Part shown: one piece after another, positions 1-40,929 of the stretch | How the letters are laid out: each line of letters begins with the position of its first letter | Numbering within the stretch: the first letter of the stretch is position 1 | Virus record (IMG/VR): IMGVR_UViG_3300037127_000005 | Location: 1 to 40,929 of that record | Reading direction: 5' to 3' (one strand) | DNA: 40,929 nt | Origin: a virus | Lineage: Duplodnaviria > Caudoviricetes | Made by a program: the position numbers and the translations under genes | Notes under the pieces: generated by a model | What the model was told of the DNA's origin: nothing | The model's input: only the letters and a program-made list of their open reading frames with translations | Databases searched by the model: none

Positions 1-127
1 CAGTGAAGGTTTTGGCGGTGATGAGTCACAAATCAAACATATCGCCGGTACGTTATCTGGATACGTAACAAAAGGCAAAATCGAAGTAAAAATAAGAACA
101 TTGATTGACAGCATAAAAAAAGCAAAA
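1..127. repeat. Terminal direct repeat (copy 1), probable assembly circularisation overlap
   Basis: 1-127 is identical to 40803-40929. The 127-nt length matches a common assembler k-mer, and the repeat lies inside a continuous ORF. Confidence 0.93.
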
Positions 128-262
128 CCCTTTAAAAGCCAAACAAAAATAACAACTCACTTCAACGATAAATTGATGCCCGTTTTGCAAAATAGAAACA
201 TTTGTTGGTACAGCGATAAAAATGACGGATTTATAAAGATTAACCCTAAAATGGCAGAGTGA
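1..262 (+). CDS. C-terminal part of DUF3987/YfjI-like replication NTPase (continues from 39538 across the junction)
   Basis: The frame from position 2 reads SEGFGGDESQIKHIAG...FIKINPKMAE and stops at TGA 260-262. It is in frame with the ORF starting at 39538. Confidence 0.85.
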   Translation, partial: SEGFGGDESQIKHIAGTLSGYVTKGKIEVKIRTLIDSIKKAKPFKSQTKITTHFNDKLMPVLQNRNICWYSDKNDGFIKINPKMAE

Positions 263-264
263 TT

Positions 265-1023
265 ATGATTGATATTGAGCATTTAAAGTCGCGAGTAAGT
301 ATCGTTGATATTGTGGAAAACTTTGTTTCATTAAAGAGGCATGGCAAAGACTATTTTGGGTGCTGCCCGTTTCATAATGAAAAAACCCCAAGCTTTACAG
401 TTAATGAAAGCGAACAGTTCTATCATTGTTTTGGCTGCGGTGAAAGCGGTGATGTAGTTAAGTTTTTACAGGATATAAACGGCTGGGATTTCAAACAGGC
501 TGCAAAATATCTTGGTGCGGATATACAAGAAACAGAGTTAACTACTGGCTCACCTGTAAAAGCAAGGCCAAAATCTGCAAGGCTACCACTTAACCAGGCA
601 GCTTTTTCTGTTGATGATATAACCGAATTTTTACGCAAGTGCGAGGTGAAAATATGGCAAGGTGAACGCGTTTATTTTAATGGAGCCAGCCAGATAGTGA
701 TATTGACAGACGTTAATGCAACACCAGTATCCCTCGTACAGTTGCGAGGCACTTGCTACAAACCTTTACCATACAAAAAGAAATTCCTTTACGGTAGCTG
801 CGCCATATTTGGGCAGGTAGACGGTGATATTTACCTGTGCGAAAACTGGTACACAGCAAATAGACTGCATAGGGTTGATGGTAAAAACGCAATATGCTTT
901 TTCATGCCGCACAATATTAATTTTATTTACAGCGCGATCAAGCACAAGAAAGTAAATATGTATGCCGTTTGTGAAACTGATGAGGCAAAGTTTCAAGCGG
1001 AAAGATTAATTGTTGAAATGTAA
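265..1023 (+). CDS. DNA primase-like protein (CHC2 zinc-binding domain plus degenerate TOPRIM-like C-terminus)
   Basis: N-terminal DnaG-type CPFHNEKTPSF...YHCFGCGESGDV motif. ATG at 265 lies just after the upstream stop. IYLCE resembles a TOPRIM strand. Confidence 0.85.
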   Translation: MIDIEHLKSRVSIVDIVENFVSLKRHGKDYFGCCPFHNEKTPSFTVNESEQFYHCFGCGESGDVVKFLQDINGWDFKQAAKYLGADIQETELTTGSPVKARPKSARLPLNQAAFSVDDITEFLRKCEVKIWQGERVYFNGASQIVILTDVNATPVSLVQLRGTCYKPLPYKKKFLYGSCAIFGQVDGDIYLCENWYTANRLHRVDGKNAICFFMPHNINFIYSAIKHKKVNMYAVCETDEAKFQAERLIVEM

Positions 1024-1060
1024 CGGTACTGTGTTACAATTATTAATAAGTGAGGATATT

Positions 1061-1201
1061 ATGATTGCTGAGGTTAAGTGTGAAAAATGCGGAAAAAAAT
1101 TCTACGGAACAGCAAGAGCTAAATACTGCTCTGGAAAATGCAGAGTTGCCAGTCACAGAGAAAAGGTGCAGCAAGTGCAAGGTGATGAAAAAAGCAAGTA
1201 G
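1061..1201 (+). CDS. Small Cys-rich zinc-finger protein (46 aa)
   Basis: GAGGA RBS before ATG 1061. Reads [33 protein letters not shown], with two Cys pairs. Confidence 0.6.
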
Positions 1202-1958
1202 CTTTACAAAACTCTCAAAAAGCAAAACAGGATTAAGATCAGAGTGCAAAACATGCAGAAAAAAAGAAAGATCTAGAGCTCCTAAATATATAAAAACACC
1301 TCCAATTGGGTTTCTTATATGCAAAAAATGCAACGCAACAAAGTTAAAGTTACATTTTAGGTCTGAAAAAAGAAATAAATCCGGATATGCAGGAACGTGT
1401 TTTGATTGCGAAAAAGAATCAAAGCAATTGATAGTAAAAAGAAACAGGGAAAATAGGCAAAAAAATGTAATTAGTAAGAAATGCTGTAATTGTAAAGCCG
1501 TTTTAAGTGCAAATTGTTTTGCTAAAAATAAATCAAACTTAGATTGGCTTGCAAGCAGGTGTAAAAAATGCGATGCAAATTACAAAAAAAATTACTACAA
1601 AAATCCAGATGTAAAAGAAAAGGAGGCAAAAAATAAAAAAGTATACTACGAAAAGAACAAACCAAGACTTTCAGAGTACAGAAAAGAATACATGAAAAGG
1701 CCGAAGGTTAAGAGTCGGGTTAGGGCTTATTCAAAAGCTTTTAGTAGACGATTAAGAGTTTGCTGTCCTAAGTGGCAAAGTAGAGCTGAAATAACTGAAT
1801 TTTACAAAAAAGCAAAGAAAACAGGGCTGGAGGTAGATCATATAATACCGATAAGAAGTGATTTAGCTTGCGGCCTTCATTGCATTGATAACTTCCAATT
1901 ACTGACAAGAAGCGAAAACGCTTCAAAAGGAAATAGGTATTGGCCGGACATGCCATAG
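1065..1958 (+). CDS. HNH homing endonuclease with tandem CxxC zinc-finger repeats (true start uncertain)
   Basis: C-terminal EVDHIIPI...[25 protein letters not shown] motif. Three CxxC...CxxC repeats; Lys-rich, AT-rich sequence. Confidence 0.85.
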
Positions 1959-1970
1959 GAGATTTAAATT

Positions 1971-3773
1971 ATGTATAAATTAAGAGACTACCAGCAAAAA
2001 GTTCATGATTCTACAATTGAACATATGAGGGAAACTTACAAGTCAGGTAAGTTTGAACCAGCTTTTGCCAATGTAACTGTAGGTGGCGGTAAAACCGTAT
2101 TAATAGCATTTGCAGCTAAACAGATCATGACTAGAGATGGCAATAGCGTTTTGGTTTTAGCTAGACAAGGGGAGTTGATATCACAGAACGCTGATGATGC
2201 AAGAGCGATAGGTTTAAAATTATCCGTATTTAGTGCAAGCTTAAATCAAAAATCAACTTACTACCCTATTATTTTTGGCACGGAGGGGACGGTAGGTAGG
2301 GCGTTAAATAACGAGTTTAAGGACCGTACATTTACGGCCATATTAATTGATGAATGCCATCATGTTGACTGGCAAAGTTGTATTAGCGACTCTGATGATG
2401 ACACTCAGTACAGCAAAATCATTAAGCACTTTCAATCAAACGCTAAAAGACTAGGTAAAAAGCCACCTTTGATAATTGGCTACACCGGCTCACCTTACCG
2501 TGGCAGCGAATCAATTTACGGAAAGTTCTGGCGCAAACAATTGTCAGACGTTTCAACTTATGAATTGATCAGTAAAGGATTCCTTGTGCCTCCTGTGTTT
2601 GGTTTTGGTTCTGATGACCTTCATTATGATGCGCTTGATAAATACCAAATTAAAGAAGGTGAAGGAGCGCAAGACTTTACAGCAAAAGAGCTGGCTGCAA
2701 TGGGTCGAGAAATATGCAAGGAGCAGACAAAGACTCAGCAAATAATGCAAGAGGTCATGCATAGAACTAAAGATCGTGACGGCGGTGTCATGATAACTTG
2801 CGCTAGCAAAAAACACTGCGAACAAGTTGCTGAATGTTTACCTGATGGAACGTGGGGTATTGTCACAGACAGCACTAGCACCAAAAAGCGTATGGAAATA
2901 ATAAAAGGTATAAAAGAAAATAAGATCAAATACATAATACAAATAGGCTGTTTGACTACGGGTTTTAATGCACCTACCTTGTCAACCAGCGTAATACTGA
3001 GAAACATTGGAAGCTTAACGCTAATGATACAGCTCATAGGTCGCGTATTAAGGATATTGAAACCTGAGCATATAGAGCAAGGAATAATTAAGGATGACGC
3101 GTTAATTCTTGATTATTCATCGAGTCTAGAAGCCATGGGAAACATCTACGAAGATCCAATTTTACAACAAGCAATGGAGCAAAAAGGAAAGGCACCAAAA
3201 GGTGAAACGCAAGAATGTCCACTGTGCGCAACAATGAATAGTGAGTATGCTGTGCGTTGTGTTGGACAGTCACAAAATAGTGAGGATGGACGTTGTGAAC
3301 ATTACTTTATGTTTAACGAGTGTTTAAATTGTGGAACGCATAACGCACCTAGTGCAAAAACGTGCCGCAAGTGTGACGCTGTAATGATTGACCCTAACGC
3401 CAACCTAAAAAACAAGGCTTACACTGATGCTGATTACAAAAAGGTAAAGTATATGTCAATCACCCAGGCAAACAATGGTGGTTTGTGGGTTAGTTACAGC
3501 CTTGATAGCACTTACATGCACAATGGAATTGAAATACCTGAAATTGCAAAGGAGTATTTTAACCCGTTCTCTGCAAAGCAATGGGAAAAATCAACCTGGC
3601 GCAAGTTTGTGAAAGAGCATGTTGAATCAGACACTTGGCAACGTGGAATTTTGGCAGCGAAAAATTTTGCAGAGTTAAAGCAAAATGAAATGGTGTTTAA
3701 GCAGCCAACCTATATTGCACACCGTAAGAACGATAAAGGTTTCAGCATAATCAACCGCAAAAAGTTTGATTGA
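1971..3773 (+). CDS. Superfamily 2 DExH helicase (RadD/YejH-like) with C-terminal zinc ribbons
   Basis: LRDYQ Q-motif, VGGGKT Walker A, IDECH, TGSPYR, LTTGFNAP and QLIGRVLR motifs; C-terminal CxxC pairs; AGGAG RBS. Confidence 0.92.
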   Translation: MYKLRDYQQKVHDSTIEHMRETYKSGKFEPAFANVTVGGGKTVLIAFAAKQIMTRDGNSVLVLARQGELISQNADDARAIGLKLSVFSASLNQKSTYYPIIFGTEGTVGRALNNEFKDRTFTAILIDECHHVDWQSCISDSDDDTQYSKIIKHFQSNAKRLGKKPPLIIGYTGSPYRGSESIYGKFWRKQLSDVSTYELISKGFLVPPVFGFGSDDLHYDALDKYQIKEGEGAQDFTAKELAAMGREICKEQTKTQQIMQEVMHRTKDRDGGVMITCASKKHCEQVAECLPDGTWGIVTDSTSTKKRMEIIKGIKENKIKYIIQIGCLTTGFNAPTLSTSVILRNIGSLTLMIQLIGRVLRILKPEHIEQGIIKDDALILDYSSSLEAMGNIYEDPILQQAMEQKGKAPKGETQECPLCATMNSEYAVRCVGQSQNSEDGRCEHYFMFNECLNCGTHNAPSAKTCRKCDAVMIDPNANLKNKAYTDADYKKVKYMSITQANNGGLWVSYSLDSTYMHNGIEIPEIAKEYFNPFSAKQWEKSTWRKFVKEHVESDTWQRGILAAKNFAELKQNEMVFKQPTYIAHRKNDKGFSIINRKKFD

Positions 3774-3776
3774 GTT

Positions 3777-3816
3777 AAAAATAACACTTGATAATGTGGT
3801 TTATATGTAATACATT
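3777..3816 (+). promoter_or_regulatory. sigma70-like promoter
   Basis: AAAAATAA-CAC-TTGATA (3788)-17 nt-TACATT (3811-3816). Confidence 0.7.
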
Positions 3817-3845
3817 ATATTTAAACCACAGCAATGGAGAGAAAC

Positions 3846-4706
3846 ATGAAAACAGGTTTATTTATTGATATTCCACAAGATGAATACAGAAAAATTGACG
3901 CGCTCGCTAATAGTGACGCGGTAATGATTGAGCGCAACCCAGGCGATTACATCTGGTCACGTAAAGCGCCCATCAATCACTCAAAAGTGCAAACTAAAGA
4001 CTTTGGCACCGCGTTACATTGCGCACTACTCGAGCCAGAGCAATATGACGATTTGGTTTTTGTTAGTAGCGTTAAAGGTCGCAACACAAAATCATTTGAA
4101 CAGGAGGTTATCGACAACCCTGACAATATCGTTTTGACAGCCGATGAAGCGGAGCAAATCAAGGTTATGGTTGGTAGTGTTAACGCTCACCCTACTGCAT
4201 CGCATTTACTATCACAGCAAGGCCAATCTGAATGTAGCGTAATTGCAAACGACTCGGAGCGCAACGTACTTCTAAAGTGTCGTCCGGATAAGAACTTGAT
4301 TGAGTCACTAGGGGTTTGCCTTGACGTTAAAACAACCGGCTCAATCGATGATTGGCGCAGTGACAAAGAGTGGATTAACCCGCTATACAAATTTGATTAC
4401 GGCCACCAAGCAGCGTTTTATTTGCACACACTAAGCCTTCACTATGGCTTTGAAGTCACCCGATTTGTATTTGTTGCAGTGTCATCATCTATCTCACTTG
4501 GTCGTTATCCGGTGGCTGTTTTTGAAGTCACAAAAGACCAGTTAATTGCCTGGGGTTTTTGGCAGCGTATGCTTGCTAATATCGAGCGCTTTAAACAGTG
4601 TCGCGATAACAACGACTGGTTACACAGTGAGTCATTTCACTTTTACAGTGATGACGAGTATACCGATGATGTTGAAGTGGTTTTTGAAGGTGAAGAACAA
4701 TGCTAG
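3846..4706 (+). CDS. RecE/exonuclease VIII-like PD-(D/E)xK exonuclease (DUF3799-like)
   Basis: FGTALHCALLEP, KCRPD, DVKT and YGHQAAFY motifs. The GGAG RBS favours ATG 3846. Confidence 0.88.
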   Translation: MKTGLFIDIPQDEYRKIDALANSDAVMIERNPGDYIWSRKAPINHSKVQTKDFGTALHCALLEPEQYDDLVFVSSVKGRNTKSFEQEVIDNPDNIVLTADEAEQIKVMVGSVNAHPTASHLLSQQGQSECSVIANDSERNVLLKCRPDKNLIESLGVCLDVKTTGSIDDWRSDKEWINPLYKFDYGHQAAFYLHTLSLHYGFEVTRFVFVAVSSSISLGRYPVAVFEVTKDQLIAWGFWQRMLANIERFKQCRDNNDWLHSESFHFYSDDEYTDDVEVVFEGEEQC

Positions 4707-5110
4707 ACGTATCACATACAATCAAAACTAAGTCCGATCAACTAAATGTTGACGATCTGGTTGGCGGTGACTTAATGATACAGGTTGAAGGTGTTAATGT
4801 TACAAACGACCCTAAACAGCCTGTTCAAGTTTATTACTATGGCTGCGGAGGCAAGCCATTCAAGCCATGCCTAACAGTACGAAAAATACTTGTTGCGCTA
4901 TGGGGTAAAGATGCAAATCAGTGGGCTGGCAGGTGGATGAATTTGTATGTTGATCCAACTGTTGATTTTGGTAAGCAAAAAAACATAGGTGGCATTCGAG
5001 TAAATGCAGTGTCACATATTCAAAGCGCTGCAACAATATCATTAACTGTTCGCAGAGGTGTAAAGCAGCAATTTATAATTCAACCAATTAAATTAGAAGG
5101 AAACCAATAA
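4700..5110 (+). CDS. Conserved phage protein, putative ssDNA-binding/annealing partner of the exonuclease
   Basis: Translationally coupled between the exonuclease and SSB genes. Has KSDQLNVDDL...PFKPC...GGIRV motifs; function inferred from position. Confidence 0.5.
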   Translation: MLDVSHTIKTKSDQLNVDDLVGGDLMIQVEGVNVTNDPKQPVQVYYYGCGGKPFKPCLTVRKILVALWGKDANQWAGRWMNLYVDPTVDFGKQKNIGGIRVNAVSHIQSAATISLTVRRGVKQQFIIQPIKLEGNQ

Positions 5111-5556
5111 TGAAAAGATTAGTAGCCAAAGTTGGAGAATATCAAAAAGACGGGCAAGACAAAGGTGAGTACCAGCGACTTGGTGTATTAATGCAAGGAA
5201 ACGATGGCGGCGGATACATGCTTTTAGATCCATCAATTAACCTTGCTGGTGTTCTTTTAAAGCAGAACGCTCTTTCGGTTAAGAAAGGCGGCCAGCAACG
5301 AGACACGGTAATGGTTAGCGTTTTTGACGATAACAACCAACAAGGTGGAGGCTATCAAGGCGGTCAGCAGCAAAATAGTTACCAACAAGCACAGCAAGGT
5401 GGAGGTTACGGTGGCCAGCAGCAGGCACCTAATCAATCACAACAGCAGGCGCCGCAGCAAAACAACTACCAGCAAGCACAGCAAGGTGGGTTTAATCAAA
5501 ACCAACAACAAGGTGGTTTTCAAAACCAAAACGGTGGCAATGCCCCACAGCAATAA
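5110..5556 (+). CDS. Single-stranded DNA-binding-like protein with Gln/Gly-rich linker; acidic tail lies out of frame
   Basis: About 75-aa beta-rich N-domain followed by a Q/G/N-rich linker. SSB-type PMEPPIDFDDDIPF is encoded in the +1 frame up to 5617. Confidence 0.75.
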   Translation: MKRLVAKVGEYQKDGQDKGEYQRLGVLMQGNDGGGYMLLDPSINLAGVLLKQNALSVKKGGQQRDTVMVSVFDDNNQQGGGYQGGQQQNSYQQAQQGGGYGGQQQAPNQSQQQAPQQNNYQQAQQGGFNQNQQQGGFQNQNGGNAPQQ

Positions 5557-5633
5557 TGGTGGTCCATCAAACCCGATGGAGCCGCCGATTGATTTTGATG
5601 ATGACATCCCCTTTTAGATATTTCCTTCCAACC

Positions 5634-5662
5634 AAAAGCGCCATTAATTTGGCGCTAATTTT
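5634..5662 (+). terminator. Putative intrinsic terminator
   Basis: AGCGCCA-ttaatt-TGGCGCT hairpin followed by aatttt. Confidence 0.55.
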
Positions 5663-5673
5663 ATAGGTGATTT

Positions 5674-6150
5674 ATGAGTAAAGTAATTATTGGTTGCGAT
5701 CCAGATAGTAAAATGAGCGGATTCTCGTTTTTTATTGATGGAGAATTAAAGCGCTTAGAGTGCATGAACTTGGTTCAGTTTTACAACTATTTACTTGACG
5801 ATAACCTACCAACAATAACATTTAAAAATGTCGAATTACACATTGAAAACTTAAACGGTATCAGCTCAAACGCATTCAGCATAAACCGAAAAGACCCTTT
5901 ACCAGTTAAGCTTAAAAAGGCTGAGCATGTTGGTAAGTGCAAGCAAGTGCAAATTGAAATTGAGCGTATTGCAGAGCGATTTGATATTAAGGTGGTGCGC
6001 CATGGTGTTAGTAAAATGTGGAAGGATTCAAAAACCGGCAAAGCAGCACTTGCTGATTTAGGTTGGCACGGTCAGAGTAATGAAGATAGTCGCAGTGCAA
6101 CTTATTTCGGCTATTTAGGTGTTAAGCAATCAAACAAAAATAAACCTTGA
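5674..6150 (+). CDS. RuvC-like Holliday junction resolvase
   Basis: N-terminal IIGCDP, central HIE and C-terminal SNEDSRSA acidic residues, typical of the RNase H fold of phage RuvC. Confidence 0.7.
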   Translation: MSKVIIGCDPDSKMSGFSFFIDGELKRLECMNLVQFYNYLLDDNLPTITFKNVELHIENLNGISSNAFSINRKDPLPVKLKKAEHVGKCKQVQIEIERIAERFDIKVVRHGVSKMWKDSKTGKAALADLGWHGQSNEDSRSATYFGYLGVKQSNKNKP

Positions 6151-6175
6151 TTAATTAAAAATAATACATTACATT
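6136..6175 (+). promoter_or_regulatory. sigma70-like promoter
   Basis: AAAAATAA-ACC-TTGATT (6147)-17 nt-TACATT (6170-6175). Confidence 0.7.
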
Positions 6176-6205
6176 TATTGTCATAGTTAAACAAAGGAGA
6201 TAACG

Positions 6206-6439
6206 ATGAAATTTACACCAGAACAAGACCAAGAGCTTGAGCGCCTATGTAAACTAGGCATTGGCAATAAACGTGCAGCTATAATTATCGGCACAAACGA
6301 GTACCAGATTGTAAAACGTATTCGCGAGTTAGGACTAAAAAAAGACAGTACGTTGAATTTCAACCCGCCAAAGCGGTTTAGCTTGAAAGGAATGGCAACT
6401 TGCCAGAATGTGATATTTACAAAGGATATGGCGATATGA
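6206..6439 (+). CDS. Small HTH-like DNA-binding protein
   Basis: FTPEQDQELERL...AAIIIG...QIVKRIRELGL pattern (Myb/GcrA-like HTH); AGGAG RBS. Confidence 0.6.
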   Translation: MKFTPEQDQELERLCKLGIGNKRAAIIIGTNEYQIVKRIRELGLKKDSTLNFNPPKRFSLKGMATCQNVIFTKDMAI

Positions 6440-6900
6440 GTAAGCGGAAAAGGGCAAAGAAATACAACCCCATGAAAGATGCTTTGTTAGCTGCTAGGCG
6501 TGGACTTAAAGACTTGGCAATCTGGCATAGCGAGCTAGACCGCGACAATGATTACACCGCGGAGCTTATCAACTACAAGCAAGCAAGAAGTATAACGGTT
6601 GGCCAGTCAATGGCTCATGTGTTAACCAAGGTGCGCCACAAATGGAATGTGCATTTACTGGCTATCGGTATCGAATCCAATGGCAAGAGCCGCTTTGAAG
6701 TCGATGAAGTGCCAATTACTGAGCCGCTATTGCAAGCCGACCTTGTTGAGTATCTTGATTGGCGCCACAAAGAATTTGCAAAAGAGTTTGAGCAGCGGAA
6801 CAAACTTACTAACGTTGCTTGGTTGGCAGTGCCAAACGGCGAGCAAATAACTAATGAGCAGATTGATGAAATATTAACTAAGTTTAAGGGGTGGGGATGA
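6436..6900 (+). CDS. Hypothetical phage protein
   Basis: ATGA overlap with the upstream stop; reads MSKRKRAKKYNPMK... Confidence 0.75.
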   Translation: MSKRKRAKKYNPMKDALLAARRGLKDLAIWHSELDRDNDYTAELINYKQARSITVGQSMAHVLTKVRHKWNVHLLAIGIESNGKSRFEVDEVPITEPLLQADLVEYLDWRHKEFAKEFEQRNKLTNVAWLAVPNGEQITNEQIDEILTKFKGWG

Positions 6901-7058
6901 AAGACGCATACGAGCAAGGCTTTTACGCCTGTGCCAGCGATGACAGTAAAAGAGATAACCCGTATTCGCCAGTGATACACTCAGTCAAGTACTACGCTTG
7001 GCTGGCTGGATGGAATGACTACGATATGGGCTATGATTTAGATTTAAGTGTATTTTAA
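6897..7058 (+). CDS. Ribosome modulation factor (RMF)-like protein, 53 aa (absent from the ORF track)
   Basis: Reads MKDAYEQGFYACASDDSKRDNPYSPVIHSVKYYAWLAGWNDYDMGYDLDLSVF. Matches the RMF pattern AxxxGYxA...CPY...WLxGW; ATGA overlap upstream. Confidence 0.65.
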   Translation: MKDAYEQGFYACASDDSKRDNPYSPVIHSVKYYAWLAGWNDYDMGYDLDLSVF

Positions 7059-7059
7059 T

Positions 7060-7224
7060 ATGAAATCAGTACTTTTTAACTTATTGCCTTATTTGGCTTC
7101 TAATTTAAGTGATGTTTACAACCCTAAATATCACAATGTAAGAAACAGCAAAGGCAGAAAACGCACAACTACGGCAGCGCATCAAAAGCGCGATAAAATT
7201 AAACGCAAAAATAAAGGTAAGTAA
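7060..7224 (+). CDS. Small basic hypothetical protein, 54 aa
   Basis: MKSVLFNLLPY...KRKNKGK fills the gap between coupled genes. Confidence 0.55.
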   Translation: MKSVLFNLLPYLASNLSDVYNPKYHNVRNSKGRKRTTTAAHQKRDKIKRKNKGK

Positions 7225-7225
7225 A

Positions 7226-7609
7226 ATGGCAGAACATAAAACTAGAGACAGTGCGGGCGCAGACGTTGAAGCGGCTGAAACGGTAACGATATTACCTGGC
7301 AGTTACGAGCTAATTAAAACAGGTGAGTTTGTGCCGGAAAACATGCCAAGCGGTCACTATCTCGAGCTAACACCTCGCTCAAGCATTTGCTTAAAACGCT
7401 GGCTTGATATGCCAAATAGCGTAGGGGTGATTGATCTAGACTACCCTGATGAGATTTTATTGCCACTACGCAACCTTGGTGATAAACCTGTCACTATTAA
7501 TAAAGGTGAGCGCATCGGTCAATTAATTTGCAAGCCTTACGTGCAAATTTACCCTGTACTTGATAACGAAAGAACAGGTGGTTTTGGGAGCACCAACAAT
7601 GAAAGATAA
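7226..7609 (+). CDS. dut: Trimeric dUTPase
   Basis: All five motifs present: AGADV, PRSS, GVIDLDY, ERIGQLI, RTGGFGST. Confidence 0.93.
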   Translation: MAEHKTRDSAGADVEAAETVTILPGSYELIKTGEFVPENMPSGHYLELTPRSSICLKRWLDMPNSVGVIDLDYPDEILLPLRNLGDKPVTINKGERIGQLICKPYVQIYPVLDNERTGGFGSTNNER

Positions 7610-7736
7610 AACCTACTACAAAAAGAAAGCCAAACAGCACTACAGAGCGTACCTAGCCGCTGTTGATATGGGTGATACGGTTGCCATGAAATACCATGAG
7701 CAAGAATACTTAACTTACAAAAAGGCAAGTGAATGA
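7599..7736 (+). CDS. Hypothetical protein, 45 aa
   Basis: MKDKTYYKKKAKQHYRAY...; GGGAG RBS; tiles with its neighbours. Confidence 0.55.
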   Translation: MKDKTYYKKKAKQHYRAYLAAVDMGDTVAMKYHEQEYLTYKKASE

Positions 7737-7885
7737 TGAAATGCAATGATTTAATAAACCGAGCACAGTCGGATTTAAACGACCTTGGACAGGTGCCACC
7801 TAAGATTGCGCAGGAGCTAATTGATGCGCTGATTGCTGTTACTGGTGAGCGGGTTTTTGTTTGTAATGAAAAGGAAGAAGAATGA
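7733..7885 (+). CDS. Hypothetical protein, 50 aa
   Basis: MMKCNDLINRAQ...EKEEE, with ATGA overlaps at both ends. Confidence 0.6.
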   Translation: MMKCNDLINRAQSDLNDLGQVPPKIAQELIDALIAVTGERVFVCNEKEEE

Positions 7886-8109
7886 TTTTTATATATATCT
7901 ACATCGCTGTTGGTGTTGGGTTTTCAATTGCCGCATGGCTTGAGGCTAAAAGCAAGGATAAAAACTCTAAGTTTTTTACCATTCTTGATTCTGCCACAGC
8001 TATTATATTCACCATGTTTTGGCCTATTATAGCAATTGATTGCTATATCAACGACGTGGCAAAAAATAACAGTGAAGATGGTTGTGACATGAAAACCCCT
8101 CCTAAATAG
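7882..8109 (+). CDS. Small membrane protein
   Basis: Two hydrophobic segments (IFIYIYIAVGVGFSIAAW; ATAIIFTMFWPIIAI). Confidence 0.65.
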   Translation: MIFIYIYIAVGVGFSIAAWLEAKSKDKNSKFFTILDSATAIIFTMFWPIIAIDCYINDVAKNNSEDGCDMKTPPK

Positions 8110-8126
8110 CCCCACCCAAACCACTA

Positions 8127-8166
8127 TGCTACAATAAAGCCATACTTTTAAACGTGTGGCTTTTTT
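8127..8166 (+). promoter_or_regulatory. Extended -10 promoter overlapping an intrinsic terminator directly before the portal ATG
   Basis: TGCTACAAT (8127-8135), hairpin AAAGCCATAC/GTGTGGCTTT, T6, then ATG 8167. Confidence 0.65.
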
Positions 8167-9543
8167 ATGCATTACCTACAGAAACTAAACCCGATGGTTG
8201 CTAATTCAATTGCTACCAACTCTAAATATAGAGGGCGGCAACCGTACAGCTCAATATTGCCAAGTGCCCCAGTAAACTTTGGTGATACCAACCGTAATGA
8301 CTCTGCGGCGTATGGCTATCCCGATGTTATTGACTTCCATGTGCTTTATAACGCCTATCGCCGCGGTGGTTTCTTTAACGCGCTGGTTGACATTATCCCA
8401 GAGCGTTGCTTTAGCGATGACCCGTACATTGTTGATGGAGACGAAGATACACCACAAGACACGCAATTTGAACGCGAAGTAAAAGAGCTGGTTGAGAAGT
8501 TTCAACTTTGGCGCGTGTTTGAGGATGCGTTTAAAAAAGCGGACGTCGGGCAGTACGCAACGATTGTCCCGGTAATATCAGAGCCAACACAAAACAGCTT
8601 AGACAGGCCTTTAAAGCGTGGCAAGCGCATCATTGCTATAAATCCTTGGTATCAACCAGAGTGCGAAGCCAACACCACGTACGACTCTGATTACTTTAGC
8701 GAGAACTACAATAAGCCGCTGAGTTACCGCTTGCAGCCGTCAGAACTTAGCGCAAGACAGACAACCAACGGCGAGACGCACACGCTGCACTATAGTCGAG
8801 TCCATGTAATCACTAACGCCGTTGGTGCCACAATCTATGGCGAGTCAGTTTTGGAGCCAGCTTTTAACGCTCTGTTTGACGCTAACAAAGTGCGCGGTGC
8901 ATCCGGTGAAGGTTATCGCAAGAACGCAATGCAGAAGTATGTTCTAAGCGCTAACAACACAGAAGCAGCAAAAGCCATGCAATCCAGAGGTGAGTCTATT
9001 GACCAGTCTATAGATGACTTTAATGATAATTTCAATAACGCACTCAAGCTCTACGGCGTTGACGTAACAAGCCTGCAAACACAACTGCAAGACCCTAAAA
9101 GTGCATGGGAAATATGCGTAGTCGAAGCATGTGCAAGCCGTGGTGTGTCATTTACTGAGTTAGTTGGCTTTATGACTGGTGAGCGAGCCAGTACGCAAAA
9201 CAGCACCTCATTCACCAAGCGGCTCAAAAAACACCAGAAGAAGTACGGCAACGACATTCACAAGTTTTTGTCACGTCTTGTCGAGCTTGGTTTGTTGTCG
9301 CAACCCAGCAATGGTACGTTTAAAGTGTGCTGGCCAGACCTGAGCGAGCCTAGCACAGCTGAAAAGCTAGAAAGCGCTGGCAAGATGACGTCACAAAACG
9401 AGCAAGCATTCAAAGCTGGCCAAGAAGCACCGTGGACCATGGAAGAAATCAGACAAGCGGGCGGTGCGGAAGCCAAAAAACCTGATACCGAATACGACCC
9501 CAAAGAAGATATGGTGTTAGATGAAGAAAATACGCCAGATTAA
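8167..9543 (+). CDS. Portal protein (DUF1073/HI1409-like)
   Basis: 458 aa with YGYP..., AYRRGG..ALVD, HYSRV, YGESVLEPAFN, L-G--TGERAST and WPDL motifs. Directly precedes the gpF-like gene. Confidence 0.85.
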   Translation: MHYLQKLNPMVANSIATNSKYRGRQPYSSILPSAPVNFGDTNRNDSAAYGYPDVIDFHVLYNAYRRGGFFNALVDIIPERCFSDDPYIVDGDEDTPQDTQFEREVKELVEKFQLWRVFEDAFKKADVGQYATIVPVISEPTQNSLDRPLKRGKRIIAINPWYQPECEANTTYDSDYFSENYNKPLSYRLQPSELSARQTTNGETHTLHYSRVHVITNAVGATIYGESVLEPAFNALFDANKVRGASGEGYRKNAMQKYVLSANNTEAAKAMQSRGESIDQSIDDFNDNFNNALKLYGVDVTSLQTQLQDPKSAWEICVVEACASRGVSFTELVGFMTGERASTQNSTSFTKRLKKHQKKYGNDIHKFLSRLVELGLLSQPSNGTFKVCWPDLSEPSTAEKLESAGKMTSQNEQAFKAGQEAPWTMEEIRQAGGAEAKKPDTEYDPKEDMVLDEENTPD

Positions 9544-10561
9544 AAGCTATCCGGTTATACCAAGAAGCGCCGAAGACCCAGCCAACCAAAAAGGCAATCT
9601 AAAGCGTGCACAGGTAGAACTTAAAAAACGCTTTGAGCGAATCAATAAGGCGATGAAGCAACTTGTTAAAGACCAGGAGCAATACCAGCGTGTTGCATCG
9701 GCTAACAAGATGGCGTTTTGGTGGCCACTGGATAGTAATGGCGAGCGCATCAACGAAGTAGTAGTAAACAAAGCCTACTACAGCTATGATATTTCCACAG
9801 AGCGCTACGACTCGATTAACTCATTTATCGAGCACTTGCTTTACAATGAGTTGTTAGAGTCATTAACTGGCCAGCGCCCTAATAACTGGTTTTATCAATC
9901 GTACCTATCAAGCGCTTATAACGATGCTATACGCGACACTATACAGTCATCTAAAAACATGGCAGAGCCTAGCGTTGTCGGCGATGAAATAGCTATGATG
10001 ATTAGGCAGCTTGACGCAGACGCATTTAACCCACAACAAGTTAACGCTTTGAGTTTAGTGTACTCGCGTGTATTTAATGAAATGAAAGGCCTAACTGACT
10101 CGATGAAAGTGGACTTATCAGAAACGTTAACGCGCGGCATGGCCAGCGGTTTAGGTATTCGTGAAATCACGCAAGACGTTGCAAAGCGTGTCGGCGTTGG
10201 CTTTAGTCGCGCACAACGCATATCGAGAACTGAGATACTTGGCGCATACCGCACAGCACAGCGTGACAAAACGCGCCAGATTAATGAAGATATTTATTCT
10301 GATTCTCCTTTTGTGCAAAAGCAACTCTGGTTTAGTGCATTGGCGATGACAAGCCGCCCGCATCACGTGGCAAAACATGGCCAGATTTATTCTATGCAGG
10401 AAGTTGAGGAGTTTTATTCAGAAAACGGCAATAGTATAAACTGCTTATGTAGTCAATCTCCAATATTAGTTAATCGCAAGACTGGCGAAGCTGTAATGAA
10501 GGACTTGATAAAAAAAATGCGCCAACAAAAAGATGCTTGGCGCGCGGGTGTTGGTAGGTAG
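9521..10561 (+). CDS. Head morphogenesis protein (SPP1 gp7/Mu gpF-like)
   Basis: RAQRISRTE, WFSAL...SRPHHVAKHG and NCLCS motifs. Confidence 0.88.
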   Translation: MKKIRQIKSYPVIPRSAEDPANQKGNLKRAQVELKKRFERINKAMKQLVKDQEQYQRVASANKMAFWWPLDSNGERINEVVVNKAYYSYDISTERYDSINSFIEHLLYNELLESLTGQRPNNWFYQSYLSSAYNDAIRDTIQSSKNMAEPSVVGDEIAMMIRQLDADAFNPQQVNALSLVYSRVFNEMKGLTDSMKVDLSETLTRGMASGLGIREITQDVAKRVGVGFSRAQRISRTEILGAYRTAQRDKTRQINEDIYSDSPFVQKQLWFSALAMTSRPHHVAKHGQIYSMQEVEEFYSENGNSINCLCSQSPILVNRKTGEAVMKDLIKKMRQQKDAWRAGVGR

Positions 10562-10563
10562 GG

Positions 10564-10839
10564 TTAACAGTCTAGCAGCTGATTCGTATTGTTTAGCGAT
10601 GTTGTTGGCTTTACTTGCCCAAGATTCCAGACGCGCCAAACCCAAGATTCGCCAGGTAAATACATTGACCAAATGAAATAGCTGTTTGTTGATTTCTGTA
10701 AAATCACCTCGTCACCATTCACAATATCTTTAACCATTACAGCTATTTTCTGACCTTTATTTTTCTTAGTCTCTATAACAAGCAAATCTCCATTTTTTGG
10801 CTTTTCACTATCCAAAGCGTTTAGTGTTGTTAATTCCAT
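10564..10839 (-). CDS. Hypothetical protein
   Basis: 91-aa ORF with GGAG RBS. Candidate own promoter TTGTTT-17-TATAGT at 10910-10882. Confidence 0.7.
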   Translation of the reverse strand: MELTTLNALDSEKPKNGDLLVIETKKNKGQKIAVMVKDIVNGDEVILQKSTNSYFIWSMYLPGESWVWRVWNLGQVKPTTSLNNTNQLLDC

Positions 10840-10931
10840 CCTGCATTCTCCAATCTCATTAAAAATAACAATTGCAAACTAACTATAATATGCTACATTA
10901 TTAAAAACAACATTAAACGTAAAATATTTTT

Positions 10932-11126
10932 ATGTGCTTACAAACTTTGATCGAAGAAGCAAGAAAGGCAGAAGTTGACGACAACGCAGAAGATGCTTAT
11001 TTTTACCATATACAAATAAGCAACTACTATAAACGCGTTGGCAATGATGCGTTATCAAGGGCGCATAGAAGTAAAGCCAACGTTTACAGAGAAGATGACG
11101 ACCAACCTAGAATGAGGTTTTTATGA
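10932..11126 (+). CDS. Hypothetical protein
   Basis: 64-aa ORF downstream of AAAAATAA-CAA-TTGCAA...TACATT (10861-10899). Confidence 0.6.
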   Translation: MCLQTLIEEARKAEVDDNAEDAYFYHIQISNYYKRVGNDALSRAHRSKANVYREDDDQPRMRFL

Positions 11127-11281
11127 TTGATGCAAATGAGTTAGACAAGCAAGCCAAGCGGCATAAACTAATCAAGCAAGCCGCTGAGCGCATTAAACAG
11201 AAAAAAGCTGCCGAGCGTGTTGATCGCCGCAGAGATTTAGAAGACAAGCTTTATCTTAAACAGATGGGAGTTGAGTTATGA
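11123..11281 (+). CDS. Small basic helical protein, 52 aa
   Basis: MIDANELDKQAKRHKLIKQ...MGVEL; GAGG RBS; ATGA overlaps at both ends. Confidence 0.65.
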   Translation: MIDANELDKQAKRHKLIKQAAERIKQKKAAERVDRRRDLEDKLYLKQMGVEL

Positions 11282-11691
11282 GTAAGTTAGTAGAGCAACT
11301 AATAAAGCACGAAGGCTTAAAGCTCATGCCGTACACTTGCACAGCTGGAAAGTTGACTATTGGTGTTGGTCGCAATATTGAAGATAACGGAATAACTGAA
11401 GATGAAGCAATGTACTTGCTGCACGCTGATATAGCACGCACGATTGATGAGTTGGTTAAATTTGATTGGTATTGCTCACTAGATGAAGTTAGGCGCGGCG
11501 CTATCGTAAACATGTGTTTTAACCTTGGCTTGCCAACACTTCTCAAATTTACCAACATGATTAACGCTATCAAACTTAAAGACTACGGTTTGGCAGCCAA
11601 AGAAATGCTGGATAGCCGATGGGCTAGACAGGTTGGCGATAGAGCTGTTGAGCTGTCAAATCAAATGCGAACTGGAAGTTATAAATTATGA
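11278..11691 (+). CDS. Endolysin, T4-like (GH24) lysozyme
   Basis: HEGLKLMPYTCTAGKLTIGVGRN carries the E-X8-C-X5-T triad. Also NMCFNLG and SRWARQVGDRA motifs. Confidence 0.92.
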   Translation: MSKLVEQLIKHEGLKLMPYTCTAGKLTIGVGRNIEDNGITEDEAMYLLHADIARTIDELVKFDWYCSLDEVRRGAIVNMCFNLGLPTLLKFTNMINAIKLKDYGLAAKEMLDSRWARQVGDRAVELSNQMRTGSYKL

Positions 11692-11873
11692 CAGCCCACA
11701 TAGACAAGCAAACCCAAGAAACTGAGCGCTGTGATTGCGATCCGCATGATGTACACGCATTGCAGAAGAAAGTTAACATAGAAGCACGCAAGAAGCGCAC
11801 GGCGTATTTTTTACTAGCAGTAAGCGTGTGGTTTAATGTTATTGCGTTTATTAGCGATTTGATGAGTAGGTGA
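11688..11873 (+). CDS. Small membrane protein in the lysis cassette
   Basis: Single C-terminal TM segment; ATGA-coupled to the endolysin gene. Confidence 0.6.
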   Translation: MTAHIDKQTQETERCDCDPHDVHALQKKVNIEARKKRTAYFLLAVSVWFNVIAFISDLMSR

Positions 11874-11877
11874 TTTT

Positions 11878-12333
11878 ATGAGTTTACTAGCAAGTGTTGG
11901 CGGGTGGGTTGCTTCGGTTTTCGGAGGCGAAGCTGGGGCAAATACCGCACTAAAAATAGTTGAGAAAATAAGTGGTACGGATTGGACTCCGCAGCAAAAA
12001 GCGGATTTCATGATTAACTATCAAAACGCAACTAAGCACCAAAGTCCGGCCAGGCGATTTATCGCGTTTGCATTCACCATCGGCATGGCATTGTTTGGCT
12101 TTGTTTATTTAATGTCGGGCGTGGTAGCGCAAGCCTATGTATTTATAGCAACATCAGGAGATACATTGGCGCTAGTATCAGCAAGTCAGAATCTAGCTGA
12201 AATACGCATTAAGCCATTGCTCACACTGCAAAATGACTCATACGTATACATGAAAGAAGTTCTATCAAATCCAATGACTTGGATATTAGGGTTTTACTTT
12301 GCTGTAGATATTGGCAGTAAGATTAAGAAATAG
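11878..12333 (+). CDS. Putative holin (3TM/GTA-holin-like)
   Basis: SPARRFIA followed by TM segments and an ILGFYF C-terminal motif; adjacent to the endolysin gene. Confidence 0.65.
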   Translation: MSLLASVGGWVASVFGGEAGANTALKIVEKISGTDWTPQQKADFMINYQNATKHQSPARRFIAFAFTIGMALFGFVYLMSGVVAQAYVFIATSGDTLALVSASQNLAEIRIKPLLTLQNDSYVYMKEVLSNPMTWILGFYFAVDIGSKIKK

Positions 12334-12355
12334 CGCCACGTTTGCGGCGCAGAAG

Positions 12356-12386
12356 AAACCCGCTAATTAAAGCGGGTTTATTATTT
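12356..12386. terminator. Bidirectional terminator between convergent lysis and tail spike genes
   Basis: AAACCCGCT-aattaa-AGCGGGTTT. Confidence 0.75.
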
Positions 12387-12406
12387 GTAAGTTAAAGATG
12401 GTTGAC

Positions 12407-14845
12407 CTATTTCAAAAGCCCGAACTCAAACGGGTATCTTAGTGGATATTTTATATCAACATTTACATAATGATCCCCATTTGAAAACGGCTCCGTGTCA
12501 CTTCCACTGGCTCTCCATCCGTCAGCCGCAAGGTAAAGGAATTGTCTGTTGTACTTCGTCACTAGGTGCTCTTGTATAACACCTCCACTTGCAGAAGTAG
12601 TTGATATATTCCCAACTCTTGGCTCATCACTTTTTTGTAGCACACCTGCGACCCTTATCCTTGCCCCTACAGTAGCGCCAGAAACTGTAAACTTAACAGT
12701 GCCTTGCAAAGAACAAAATTCACCATCACTAGACATTCTAAGGTTCAACTCCTTGTTACTCAAAGCACCATCGGTTGACCATGCTTCTATGAGCGACGCA
12801 TCATCAAGCAAAAACGGCTGTATCACTATAGTAGCTGAGTCATCTACTGAAATATTACCCCCTAGTAATGTATTTTGCTGGCCTAGCGAGTTAAGAGTTA
12901 TGCTGTTACCGACTATCAAACTATGTGATAAATTAGCCGGTGATGTTGATTCAATAAAATTTATTTGGTTTGAGCTTGTGTTTGTTCGTATTCTAAAAGA
13001 GTTACCCTTAGCTCTGATATATTTTAAACCGTCATTTAAAGAAGGTTCTATTCTTATAGGCAATGTTCTGACTGTTCCAGTACAATTGTTTATCTCTAAC
13101 CACTCACTGTTTGGTAAGTCGTCTGGTAAGTTTGAAACCTCTATAAATCTAGACGTAACAGCAGCAATAGAGCCTTGCGTTGCGCCGTTTATAGACGGTT
13201 CAGATTTGCAATTTGCCACTTTTAAACTCATTGTATAATTAAGGGTTATACAGCGAGTCTCGGTATTTATGAATGTTATATTTTCGAGGACGCTAAGCGG
13301 TGACCTGATTTGAACACCTATCAAACCACCGTCACATACACCATTTCTAAACTCAGAGCCTACAGCTGTGCCATGAGTACCTAAACAACTACCAGTGTTA
13401 TCAAGCCCAACTACATAAAAACCATCGACAGACCCAAACTTACTAGGGAAAGATCCGCTGAAATCAACTGCACGCCTGTTACCTTTAGCAGCAAGCCCTC
13501 TTATTTGAGTCCCTAAACTGCCGTTGTCTTGTAATCCATAGCCAGTGGCAGTACCCGTTACATAGTTATCATATAAATAAAGGCCCTGAATGTCAGCCAT
13601 GACACAGGCAGATATGTTACCGCCTGATTGTCCGTTGTCCCTTAAAGTTAGATTTCTTATCTTTGGCCTTACGCATCGACGCAGAGAGAATGAAGATTTT
13701 TCCTCTTTATTTTTACGTTTAAATTCAACATTCTCCATTTCAAAATTAACTGGCGTATATGTAGTCACTTGGACGTTTTCAACTATTGTATATCCGTCTT
13801 TCAGGTTAGCTTCTAGTGTAATGCTGTTGCCTGAAATCTCCGATATCACATTAACTTCACCAGCGTTTAAATTTCTGTCTATGTCATAAGGCCAAACTCT
13901 ATCTGAAACCAGTACAATGACATCACCGACGTTCATACCTGTGGAGTCAAGAACATCAAGCTGCTTTTGACCTAGAAGTGGGTTTGAGTTTAGTGATGTT
14001 GTAGCGCTCGGAGTTTTTGCTCCAAAATCAAATCCCGACTGGACGATGTCAGTAATGAAGACTGCATTTTTAACTTTTATATCAATTTCATTGCTTACAA
14101 GTTGCTCTGTCAAATACTCTAAACCGTCTCCGTCAACCCACTTGCCAAGTTCAGCAGCGTAGCTAAAGCAATCGCTAATAGCTTGGTAGCTGTCAGATTC
14201 TGCTGTTGCGCCGGATACTACTAACCTAACATCACCAATTGGTTTGTAGTTTAGATGTCTACCGCTCGCCATCTGGTGTGAAAATGATACATACCCTAAA
14301 CTATCTGACTCGACAACAAATCTATCACCTCTTATATTGTACCTAGTACCAACTGGCGCATCCTCTGCAATAGCCTCAGCCAGCGTAACAGTGCGAATAT
14401 AAATATCATCATGCGCCCCAACAGCATTTCGGTTAATTAGCGCACCATGGTCATTAACTGAGCGTTGATTGTAAGTTGGAGATGTTGGCACTGTTGATGG
14501 TGGCACGGTAAATGGTAACGCACCGTTGTATGACCAGTACGTTACTGAGTCTGGATTGCCTAACCCGTCATCATAGCGCCCAACCTCGTTAAAGTTGGTA
14601 AACGTAAACCCATCGGTAAAGTCACCAACAACGCGCGGGGCATATTCTGCTATTTTATCAATTGCATCATCGACCTGTACTTGGTAGCCGTTTAAGCTAG
14701 CTTGAAACGATGTATTCCAGCCATCAACTAAGAATTGATAGCTTGGTTTTGTACCGCCTAGTCTAGTAGGAACCGCACCATTATTGTCATTGGCAAACCC
14801 TTTAATGCTTAACGCATCTTGCTCAGCATTTTGAAATATACCCAT
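12407..14845 (-). CDS. Tail spike / receptor-binding protein with parallel beta-helix (putative polysaccharide depolymerase)
   Basis: N-terminal tailspike anchor-like YWSYNGALPFTVP segment, then DSYQAISDCF and pectate-lyase-like repeats. Last gene of the tail module. Confidence 0.82.
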   Translation of the reverse strand: MGIFQNAEQDALSIKGFANDNNGAVPTRLGGTKPSYQFLVDGWNTSFQASLNGYQVQVDDAIDKIAEYAPRVVGDFTDGFTFTNFNEVGRYDDGLGNPDSVTYWSYNGALPFTVPPSTVPTSPTYNQRSVNDHGALINRNAVGAHDDIYIRTVTLAEAIAEDAPVGTRYNIRGDRFVVESDSLGYVSFSHQMASGRHLNYKPIGDVRLVVSGATAESDSYQAISDCFSYAAELGKWVDGDGLEYLTEQLVSNEIDIKVKNAVFITDIVQSGFDFGAKTPSATTSLNSNPLLGQKQLDVLDSTGMNVGDVIVLVSDRVWPYDIDRNLNAGEVNVISEISGNSITLEANLKDGYTIVENVQVTTYTPVNFEMENVEFKRKNKEEKSSFSLRRCVRPKIRNLTLRDNGQSGGNISACVMADIQGLYLYDNYVTGTATGYGLQDNGSLGTQIRGLAAKGNRRAVDFSGSFPSKFGSVDGFYVVGLDNTGSCLGTHGTAVGSEFRNGVCDGGLIGVQIRSPLSVLENITFINTETRCITLNYTMSLKVANCKSEPSINGATQGSIAAVTSRFIEVSNLPDDLPNSEWLEINNCTGTVRTLPIRIEPSLNDGLKYIRAKGNSFRIRTNTSSNQINFIESTSPANLSHSLIVGNSITLNSLGQQNTLLGGNISVDDSATIVIQPFLLDDASLIEAWSTDGALSNKELNLRMSSDGEFCSLQGTVKFTVSGATVGARIRVAGVLQKSDEPRVGNISTTSASGGVIQEHLVTKYNRQFLYLAADGWRASGSDTEPFSNGDHYVNVDIKYPLRYPFEFGLLK

Positions 14846-14872
14846 AATTAAATATCTCGCTATTAAAATTAC

Positions 14873-17419
14873 TTAAATTGTATCATATTCATAGATACGT
14901 TCATCATAGCCAATCATGTTGATTTGCACGTTGTAATCACTACTCTGGCGTTCAATAACTCGGTAGCGCCTATTTATTGAGTCGTTAACCTCAGTGATAT
15001 AGTAGCGACTACCAATCTGTGCGTTATCATCTCCTTCAACATACGACTGGCTTAGGCTTGATGCTGTAAACGTGTTTGATGTTGATGCGGTGACAGCTAC
15101 AGGGCCAATAACATCGCCATTCATGTTTGTGTAAAAAACATGGTAGCTGGTCCCAATTTGCAACTCTAACTCTTCACCAACTGTAGCGGTATTGCCATTT
15201 ACAGCTAATATCTCACCACCCCACGCTTGGCCACCTTCATAAACCTCATTGTAAAGCACCACATCGCCTTTACCTAAAAAGCGTTGACTGTCTAAAAACG
15301 TGTCGCTTAGCGTGTAACGTTGGTAAAGTATTTTGCGTATCTCAAGTTCCGCGCGATTAATTGCGTTAGTCTCGTTTTGGCAGCCGGTTAACGTTTTAGC
15401 TTTTGGGTTTTGCCCGGGCATATTAACGATATTTCCAGAGCCATCGATTGAACGGTACACATATGCTTTTTTGTTTATCTCGCGATCCACATACTCAACT
15501 TGTATACTGTCATATTGCCCGGTTACATAACTCGATCTAGTTAATGTGTATGAGCGCTCATTCTCAGCAGCAATATCAGCCCGACTTAGTAATGCACTGT
15601 TAATCGGTGTTGCCTCATCGCGCCAAAAACGCATCTGCTGGCCGTCCCAGTATCTTTGCACGCGCATCACATCAAGAATAACGTCTAACACATCACCAAC
15701 ACTCTGACTCGTGTCGTCAAATGTGTAATCAAATGTTTTTAAATCCTCTGGCAGTGAATCGCTAATAGTGTATAGCTCATCAAGATTAAGTAGGCTCAAG
15801 TCGTAACCGTAAAAATCACGCCACACAAACATAACAGCATCGGCTGCTATGCGACTTGGTGCGTTATCTAGTACGGTGCCGGTGTTTACATCATAGCTTG
15901 GCATTTCGGCTTGCCCGTCAATAATGTTGATTTTATTATCAACACTACCTGAGCCTGCTGTTTGCTCTGCTGTCATGATGGATTTAAGCATAGTGCCATT
16001 GGTAAAGTCATAATCGCCATAATCAACAATACAGTATGACTTTTCTAGCTTTGTTAAGTCTGGCTGTTGCGTGTCCTCTGTAGAATTGTTAGTACGTTCA
16101 ATTGTCCACTCATACCAACTGACGCCGTTGCTAATGTTTATCTCAAAAGTGCGCAACACCTCTGTCAATGTATCCTCGGTATATGTGACGTTAAATGTCT
16201 CACTAACACCAGTTCTTGACCCGCCTTTTGAATCAAGCTCATAGACTACAATCTGTATTGGTACTGTGTTTTTAAGTCCACGGTCAAAGCGAATGTTAAA
16301 AAACATTTTTGCGCATTGTGTTGGATTTACGAATGGGCCTAGTATTGCCGGTAACAGTTCAGTTGTGTCAAAAGATGATGCCGCCCCTGCACCGTTATAA
16401 TCGTTATTTGGTGATGTTGGCCCGTCAAAATCTTCAACAATAAACTCCCACTGCTCTGGCGATACGCCTGGATCTTCCGGTATTAGAGTTGCTGATGTTA
16501 ATCTGCCTTCGCCCGATGCCGGGGTTCCTGAGCCGCCTGAGTCATAGGTTGTATAATCAACTATAACGTTTAACTCTCCGCCAGCGGCAGTAAGTCTAGC
16601 GGATAAGTCTTGCGCGCCTTGCAGATCTAAAGAGTAGTATGTAAATGTTGAACCCACATAGGTAGCTGGCGTGTTTGGTGGTGTTCCTGAGTTTGATGCT
16701 AGTATCTGGTATATAGGCCCTTCATCACCCTCATTTTGCCCTTTAATAGTTTGTCCTGCCGCTTCTTTTACCTCATTGCCTGTGCGGTAATTTGGTATAG
16801 TTGTTTTTTTAGTAATTGGATCTGGTAAATACCTTGTCGCACCAGCGCCAGCGAATCTACCTATTAACGTGTCACCGGCTTGTATCTGCCCGCCGCTAAA
16901 TGTTGCGTGCGCTGCAAAAAAGTACGATTCGGAGTATTTTATGTTGTCACTATAATACTCTATTGGCTCACCAACTAAATCAGGGTAAATGCGAGGGCTG
17001 CCACACACTAACGGTTTTTGACTGAATGCTCGTATGATGTTGGTTTGACCGCTAAAGTTGTTGTTTGGGCTTTTCTGTTGAGAGTCAATTTCAGGCACAT
17101 CAATTAGCGAGCCAAGCAAGCCACCGGCCAAGTCTAAAACTGGATCGACAACAATACCAATTACACCAGTGACAGCAGAAACGATTGCTCCCTTAACTTC
17201 CGTTGTCACTGTAACTGAATCGCCATTTTTAAGCGGTGCCAGCAACATACTTTCGTTGTTAGCAAAAACCTGGGTGTCGTTAATATGCAGCGTTGCTTTG
17301 GTTAAATCTAATCGCTCAAAACTAGTGCGCAAGGCATCAAAGGCACAAACACCCTCTTTTACTGGTATTACCTGTGGTTTTTTTACGTGTAAATTATCTT
17401 GTATGATTAGCTTAGGCAT
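14873..17419 (-). CDS. Central tail tip / host specificity protein (lambda J-like)
   Basis: 848 aa with SPNNNFSGQTN...GSPRIYPDL and YDSIQVEYVD motifs and a terminal YDERIYEYD. Follows the NlpC/P60 gene. Confidence 0.85.
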   Translation of the reverse strand: MPKLIIQDNLHVKKPQVIPVKEGVCAFDALRTSFERLDLTKATLHINDTQVFANNESMLLAPLKNGDSVTVTTEVKGAIVSAVTGVIGIVVDPVLDLAGGLLGSLIDVPEIDSQQKSPNNNFSGQTNIIRAFSQKPLVCGSPRIYPDLVGEPIEYYSDNIKYSESYFFAAHATFSGGQIQAGDTLIGRFAGAGATRYLPDPITKKTTIPNYRTGNEVKEAAGQTIKGQNEGDEGPIYQILASNSGTPPNTPATYVGSTFTYYSLDLQGAQDLSARLTAAGGELNVIVDYTTYDSGGSGTPASGEGRLTSATLIPEDPGVSPEQWEFIVEDFDGPTSPNNDYNGAGAASSFDTTELLPAILGPFVNPTQCAKMFFNIRFDRGLKNTVPIQIVVYELDSKGGSRTGVSETFNVTYTEDTLTEVLRTFEINISNGVSWYEWTIERTNNSTEDTQQPDLTKLEKSYCIVDYGDYDFTNGTMLKSIMTAEQTAGSGSVDNKINIIDGQAEMPSYDVNTGTVLDNAPSRIAADAVMFVWRDFYGYDLSLLNLDELYTISDSLPEDLKTFDYTFDDTSQSVGDVLDVILDVMRVQRYWDGQQMRFWRDEATPINSALLSRADIAAENERSYTLTRSSYVTGQYDSIQVEYVDREINKKAYVYRSIDGSGNIVNMPGQNPKAKTLTGCQNETNAINRAELEIRKILYQRYTLSDTFLDSQRFLGKGDVVLYNEVYEGGQAWGGEILAVNGNTATVGEELELQIGTSYHVFYTNMNGDVIGPVAVTASTSNTFTASSLSQSYVEGDDNAQIGSRYYITEVNDSINRRYRVIERQSSDYNVQINMIGYDERIYEYDTI

Positions 17420-17822
17420 TTACTACCCCGTGGAACGTTGCGAATTTAAACTGTGTCATTATCGCACTTAATTTATGGATTGAAACTTTACCTGGTTTTT
17501 CTTCGGTGCCAGGGGAGTGCAACACTTGTTGATTGCCAACACAGATACCAACATGCGCCGGTTGATTGGCAAAATCATAAAAAGTAACCATAGCGCCTTG
17601 CTGCCAGCGGCCCACTTGCCTCCATGTTTTATCTATCTCCCTACGCCAAATAGCATCAAACCTGTGGCCTTCTTTATACCCCTTTGCTGTTGGCAAATCA
17701 AAACCAACCACCATTTTGTAATACAGTTTAACTAGGCCGTAGCAGTCGCAAGCGTCAACTGTGTCAGCGCGGTTAACCCATGGCTTATCAAGCATCAAAT
17801 CAATAAATTCTTGCTCTGTCAT
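17412..17822 (-). CDS. Tail assembly NlpC/P60 protein (lambda K-like)
   Basis: DCYGLV and HVGI...VLHS motifs. Confidence 0.9.
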   Translation of the reverse strand: MTEQEFIDLMLDKPWVNRADTVDACDCYGLVKLYYKMVVGFDLPTAKGYKEGHRFDAIWRREIDKTWRQVGRWQQGAMVTFYDFANQPAHVGICVGNQQVLHSPGTEEKPGKVSIHKLSAIMTQFKFATFHGVVNA

Positions 17823-18310
17823 TACACGTTCCTTAGCCCGACAAATTCATCAGGATCAAATATCTCATCGTTTTTTGTGGACTTGCTTAGGTTGCGAGTG
17901 GTCAAGTCAAGCGTCACTTGACGGTCTGAAAAATTAAAGTTTTCGACAAATACGCTGTAATCATTTTGCGGTGCCATCACTCCCTCAATGTACGTCAATA
18001 CTCTAACTTCCGCCGCCACCAGTGTTGGGTAGTCATCAATTTTACGAACCTCGGACATAACATCGTATCCAACTCGATCAAAACTTAGTTTACCCTTATC
18101 TACGTCATCACTGGAAAGTATCGACTCTTCTGGCACTTGCACCATGGCACCCATGAATACCTTATTTACGCCGTCAACATTGAAAGTAATATCACCGATA
18201 TAGTCTTTGACAAGTCGGAACTCACCAAAGGCTGGATGGTAGATGATGACCGCGGTATAAACCGCACGCCCCGATTCTTGCTTTGCGAAAAACTCTTTTA
18301 TCTCACTCAT
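17822..18310 (-). CDS. Minor tail protein (lambda L-position, DUF1833-like)
   Basis: IYHPAFG...RLV and FDPDEFVGL motifs; synteny TMP-Dit-L-K-J. Start at 18310 by ATGA overlap. Confidence 0.75.
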   Translation of the reverse strand: MSEIKEFFAKQESGRAVYTAVIIYHPAFGEFRLVKDYIGDITFNVDGVNKVFMGAMVQVPEESILSSDDVDKGKLSFDRVGYDVMSEVRKIDDYPTLVAAEVRVLTYIEGVMAPQNDYSVFVENFNFSDRQVTLDLTTRNLSKSTKNDEIFDPDEFVGLRNV

Positions 18311-18777
18311 GATGGCCAATTCTCGTTAACGGTAATTTCGAGCGAATTAGGCCCGCCCTGCGCAACAAAATCATAAAACTCGTCTTTTTCCGCATCGGTC
18401 GCATCTTCCCAGCCCTGCAATAGCTTGTCAGCGTAAAGCGTACCACTGTAAGTGTAATAACCTTGTGACTCGCTCGGGTTATCCGGCATAACATCCCAAA
18501 ACGCCGTGTATTCGTTAAATCCACCCTCTGATTGCAGTGTGATTTTAAAGTCTTGCCCTTGGTCTTTGGTCTCAAGCCACAGCGCCATCAATGGCAACTT
18601 AGCCGCCGGCACCAAAAACTGCACTTCAAAATAAACGGTCGAGGTGCCGCGCTTTTTCCGTTTTAAGCTTTTACCGTCAAAATTACGGCGCGTGTCGTAC
18701 TTTTGCTGCGTTTGACGCTGCTTACCAATAAGGGGGGCGCCTAATAATTCGTGTGGAAAATCGTATGGTATCGGCAT
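18307..18777 (-). CDS. Distal tail protein (lambda M-like)
   Basis: Directly after the tape measure gene; size and beta-rich pattern fit a Dit protein. Confidence 0.7.
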   Translation of the reverse strand: MPIPYDFPHELLGAPLIGKQRQTQQKYDTRRNFDGKSLKRKKRGTSTVYFEVQFLVPAAKLPLMALWLETKDQGQDFKITLQSEGGFNEYTAFWDVMPDNPSESQGYYTYSGTLYADKLLQGWEDATDAEKDEFYDFVAQGGPNSLEITVNENWPS

Positions 18778-18778
18778 T

Positions 18779-20875
18779 TTAATTCCTCGCGTTGCCTCTG
18801 GTTTGCGTGCCTTGTTTCACCGCCTTAAACATGCGGCCTTGACCTTTGGCCATTTTGCCCACCTCTTTACCTATCTGCACGTTGGCAATGTTGGCTGCTT
18901 CATCGTAAGTCACATAAGCTCGCTCTGGGCTGTTGTTGTTTACGATTATCTGCGGCATGCTACCGCCAGCTTGCTCCATAGGCTTAATGTTGGCGTTTTT
19001 GGTATTCATCAAGTAGTCTTTGCCGCCGTAGCTATAAACTTCCGGAACACCAGTTTCATTAACTCGATACATGCCTTGCGATACTGGGCCTCCGTATTGT
19101 CGCCCGCCAGAGTATTGCTGGTTTTGAATTGCGGCAACTTGCATAGCACCCATTGCACCAGCTACGCCAGCTAAAGCAAAGTTGATAGGTGGTGGTGCTG
19201 CGGCTAATGCGTTAGACACGGCCATCGCGGTATTAATCAAAGCTTGTGCAGTTTGGAATTTCTTCTTACGTTCAAAGTCTTTCTTGTTCTGCACTTCCAT
19301 GTTGTTTGCGTATGCACCAAACAAATCACCAAATGAGCTTAGCAGTTGACCTTGCGATTTTGTAAACAGCTTTTGGTCTTGCATTTGTTGCTGATTAATG
19401 TTGTTTATCTGCTCTGCTTTTTGGCGTTCAAGCTCAATTTCGCGCTGTGCGTATTCTTCTTTGGTTATAAGCTCTTGCTCTTTTGCCGCCTTTAGTGCTT
19501 CCAAGTCTGATTCATATCGTGACTCTACCGTTTGCACTTCAGTCAGCCCAACAGTAGTTCCACGCTGTGCTAGGCGCTCTTGCTCTCTTTGTGCTGCGGC
19601 CGCTTTCTTTTCCTCTGCCCGCGTTGCTTCTTCGCCAATCTTGATCCAGTTGTCAATTTCATCTTCTAACGCTTTATTTGATTCCTTTGCCGCCTCTGTT
19701 TGCGCTTCAATGGCTTTGTTTGTGTCGTAGATGGCGAGAACCGCGTTTTGCTCCGCCTCGCTTAGCCCATCAAGTGCCAACTTCATTGCAAAAGCTGCAC
19801 GCTCACCACCTTGCAGCTCTGCTCTTTGCAACAAAAGAGACTCGACAAGGTTTTTCATCTTGTCTGCGGTATCTTCCAATGTCACGCCAGTGTTATTGAC
19901 ACTCTCGTTCATTGAGTCTAAATCTGATTTTGCAGTAACTAGCGCGCCAACAATATCAATAATCTGACCAAAAAACTCTCTGCCATCACTTGTGGCGTTG
20001 GACAATTCAGCAGACAACATACCAACTGCTTGTTCGGCTTGGTCTGCATTTCTTAACCTTAGCGCCTGGTCAAGCTCACTAATGGCTGCAACACTGAACC
20101 CTGTTTCTTTAGCTATTGTTTGATTGGTATTGCTGAATATGGTGCCAAAGTCGTCGAGTGTATCTCTTGCTGCATTGAACGCATTTTTTATTGCGTCCTC
20201 TTGGGTTTTTATCGCTGCGGCAATTTTGGCCTCTGCAATTATCTCACTAACCGCGCTCAGTTTTTCAAGTTCATCACTGTAATTAGCAACACCATCAGCG
20301 CCAATGGTCATCACCGCCTTTACTTGCTCGACAGCTTTTTCTAGCTTCTCGGCGTTTGTGGCGGAGTCACCAAAGGCTAAATACAATCCACCAAGTACTG
20401 CAACCACACCACCGATACCAGCTGCGAGCGCACCCATACCAGTAAGTAACTGTGGTATCTGTTGCGCCATTACTAGGAATGGATTTTGGCCGCCAGCTAG
20501 TTGAACTGCAATATCTTGTATTTGGTAACTGGCATTGGTTAGTGCTGGCGTAAAGCTTCTATTAACGGCGTGAGCAACGCCATTAACCCGAGTGTTTAGC
20601 GTGTTGAATGAATCACCAGCTTGTGACGCTAGCTTTCTATATTCAATTGAGGCCGATGCCACCACTTTGCCATTTTTATTTAATACTTGGCCCATGCCGT
20701 TGATTGTTCTGCCAAGGCTTTTTTGTGTATTCTCAAACTCTCTAACAGCCTTGTCAGCTTTATCAAAATCTTTGACTACACCATCAAGCGATTTATCAAT
20801 CAGTGACTCGGCCTTTAGCAGCGATGCGGTCTCAACTTCAACATCGTAGCGTATAGCACCTAGATTCTCTGCCAT
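18779..20875 (-). CDS. Tape measure protein
   Basis: 698-aa Ala-rich coiled coil with QIQDIAVQLAGGQNPFLVMAQQIPQL and a C-terminal GGRQYGGPV...YRVNETGVPE. Confidence 0.93.
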   Translation of the reverse strand: MAENLGAIRYDVEVETASLLKAESLIDKSLDGVVKDFDKADKAVREFENTQKSLGRTINGMGQVLNKNGKVVASASIEYRKLASQAGDSFNTLNTRVNGVAHAVNRSFTPALTNASYQIQDIAVQLAGGQNPFLVMAQQIPQLLTGMGALAAGIGGVVAVLGGLYLAFGDSATNAEKLEKAVEQVKAVMTIGADGVANYSDELEKLSAVSEIIAEAKIAAAIKTQEDAIKNAFNAARDTLDDFGTIFSNTNQTIAKETGFSVAAISELDQALRLRNADQAEQAVGMLSAELSNATSDGREFFGQIIDIVGALVTAKSDLDSMNESVNNTGVTLEDTADKMKNLVESLLLQRAELQGGERAAFAMKLALDGLSEAEQNAVLAIYDTNKAIEAQTEAAKESNKALEDEIDNWIKIGEEATRAEEKKAAAAQREQERLAQRGTTVGLTEVQTVESRYESDLEALKAAKEQELITKEEYAQREIELERQKAEQINNINQQQMQDQKLFTKSQGQLLSSFGDLFGAYANNMEVQNKKDFERKKKFQTAQALINTAMAVSNALAAAPPPINFALAGVAGAMGAMQVAAIQNQQYSGGRQYGGPVSQGMYRVNETGVPEVYSYGGKDYLMNTKNANIKPMEQAGGSMPQIIVNNNSPERAYVTYDEAANIANVQIGKEVGKMAKGQGRMFKAVKQGTQTRGNARN

Positions 20876-20938
20876 TCCAATAGACCTAAAAATAAACTAA
20901 ACTAGGTGCATTATAACACAGCAATAAAAGGTTTCATT

Positions 20939-21535
20939 GTGCTAACAAGATACGGATTTGGCGCGATTTACATTGGCGATAATAAATACGAGGTTAGGCC
21001 AACGTTTCAGAACATTGGCAAGCTTGGAACCCCTAAAGAAGTTATCGAAACGTTTAAGGCGTTTTTCAATTGCCCGTCAATTAATTGGCAATATCATCGT
21101 GCCGTTGAAATACTGCAAGCGTGTTGTGAGCCCAATTTGCCTGACAAAGTGACAGGGCGATTCCGTGTCGATGAGCGTGGCAAAATGAAAATAGTAAACC
21201 CGCCGGCGCAAGAATTTATGCACGACATTATTGTACTGGCAAGTCATTGTTTGCGGTATGGTGTGGTAGGCGTAACCGATGAAGATTTAAAAAGCGAAGG
21301 TGAGCCAATACAAGAGTTTGACGTTTACCAGTTTATTGGCTTGGCAACTGAGCACCTTGGCCGTAGTCGTGAGCAAGCCGCAGACATGACACTAACAGAG
21401 TTTATGATGGCGTGGGATATTAAGTTTCCAGAGCAGAAAAAAGAACGTGAAGAGTACGCGCGCAAAGTGAAATCACTAAACGCGCTATTGATGTACCAAA
21501 AAGAGCTAGACGAAAAATCTAAGGCTAAGGCGTGA
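20939..21535 (+). CDS. Putative tail assembly chaperone, on the opposite strand to the tail operon
   Basis: RPTFQNIGKLGTPKEVI, EFDVYQFI..A..HLG and A.DMTLTEF motifs. GTG start at 20939 after AAGGT. Lies between the tail tube and TMP genes. Confidence 0.7.
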   Translation: MLTRYGFGAIYIGDNKYEVRPTFQNIGKLGTPKEVIETFKAFFNCPSINWQYHRAVEILQACCEPNLPDKVTGRFRVDERGKMKIVNPPAQEFMHDIIVLASHCLRYGVVGVTDEDLKSEGEPIQEFDVYQFIGLATEHLGRSREQAADMTLTEFMMAWDIKFPEQKKEREEYARKVKSLNALLMYQKELDEKSKAKA

Positions 21536-22034
21536 AAGCTTCTTTTTGCTTAGACTTATTATCTGGTGTGTTGGTAGCTGTGCGAGTAAAAGTAAACTCA
21601 GCAGTACGGTTACCCTCATTCTCTGCGCTACGTCCAAAAGATGTTGGCACCACAAAGTAATAGCGATACTGGTTTAGTAGCGGGTCGGTAATGCGTAGCC
21701 ACATAGTTGGATCGCGACCAGCTTCTACTTCTGCATCATAGTAATCACGCAGCTCTTGCTGTGTTGTTACGTCAACCAAGTCTTTCGCATCTAGCACAGA
21801 TACAGTAATCTCAGTGTCAGTACCAATTACGCGAGTATCAGTGTCAATACCTGAGCGATCCGTATTGCTAGTTACAGTGCGTGGCGTGTCGTTTTCGTTT
21901 CGTGTCTCAAGCTCACCAAGTGGTTTGTATGTAAACGTGCCATTAGTTGTTGGATCATCATCACCACAGCCAGCAGCCCAGCCGACCAGCATGCCACGGC
22001 CAATATCAGTTAGGCGTGTTGAACAATCTGCCAT
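21525..22034 (-). CDS. Major tail (tube) protein
   Basis: 169 aa with IGRG...GCGD, YKPLG and PTMWLRI motifs; GAGG RBS; upstream of TMP. Confidence 0.8.
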   Translation of the reverse strand: MADCSTRLTDIGRGMLVGWAAGCGDDDPTTNGTFTYKPLGELETRNENDTPRTVTSNTDRSGIDTDTRVIGTDTEITVSVLDAKDLVDVTTQQELRDYYDAEVEAGRDPTMWLRITDPLLNQYRYYFVVPTSFGRSAENEGNRTAEFTFTRTATNTPDNKSKQKEAFTP

Positions 22035-22076
22035 AATTTATACCTCATTAAATAATTGATAACGTTATCGCTTGGG

Positions 22077-22085
22077 ATTATAGCA
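22077..22085 (-). promoter_or_regulatory. Extended -10 promoter for the tail tube gene
   Basis: TGCTATAAT on the - strand, just downstream of the terminator at 22099-22125. Confidence 0.55.
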
Positions 22086-22098
22086 TTTATTTGCGGGC

Positions 22099-22192
22099 AA
22101 TAAAAAACCCCACAAATGTGAGGCTTCGAGTTCGAATGCAGTAACATTGTAAGTTATAAATGTTAAAGCAGCTAAAAATAATGTAGTAGACG
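22099..22192 (-). ncRNA. Putative ~90-nt small RNA
   Basis: Promoter TTGACA (22226-22221)-17-TAAAAT (22203-22198) and terminator GCCTCAC-attt-GTGGGGT-T-tract. Internal hairpin TAACATT/AATGTTA. No RBS-led ORF inside. Confidence 0.55.
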
Positions 22193-22238
22193 GATTCATT
22201 TTAGTGCTTTATATTTGGTTTGTCAAATATTACTGGCA

Positions 22239-22267
22239 ATAAAAAACCCACCGTTAAGTGGGTTTTG
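22239..22267 (-). terminator. Intrinsic terminator ending the tRNA-cluster transcript
   Basis: The minus strand reads AAAACCCAC-ttaacg-GTGGGTTTTTT. Confidence 0.75.
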
Positions 22268-22302
22268 GTTTAAAAAGGAGAAAACAATGAATAACAAGTG
22301 CA

Positions 22303-22386
22303 AAAGTGTATCGGTTGTGATGTCAAGGAATCGAACTCTTGAGCCTCCACCGAATGAGGTTAACCATCACCACACCGTTACACTCT
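22303..22386 (-). ncRNA. tRNA-like structured RNA (T-arm plus one hairpin on a long closing stem)
   Basis: Closing stem AGAGTGTA-A-CGGT..GTGATG / CATCAC-A-ACCG-A-TACACTTT encloses CCTC/GAGG and CAAGAG-TTCGATT-CCTTG. Confidence 0.55.
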
Positions 22387-22392
22387 AAAATA

Positions 22393-22468
22393 TGGCGGTT
22401 AATAATGGACTCGAACCATTGACCTAGACGTTAACAGCGTCCCGCTCTACCAACTGAGCTAATTAACC
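22393..22468 (-). tRNA. tRNA-Asn(GTT)
   Basis: GGTTAATTAGCTCAGTTGGTAGAGCGGGACGCTGTTAACGTCTAGGTCAATGGTTCGAGTCCATTATTAACCGCCA: a 76-nt cloverleaf with anticodon GTT and encoded CCA. Confidence 0.95.
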
Positions 22469-22470
22469 TT

Positions 22471-22535
22471 TGGCCCGAAGTGCAGGAATCGAACCTGCTA
22501 AACTGCCTACCCAGTACCGCGGTAAACCTGCCTCG
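22471..22535 (-). ncRNA. Degenerate or D-arm-less tRNA-like element ending in CCA
   Basis: Perfect T-arm GCAGG-TTCGATT-CCTGC, 3' ACTTCGGGCCA, short acceptor-like CGAGG/CTTCG stem and a middle hairpin GTTTACC/GGTAGGC. Confidence 0.5.
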
Positions 22536-22639
22536 CTCTATCTCTCGACCGTGCTTAGCAATGCTATATATCGTCATAGCTACGAGATAAAAGTATCACC
22601 TTACCTTAATTGTTAGCACCTTTCCGCAAGTGTCATTAA

Positions 22640-22668
22640 ACAATAATACTAAACTTAGATTATGTCAA
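22640..22668 (-). promoter_or_regulatory. sigma70 promoter of the tRNA cluster
   Basis: TTGACA (22668-22663)-17 nt-TATTGT (22645-22640). Confidence 0.7.
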
Positions 22669-23105
22669 ACATTAAATTTAACGGTAAGTGGAATTTCAAA
22701 CACGGCGCGACCATCTTCGGCAAATAACGGGTTTGAAACGCCGCGCGTACTAATCGCCATGATGCACTCATCACTTGATTGGTAGTTATCAATTAGCCAC
22801 TTGTAAATGTCAGTTGCTAAACCCTTGGTGATAGCCAAGTCTGCATCGCTAACCTTACTAAACACAGCAACCAGCATGGGGTACTCTGTGTGGCCAAGAT
22901 AGGGGCGACCAAATGAGTCACCGCCATTCTGCCTGACAAACACAGCGCGCTTATCACTGGCAAGCTTGGTTAGGTCAATCATGCCAGCCACTGAATCAGT
23001 CGCACCCTGCGGATTACCAAACACATCAGTGAATGACGTTAGTAAGCCGCTTGTCTTGATGTGCTCGAGTAAGCGCACCTCTTCAAAATTAGCTATTGTT
23101 GTCAT
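22665..23105 (-). CDS. Tail terminator / tail completion protein
   Basis: Last gene of the neck cluster; C-terminal EDGRAVFEIPL motif. Confidence 0.65.
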   Translation of the reverse strand: MTTIANFEEVRLLEHIKTSGLLTSFTDVFGNPQGATDSVAGMIDLTKLASDKRAVFVRQNGGDSFGRPYLGHTEYPMLVAVFSKVSDADLAITKGLATDIYKWLIDNYQSSDECIMAISTRGVSNPLFAEDGRAVFEIPLTVKFNV

Positions 23106-23518
23106 ATTTTAAGCAGCTCCATATTTGCATCAATCATTGCTTTAGCCTCGCTTGATTCGAAACCGTATTCTAAATAATGATCGGTAGCTTCTGGGTTCCA
23201 AGCGGTTGCCGGTGCCGTGCCTTTTTTGGCATTGCCATATTTAGGTGGTGGCTTTGGCTTCCATTGATAATTACCATCGTTAAGTATTGATGCGTAAACA
23301 GTGTTGTAGCTAAGCATTCCAATATAGCTTGATGCACGCTTCTCAAAATCCTGTGATTGACTATTAACCAAAGTCGAGTAGGCAATGGGGGCCTTAGTCT
23401 TTGACAGTATACCAGCATCACTGACCACGGCTTGCACAAACTGCTGTGCTTTTTTGTCAATCTTGGCAACTGCTTTGCGTAGATTGCCTTTAACCTGGTT
23501 GGCGTTTTTGATTGGCAT
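23102..23518 (-). CDS. Neck protein (HK97 gp10-like)
   Basis: APIAYSTLVNS, YNTVYA and WNPEATDHYLEYGFE motifs. Confidence 0.75.
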   Translation of the reverse strand: MPIKNANQVKGNLRKAVAKIDKKAQQFVQAVVSDAGILSKTKAPIAYSTLVNSQSQDFEKRASSYIGMLSYNTVYASILNDGNYQWKPKPPPKYGNAKKGTAPATAWNPEATDHYLEYGFESSEAKAMIDANMELLKI

Positions 23519-23519
23519 A

Positions 23520-23882
23520 TCAAGTCACCAATTGTAAATCGTCGAGTTGGTTGCCACGCAAAGTATCAGCGGGCATTAAGTTAACCTGTCTAATTTCTTC
23601 TGCTGCATCAATATCGCTAGGCAGTGGCGTTGCGGTATGGTCGCCAATCACCACAAAATCGCCCAAGCGCGGCTTTTCAATGTCGTACTCTAACCAATAC
23701 TGAGACTGCGGCGTAAACGTCACACCATTAGCTACAAACTGACTAGAGCCGCCTTGCTTATAATCCGCTAGCGTGGTTATTGCGTCCCATGTATTTGAAT
23801 CGCCGTAACCACCTAAGCCGCTGTTACGCTTGTACCAGATGGTAATTAATGTCTTTGCCGTGCGCTTGGTTGGGTTGCTCAT
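23520..23882 (-). CDS. Head closure / head-tail joining protein
   Basis: 120-aa beta-rich ORF in the neck cluster. Confidence 0.65.
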   Translation of the reverse strand: MSNPTKRTAKTLITIWYKRNSGLGGYGDSNTWDAITTLADYKQGGSSQFVANGVTFTPQSQYWLEYDIEKPRLGDFVVIGDHTATPLPSDIDAAEEIRQVNLMPADTLRGNQLDDLQLVT

Positions 23883-24262
23883 AGCGGATTATCAGCCTCG
23901 AAAGTTTTACCAGCGGTACCAAAGCTAAACTGCGTTTTATCAGTTGGTAAGCATCCAGCGGTGTCCTGTTTATAAGCCCAGGCTAGCAAAGCGTTATCGT
24001 ATTGCTCCATATCGCCATACTTACCCTGTTTAAATGACGTACTAGCGCCACTGGCTGCTCTTTCCTGGGTAACTTGCATATCACCATTAGATGACTGCAA
24101 AGAGCCAGCAATGTAAGAGTTAGCAATGTCGTCAGCAACGTCTGCGCTGTATGATTGAGTTAAACAGGCGTATGTTTCGGCAAACGCTGCAATGCGCCCA
24201 TTAATCATTCCATCGGGACCAGTTCCGCCATACTCTTTTACTGTATCAATTGTGAATGCCAT
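23879..24262 (-). CDS. Head-tail connector (adaptor) protein
   Basis: TQERAASGASTSF and DTAGCLP motifs typical of this adaptor family; position. Confidence 0.7.
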   Translation of the reverse strand: MAFTIDTVKEYGGTGPDGMINGRIAAFAETYACLTQSYSADVADDIANSYIAGSLQSSNGDMQVTQERAASGASTSFKQGKYGDMEQYDNALLAWAYKQDTAGCLPTDKTQFSFGTAGKTFEADNPL

Positions 24263-24603
24263 TACTTACCCGCCTGTGTCAAAGCGCTGAAATCGAAGGT
24301 GCTGGCAATGATGAGTATAACCAGAGCTGTGATAACAAAGGGGAACCCAATCCGCATAATGTAATTTCTGAACATGCTAAGTATCCACTCTGTTGTTTTT
24401 ATAGCATCCTCATACTTGTCAACAAACTTCTCTAATGACTCTAAGCGTTCATCTTTTCGTTCGTCTCGAATGGTTCGTTCTCGCTCTGCTATTACAAGAT
24501 CGTTAATTGAGTCAGCAAGCTTACTTATTGATTCCGCTTGCTGCGCCATGTACTTTTCAATTGTTGCTAAATGCTCATGCGTTACGATATTTTCATCACT
24601 CAT
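24262..24603 (-). CDS. Coiled-coil protein with C-terminal TM helix (holin/antiholin-like)
   Basis: ISKLADSINDLVIAE...RLESLE coiled coil followed by IGFPFVITALVILIIA. Confidence 0.6.
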   Translation of the reverse strand: MSDENIVTHEHLATIEKYMAQQAESISKLADSINDLVIAERERTIRDERKDERLESLEKFVDKYEDAIKTTEWILSMFRNYIMRIGFPFVITALVILIIASTFDFSALTQAGK

Positions 24604-24605
24604 GA

Positions 24606-25166
24606 TTACTTACCTTGGTTAACCTTTTTGTCAGTATACCAAAAATATGAGTAATGAACATTAAGCCGAATGACGCTGAACAAGTCGCTAAACTTATCCA
24701 CCAAGCCTGCAAAAATGAATCGATCCCGATATAGCGAAAGAATGATACAAAAGTGAAGACAAACAATGATATTAGCGTAATTCCGCCAAACAAACGTTTC
24801 AGCATAAGCATTAGTGTACGAGTCCCAGCACATGAGCAGAATGAATGCGATCATTGTAGCACAAGCTGTTAATGTATTGTTATTGTCGGTGCGTAGAATG
24901 TGGAAGCCAGCAACGGATAGCCACGCGATAAGATAGAATGAAAAAAGGGAAGCGCCATATATAGGAGGTGGTAAATCACCCGGTAATATATCAACCAGGG
25001 CTACAACCTCGCAAAGTAAAAAAGCCATACCAAAAAGGTATGACTTTCTAATTGTCAGCAAGTAGGATAAAAATACAAGGTTACTTAGTTTTTGGTTTGT
25101 CGTCAGCTGGTTTTGCTGGACGGCTTGGCTTAGTAGTTCCAGCCATATCAGTAACTCCTCTAACAT
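24606..25166 (-). CDS. Polytopic membrane protein (about 5 TM)
   Basis: Multiple hydrophobic segments. Start uncertain because the RBS is weak. Confidence 0.7.
   Translation of the reverse strand: MLEELLIWLELLSQAVQQNQLTTNQKLSNLVFLSYLLTIRKSYLFGMAFLLCEVVALVDILPGDLPPPIYGASLFSFYLIAWLSVAGFHILRTDNNNTLTACATMIAFILLMCWDSYTNAYAETFVWRNYANIIVCLHFCIILSLYRDRFIFAGLVDKFSDLFSVIRLNVHYSYFWYTDKKVNQGK
25081..25146 (-). CDS. 21-aa Lys/Pro-rich micropeptide nested in the membrane gene
   Basis: GAGGAG-8 nt-ATG; reads MAGTTKPSRPAKPADDKPKTK-stop. Confidence 0.55.
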   Translation of the reverse strand: MAGTTKPSRPAKPADDKPKTK

Positions 25167-25177
25167 ATTAATCGAGC

Positions 25178-25384
25178 CTATAGTGTAGCAGGTTCATGCA
25201 ACAAAGTCAGATTCAATATGACAACTTCATTAGCGTTGTTACTCTTTGTTATTTCATCGATAAGTAATTCGTAATCAGATTTCGTCATTATCTTACCGTC
25301 CAACTCTGCCGACCCGCTAAAATACCTAGTTCCTAGGCTGAGACTCTCCATTGCTGAATAATGATACAGATATTTATCACTCAT
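25178..25384 (-). CDS. Hypothetical protein
   Basis: 68-aa ORF, ATGA-coupled to the upstream gene. Confidence 0.7.
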   Translation of the reverse strand: MSDKYLYHYSAMESLSLGTRYFSGSAELDGKIMTKSDYELLIDEITKSNNANEVVILNLTLLHEPATL

Positions 25385-25824
25385 AACTCACCATACTCCT
25401 TTGCCGCTTCATCATATTTCTCGATTTTACCCAACGCGGATTTAACCGAGTGCGAGAAACAACCATTATCAACCGCCGCTTTGTGCATAACAATGTCCTC
25501 ATTGACGTATTGCACCGCAGCATTAACAACGCTTTCTTGAATGGGTTTACCACCAAGCTTTTTAAATGCATTGAACTTACCAGCTATATCACTTGGCCAA
25601 GCCGACAGTACACCATGCCAATTCTCAATCTTTTCAGCTAGCGCTTTACCTTGTTGTCTAGTAACGCAAGCGCGACCACATGTAAGCTCTTTAATTTCTC
25701 GCCACGCTTCACGGTCAAACATGTACTTTTCAGCGGCGGCAATTGTCACTTGTGAGTACTTGCGACCACTTGTTGAGCGCTCAATAAAGCCAAGCAAAAA
25801 ATCAAATTGTTGTTTTGTTATCAC
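25381..25824 (-). CDS. Putative DNA-binding regulator with tandem TrfB/PapB-like helical repeats
   Basis: ITKQQFDFLL...TIAAAEKYMF and VVNAAVQYV...AAVDNG..SVKSALGKI segments; GTG start after AAGGTG. Confidence 0.5.
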   Translation of the reverse strand: MITKQQFDFLLGFIERSTSGRKYSQVTIAAAEKYMFDREAWREIKELTCGRACVTRQQGKALAEKIENWHGVLSAWPSDIAGKFNAFKKLGGKPIQESVVNAAVQYVNEDIVMHKAAVDNGCFSHSVKSALGKIEKYDEAAKEYGEL

Positions 25825-25866
25825 TACTTATCACCTTAACTTAAACTTTTAAACATAATAGCACTT

Positions 25867-25905
25867 AAAAATAATGTTGACAACTGGCGCATCCTTGTTT
25901 AGTGT
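25867..25905 (+). promoter_or_regulatory. sigma70-like promoter, back-to-back with a - strand TGCTATTAT (25863-25855)
   Basis: AAAAATAA-TG-TTGACA (25877)-17-TAGTGT. Confidence 0.6.
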
Positions 25906-25932
25906 TATGTTTAAATTGATTGATGGAGCATA

Positions 25933-26127
25933 ATGATGCTTAAATTTATAGAAAGCCCACAAGTGCAAATATTTTGCAGTTTATTGGTTATGGTATTTGC
26001 TGCGTTTGAGCTATACCTTGGAAGCTCTGATTTTATTTTAATGATGATTTTGATTGCATATTGCATTACAGACATTAATAAGGAGCTTGTAATCATTTCA
26101 AAAGCCCGTGGAGAAAACCATGAATAA
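25933..26127 (+). CDS. Small 2-TM membrane protein
   Basis: GGAG RBS; two hydrophobic segments. Confidence 0.65.
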   Translation: MMLKFIESPQVQIFCSLLVMVFAAFELYLGSSDFILMMILIAYCITDINKELVIISKARGENHE

Positions 26128-26431
26128 GCAACCAAGACAAGTAATACCAGTAGCGCCGCGCACGTATGCAAAACTGGTAAAGGAATACACCGAAAGCGAT
26201 TACGCAAAGCTTGAGCATAAACGCAACGAGGAAAGGCGTAAACTGCAATGCCAAATCAAAGAGTTGAATTTAAAGCTTGATAGTAAAAGTCATTTGCTTG
26301 AGCTTAGCAAGCGTATGGGCGAGGCATTGGAAGAAAAGGCTAAACGCAATAAGAAAGTATCTTCAGCCACCCTTGCTTTTAGCGTGTGCATCGCTTTTGG
26401 CGTTGGCTTATTAGTCGGGTTGGGGTTTTGA
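26120..26431 (+). CDS. Coiled-coil protein with C-terminal TM anchor
   Basis: GGAG RBS before ATG 26120 (MNKQPRQ); C-terminal ATLAFSVCIAFGVGLLVGLGF. Confidence 0.75.
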   Translation: MNKQPRQVIPVAPRTYAKLVKEYTESDYAKLEHKRNEERRKLQCQIKELNLKLDSKSHLLELSKRMGEALEEKAKRNKKVSSATLAFSVCIAFGVGLLVGLGF

Positions 26432-26432
26432 T

Positions 26433-26568
26433 TATGAAAATAAACGGCCTTACATTTTGCTTTGTCGGCTCAGTGATTGGGCTTACAACAGGTGATTATA
26501 GCTTTTTGTGGTCAGCGCTGGTTATATTCTCAATACTGCGACTGACCAAGCAAGTGTACTTTTTCTAA
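26433..26568 (+). CDS. Small hydrophobic protein
   Basis: MKINGLTFCFVGSVIGL...; start approximate; followed by a terminator-like hairpin. Confidence 0.5.
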
Positions 26569-26570
26569 GC

Positions 26571-26591
26571 AAACCCCTCGCAATGAGGGGC
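26571..26591. terminator. Terminator hairpin between convergent genes
   Basis: CCCCTC-gcaat-GAGGGG. Confidence 0.55.
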
Positions 26592-27169
26592 TATTCCTTC
26601 CTAGGCAAGTCTGGCTCACCTTCGTACCAATCCAGGAAATACTGCACCCTAGCATTACCTGTGCCAGTATTCGTAAGCTTCACAAGATAGGTGGTATTCT
26701 CTGGCAATACTCTTTCGCGCCCCTCTGGTATCGACTCGCCGCTTCTTTGTCCTGTCGAGTTTGAGCCAAAGTAATACTCAGAGTCGGAGTTGTCCAAAGG
26801 GGTGCCGTCTACGCTTACAGTTGAGTCTTTGTAAACTTCAACCGTGCTTACAACCGGATTCACGCCGTTGTAATTGTCTGGGGTTAGCGGTGTGCCAGTT
26901 TGATCGTCAAATGTAGGGTTGTCGAACAGCTCCAACTTTATCTCTTCGGCAGAATAGTGAACAATCCTAACCTTTACTAGCACTTTCTTAGAGCTTGTTT
27001 TGAACACAATGTATTTGCTTTGTCCGGCTGGTATTGGGTCGGCCAGCGGGTATACGACGCGCGTGTAATATTGAAGTCCGTTTTTAACGTTTTGCTCAGG
27101 GTAAAACGCGACCGTCCAAGCCCTACGCCCAGTAACAAGATATTTAACCAACTGCAAAAAATTAATCAT
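26591..27169 (-). CDS. Putative virion accessory structural protein
   Basis: Beta-rich, ending ERVLPENTTYLVKLTN...DWYE; start at MINFLQ by ATGA overlap. Confidence 0.6.
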   Translation of the reverse strand: MINFLQLVKYLVTGRRAWTVAFYPEQNVKNGLQYYTRVVYPLADPIPAGQSKYIVFKTSSKKVLVKVRIVHYSAEEIKLELFDNPTFDDQTGTPLTPDNYNGVNPVVSTVEVYKDSTVSVDGTPLDNSDSEYYFGSNSTGQRSGESIPEGRERVLPENTTYLVKLTNTGTGNARVQYFLDWYEGEPDLPRKE

Positions 27170-27426
27170 GGCGCATACTCCACTTGTAATGTTGCTGGCC
27201 CTAACACCCAACAATCAACGCCCTCTTGCGTGATAACTGAGTCATCTTGCTCAACACGCACGTAACCGCTATCTTTTGTCGGCTCACTATCGCCAAAGTG
27301 TATGCGCTCAACTGGTGTTAGCACGGTAACTGTTAGCTGGTCGCCTGGCTCAACACCTTGGCTAACTAGGTAAGCGTTTTGGTGTATATTAGTCCAGCCT
27401 TGGCTAACCTCGATATTATCAAACAT
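27166..27426 (-). CDS. Small beta-rich putative virion protein
   Basis: GAGG RBS; TGATATAAT extended -10 at 27462-27454. Confidence 0.65.
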   Translation of the reverse strand: MFDNIEVSQGWTNIHQNAYLVSQGVEPGDQLTVTVLTPVERIHFGDSEPTKDSGYVRVEQDDSVITQEGVDCWVLGPATLQVEYAP

Positions 27427-27526
27427 AGTTATACCTCTATTTATGTTTTGCTCATTATATCAGCTAAAAAACTTGCATGTTTAAATATATAACGTTATTG
27501 TGTAAGTGTTATTTTTAATTGGAGAT

Positions 27527-27772
27527 ATGACGATGACCCTACAACAAATAGCCGAACAAGCGATGGATTACCTAGATAGTGTTGGTGTGGCGGCGGAGTG
27601 GTGGATTGACGACACCAAAATGACGTACCGTGAAATGCTCTTTGTACAAACGGACAAGTTTACTTTCACACAAATAGGCAAGATGGATAATGATGATTTC
27701 GACACCCATTTATTACGGAATGACATGCTATACGGCATAGCTATACACTACCCACAAAAAAGCCCCAATTAA
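27527..27772 (+). CDS. Hypothetical protein (solitary + strand unit)
   Basis: TTGCAT-17-TATTGT promoter (27473-27501), GGAG RBS and a terminator at the 3' end. Start at 27527 or 27533. Confidence 0.7.
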   Translation: MTMTLQQIAEQAMDYLDSVGVAAEWWIDDTKMTYREMLFVQTDKFTFTQIGKMDNDDFDTHLLRNDMLYGIAIHYPQKSPN

Positions 27773-27786
27773 GGGGCTTTGCTTTT
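27756..27786. terminator. Bidirectional terminator
   Basis: AAAAAAGCCCC-aattaa-GGGGCTTT. Confidence 0.75.
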
Positions 27787-27796
27787 GCGTTCAAGT

Positions 27797-27958
27797 TTAT
27801 TTCTTAGTGGAGGTTTTTGGCTCAACCTTTACGGCGTAGCCAGCTTTTACCATAGCTTCCGCCAACTGTGTTTCTAGGTCTTGCTCACCAAGTTTTAGCT
27901 CGGTCACTTCGCCTTTGACTTTGGCAAAATGACCCGCTTTAGTTACATTAACTTTCAC
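27797..27958 (-). CDS. Small post-capsid protein, 53 aa (absent from the ORF track)
   Basis: AAGGAG RBS and GTG start; MKVNVTKAGHFAKVKGEVTELKLGEQDLETQLAEAMVKAGYAVKVEPKTSTKK. Position of lambda gpFI-like/head accessory genes. Confidence 0.75.
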   Translation of the reverse strand: MKVNVTKAGHFAKVKGEVTELKLGEQDLETQLAEAMVKAGYAVKVEPKTSTKK

Positions 27959-27970
27959 AGGTCACACTCC

Positions 27971-29041
27971 TTAGCTTGATGCGTATAGCGTTGACTTCAA
28001 GCCGCTAAATGTATTCTTACTGCAGAAACCAGCAGCGAACCATTTAACGAACTGGTAAGGGTCGTTGTGCTTAAAGCGTGGCATTTGATAGCTCGACATC
28101 ATCATACCAACTTTAGCGTGCAAGCCATTCATACCAAGAATTGAGATCAAGATTTGGTTGCCGCTTAACTGGCTATCAGCCTGAATAGATGTGAACTCAG
28201 GGATTAACTGATTAACAGCCGCCATGATGTTCATAAAGCCAGTGCTGTTTGATGCCGCGATACGCTGGAAGTTAGACATGATTTGCGGTGATACTTTCAA
28301 CACAAACGGGCCTGACTTCTTATTGTTGATGCGTAGCACATCAAGAGCCGCTAGTAATTCCTTGACCGCCTCTGCATCAGTCGTAGCTGCTGCAGAAAGG
28401 TCAGTTAAAAGCGTGTAAGTTGCAACGCTTGAATCACCTTTTAAACCACCCCAGCCAACAGTATCAACTTTAAGCGATGCGTCACCATTCCAAAGGTAAT
28501 CGTTCACATCTTCAAGCAGTGCAAATTCGATTTCCATGGAATCTTCCGCAAGCGCTGGTAAAGCTTCTGATTGCATTGCTGCAACATCACGGAAGTCGCG
28601 ACCATAACCACCGTCAAAAATTGGCACAATCGTTTTTTGGTAGTTACTTTCTGTTTTATCCATCTCAATGTCAGTTTGACCAGACATTGAGCGAGTAATC
28701 CGACCAGCTTCACTGTAACGGCGTGATTCAATTACTTTCTTACCAATATTAACCGTTTGAGCGCCCGCCATTAGATCGCCAAGTAGGTTTTGCGAACCCC
28801 AATCGCGATCTTCACCTGTGGCAGTGCCATCAACTAAGCGGTACATTTCATCAATGCGCAGGTTGTTTACAGAAAAATCTTTATCTGCTTTGTTGATACC
28901 GAAAGTTTCACCGGTGCATTTTAGTAAGTCCAGTGACGCATTAACACCCGCTTTACGGAAGTCCTGCAAGTCATCCCACTGGCGGTTTAGTGCGTGTAGC
29001 TCTTTGCCGCTCTTACCTTTAAAATTAAAATAAATGCTCAT
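27971..29041 (-). CDS. Major capsid protein (HK97 fold)
   Basis: 356 aa, downstream of the protease and cement genes; SMSGQT, VPIFDGGYGRDFR and YLWNGD motifs. Confidence 0.88.
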   Translation of the reverse strand: MSIYFNFKGKSGKELHALNRQWDDLQDFRKAGVNASLDLLKCTGETFGINKADKDFSVNNLRIDEMYRLVDGTATGEDRDWGSQNLLGDLMAGAQTVNIGKKVIESRRYSEAGRITRSMSGQTDIEMDKTESNYQKTIVPIFDGGYGRDFRDVAAMQSEALPALAEDSMEIEFALLEDVNDYLWNGDASLKVDTVGWGGLKGDSSVATYTLLTDLSAAATTDAEAVKELLAALDVLRINNKKSGPFVLKVSPQIMSNFQRIAASNSTGFMNIMAAVNQLIPEFTSIQADSQLSGNQILISILGMNGLHAKVGMMMSSYQMPRFKHNDPYQFVKWFAAGFCSKNTFSGLKSTLYASS

Positions 29042-29053
29042 TACTCACCCCTT

Positions 29054-29503
29054 TTAAAGTGCGCGACATAAAACTAAAGTACCCGCAGCAGTTACGTTAA
29101 TAACTTCTTCGGTTACTGCAAAAATTTGCTCTGTGCCATCAGTTTCACCAAGCTTAAAGTCGCCATCGCCATTTGATGCAACCGGAGCGCCTTTAGTTGT
29201 TACGTTCTGGCCTGTAGCGAATGATAGTAAAACAAAATCACCGCTGTTTACACTGATAGCCTTTACCGTGTCCCCGCTAACAACTGCAGTGCTTGTTGAA
29301 CCGCCAACTGTTTGCGCTTGATCGTCACAAATTAAAAACTCATTACCAAAAGTGGTAGAAGCTTTTGCCGTAACATCAATCGCACCAGCTGCAGCACGCG
29401 CTAGCAACTGACCAGGTTTAAATGCTGATTGTGCAACACCTTCAATTGTTTGCTTGATGCGGCCAACACCGCCAACAAAAATACTATTCTTTCCTGCTGC
29501 CAT
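29054..29503 (-). CDS. Capsid decoration/cement protein
   Basis: 149 aa, Ala/Gly/Thr-rich, with EGVAQSAFKPGQL and SNGDGDFK; lies between protease and MCP. Confidence 0.78.
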   Translation of the reverse strand: MAAGKNSIFVGGVGRIKQTIEGVAQSAFKPGQLLARAAAGAIDVTAKASTTFGNEFLICDDQAQTVGGSTSTAVVSGDTVKAISVNSGDFVLLSFATGQNVTTKGAPVASNGDGDFKLGETDGTEQIFAVTEEVINVTAAGTLVLCRAL

Positions 29504-29508
29504 GATTA

Positions 29509-30909
29509 TTACTCCTCAAGACCAGGTTTGCGTGAACGATATTCACCGTCATCTGAATTAGTAGACGTTTGACGCCCTTCGTGTTTTGCGTTGTAGCCTT
29601 CGGCCACATACTCTGCACCGTTAGCTTCAAGCACGTCTTTTAGTGCGTTGGCACCCATGGTCTTGGCAACTTCTTTGTTAATGCCAATTTTGAGACCAAC
29701 AACTTGGTCAACCAATTGATCAAGCTCTTTTTCAGCGTTGGCGGTTAGTTGGTCGGCAAGCGGTTTAATCGCCGCGTTAACAATCGACTCAACATCTTCT
29801 TTGGTGAAACCCCCACTAGCATTTGCGGCAAGCTTAGATTTCATTAGAGTTTTAAGCTCATCGTCTGTAACTTGGCTATTAGTAGCTAAGCCTAGCGCTT
29901 CGAGCATTTCACTACGATCCATAATTAGATCCTCATTTTGGTGGTTTACGTCAAATTCCTGACTATTGTAGCCTATCCCCAGTTTATTCGCAAAAGCGGT
30001 AATAGCGCGGTTAATTATTGATTCAACTGGTTGCTCTTGATTGCTGTTAACAACAAAATCATCAAAGTTATAAACCTCGACGTCCTGACCGTTAAAGCGC
30101 ATAACCGTGGCATCACCGCCGGCTGGTTGCTCTGATTCGTGTAGCATGGCTAAATGGTCGTACTGCTGATTCATGGCCACCTTATCGTAATCATCGCCGC
30201 ACTCGTTGTTAGCGTCAAAGGTTAGCCCGGTACTAACGCCGATTGGCTCGCCATTATCTAGGCGGTCGGCAAAGTATTCACCCATGTCAGTGGCGCGCAA
30301 CTTCTTCTCGTTTATTTCAGCGTCAGCATACCAAGTACCATCCTTGTTGTAAGTGCCAGTTACTTTGCCACCGGAATAGTAGTCAATGCCATTCGGCGAA
30401 AACACTGACACGTTACGGCCATCTTCATCGGCTGGGTGCGTTAACGTCATTGGCATGCCGTTTAATGATTGCATGCCTTTCTTGTTTTCATCGGCTGGGT
30501 ATTTAATGCCGTTCATGATTGCGTCATCAACAGTAACCGGTATACCGTTAATCTGGTATTTGCCGTCAGTCTTATTGACCGTGGTCTTGCTTGTGTTTGT
30601 TGCTAATATAATTCGCATGTTGCTAGCCTCGTTTGTACTGGGGTTACCTGGTATACAGTCCCAGTATATCAAACTAAGTGTGTTAGGGTTAAACCCGCGC
30701 TCGTTCAGCTTATCGGCGCGTGAGCAATAACTGGCCTTGGCTTTAGGATTATCTTGACGGGTGCGCATATCAGCGTCACCAAAGTGCACAGACTTACCAT
30801 CTGATTGCCTGACAGCTTTGAAGGTTTTACCTTTGGCTGTTGGTTTTTCTATTTTAACTCGACCAATACCGTATCCTAGCGTGTAAGTTGATCCAATTTT
30901 AAAGCGCAT
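29509..30909 (-). CDS. Prohead protease/scaffold (DUF2213-like) with an extra N-terminal basic domain
   Basis: MNGIKYP, TLTHP, IGVSTGL and YDHLAML..EQPAG motifs; C-terminal helical scaffold region. Confidence 0.85.
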   Translation of the reverse strand: MRFKIGSTYTLGYGIGRVKIEKPTAKGKTFKAVRQSDGKSVHFGDADMRTRQDNPKAKASYCSRADKLNERGFNPNTLSLIYWDCIPGNPSTNEASNMRIILATNTSKTTVNKTDGKYQINGIPVTVDDAIMNGIKYPADENKKGMQSLNGMPMTLTHPADEDGRNVSVFSPNGIDYYSGGKVTGTYNKDGTWYADAEINEKKLRATDMGEYFADRLDNGEPIGVSTGLTFDANNECGDDYDKVAMNQQYDHLAMLHESEQPAGGDATVMRFNGQDVEVYNFDDFVVNSNQEQPVESIINRAITAFANKLGIGYNSQEFDVNHQNEDLIMDRSEMLEALGLATNSQVTDDELKTLMKSKLAANASGGFTKEDVESIVNAAIKPLADQLTANAEKELDQLVDQVVGLKIGINKEVAKTMGANALKDVLEANGAEYVAEGYNAKHEGRQTSTNSDDGEYRSRKPGLEE

Positions 30910-30946
30910 AAAAAAGCCCTATGGTTTAGATAGGGCTATTGTAGCA
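30910..30946 (-). promoter_or_regulatory. Extended -10 promoter overlapping an intrinsic terminator directly before the ATG
   Basis: TGCTACAAT-A-GCCCTAT-ctaaacc-ATAGGGC-TTTTTT-ATG. Confidence 0.65.
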
Positions 30947-30975
30947 AGTTTTAAAAGGTGGTGCTAATTGCAGGG

Positions 30976-31086
30976 TTATTTTGCTTTAGGCGGCTTTTTT
31001 GGTTTGCTTGACTTAATGCATGGCTGGTATCCGCCAAGGTTTTCTCTGGCTCTTTTGCACCCATCACAGTTGCACGCATCACTCAT
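30976..31086 (-). CDS. Small Cys/Lys/Pro-rich protein, 36 aa
   Basis: MSDACNCDGCKRARENLGGYQPCIKSSKPKKPPKAK; GGAGG RBS; ATGA overlap. Confidence 0.55.
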   Translation of the reverse strand: MSDACNCDGCKRARENLGGYQPCIKSSKPKKPPKAK

Positions 31087-31253
31087 TTCACCACCCTCCG
31101 TAAAGTTAAAATTCGTTGTTTCTTTTTATCCTGATGCAGCAACCTATGCAAGGTAGAAAAGTGCATCGGGTATATTGTTGGCTTTTTGCAAAAAGGATCA
31201 AAGCAGGATAATCTAAAACTATCCCGTATTTGTTTTGTTATCATCCGTTTCAT
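31083..31253 (-). CDS. Small basic hypothetical protein, 56 aa
   Basis: MKRMITKQIRDSFRLSC...; ATGA overlaps at both ends. Confidence 0.5.
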   Translation of the reverse strand: MKRMITKQIRDSFRLSCFDPFCKKPTIYPMHFSTLHRLLHQDKKKQRILTLRRVVK

Positions 31254-31444
31254 TTAATCCACCCCGCCATAATTAAAACTGGCAACACTACAACTTTAAC
31301 CGCTGTGTTTTTGCCATCAGTAAAAGTGCCGACATGCAGCAGGTAAGTGTCATCATACTTTCCCCACGTAAAGCTTTTTGATATTTGAATGACAATCAGA
31401 AAACGCCAGAAGCTTAAATCTAGTCGATAATTACCTTTCATCAT
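31250..31444 (-). CDS. Hypothetical protein
   Basis: AGGAG RBS; 64-aa ORF. Confidence 0.65.
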   Translation of the reverse strand: MMKGNYRLDLSFWRFLIVIQISKSFTWGKYDDTYLLHVGTFTDGKNTAVKVVVLPVLIMAGWIK

Positions 31445-31511
31445 TTCAACTCCTAATATCTAATCACTTGCCCGTAGGCTATTATTTGTATCCAGTATGT
31501 TTTTGTGTCGG

Positions 31512-31817
31512 TCACACCCCCACCCCATAATCATCAGCCATCTGCTTTAGCAAAGCAGACGCCTCGTTGTAAATTAATTCATTCAACTCATCGCGACAGT
31601 CGCAACACTCAGCGCCGTCTAGCCATTTATTTACTAATGGCACCAAATCCACATCAGCAAGAATATTGTCACGACAGATAAGCGCCTCTTTGCTGTGCGG
31701 TGTGCTGCGGTCATACTGCACTTCATTTGCCACTACTAAATTAGCTGCACCGTGCACCCAGTCATGTCGCGGTATCTTGGTGTGCTTTGCCACTTCTTCT
31801 GCTGTTATTGTTTGCAT
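31512..31817 (-). CDS. Hypothetical protein
   Basis: 101-aa ORF with GGAG RBS, coupled to the upstream gene. Confidence 0.7.
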   Translation of the reverse strand: MQTITAEEVAKHTKIPRHDWVHGAANLVVANEVQYDRSTPHSKEALICRDNILADVDLVPLVNKWLDGAECCDCRDELNELIYNEASALLKQMADDYGVGV

Positions 31818-32044
31818 TTTTCTAACTCCGATAAAAGCGCATCTGCCAAAGCTACCGCGCTTTCAGCCGCATACCTATAATACTTCGGCTGATTACTGTC
31901 CGTTGCGTCATAGCATGTGTTTGCCATAATGTGCATGGCAAACATCTCGCGCTTGGTTAAGCCTGCACCATAATTAATAGCGCAAGGTACTGGATAAGTT
32001 TCAGGGTTGTTATTTGGCATTGCTGGTAAATCTGCATTTTTCAT
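31805..32044 (-). CDS. Conserved small phage protein (GLTKREMFAM...AVALADALL family)
   Basis: Widespread phage motif recognised by eye; the GGAG RBS favours MKNADLPA at 32044. Confidence 0.75.
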   Translation of the reverse strand: MKNADLPAMPNNNPETYPVPCAINYGAGLTKREMFAMHIMANTCYDATDSNQPKYYRYAAESAVALADALLSELEKCKQ

Positions 32045-32073
32045 TTCTATCTCCATCTATCTACTTAGCCCTA

Positions 32074-32124
32074 AATATAATATTAAACAAAACACTTTAC
32101 AAGTATTATTTTTGCGGTTATTGT
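32074..32124. promoter_or_regulatory. Overlapping divergent sigma70 promoters
   Basis: Minus strand: AAAAATAA-TAC-TTGTAA-17-TATATT. Plus strand: TTTACA-17-TATTGT. Confidence 0.6.
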
Positions 32125-32155
32125 TTGTTGTGAGTTTAATTATTGGAGATAGAGA

Positions 32156-32980
32156 ATGAAATATCCGTATATTGGTGATTGCAGTGGTTATGTTCGAGTG
32201 CTTTTCACTAGCGCCGGCACTGGGGTTAATATGAAATCACTCCGCCACTGTGATGGATGGATTGAGGGCAACTTCAAAAACATCACCCGCGAATACCTAG
32301 CTAACACTTACGGCAAGGTTGAGAGTAAAGAGCATGCGGAGTTTATTGTTAAGTTGGCTCATAATCATAGCATTAAGTGCTACTCAGGCTACCAAAGCTA
32401 CTCAAGCCATGGGTTTTGTTTTTACATAAACGGTTATGATGAATTGACACTTGCTTTTATGCACATTGAAAGATGCAAAGATAGTGGAGAAAAACAAATC
32501 ACAATCCCACTACCACCAAAAGTACTAGCACCAACAGCAACGCAAGAGGAAGAATTTGAAATGGCACAGATTGAGAAAAACAACGGCGATAACCTTATGT
32601 TTGCGGGTGAGTCAATAAAAGATTCAAGAGTGTATGCAGAGCAATTACGTAAAGAAATGGGTTGCGATGACTCGCTTCTAAGTGATAAATGCAAGGAATG
32701 GCCCGCCGTGGGTGATGAGGTTGAAGTAAGCTTGGGTATCGGTATTGTTAAAGGTGTCGGAATTGTAAACGGCAAGAAATGCGTATTTGTTCAACTTGAA
32801 AATACATGTGAGACTACAACCAACTTTTCAAAACCCAAAACACCAAAGGAAGAGTTGCGGGATGAAATTACGCAGACCATTCACGATGATGTTTACAATG
32901 GAGTTTACGACAAGCAATCTTTAGTGGTTTTTGCCAACGCTTTAATGAAAAAATACAACATAACCAAAAAGCCGCAATAA
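32156..32980 (+). CDS. Hypothetical mosaic phage protein
   Basis: 274-aa ORF with GGAG RBS; WPAVGDEV module near the C-terminus. Confidence 0.75.
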   Translation: MKYPYIGDCSGYVRVLFTSAGTGVNMKSLRHCDGWIEGNFKNITREYLANTYGKVESKEHAEFIVKLAHNHSIKCYSGYQSYSSHGFCFYINGYDELTLAFMHIERCKDSGEKQITIPLPPKVLAPTATQEEEFEMAQIEKNNGDNLMFAGESIKDSRVYAEQLRKEMGCDDSLLSDKCKEWPAVGDEVEVSLGIGIVKGVGIVNGKKCVFVQLENTCETTTNFSKPKTPKEELRDEITQTIHDDVYNGVYDKQSLVVFANALMKKYNITKKPQ

Positions 32981-32997
32981 GCGGCTAAGGATTAAAT

Positions 32998-33354
32998 GTG
33001 AATATATTTACGCACTTAACAAATATAGCGTTTAGAAATTATCAAAAAGGTTTCTGTAGGGATTGGAATGAGCATCTAGATAAGATAATAGATAATCATG
33101 ATAAAGCAACTTTAAAAAATGGTAACATACTATTTGTAATCAACGGTGAGCGTATAGAGGTTTGGTGTAATAATAAATTTTACGCTTACGGATTCGCTTA
33201 CAAATTGGGTGGGGTTGCAGTTAATAAAAGCTGTCAGTTCAGACCTTCATTAAAGGTCATGAAAAAGCTACATAATTTTGAGGTAAAACTAAGTAAAGAT
33301 AAGGTTAAATTAGAGCGGGGTGAATTTAACCTTTTGATGAAAACTAAAACCTAA
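32998..33354 (+). CDS. Hypothetical protein
   Basis: 118-aa AT-rich ORF converging on terL. Confidence 0.65.
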   Translation: MNIFTHLTNIAFRNYQKGFCRDWNEHLDKIIDNHDKATLKNGNILFVINGERIEVWCNNKFYAYGFAYKLGGVAVNKSCQFRPSLKVMKKLHNFEVKLSKDKVKLERGEFNLLMKTKT

Positions 33355-35000
33355 AGCCAATCATCTAGCCAGTTTGAGCCGTCAATCAGCATATCATCTA
33401 TGGCGTCCATTAATGTATCATATTGGTCGTCATATCCTTTCTCTTGATCAAGCAATACACCAACCGTAACAGCATCCAACTCTGTTAAAAAAGGCAAAAC
33501 CCACTCGGTTGGGAATGCTTCGGTTCCATCAAAAAAGGTAGTGTTATTAATTTTATTTCCATCTTCATCGTGAGTGCTTGGTACAAAAACCTTACCCGCT
33601 TTTAATTGGGGCTGACAGTTTCCATGTCGGACAAACTTGTTTTGATTGTTACCACGCGGGACCGCATTAACAGTTAATCCGTGGTTATCCTTCTCAAGCG
33701 TTGCTATCAAACCCTGTCCAGCTTGCTTATCCTCAATATTCATATATCGCAAAACTAAGCGCTGCTCAGTTGGTGCTGCGCTTTTCCATCTATCCCACAA
33801 CTCTTTAGCTTGTGCTAACAATTCATCTGGCGTCCACTTTCCGCGCTTAACTTCTAGTACGTACAGGTTTCCATCCTGACCCATGCCGCATAGTGTAAAT
33901 ACAGTAAAATCGTTTCTGTCTGTCACTTTACCAGAGTTTGTATCGACATAGACCGCCATCCATTCGAGCCATGGTAATTCTGTGTAACGGCCCAGCCAAG
34001 ACGTATCAACAAGACCGCCGGACATTGTAATTGGGTTTTGCATGTACTGAGACATAAACGTGTATTCGTCACGCTCCCAGAGCTCAATTAGTTGGTCTAT
34101 GTGTTCCATTTCTGGCCAGTAAGACCAATGTTTTACGCCGTTTATTTCTCGACAATCAGAATCTTTAATTGATTGCCAGCAAAGTGCTGCTATATCCTGC
34201 GGCAGCGTTGCTAAAAAGTCCTCGGTGATTAACGCCGGTATTGATACCAAATCAAACTTAACACCAAGATTGCCCGCAACACAAAAGCCGATAGTGTCGT
34301 CCTTGTGTAACCTCTGCTGAATTATAAAGAATGGTGTCGGATGGTCTTTTGACTTATCACCTCGGCGAGAGCGTACAGTGTTCGTCAGCTTTCTGTGGTG
34401 CGCTTCCCGTTTGGTTGTGGAAAAGCAATCCTCTGGCTTTAATGCGTCATCAAGATTTATCGAGCCGCTAAATTTAGGTCCGTAATAACCACCACGACCA
34501 CCCGTAATCTGACCACCCATTGCGCGAGATACTGTTTCACCTTTCACCTTTCCTTTTTGGTCTACAATCTGCCACTCTTCCGCCTGGTTGACGCCAAATG
34601 TACAGGGCCAAAACTCTTGATATTCTTTACTGTTGATAATATCGCGCGTGCGGCGTGAGTTACGCTTTGTTAGAGAGTCAGCAAATGAAAGGTTTAGGTT
34701 TCTGAATTTATCGAGCTTGCCAATTTGCACAAGCATGTTTGTGTATGCTGGCAAGTGAATGCTCATGAACTCAGTTTTTGTGCCACCTGGAGGGATTGAA
34801 ATTGCTAGGTTAGTTGATGAATTACCACCTCGGACAACGCTATCAACCTTTGAAGCAATCCACTTATGGTGCCAATTAACTAAAAGCTTCTCGCCATGGA
34901 GTAATTCAAACCAAAGGCGAGTGAAGTTTAAAAAAGAACGCTCGCTTGCGTCCTTTATTGCAACCCTTTCTGGAAAGGTTAAATCTTCCCACTCTTTCAT
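33351..35000 (-). CDS. terL: Terminase large subunit
   Basis: VNWHH, Walker A ISIPPGGTKT, GGQITGGRGG, Walker B INLDD, IIQQRLH, SQYMQNP; nuclease motifs YVDT, IEDK and DDQYD. Confidence 0.95.
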   Translation of the reverse strand: MKEWEDLTFPERVAIKDASERSFLNFTRLWFELLHGEKLLVNWHHKWIASKVDSVVRGGNSSTNLAISIPPGGTKTEFMSIHLPAYTNMLVQIGKLDKFRNLNLSFADSLTKRNSRRTRDIINSKEYQEFWPCTFGVNQAEEWQIVDQKGKVKGETVSRAMGGQITGGRGGYYGPKFSGSINLDDALKPEDCFSTTKREAHHRKLTNTVRSRRGDKSKDHPTPFFIIQQRLHKDDTIGFCVAGNLGVKFDLVSIPALITEDFLATLPQDIAALCWQSIKDSDCREINGVKHWSYWPEMEHIDQLIELWERDEYTFMSQYMQNPITMSGGLVDTSWLGRYTELPWLEWMAVYVDTNSGKVTDRNDFTVFTLCGMGQDGNLYVLEVKRGKWTPDELLAQAKELWDRWKSAAPTEQRLVLRYMNIEDKQAGQGLIATLEKDNHGLTVNAVPRGNNQNKFVRHGNCQPQLKAGKVFVPSTHDEDGNKINNTTFFDGTEAFPTEWVLPFLTELDAVTVGVLLDQEKGYDDQYDTLMDAIDDMLIDGSNWLDDWL

Positions 35001-35473
35001 CAGTCTAAATCGTCAAAATCAGCCTTGAATGCCTCTTGAGCCTTTTTGTAATCCTCTGGGCTATAAGTGACATTGTGAACCACACCGCTATGCTCTGTTT
35101 GCTGCTTGTCACGCCACAATTCTGGCTGCCTATTTTTCAGCCAGAATATAGCCGCTGTAGGGTCTGGTGCGTAATGCTTTTCAAACTCCTTGGAATCCGT
35201 AATCATACCGTCAGTGGTGGCAATCTTAGTCTCTGGATGTGAGTAACCAGTTGCTCTTTGGAATAGACTTTTAGCCACCTGAGCGTCTGCTTGTTGCTTT
35301 CCTCTTTTTAAGGACTCTAAAAACTCAGGGTGACTAAGTTTCCAGTTGTTTATAGTCGCCTCTGAAACCGAAAAGAAACCAGCCAAATCAGCATCGGTAG
35401 CGCCTAATAAACAGTAATTATAGGCAAGCTCCGTGTACTCATCTTTGTAATCACTAGGCCTTCCGCCAGCCAT
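35000..35473 (-). CDS. terS: Terminase small subunit
   Basis: GRPSDY...LGATDADLAGFFSVSEATINNW HTH and APDPTAAIFWLKNRQPELWRDK; start MAGGRP at 35473 after AAGGTGG. Confidence 0.9.
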   Translation of the reverse strand: MAGGRPSDYKDEYTELAYNYCLLGATDADLAGFFSVSEATINNWKLSHPEFLESLKRGKQQADAQVAKSLFQRATGYSHPETKIATTDGMITDSKEFEKHYAPDPTAAIFWLKNRQPELWRDKQQTEHSGVVHNVTYSPEDYKKAQEAFKADFDDLD

Positions 35474-35532
35474 AAAACCCACCTTAAAAATCAATAAAAA
35501 CTTAAATGTAATATTACCACAAAAGTAAAAAT

Positions 35533-35554
35533 AAAAAAGCCTCATGTAGAGGCT
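35533..35554 (-). terminator. Terminator of the early leftward operon
   Basis: AGCCTC-tacat-GAGGCT-T-tract on the - strand, followed by the extended -10 TGGTAATAT (35519-35511). Confidence 0.65.
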
Positions 35555-35718
35555 GTTAAATCACTAAGCCACCTTTCTACTGTTTCGGTCGCTATTTCTT
35601 CCAATATAACAACGTAAGAGAAGCTCAACTCAAACCCGTGATTGAAGTGAAACAAGTCCATCTCATCAACCGTTTCAAGAACACACTCATTTGGCCGTGC
35701 CGGTTCGAAGTTATTCAT
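35542..35718 (-). CDS. Acidic hypothetical protein, 58 aa
   Basis: MNNFEPARPNECVLETVDEMDLF...LTAST; tiles the operon. Confidence 0.55.
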   Translation of the reverse strand: MNNFEPARPNECVLETVDEMDLFHFNHGFELSFSYVVILEEIATETVERWLSDLTAST

Positions 35719-35905
35719 CTTTCTTCACCTGCTTACTTAAATGCGCATTGAGATGGTTTAGCCTAGCAATCTCTTTGTGCATTTCTGCGTTGTCTTCGAT
35801 TAGCTGGCAGTAGTTTGCCAAAAGCGAACCGATTAATGCTGGTCGCACTTGCTCGTTGCTTTTCAGCTTTTCTGATATTGTATCGATAAGCTCTTGGTCA
35901 ATCAT
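35711..35905 (-). CDS. Hypothetical coiled-coil protein
   Basis: MIDQELIDTISEKL...; GAGG RBS; ATGA overlap. Confidence 0.65.
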   Translation of the reverse strand: MIDQELIDTISEKLKSNEQVRPALIGSLLANYCQLIEDNAEMHKEIARLNHLNAHLSKQVKKDE

Positions 35906-36225
35906 TTCAAAACCTCGTTTATTTTCATCATATCCCAGCACCCTAAAACATCACCATCTTCTGTTGTCTGCTTTACTGATTGTAAGCACTCTGTTAACTC
36001 AATAATGCGCTTTATGTCTGATAGTGAGCGTCTGCCTCTAATATATTGCCAACCATCAACAAGCTCTGAAAAAACCCAGCGACATTCAGGCTCATCCCAA
36101 ATTTTGAACTGATGTCCGTTTTCGTGATTATCTATGTAGTTAACTGCACCGTGATAGGTAAAAAATTCTGTTGCACCATCTGGCGCATTCTCAACAATCG
36201 CTTTTAACTTTTCTAAACTTTCCAT
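35902..36225 (-). CDS. Hypothetical phage protein
   Basis: KAIVENAPDGAT...LSDIKRIIE pattern common in phage early regions. Confidence 0.75.
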   Translation of the reverse strand: MESLEKLKAIVENAPDGATEFFTYHGAVNYIDNHENGHQFKIWDEPECRWVFSELVDGWQYIRGRRSLSDIKRIIELTECLQSVKQTTEDGDVLGCWDMMKINEVLK

Positions 36226-36340
36226 TCTTTCACCCTATAACTATTCACTTGCCACGCTACCGCCTTAATCCGATAGCAGCGTTTATACCCCATATCAAAA
36301 ATTGATAGTCGCTTGTTTACGTGATTGTCTCGTTTTCTTG

Positions 36341-37093
36341 TCATATCTCGCAAATCCTACAACCTTGATTATCGTCATCCCATGCCTGGCCTATTTTTGC
36401 CGTAAACACACTTTTTCCAATTTTATCCTCAACGACTCTGACATTGATAAGCTGCTGCCTGCCAAAGTCATCAAACTCAAAAGCTTTTATTTTTGATTTA
36501 TCACCCCCAGCCAAGCATGGGAAGCAGCCAACTCTTTTAAATCCGTGTGAGTAAAGAGGGTTTATTTCATCACCTAGATAATCAATAACCTCACTTTCGT
36601 ACCAGTCTACTATTGGCAATCTGTATCTAACCCCGAGATTCCCCAAGTATTTTGGGTAATTCGAGATTACTTCATGTGGCAAATGCAGGTCATCCGGGTC
36701 TTTGTACTCGTAACGCTTTGCTCTTTCCGCGCTTTCATCGATTCTCATTCCATACCAAACCTGTACAGCGCCAAACTCTTCCGCGTATTTTTTTAGGAAT
36801 TTTTTTGTTGGTATTATTTTTAGTTCATTTGTGCAGTGCCTTGCTCCGCCTCCAGGGAATCTACCCCTTTGCTCGCATTTGGACAAAACATCTCCAGCTG
36901 TGATTGTTACAATTTCAACACCGTAAAGGTCTTTTATTTTCTCCACGTGCTTATATGTAAGTGGGTGCTCAAACTTGGTATCACAAAATAGACCAAGTAC
37001 ATTCCTGGCCCCAAATTCCTCAACAGCCATCTTCATGCAGGCTTGTGAATCTTTACCCCCACTTACAGGTACTATACATTCAAATTTTCTCAT
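36341..37093 (-). CDS. PAPS reductase-family (PP-loop, Fe-S) protein
   Basis: VSGGKDS PP-loop, FCDTKFEHP, RHCTNELK, GMRIDESAERA, NPLY..GFKRVGCFPC; GGGAG RBS before ATG 37093. Confidence 0.88.
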   Translation of the reverse strand: MRKFECIVPVSGGKDSQACMKMAVEEFGARNVLGLFCDTKFEHPLTYKHVEKIKDLYGVEIVTITAGDVLSKCEQRGRFPGGGARHCTNELKIIPTKKFLKKYAEEFGAVQVWYGMRIDESAERAKRYEYKDPDDLHLPHEVISNYPKYLGNLGVRYRLPIVDWYESEVIDYLGDEINPLYSHGFKRVGCFPCLAGGDKSKIKAFEFDDFGRQQLINVRVVEDKIGKSVFTAKIGQAWDDDNQGCRICEI

Positions 37094-37107
37094 TTCTATC
37101 TCCCAAA

Positions 37108-37299
37108 CTACAAACTCTGCGCTCCAAGAAGCCCCAAAAGAAACAATACAACATACACCAGAAGCCACCAGCGCGATTCTGAGCGCTTTAAATCAGAATA
37201 GTACGGACTAATGCGTAAAGCTCTTATTTTCGCTGCTGTGTCGTTCTCTGCCTTAAATTTAACGATTTTACCGCGCACTTTGATTGTGTAGTTATTCAT
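37108..37299 (-). CDS. Small protein with C-terminal TM helix
   Basis: WWLLVYVVLFLLGLLG segment; GGAG RBS. Confidence 0.65.
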   Translation of the reverse strand: MNNYTIKVRGKIVKFKAENDTAAKIRALRISPYYSDLKRSESRWWLLVYVVLFLLGLLGAQSL

Positions 37300-37612
37300 T
37301 GTTCATCTCCAAGTAAACTATCATTGCGGCGCGTAGTTGGCCTCGCATGGTTTCATGTGTCTTAACATCCCATTTTATTGCGGCAAAATTACCATCTTGA
37401 TCAAATACTGGTTTTGTTAATTCTTTCCATATCTCCTGTATTACAGGCCAAGCGTCTGATGGGTTGTTGCATGGTTCATAATTAAAATCATCACCATCAG
37501 AAACTTGAACTCTTACAGAACCAAACTGCTCGTACACGACTAAATCACAATACTTCAACTCAGCAACCGCCCTATTAATCTCAAAATCACTTTTATCTTG
37601 CCACTTACTCAT
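37292..37612 (-). CDS. NinX-like (DUF2591) protein
   Basis: SDFEINRAVA, PCNNPSDAWPVI and LRAAMIVYLEM motifs; exact start uncertain. Confidence 0.75.
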   Translation of the reverse strand: MSKWQDKSDFEINRAVAELKYCDLVVYEQFGSVRVQVSDGDDFNYEPCNNPSDAWPVIQEIWKELTKPVFDQDGNFAAIKWDVKTHETMRGQLRAAMIVYLEMNNE

Positions 37613-37708
37613 CATCACCCCCACACTTAGTAATAAAAATATTCATTGCCAAAATACCCAGTGTTAGCCCCACCACAATTGACAGGCCAACAACCACTAG
37701 AAAGAAAA

Positions 37709-38155
37709 TCAAAACTCATACCTCGCATGTAATGTGAAAAACCCTGCATAGTGTGCGCCGAACACTAAACCAAAATTATCGTTAACGTCGTAGTCAACTT
37801 CCAATGCTGCAACCGGCGTTACATGTTCAATCACCATCTTGTCAGTCGCACGGTCTTTGTAACCAAGTGCCACGCCATAGGAAAAATTAACATCAAGTCG
37901 CTCATACTGGTAAAGTGGCTTTTGCTTTGTGATAACACCTATCCAATCACCAAAGCTGTTCTCGATAGCGACAAAACGCCAGTCTTTAAACTCAACACCA
38001 ATACCCTGGTTACTTTCATTCCATTCTGTTTTAAGGCCCGTGGCTTTACTTGTGTAGCTGCGTGACTCCCAATGATATGAGCCGACAGGAACAACCAAGC
38101 TTGCTGCTTGTGCCGCACCGCTAACCAGTGCCATTGATAAGATTAGTGATTTCAT
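37709..38155 (-). CDS. Outer-membrane beta-barrel protein (PagP-like) with signal peptide
   Basis: Sec signal MKSLILSMALVSGAAQA; SYHW, WNESNQGIGVEF and ENSF motifs; amphipathic strands; C-terminal beta-signal ARYEF. Confidence 0.7.
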   Translation of the reverse strand: MKSLILSMALVSGAAQAASLVVPVGSYHWESRSYTSKATGLKTEWNESNQGIGVEFKDWRFVAIENSFGDWIGVITKQKPLYQYERLDVNFSYGVALGYKDRATDKMVIEHVTPVAALEVDYDVNDNFGLVFGAHYAGFFTLHARYEF

Positions 38156-38457
38156 TGTTTAGTCTCCACGTCTGATGCTAGCAGGGCAACACCCTTACCA
38201 CCTACGGCACAAAAGTATTCCATGCCGTCACTATGCTTTTCCTTCTTGATGTCGGCACCAAGCGTATGCTCGATGTTTTTGATGGTCTCACTTCTAACCT
38301 TGGACTCATCGCTAGCAAAACAGCAATCAATGCCGTTCGCTGACTTAATTGTAAAGTGGGTAAGATCAACTCTGATGCTGCAATCACCATTCTCAACATC
38401 ACGCTTGAATCTCTCCAGGCGCTCGATTCCGCTTTTGCTTAGTTGGTATGTTTTCAT
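38152..38457 (-). CDS. Hypothetical protein
   Basis: MKTYQLSKSG...; TAATG coupling to the upstream gene; GGAG RBS. Confidence 0.7.
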   Translation of the reverse strand: MKTYQLSKSGIERLERFKRDVENGDCSIRVDLTHFTIKSANGIDCCFASDESKVRSETIKNIEHTLGADIKKEKHSDGMEYFCAVGGKGVALLASDVETKQ

Positions 38458-38756
38458 TAGCGCCACTCCAAAACAATAACCGCCACGCAATTACCGCTCA
38501 CGTCACGAAATTGCAATTTGCTTTTTGCACCAGCTGGTGAAGGCCAAGTGTTGGAAATTTCACAATCGAAAAACATAACTTGCAAACCACCTATCTTTAA
38601 AGTGCTTTGATTGTTAAACCAAGTAACTCGATATTCAGCTCCAAGGGCATTAAAAGCAAACTCCCTGCTAAATCCATGTTCGTCTATATTGATATTTTCG
38701 CCACCTAGGCATTTAACAAAAATTGCTTCTGCTTTTTCAAATTCAAACTTATTCAT
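38457..38756 (-). CDS. Hypothetical protein, first gene of the leftward early operon
   Basis: GGAG RBS before MNKFEF; promoter AAAAACAA-TAC-TTGCAT-17-TATATT (38825-38786). Confidence 0.75.
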   Translation of the reverse strand: MNKFEFEKAEAIFVKCLGGENINIDEHGFSREFAFNALGAEYRVTWFNNQSTLKIGGLQVMFFDCEISNTWPSPAGAKSKLQFRDVSGNCVAVIVLEWR

Positions 38757-38849
38757 GTTTATCTCCATCTCGTTTTGTTGAGTTAAATATAAAGCCAACT
38801 AAACACAAATGCAAGTATTGTTTTTAGTTTTATTGGTTAAATTTTGTTG

Positions 38850-39190
38850 TGGGTATGAATATACCCGCTGTGGGTATGATATGGGTATAGGTTTGGGTAT
38901 GGAAATGGGTATGTATATATATGGTATAAGTGTATGATATTATTATTATTATTATTATTATTTACTATGTTTGGGTATGAATATAAGTGTTTTTGTATTT
39001 TTATTTATCTACCAGTATTTGTATGCTTTCTATTTTTACTTTTCATATGTGTATATAGTGAAAAAACCGCCTTTTCATACCCATTTTTGCAAAACTTACT
39101 GCAAATCAAATGCTTGAGTCGTTTTTTCATACCCATTTGCATACCCAAAGCTACCCTACGGCATACCCAAACACCCACAAATATACCCAC
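38850..39190. repeat. Putative replication origin: inverted arrays of TGGGTAT iterons around an AT-rich core
   Basis: TGGGTAT at 38850, 38871, 38882, 38894, 38906 and 38972; ATACCCA at 39077, 39129, 39141, 39163 and 39183; (TTA)n tract at about 38940-38962. Confidence 0.7.
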
Positions 39191-39309
39191 AAACACCAAC
39201 TAACAATCGCTTTTATCAATCAAAAGTTACCAATCAATCTATAAATCAAATTTTTATTATTTCCATTTATGTGACACCATGTGTTACACGGTATCAGGAG
39301 ATTTTTGCT

Positions 39310-39534
39310 ATGAATGAAGATTACGGGAAGCTTTCCAACGCTAAAGTTAAGTTTGGCCAGAGGATGCACGAAAACATAAAATACCTTTCTGACGAGTCTG
39401 GATTGGAAAAAAGCAAGATAATTAGAGCGTCTATGATTTGCGGTATAAATTACCTACTTGAGCTTTTTAATGTTCAGGGTAAAGATGCGATGATTGCGCT
39501 TGTTATTAACTTAGACAAATCAGCAAGGAAGTAA
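39310..39534 (+). CDS. Putative ribbon-helix-helix DNA-binding protein
   Basis: AKVKFGQRMHENIKYLSDESGLEKSKIIRASM fits a beta-alpha-alpha pattern; AGGAG RBS. Confidence 0.6.
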   Translation: MNEDYGKLSNAKVKFGQRMHENIKYLSDESGLEKSKIIRASMICGINYLLELFNVQGKDAMIALVINLDKSARK

Positions 39535-39537
39535 GAA

Positions 39538-40929
39538 ATGCCTCAAAATATAAACATGGATAACATAACAAATTTTGGTCAATTTAAAGATGGGCCAGAT
39601 AGTGGTGCCGCAACACATAGAGAGTATTGGCCAGAACCGATCCTAACAGAAGATGATCGCCTCTACTCGACAATGCATCTAATAGATCATAGTCGTGACG
39701 ATGCGCTTAGTAACTTAGCTAAAGAAGTTGCGGCACAAGTTCAATTCCCCGAATCTAGCGTTTATTTGCATGGTCTTGGCTGTGTGGCTGCTGCTATGTG
39801 CAAAAGCTTTTACGTTAATTACTTTGGTGAGCTATCAACTAATTTATACATTGCAACAGCTCAACCACCATCAACAGGTAAGACCGGCGTTAGTAATTTT
39901 TTTACAAGCCCCATACTGGCAGCGACAGAGGAATTAAACGCAGGAAACATGAAGCGCCGCCGTGAAATACTCCAGGATATTGAGGAGGCAGAAAAGGAAC
40001 TTAAAAGCTCAACCGGCCGCGAAGAAAAAATGAATTTGCGAGACACGATAGTAGAGCTTGAGGAAAAATTGTCGCGCTACCCTATTTATCAAATGTATTT
40101 TACAGATGCTACGCCAGAGGCGTTATGCAATGAAGCAGCAAAACAAACTGGCATGTTTAATATCATTTCTGATGAGGCGCAATCAATATTAACAAGTATT
40201 GGATTAGCATATGGAGACAGCAAAAAAGCACCAAACAACGAGCCGATATTAAAAGGTTGGGATAACGGTTACGTTAGTATGGTACGTATTACTCGCTCTA
40301 TGCCTTCCATACATATTCGCGGCGGGATTGCTGTGCTTGCTCAGTATGAAACTGTAAAGGCAATATTGAGCATGTCAGACCGTGAGAACGGCTTAACTGA
40401 GCGTTTTCTATTTGGTTATGAGTCACACATGCTTGGTAGTCGTGATCATACTCAATTCAAACCAGTTAGCAGTGAGGTTAAAACTGCTTTTGGTGAGATA
40501 ATGAGGAACGTGATCATGTCTGATAAGACTGTTTTGAATATCACTGAGGATTCAAAGAAATTCATCTTGCAAAAGAAAAACGAATTTGAACCAATGATGG
40601 CGGACGGTGGTAAATATTCAAGCAACTTAATGAGGGGATTCTTAGGCAAAATGGACAAGCAAGTATTGAAGATTGCAGCCAGTTTACACGCAATTGATAA
40701 TTTTCAACACTCAGTCACCAAGCTTACCATTGGGTATGACACAGTTTTACGAGCCTATAACATTTACTGCGAGCTGCTAAAGACATTCACAAAAACCGCT
40801 GACAGTGAAGGTTTTGGCGGTGATGAGTCACAAATCAAACATATCGCCGGTACGTTATCTGGATACGTAACAAAAGGCAAAATCGAAGTAAAAATAAGAA
40901 CATTGATTGACAGCATAAAAAAAGCAAAA
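39538..40929 (+). CDS. DUF3987/YfjI-like P-loop NTPase (putative replicative helicase); 508 aa once joined across the junction to 262
   Basis: Open frame MPQNINMDN... with Walker A QPPSTGKT, TDATPEAL, Walker B IISDEA, ILKGWD and NGLTERF. Missing from the ORF track because it runs off the end. Confidence 0.85.
   Translation, partial: MPQNINMDNITNFGQFKDGPDSGAATHREYWPEPILTEDDRLYSTMHLIDHSRDDALSNLAKEVAAQVQFPESSVYLHGLGCVAAAMCKSFYVNYFGELSTNLYIATAQPPSTGKTGVSNFFTSPILAATEELNAGNMKRRREILQDIEEAEKELKSSTGREEKMNLRDTIVELEEKLSRYPIYQMYFTDATPEALCNEAAKQTGMFNIISDEAQSILTSIGLAYGDSKKAPNNEPILKGWDNGYVSMVRITRSMPSIHIRGGIAVLAQYETVKAILSMSDRENGLTERFLFGYESHMLGSRDHTQFKPVSSEVKTAFGEIMRNVIMSDKTVLNITEDSKKFILQKKNEFEPMMADGGKYSSNLMRGFLGKMDKQVLKIAASLHAIDNFQHSVTKLTIGYDTVLRAYNIYCELLKTFTKTADSEGFGGDESQIKHIAGTLSGYVTKGKIEVKIRTLIDSIKKAK
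40803..40929. repeat. Terminal direct repeat (copy 2)
   Basis: Identical to 1-127. Confidence 0.93.

Follow-up and report, generated by a model that had tools for sequence, protein, structure and literature searches.

The sequence analysed in this study (hereafter the window) is the complete record of a marine bacterial virus, 40,929 bases long with direct terminal repeats, and the PHROG matches of its 68 proteins (best five per protein) describe a siphovirus-type gene set. Families of integrases, repressors and antirepressors are absent from the PHROG matches listed for these 68 proteins, many of which have no family, and the phage looks lytic. The major tail protein matches the Pseudoalteromonas phages H40/1, C7, H103, XCL1123 and TW1, thus the host genus is probably Pseudoalteromonas, and H40/1 is described as lytic in the accessible part of its source (PMC5288847). 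Genes running against the direction of the structural operon are inserted at 20906-21535 (+) and 25933-26431 (+), the region 38800-39250 with few genes, short repeats and a strong strand bias is likely the replication origin, and a PagP-like outer-membrane beta-barrel match (phrog_3600; 37709-38155, -), whose start has GGAGA, lies among small non-structural genes. Terminator-like hairpins stand directly before the portal gene and a 466-aa head gene (8137-8167 and 30909-30937), their T-run abutting the first ATG, and the portal layout is kept in relatives; the true starts of these two genes may lie downstream, or the hairpins may attenuate.

The locus under study is an RNA cassette on the - strand, faced by one short open reading frame on the + strand:

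22640..22668, - strand: putative sigma-70-type promoter, TTGACA-17-TATTGT (10/12 match)
22530..22608, - strand: module A, a leader RNA with an extended Shine-Dalgarno-like start and a covarying hairpin (alignments)
22471..22548, - strand: degenerate tRNA-like stretch with T-arm and CCA end, overlapping the 3' end of module A (ARAGORN relaxed score only)
22393..22468, - strand: tRNA-Asn(GTT), CCA encoded (71.2 bits)
22304..22385, - strand: module B, with a 17-bp closing stem, one internal mismatch and one bulged A (21 copies; fold z -2.5)
22268..22303, - strand: unpaired pyrimidine-rich linker with an anti-RBS and anti-AUG seed (core 22277-22296; fold prediction and homologues)
22241..22266, - strand: intrinsic terminator hairpin and U-tail (homologous hairpin in H40/1, G007, H103, XCL1123, G002 and G004)
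22287..22388, + strand: 33-aa ORF opposite module B, not regarded as a conserved gene

A preliminary description of this DNA had placed the linker at the end of a tRNA-cluster transcript. One canonical tRNA, tRNA-Asn, was recovered, but the rest of that cluster proved to be the degenerate tRNA-like stretch, which scores 16.3 bits with the tRNA-Sec model against a cut-off of 47, and two modules that are not tRNAs. The segment that it had singled out does lie on the - strand between a long-stemmed, T-loop-bearing module (22304-22385) and the terminator hairpin (22241-22266), and is predicted to be unpaired: the last 149 nt of the cassette fold at z -2.6, with the 36-nt linker open. The terminator is possibly bidirectional, given an A-tract on its other side. 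Upstream of module A, TTGAC-N18-TATTGT was also identified in H40/1, H103, XCL1123, G002, G004 and G007, so that the promoter pattern is common to seven full genomes, with variants in C7, G001 and G003, and it was not found in eight entries (PHS21, SL25, HS5, TW1, G005, G008, PS_L5 and L024). A second short unit follows the cassette (22095-22226, -), in which an 11/12 promoter match (22226-22198) and a terminator enclose some 70 AU-rich nt; of these parts the terminator alone has look-alikes in relatives.

Conservation of modules A and B

Modules A and B recur in the cultured phages C7, TW1, PHS21, SL25, PS_L5, HS5/HS1, H40/1, H103, XCL1123 and records G001-G007. The module A hairpin covaries, with double-sided change at five of 11 predicted pairs among 13 sequences, and in the stem of module B 15 of the 17 positions are paired in 20-21 of 21 copies, with compensatory changes at several positions and the bulged A kept in 20 copies. 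G-U pairs in this stem fit an RNA of the cassette (-) strand. The cargo of module B is lineage-specific: it consists of a small hairpin and a T-loop arm in the window, ranges from 23 to 173 nt, and is unrelated to the window cargo in all 20 other copies. Modules A and B are an uncatalogued structured RNA family. At the gathering score, Rfam returned tRNA only over the cassette and nothing for modules A, B or the linker; a low-stringency search gave 19 matches at E<=5 on 21900-22800, and the 18 sub-threshold matches (RybB, VrrA, leaders, YrlA, tRNA-Sec and others) were rejected, all lying below their own cut-offs. No description of the cassette was found in the literature searched, a coverage mostly outside subscription papers, and four motifs are absent from six supplement files of Fremin et al. 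2023 (PMC10690425), a set that leaves out files 1, 2 and 4.

Wider scans added little. The module A pattern gave 0 loci in genome contigs, and protein 38756 gave 48 candidates there, none confirmed. Among pattern scans of viral contigs, one gave two chance matches only, in another six of nine loci were due to chance and were dropped, the window's own linker pattern gave 0 loci, and BLAST of the 3' 163 nt against phages returned short matches only, mostly to the terminator (best 40 of 432 matches).

Several observations concern the modules in their own right. The first bases of module A are complementary, over an extended stretch, to the 16S rRNA 3' end, and it has no conserved ORF (window 22530-22608, -; L034:1300-1420; L088:900-990); it stands before tRNAs in Pq0 without module B, and a stretch that looks similar by eye precedes the endolysin gene of Vibrio phages, the Vibrio stretch being matched by 243 records. 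Module A by itself is an uncatalogued RNA motif. Cargos of module B have been swapped between lineages, the same cargo occurring in different stems (PHS21, G002, H103), near-tRNA cargos occur in C7, G004 and G005, and about 50 nt of one G002 cargo recur, with 98-100% identity, behind the tRNA cluster of Vibrio phages. A second, nearly invariant linker type that starts with GTACCAATCAA and has no anti-SD was found in the mutually distant phages PHS21, SL25, PS_L5, H40/1, G002, G004, G005, G007 and L024, and its constancy hints at a conserved partner, perhaps in the host. In TW1, G008 and L074, module A or B is followed by a common additional element, which begins with CTCGACTATATTTT and ends with AGTCCGAGGATT (L064:1800-1860; L072; L074) and is possibly a third RNA module. 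The loci of the first two kinds are as follows:

window 22304-22385 (- strand), L013:2477-2569, L034:1200-1252, L035:1200-1250: cargo swaps in module B
L003:2697-2715, L013:2424-2445, L040:682-703: second linker type, start GTACCAATCAA

The linker and the start regions of phage genes

The + strand at 22277-22294 reads GGAGAAAACAATGAATAA and, as previously noted, matches the start region of gene 26120 (26110-26127, +) at 17 of 18 positions and that of gene 38756 (38749-38766, - strand) at 15 of 18. Since none of 300 shuffles of the 36-nt linker reached 17/18 anywhere in the genome, the match is not that of a random sequence; among genomic 36-mers, five of 341 reached this value. The caveat of a shared RBS/ATG consensus, already raised in the preliminary description, was well founded, the agreement between the linker and 26120 being equalled among real starts: among the 2211 pairs of 67 true starts, one pair stands at 17/18 (32044 vs 37093) and one at 16/18 (26120 vs 38756). 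Because real starts also reach 17/18, the match is a sign of a family of look-alike starts, and the linker site belongs to the GGAGA-N-ATGAA start family of this phage. GGAGA lies before 13 of 44 non-structural starts of the window and before none of 20 structural starts, classes that were assigned from PHROG matches and position, with 'early' deduced.

When 64 window starts were ranked by predicted duplex energy with the linker, the medians were -15.1 kcal/mol for non-structural and -10.6 kcal/mol for structural starts (p=5e-4), and the mean of the top eight was -21.4 kcal/mol as against -17.3 +/- 1.3 kcal/mol for shuffles that keep CTCC, 0 of 150 reaching it. The predicted targets are:

37291..37310, - strand: start of gene 37299 (63 aa, phrog_20926), best of 64, -26.2 kcal/mol
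26110..26127, + strand: start of gene 26120 (103-aa orphan), 17/18, -22.3 kcal/mol
6196..6213, + strand: start of gene 6206 (77 aa), -21.2 kcal/mol
3836..3853, + strand: start of gene 3846 (exonuclease VIII-like, phrog_412), -20.8 kcal/mol
38749..38766, - strand: start of gene 38756 (99 aa, phrog_21861), 15/18, ninth, -18.3 kcal/mol

The two targets named earlier, 26120 and 38756, are therefore both among the predicted partners, but as members of a class of GGAGA-type starts in which 37299 pairs best, its duplex comprising 13 contiguous Watson-Crick pairs over the AUG in addition to the SD. The second of the 64 is the start of gene 25384 (-22.6 kcal/mol), which is wobble-rich, and the eighth is the major capsid start 29041 (-18.4 kcal/mol). 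In the 26120 protein, a coiled-coil-like body is combined with a hydrophobic segment at the C-terminus; for its co-variation, three candidates yielded a match to itself only and 15 relatives yielded none. A single dedicated target was also considered and rejected, the own best start beating all 40 shuffles in just two of 17 linkers, namely that of the window and that of SL25, which has no anti-SD, and the other anti-SD linkers failing.

Nine genomes from four lineages have, as the final linker ahead of a terminator, the complement of an SD: GGAGAAAA in the window, GGAGGGTC in H40/1 and G007, AGAGGGTT in H103, XCL1123, G002 and G004, and GGAGATTT in G001 and G003. A start-codon complement (CAU or UAU; ATG or ATA on the opposite strand) follows it in eight of the nine, G003 having neither, and in the H103-type linker two distinct start motifs, AGAGGGTT and GGAATAGAGA, have their complements joined. 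Six related genomes (C7, TW1, PHS21, SL25, HS5 and G005) have module B without an anti-SD linker. In some linker genomes an internal terminator-like hairpin lies upstream of the linker, so that its transcription there needs read-through. A 230-nt contig of sequencing run X2 (single contig, depth 2.7) joins module A straight to the linker, without tRNA and module B; within the window parts covered by X2 contigs, it shows five changes in 22271-22276, and for 22277-22306 none is listed.

The flavour of the linker was compared with the starts of 15 genomes (54-87 predicted starts per genome). AGAGGGT starts number 5, 7, 6 and 5 in the four genomes with a linker complementary to them, 1-2 in H40/1 and G007 and 0 in the remaining nine; GGAGATT starts number six each in G001 and G003 and 0-3 in the other 13 genomes; and GGAGA[AT]A starts number seven in the window and 0-2 in the other eight linker genomes, with eight in C7 despite its lack of an anti-SD linker. 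The pairing of each lineage with its own starts is the best of 24 permutations of the four groups (about p=0.04, with groups set post hoc). In reciprocal swaps between orthologue starts, the own linker was favoured in 39 of 59 non-structural families (mean -1.64 kcal/mol, p=0.0016) and in nine of 21 structural families (p=0.66). The groups, the limits of the linkers and the structural class had been chosen with the data in view, the families are not independent and the lineages are just four. With window pairs alone, it was favoured in 16 of 29 non-structural (p=0.036) and 11 of 20 structural cases. The largest effect was obtained for the family of 38756 and its H40/1 orthologue (-12.3 kcal/mol), the start of the latter preferring the H40/1 linker, and 3846 gives -11.5 kcal/mol against its G001 and XCL1123 orthologues.

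Motif counts and swaps speak for the co-variation in relatives that the preliminary description had suggested checking, but it is weak for the linkers of the window and H40/1, and wobble-compatible differences are not in excess (71 vs 85, p=0.30). Among the 15 genomes, the window linker ranks its own genome third by ungapped score and first by duplex energy, with a margin of just 0.2 kcal/mol, and starts with at least nine perfect pairs are as numerous in each of four foreign genomes as in its own, five in every case. For the H40/1 linker, no start of its genome offers nine perfect pairs, and that genome ranks fifth of 15. These comparisons suggest that linker flavour tracks the RBS flavour of its own genome, clearly in two lineages and weakly in the window and H40/1.

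A putative multi-target antisense RNA and its alternatives

By prediction and conservation, the cassette has the layout of an antisense sRNA, with its own promoter, a predicted unpaired seed and an intrinsic terminator. Thus we propose, with somewhat more confidence than doubt, that the linker is the seed of a multi-target trans-acting antisense RNA that would damp a class of non-structural genes together. A trans-acting RNA released by tRNA processing had been put forward before; what supports it is the anti-SD and anti-start-codon tail, which occurs in nine genomes and appears to co-vary with their own non-structural starts, whereas a specificity for 26120 was not borne out. Host polymerase would produce an RNA of about 400 nt from the promoter (22668-22640) to the terminator, and maturation of tRNA-Asn would free a 3' piece of about 150 nt, or of about 70 nt if a double-strand nuclease such as RNase III cut the module B stem. 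The tail of this piece would pair over the SD and AUG of GGAGA-type starts (37299, 26120, 6206, 3846, 38756 and others) and block 30S loading. As the stable RNA accumulated, the output of the targeted genes would fall, and structural genes, which use other SD types, would escape, an escape that is not absolute because the major capsid start ranks eighth. The RNA could also blunt a superinfecting relative. The cassette promoter looks host-type, which suggests that the RNA would accumulate from early infection on and not be switched on late.

The main rival to an antisense RNA is that the linker is the relic start of an opposite-strand gene, or a copy of the start motif spread by recombination, without RNA function. 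Much of the above is compatible with it: true starts form families of look-alikes, opposite-strand genes are inserted around the locus in C7, H103, XCL1123 and G001, the G001 linker resembles the start of the neighbouring gene 13349, the wobble test was null, and flavour would co-vary in the same way if the linker descended from a gene start. Hairpin, RBS and gene is also a natural layout (e.g. 32986/32998), and six further hairpins among the 182 terminator-like ones of the 15 genomes precede real genes. However, a geneless opposite-strand RBS with AT[GA] occurs at 12 of these 182 hairpins, seven of them being terminators of the cassette (the scan did not pick up the ones of XCL1123 and G003), leaving just five at 175 other hairpins. 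Decay would be expected of a relic, but the complements of SD and start codon have persisted in four lineages as spacer and flanks diverged, the core is kept in the X2 contig with the adjoining bases changed, and the H103-type linker is a composite of two start-motif complements. We therefore regard this explanation as unlikely, though it deserves to be taken seriously; if it were right, interest would be reduced to the cassette alone.

Alternatively, the antisense seed might be aimed mainly at mRNAs of the host or of competing phages, as a generic anti-GGAG silencer, with the matches to own genes secondary. PreS is a precedent of a phage sRNA acting on host mRNAs, and the window linker pairs about equally well with starts of several other phages, but the shifts of flavour follow phage genomes that share one host genus and the orthologue swaps favour own starts, which makes such a main role improbable. 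We give still less credence to pairing in cis, in which the anti-SD would close or switch the cassette RNA by binding the SD-like 5' end of module A. The extended SD-like opening is present in most copies of module A, and the X2 contig puts module A beside the linker; nevertheless, H103 and XCL1123 have an anti-SD linker with a module A lacking the SD-like start, PHS21, HS5 and Pq0 have module A without such a linker, and the anti-AUG and the tracking of flavour would be left unexplained.

That the site is a working RBS of the 33-aa ORF, the alternative entertained in the preliminary description, is very doubtful. The ORF exists, with a good SD (AAGGAG, 6-nt spacer), an ATG and a weak + strand promoter match at 22187-22215, but no PHROG and no tblastn match in 15 relatives was obtained for it, the X2 join deletes most of the frame, and the terminator hairpin lies 10 nt upstream on the + strand. 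The equivalent frame has 33 aa in the window and 7, 6, 2 or 1 aa or no start in eight relatives, thus no conserved peptide lies opposite the linker. A chance resemblance of a pyrimidine-rich spacer before a terminator, for which the five genomic 36-mers at 17/18 would speak, is scarcely tenable against the two sets of shuffles and is largely refuted by the recurrence in four lineages.

Comparison with known systems

Small RNAs of the Hfq type have an unpaired seed, an intrinsic terminator and a U-tail, and pair over the SD and AUG of several mRNAs; unlike them, the window RNA would be encoded by a phage and joined, behind a tRNA, to a structured module that can be exchanged. Phage T4 carries RNAC and RNAD in its tRNA cluster. 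They are small non-tRNA RNAs of a lytic phage with no known role and, unlike the RNA proposed here, no anti-RBS role is described for them in the accessible part of the source (PMC9697503). Bacterial Y RNAs (YrlA), also present in phages, have a terminal stem around a tRNA-like domain, according to the text available (PMC4201824), and module B likewise has a stem enclosing a tRNA-like domain. In YrlA the T arm precedes the D arm, whereas the cargos of C7 and G005 fold in the ordinary D-to-T order. A Y RNA identity was rejected: RF02553 gave 22.8 bits against 69, on 22444-22500 and not on module B, and this weak match spans two tandem tRNA-like units, a false positive of the kind warned of in the part of PMC4201824 available. 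No Ro60/TROVE gene is among the PHROG matches listed, and the flanking genes are tail and connector genes.

The P4 CI RNA is a phage RNA derived from a longer precursor that pairs in trans. The C4 antisense RNA of P1/P7 is of the same kind, being cut from a longer precursor and blocking ribosome-binding sites in trans, as the accessible parts of the sources state (PMC5320573, PMC12197685). The proposed block of the RBS by pairing in trans is alike, but the likeness to C4 and CI drawn in the preliminary description did not hold for family or layout, and the phage looks lytic. The C4 covariance model gave no match at the gathering score, nor is it among the 19 low-stringency Rfam matches on 21900-22800. 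Unlike C4, whose a'/b' elements lie, as far as the available text describes, in loops of a P1-P2-P3 fold, a three-stem cloverleaf, the window seed lies in a 3' tail before the terminator, and its predicted targets are many gene starts rather than one antirepressor operon. C4 also serves the immunity of temperate phages, in contrast to the window, without integrase or repressor among the PHROG matches listed, and to its lytic relative H40/1.

The closest published layout is found in cluster K mycobacteriophages, whose non-structural genes have a common motif across the RBS, the start-associated sequence (SAS), of which four K1 genomes have a single copy in opposite orientation; in the part of the paper available, its authors leave open whether the partner is a phage RNA or a protein (PMC3203893). 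The window similarly has a shared RBS motif confined to non-structural starts and one reversed, geneless copy at a terminator. As far as the accessible SAS text goes, the differences are that SAS is a 13-bp near-exact repeat, whereas the window motif is looser (7-9 nt) and lineage-dependent, and that the reversed copy in the window lies in a promoter-to-terminator RNA cassette, whereas no RNA gene is described for the SAS copy. The 13-bp SAS consensus and extended inverted repeats were not apparent in the listed start regions of the window.

In function, the closest system is that of the T4 RegB endoribonuclease and RegA repressor, which exert class-wide control via the GGAG Shine-Dalgarno or start region and spare late transcripts, according to the available part of the source (PMC3014915). 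Both are post-transcriptional controls of a class of phage mRNAs, but the effector in the window is a predicted RNA and those of T4 are proteins, and no RegA or RegB family is among the PHROG matches listed for the 68 window proteins (best five each). Class-wide shut-down of early phage mRNAs is known from proteins, and phage antisense RNAs are known mostly as single-target immunity switches of temperate phages, thus an RNA of a lytic phage that reads a lineage-specific RBS motif would, if true, be a new way to coordinate a class of genes. The cultured relatives H40/1, H103 and XCL1123, with their different seed flavours, make the proposal directly testable. We tentatively extend it, as a possibility that we hold less firmly than the antisense seed itself, to an RNA counterpart of RegB, in which a small-RNA seed co-evolving with a private RBS code would silence the non-structural class, including that of superinfecting kin, and let structural genes escape, the RNA being the 3' module of a cassette whose conserved processing stem would release swappable cargos. 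This would offer a concrete model for what binds start-associated sequences and would suggest a role for the reversed SAS copies in mycobacteriophages.

What the first reader, a model, noticed from the sequence alone, without database searches (positions are those of the whole stretch)
24262..25166. Nested micropeptide, polytopic membrane protein and coiled-coil TM protein: a candidate peptide-controlled membrane module
Seen: the strongest RBS here (GAGGAG, 8-nt spacer) opens a 21-codon ORF, MAGTTKPSRPAKPADDKPKTK (25146-25081), wholly inside the first ~28 codons of the ~5-TM gene, whose own RBS is weak. A holin/antiholin-like gene follows immediately, and the trio sits inside the neck operon. 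Inference: an undescribed three-part system, such as peptide-regulated lysis timing, superinfection sensing or exclusion, or a peptide/receptor pair. The overlap would give much peptide and little membrane protein, or a +1 shift could fuse the two.
Basis: partly seen in the sequence, partly recalled or inferred. Interest (0 to 1): 0.7.

Follow-up and report, generated by a model that had tools for sequence, protein, structure and literature searches.

The report
Phage four-gene peptide–membrane cassette
A marine bacterial virus packs two unannotated genes, a 21-residue basic peptide and a 71-residue membrane protein, inside one membrane-protein gene, together with predicted promoters and a predicted transcription stop signal; relatives keep this arrangement, and it likely tunes when infected cells burst, possibly in response to the peptide.

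Summary
The micro-ORF is real and conserved: it is present in 38 of 38 distinct loci with an intact 5' end (Pseudoalteromonas, Shewanella and Alteromonas phages, plus viral and metagenome contigs).

- An extended -10 promoter motif precedes the peptide (34/38).
- A covarying terminator hairpin lies inside the membrane gene M after the peptide stop (34/38). Together these predict a ~170-nt peptide mRNA and little M.
- A second unannotated ORF H (24811-24596, 71 aa, two hydrophobic helices) is nested in the +1 frame of M's 3' end. Selection switches to that frame over M codons 147-172.
- Further promoter motifs precede H and the coiled-coil gene C.

Nesting is not invariant: 6 of 38 loci lack it. 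No frameshift signal was found. C matches no holin family, and the phage's holin-like gene lies 12 kb away. Two isolated phages lost the peptide and 5' M but keep H and C.

Best reading (about 0.3): H and C are accessory lysis proteins, and the peptide is a ligand for M's predicted acidic periplasmic face. The anatomy is well supported; function is inferred and untested.

The parts
25182..25190 (-). P1: extended -10 promoter motif (TGnTAnnnT), 44 nt before the peptide ATG; predicted start leaves about 9 nt before M's ATG
   Evidence: 34 of 38 loci versus 4% background; same motif class precedes portal, protease, major tail, tape measure, tailspike and terminase genes
24606..25166 (-). M: 186-aa polytopic membrane protein (phrog_20960, unknown function). 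Five hydrophobic segments, predicted N-out/C-in; core at residues ~29-146; near-invariant Y35, D115, Y130, H138
25155..25160 (-). Shine-Dalgarno GAGGAG of the peptide ORF, formed by codons 2-4 of M
   Evidence: E at M position 4 in 58 and W at position 8 in 64 of 94 distant proteins
25081..25146 (-). P: 21-aa K/P/T-rich peptide ORF, +2 frame of M, no signal peptide, no hydrophobic core
   Evidence: 38 of 38 loci; codon-position variation favours this frame; exact sequence absent from the 15-billion-protein collection
25013..25048 (-). T1: intrinsic-terminator-like hairpin (12 bp, -15.1 kcal/mol) with U-tract, inside M codons 40-51
   Evidence: 97.2% of cells paired, 6 of 12 pairs with two-sided changes in 21 sequences; 34 of 38 loci; third codon positions frozen, 0.15 versus 0.50
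24853..24861 (-). P2: extended -10 motif inside M (codons 102-105), 50 nt before H
   Evidence: 23 of 38 loci versus 5% background; third positions 0.16 versus 0.50
24596..24811 (-). H: unannotated 71-aa ORF nested in the +1 frame of M's 3' end; helical hairpin with two hydrophobic segments and basic ends
   Evidence: +1 frame open 70-111 codons in 38 of 38 loci scored; P(open) median 0.009 under synonymous recoding; pN/pS 0.45 in +1 versus 1.04 in M over codons 147-172; model pLDDT 71.9
24633..24641 (-). P3: extended -10 motif inside M and H, 38 nt before C
   Evidence: 35 of 38 loci versus 10.5% background
24262..24603 (-). C: 113-aa N-terminal coiled coil with one C-terminal TM segment (phrog_18364, unknown function)
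   Evidence: the HS2 counterpart is transcribed late, found in infected cells and not in virions
11278..12333 (+). Context: lysozyme-type endolysin (11278-11691) and holin-like gene (11878-12333), 12 kb from the cassette
   Evidence: PF00959; the 151-aa protein matches the holin-like gene beside the cassette in L022 and L029 (E 2e-24 and 2e-25)

Best explanation
This is a conserved four-gene phage cassette (peptide P, membrane protein M, nested membrane protein H, coiled-coil membrane protein C) that likely acts as an accessory lysis-control unit, in which the peptide is predicted to be made in large excess and would act as a ligand for M. Shown by sequence and comparison: the four ORFs, their order, three promoter-like motifs, the hairpin inside M, and frame-specific selection. 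Inferred steps: (1) P1 makes a ~170-nt mRNA that stops at T1 and yields abundant peptide. (2) M is made only from rare transcripts that pass T1, probably when a ribosome in the M frame runs through the hairpin. (3) P2 and P3 express H and C independently and later; H and C are the retained core and would assist or time lysis alongside the separate holin and endolysin. (4) The peptide has no export signal, so it would reach the periplasm or medium only when membranes open, from the same cell or from lysing neighbours. It would then bind M's acidic outer loops and shift H/C activity.
For: Conservation in 38 of 38 loci down to about 20-25% identity in M. The peptide stays K/P/R-rich where it does not overlap M (L023, L056), so its composition is not an overlap by-product. 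Hairpin covariation, and no antiterminator pairing with the leader in the 14 valid folds. Topology across 108 proteins: inner loops carry 2.0 and 2.3 K/R, the tail 6.7 K/R; outer loops carry 1.8 and 2.7 D/E. The peptide and M 51-99 diverge together while M 107-172 stays near-identical (L010/L018 0.44/0.33/0.07; L011/L014 0.35/0.22/0.04), as expected for a specificity module. In PSA-HS2 infection the M locus is one of 2 'Middle' genes of 63, between an Early gene and Late C; C protein was detected in cells and M was not. Neither is in virions. PHS21 and SL25 lost P and 5' M, and TW1's M is frameshifted, but all three keep H and C. The cassette adjoins an M15 endolysin and a holin-like gene in 5 of 26 loci, with a receiver-domain gene in two Alteromonas phages. 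My lipobox scan found no spanin lipoprotein in the window or in H103.
Against: There is no expression data for P or H. In 21 of 26 loci, and in the window, no lysis gene is adjacent; the phage already has a holin-like gene. Net peptide charge is 0 or below in 7 of 35. The charge correlation with M's loops (rho -0.58) did not survive tree control (3 independent pairs, p 0.5-1). The selection signal for the peptide frame is borderline (pos2-pos1 = 0.118, 95% CI 0.002-0.242; pN/pS 0.65 versus 0.80 for M), and the 85 pairs are not independent. H's first hydrophobic segment is weak in several members. M has no evident cytoplasmic output domain. P2 is met in only 23 of 38 loci.
Confidence: 0.3

Rival explanations
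1. The peptide ORF is a cis-acting leader: its translation (start-site competition or reinitiation) sets how often a ribosome enters M and carries RNA polymerase through T1. The peptide itself is a by-product.
For: The order promoter - peptide - terminator inside M is invariant in both nested and TAATG-coupled layouts. The peptide sequence is hypervariable.
Against: No antiterminator. The hairpin starts 33 nt after the stop, beyond a terminating ribosome (inference). Composition and the terminal K-x-K are kept without overlap constraint.
Confidence: 0.22
2. P and M are an antidote-toxin or superinfection-exclusion pair: M alters the inner membrane and excess labile peptide restrains it, while H and C are separate late genes.
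For: The peptide-over-M ratio, Middle timing, dispensability in two isolates, and joint divergence of P with M's 5' half.
Against: No PADLOC hit. M's cytoplasmic face is basic, like the peptide. H is encoded within M and has its own promoter motif.
Confidence: 0.2
3. The peptide acts by itself as an abundant polycation, either a disruptin-like outer-membrane destabiliser or a DNA-condensing peptide; H and C provide the other lysis helper functions.
For: Net charge +4 to +8 in 28 of 35; no spanin lipoprotein found; precedent in phiKT gp28 (10.1101/515445, passages).
Against: It is 15-29 aa, proline-rich and has no hydrophobic face, unlike the 56-aa amphipathic helical gp28. It is neutral or acidic in 7 of 35, lost in two isolates, and always tied to M.
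Confidence: 0.13
4. H is a true class II holin or pinholin, M its antiholin or chaperone, and the cassette is the primary lysis timer.
For: 71 aa, helical hairpin, basic ends, two Met near the start in the window; own promoter motif; always retained.
Against: No holin family match: best E 0.043 in 1 of 21 members and 0.26. A separate holin-like gene sits beside the endolysin; HS2 has a 3-TM holin next to its lysozyme.
Confidence: 0.1
5. The micro-ORF is a chance by-product of M's sequence, or is joined to M by a +1 frameshift.
For: The +2 frame is open by chance with median P 0.45.
Against: RBS, start, stop, promoter motif and terminator are conserved in divergent and un-nested loci; no slippery site.
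Confidence: 0.05

Closest known systems
LambdaSo Lcc6 (10.1101/2024.01.23.576932, passages read) and Mu releasin gp25 (as described in that paper)
   Same: Small membrane proteins needed for lysis in addition to holin and endolysin; Lcc6 is encoded far from the lysis genes.
   Different: Single proteins (Lcc6: 65 aa, one N-terminal TM); no peptide, nested genes or internal terminator described; homology not tested.
Rz/Rz1 embedded spanins
   Same: A gene nested in the +1 frame of a membrane-protein gene.
   Different: H has no lipobox and M is polytopic rather than a single-TM periplasmic coil.
phiKT gp28 disruptin (10.1101/515445, passages read)
   Same: Small cationic peptide without export signal in a phage lacking spanins.
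   Different: gp28 is 56 aa, amphipathic, helical and lies between endolysin and holin; P is 15-29 aa, proline-rich and non-amphipathic.
Arbitrium AimP/AimR and AgrB/AgrD peptide signalling (recalled)
   Same: Short variable peptide gene tied to a partner gene; variable parts travel together.
   Different: Those are Gram-positive systems with secreted or processed peptides; P has no signal peptide, and M matches no AgrB or RRNPP model.
Leader-peptide attenuators (pyrBI, mgtL; recalled) and T4 rI/t lysis inhibition (recalled)
   Same: Short ORF followed by a terminator that limits a membrane gene; outside signal coupled to lysis timing.
   Different: No antiterminator was found, the terminator lies inside the downstream ORF, and there is no sequence match to rI or t.

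Membership tests
Two-component spanin (Rz/Rz1) | Nested gene encodes a lipoprotein with a lipobox Cys | tested here: not met
   No lipobox candidate in the window or H103 by my pattern scan; H sequences
Two-component spanin (Rz/Rz1) | Host gene has one N-terminal TM and a periplasmic coil | tested here: not met
   M has five hydrophobic segments; C has its TM at the C-terminus
Class II holin / pinholin (for H) | About 70 aa, two TM helices, basic termini | tested here: inconclusive
   Helical hairpin; second segment strong, first weak in several members
Class II holin / pinholin (for H) | Match to a holin family model | tested here: not met
Class II holin / pinholin (for H) | Lethal depolarisation; complements a holin mutant | not testable with these tools
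   needs an experiment
Holin/antiholin (for C) | Match to a holin, XhlA or DUF2730 model | tested here: not met
   only phrog_18364, unknown function
Disruptin | Under 80 aa, net charge +4 or more | tested here: met
   window peptide +4; 28 of 35 reach +4; cut-off from 10.1101/515445
Disruptin | Amphipathic helix | tested here: not met
   0 large hydrophobic residues in the window peptide; family 14% Pro
Leader-peptide attenuator | Short ORF followed by an intrinsic terminator | tested here: met
Leader-peptide attenuator | Alternative antiterminator structure | tested here: not met
   pairing of the 5' arm with the leader 0.00-0.01 in 14 of 16 folds; the other two used a misplaced window
Peptide signalling (arbitrium / Agr type) | Export signal on the peptide, or homology of the partner to AimR, AgrB or AgrC | tested here: not met
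   no hydrophobic segment in P; M has no significant Pfam or NCBIfam hit
Peptide signalling (arbitrium / Agr type) | Peptide and receptor co-vary | tested here: inconclusive
   joint divergence seen; charge covariation underpowered after tree control
Any solved membrane-protein fold (for M) | Clear structural match | tested here: inconclusive
   Foldseek PDB none at E<=0.001; VIA best Z 9.5 (rmsd 3.2, 123 aligned) to a designed helical bundle

The most novel reading that the evidence does not exclude
A lysis-released peptide signal in lytic phages of Gram-negative marine bacteria: each burst frees a phage-specific peptide, neighbouring cells infected by kin read it through M, and lysis timing shifts through H and C. 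This would be peptide communication without secretion machinery, with swappable peptide-receptor specificities.
Probability: 0.15. Interest if true: 0.92.

Novelty: categorically new. Interest (0 to 1): 0.72.

Why it matters
Two conserved genes are invisible to current annotation: none of the 7 nested-ORF sequences looked up is in the 15-billion-protein collection. Much of the apparent 'protein conservation' of phrog_20960 is really DNA and RNA signal (RBS, start, stop, terminator, promoters). The cassette gives concrete candidates for how these apparently spanin-less marine siphoviruses finish or time lysis. It can be tested at once in a cultured, non-pathogenic model with existing time-course data (PSA-HS2). 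Natural deletion variants (SL25, PHS21, TW1) already exist. If the peptide is a ligand, it would extend phage peptide signalling to Gram-negative hosts.

Tried and rejected
Frameshift fusion: rejected (un-nested loci). Antiterminator: none found.

Co-folding of the M core with H gave no verdict (score 0.06, mark 0.32). The 21-aa peptide is below that tool's 30-residue size and was not co-folded, so peptide binding is open.

Sequencing runs: no RNA holder was listed.

Family and structure searches: no significant Pfam, NCBIfam or PADLOC hit for M, P, H or C; no PDB sequence hit; no clear fold match. BFVD gave one hit at E 1e-4 and weaker 139-165-aa phage proteins, which I could not trace to DNA. 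The ESM Atlas gave only unnamed viral clusters for M and did not answer for H. Rfam gave one sub-threshold match, E 0.37.

Genomes: one close-family scan of GTDB genomes found no M; it reaches close relatives only.

Terminator scans: the stock scan listed the hairpin only on the + strand. My scan missed L006, L024, L028 and L055; L006 passed.

Rows left out: L007 and L008 (natural 5' deletions) and L049 (contig end) from the 38; L009 and L023-L027 also from the 31-locus codon analyses; L046 from the charge and tree tests.

Earlier scan findings: none. Ten literature searches (mostly listings) showed no description of this cassette; subscription journals are largely not covered.

Full report
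Setting. The window is a complete 40.9-kb virus record with terminal repeats. By its gene content it is a siphovirus. The 186-aa ORF M matches only Pseudoalteromonas phages among cultured phages, at 34-54% identity (H103, XCL1123, H40/1, BS5, HS2, C7, PHS21, SL25, TW1). Profile search found 111 clusters at 50% identity, mostly 170-200 aa. Further searches reached Shewanella phage 3/49 and Alteromonas phages PB15 and XX1924. All are unnamed or hypothetical proteins.

Observation. The micro-ORF, its RBS and its position are as described. I gathered 55 loci that reduce to 40 distinct M proteins, plus L056. Three lack the 5' region: L007 and L008 by natural deletion, L049 by contig end. The other 38 all carry a 15-29-codon hydrophilic ORF at this place. 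Across 35 peptides the composition is K 22%, P 14%, T 13%, S 12%; net charge is +4 to +8 in 28 and 0 or below in 7. The open frame by itself means little (median P 0.45). M's frame is also nearly bound to stay open across a peptide lacking Leu, Ile and Val codons (inference). The evidence is the recurring RBS, start and stop, and a reversal of codon-position variation. Over M codons 9-27 the second position varies more than the first (+0.118, CI 0.002-0.242), against -0.106 in mid-gene; pN/pS is 0.65 in the peptide frame and 0.80 in M. This signal is modest, and the 85 pairs among 31 loci are not independent. In 94 distant M proteins without DNA, the residues that encode these signals persist (E4 58, W8 64, S28 67), which suggests the ORF is family-wide.

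Transcription signals. An extended -10 motif precedes the peptide in 34 of 38 loci (background 4%). In the window, 11 of 27 such motifs lie 15-90 nt before a gene start, where 1.5 are expected; without the two motifs I proposed it is 9 of 25. They include the portal, protease, major tail, tape measure, tailspike and terminase starts. A hairpin with a U-tract lies inside M, 33-61 nt after the peptide stop in the window. It passes my scan in 34 of 38 loci. In the 21 sequences aligned it is 97.2% paired, 6 of 12 pairs show two-sided changes, and slid controls pair at 33-60% (related sequences inflate such counts). Synonymous sites there are frozen. No antiterminator was found. I infer a stand-alone mRNA of about 170 nt for the peptide, with M made only on read-through from a weak start (RBS rank 45 of 62).

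Nesting is optional. In 31 loci M has an in-frame ATG 17-29 nt upstream of the peptide ATG, and TW1 is nested with a frameshifted M. In six loci this is not so. M starts at or after the peptide stop in L023, L056, L024 and L026, and inside the peptide ORF in L025 and L027. The invariant is promoter, peptide, then a terminator within M. No slippery site marks the peptide stop, so the proposed fusion is unsupported.

A second hidden gene. The +1 frame at M's 3' end is open for 70-111 codons in 38 of 38 loci scored. Under synonymous recoding, an open last 64 codons has median P 0.009; under codon shuffling 0.024 (0.157 for the window itself). Over codons 147-172 selection changes frame: pN/pS is 0.45 in +1 and 1.04 in M, while mid-gene it is 0.92 and 0.41. 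The position contrast is +0.216 (CI 0.127-0.308) against -0.176. M's tail therefore looks like passive read-through. H is a helical hairpin with no family match. Promoter motifs sit before H (23 of 38; background 5%) and before C (35 of 38; background 10.5%).

M. The model (pLDDT 87.9) and charge distribution predict five segments, N-out and C-in, with basic inner loops and acidic outer loops. Y35, D115, Y130 and H138 are at least 90% conserved in 108 proteins and are not explained by the DNA signals. There is no clear structural relative.

Outside data. PSAHS2_00018 (546 nt) and 00017 (390 nt) are M and C of phage HS2; I identified them by length, spacing and neighbours, not by sequence. Neither was found in virions (PMC5498523; passages and part 1 of 5 of Data_Sheet_3). 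In infection, 00018 is one of 2 Middle genes of 63 and its protein was not detected. 00017 is Late and its protein was detected, while the flanking genes are Early (PMC7082346; passages and Table S2 in full). This fits separate promoters. It cannot separate P from M or H, and supplement 7 was unreadable. HS2's lysozyme and 3-TM holin lie elsewhere.

Function. The cassette moves as a block: before the neck genes, before the terminase, or beside an M15 endolysin and holin-like gene (5 of 26 loci), with a receiver-domain gene in PB15 and XX1924. PHS21, SL25 and TW1 show that P and/or intact M can be lost while H and C are kept. The peptide and M's 5' half diverge together, but charge covariation fails tree control. 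No spanin lipoprotein was found in two genomes. Precedent for a remote membrane lysis helper is Lcc6 (10.1101/2024.01.23.576932; passages), and for a cationic lysis peptide phiKT gp28 (10.1101/515445; passages). PMC8228385 (passages) was not relevant. Arbitrium, Agr, pyrBI, mgtL and T4 rI are recalled.

I commit to an accessory lysis cassette with H and C as core and P/M as an optional ligand-sensor input (0.3). The rivals are cis leader (0.22), antidote or exclusion pair (0.2), free polycation (0.13), H as primary holin (0.1), and artefact or fusion (0.05). My confidence in the anatomy is about 0.85 and in some lysis role about 0.5.

Verdict. A real, deeply conserved and partly unannotated cassette that fails membership of each known system tested. 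Ten library searches showed no description. Interest 0.72.

Noticed in passing
window 20906-21535 (+): The phrog_791 gene, in the tail-assembly-chaperone slot, lies on the opposite strand between the major tail and tape measure genes; in H103 the gene in that slot is co-oriented. No long flanking inverted repeat. The tape-measure promoter motif (20918) overlaps its 5' end.
   Followed up: partly
window 8167-10561 (+): Portal and head-morphogenesis genes sit on the opposite strand, far from the terminase, just upstream of the lysis genes; H103 shares this layout.
   Followed up: partly
window 8127, 14885, 20918, 22085, 27462, 30946, 35611: Structural gene blocks each begin with an extended -10 motif, a candidate late-promoter class for this phage group.
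   Followed up: partly
L023 3243-3620; L056 2044-2457: A stand-alone response-regulator receiver gene lies between C and the downstream lysis-region genes in two Alteromonas phages.
   Followed up: no
L056 ~1095-1140: A second short basic ORF (14 codons) with its own hairpin precedes the peptide gene in XX1924.
   Followed up: no
window 26108-26431 (+) and 11688-11873 (+): Two further small proteins with a charged or coiled N-terminus and a C-terminal hydrophobic segment; the second lies between the endolysin and the holin-like gene. No significant family hits.
   Followed up: no
L003 2423-2977: RefSeq labels the H40/1 M homologue 'minor head protein'; the membrane topology and the absence of HS2's M from virions argue this is a misannotation.
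   Followed up: partly
window 36341-37168 (-): PAPS-reductase-like gene (phrog_424) upstream of the terminase region.
   Followed up: no
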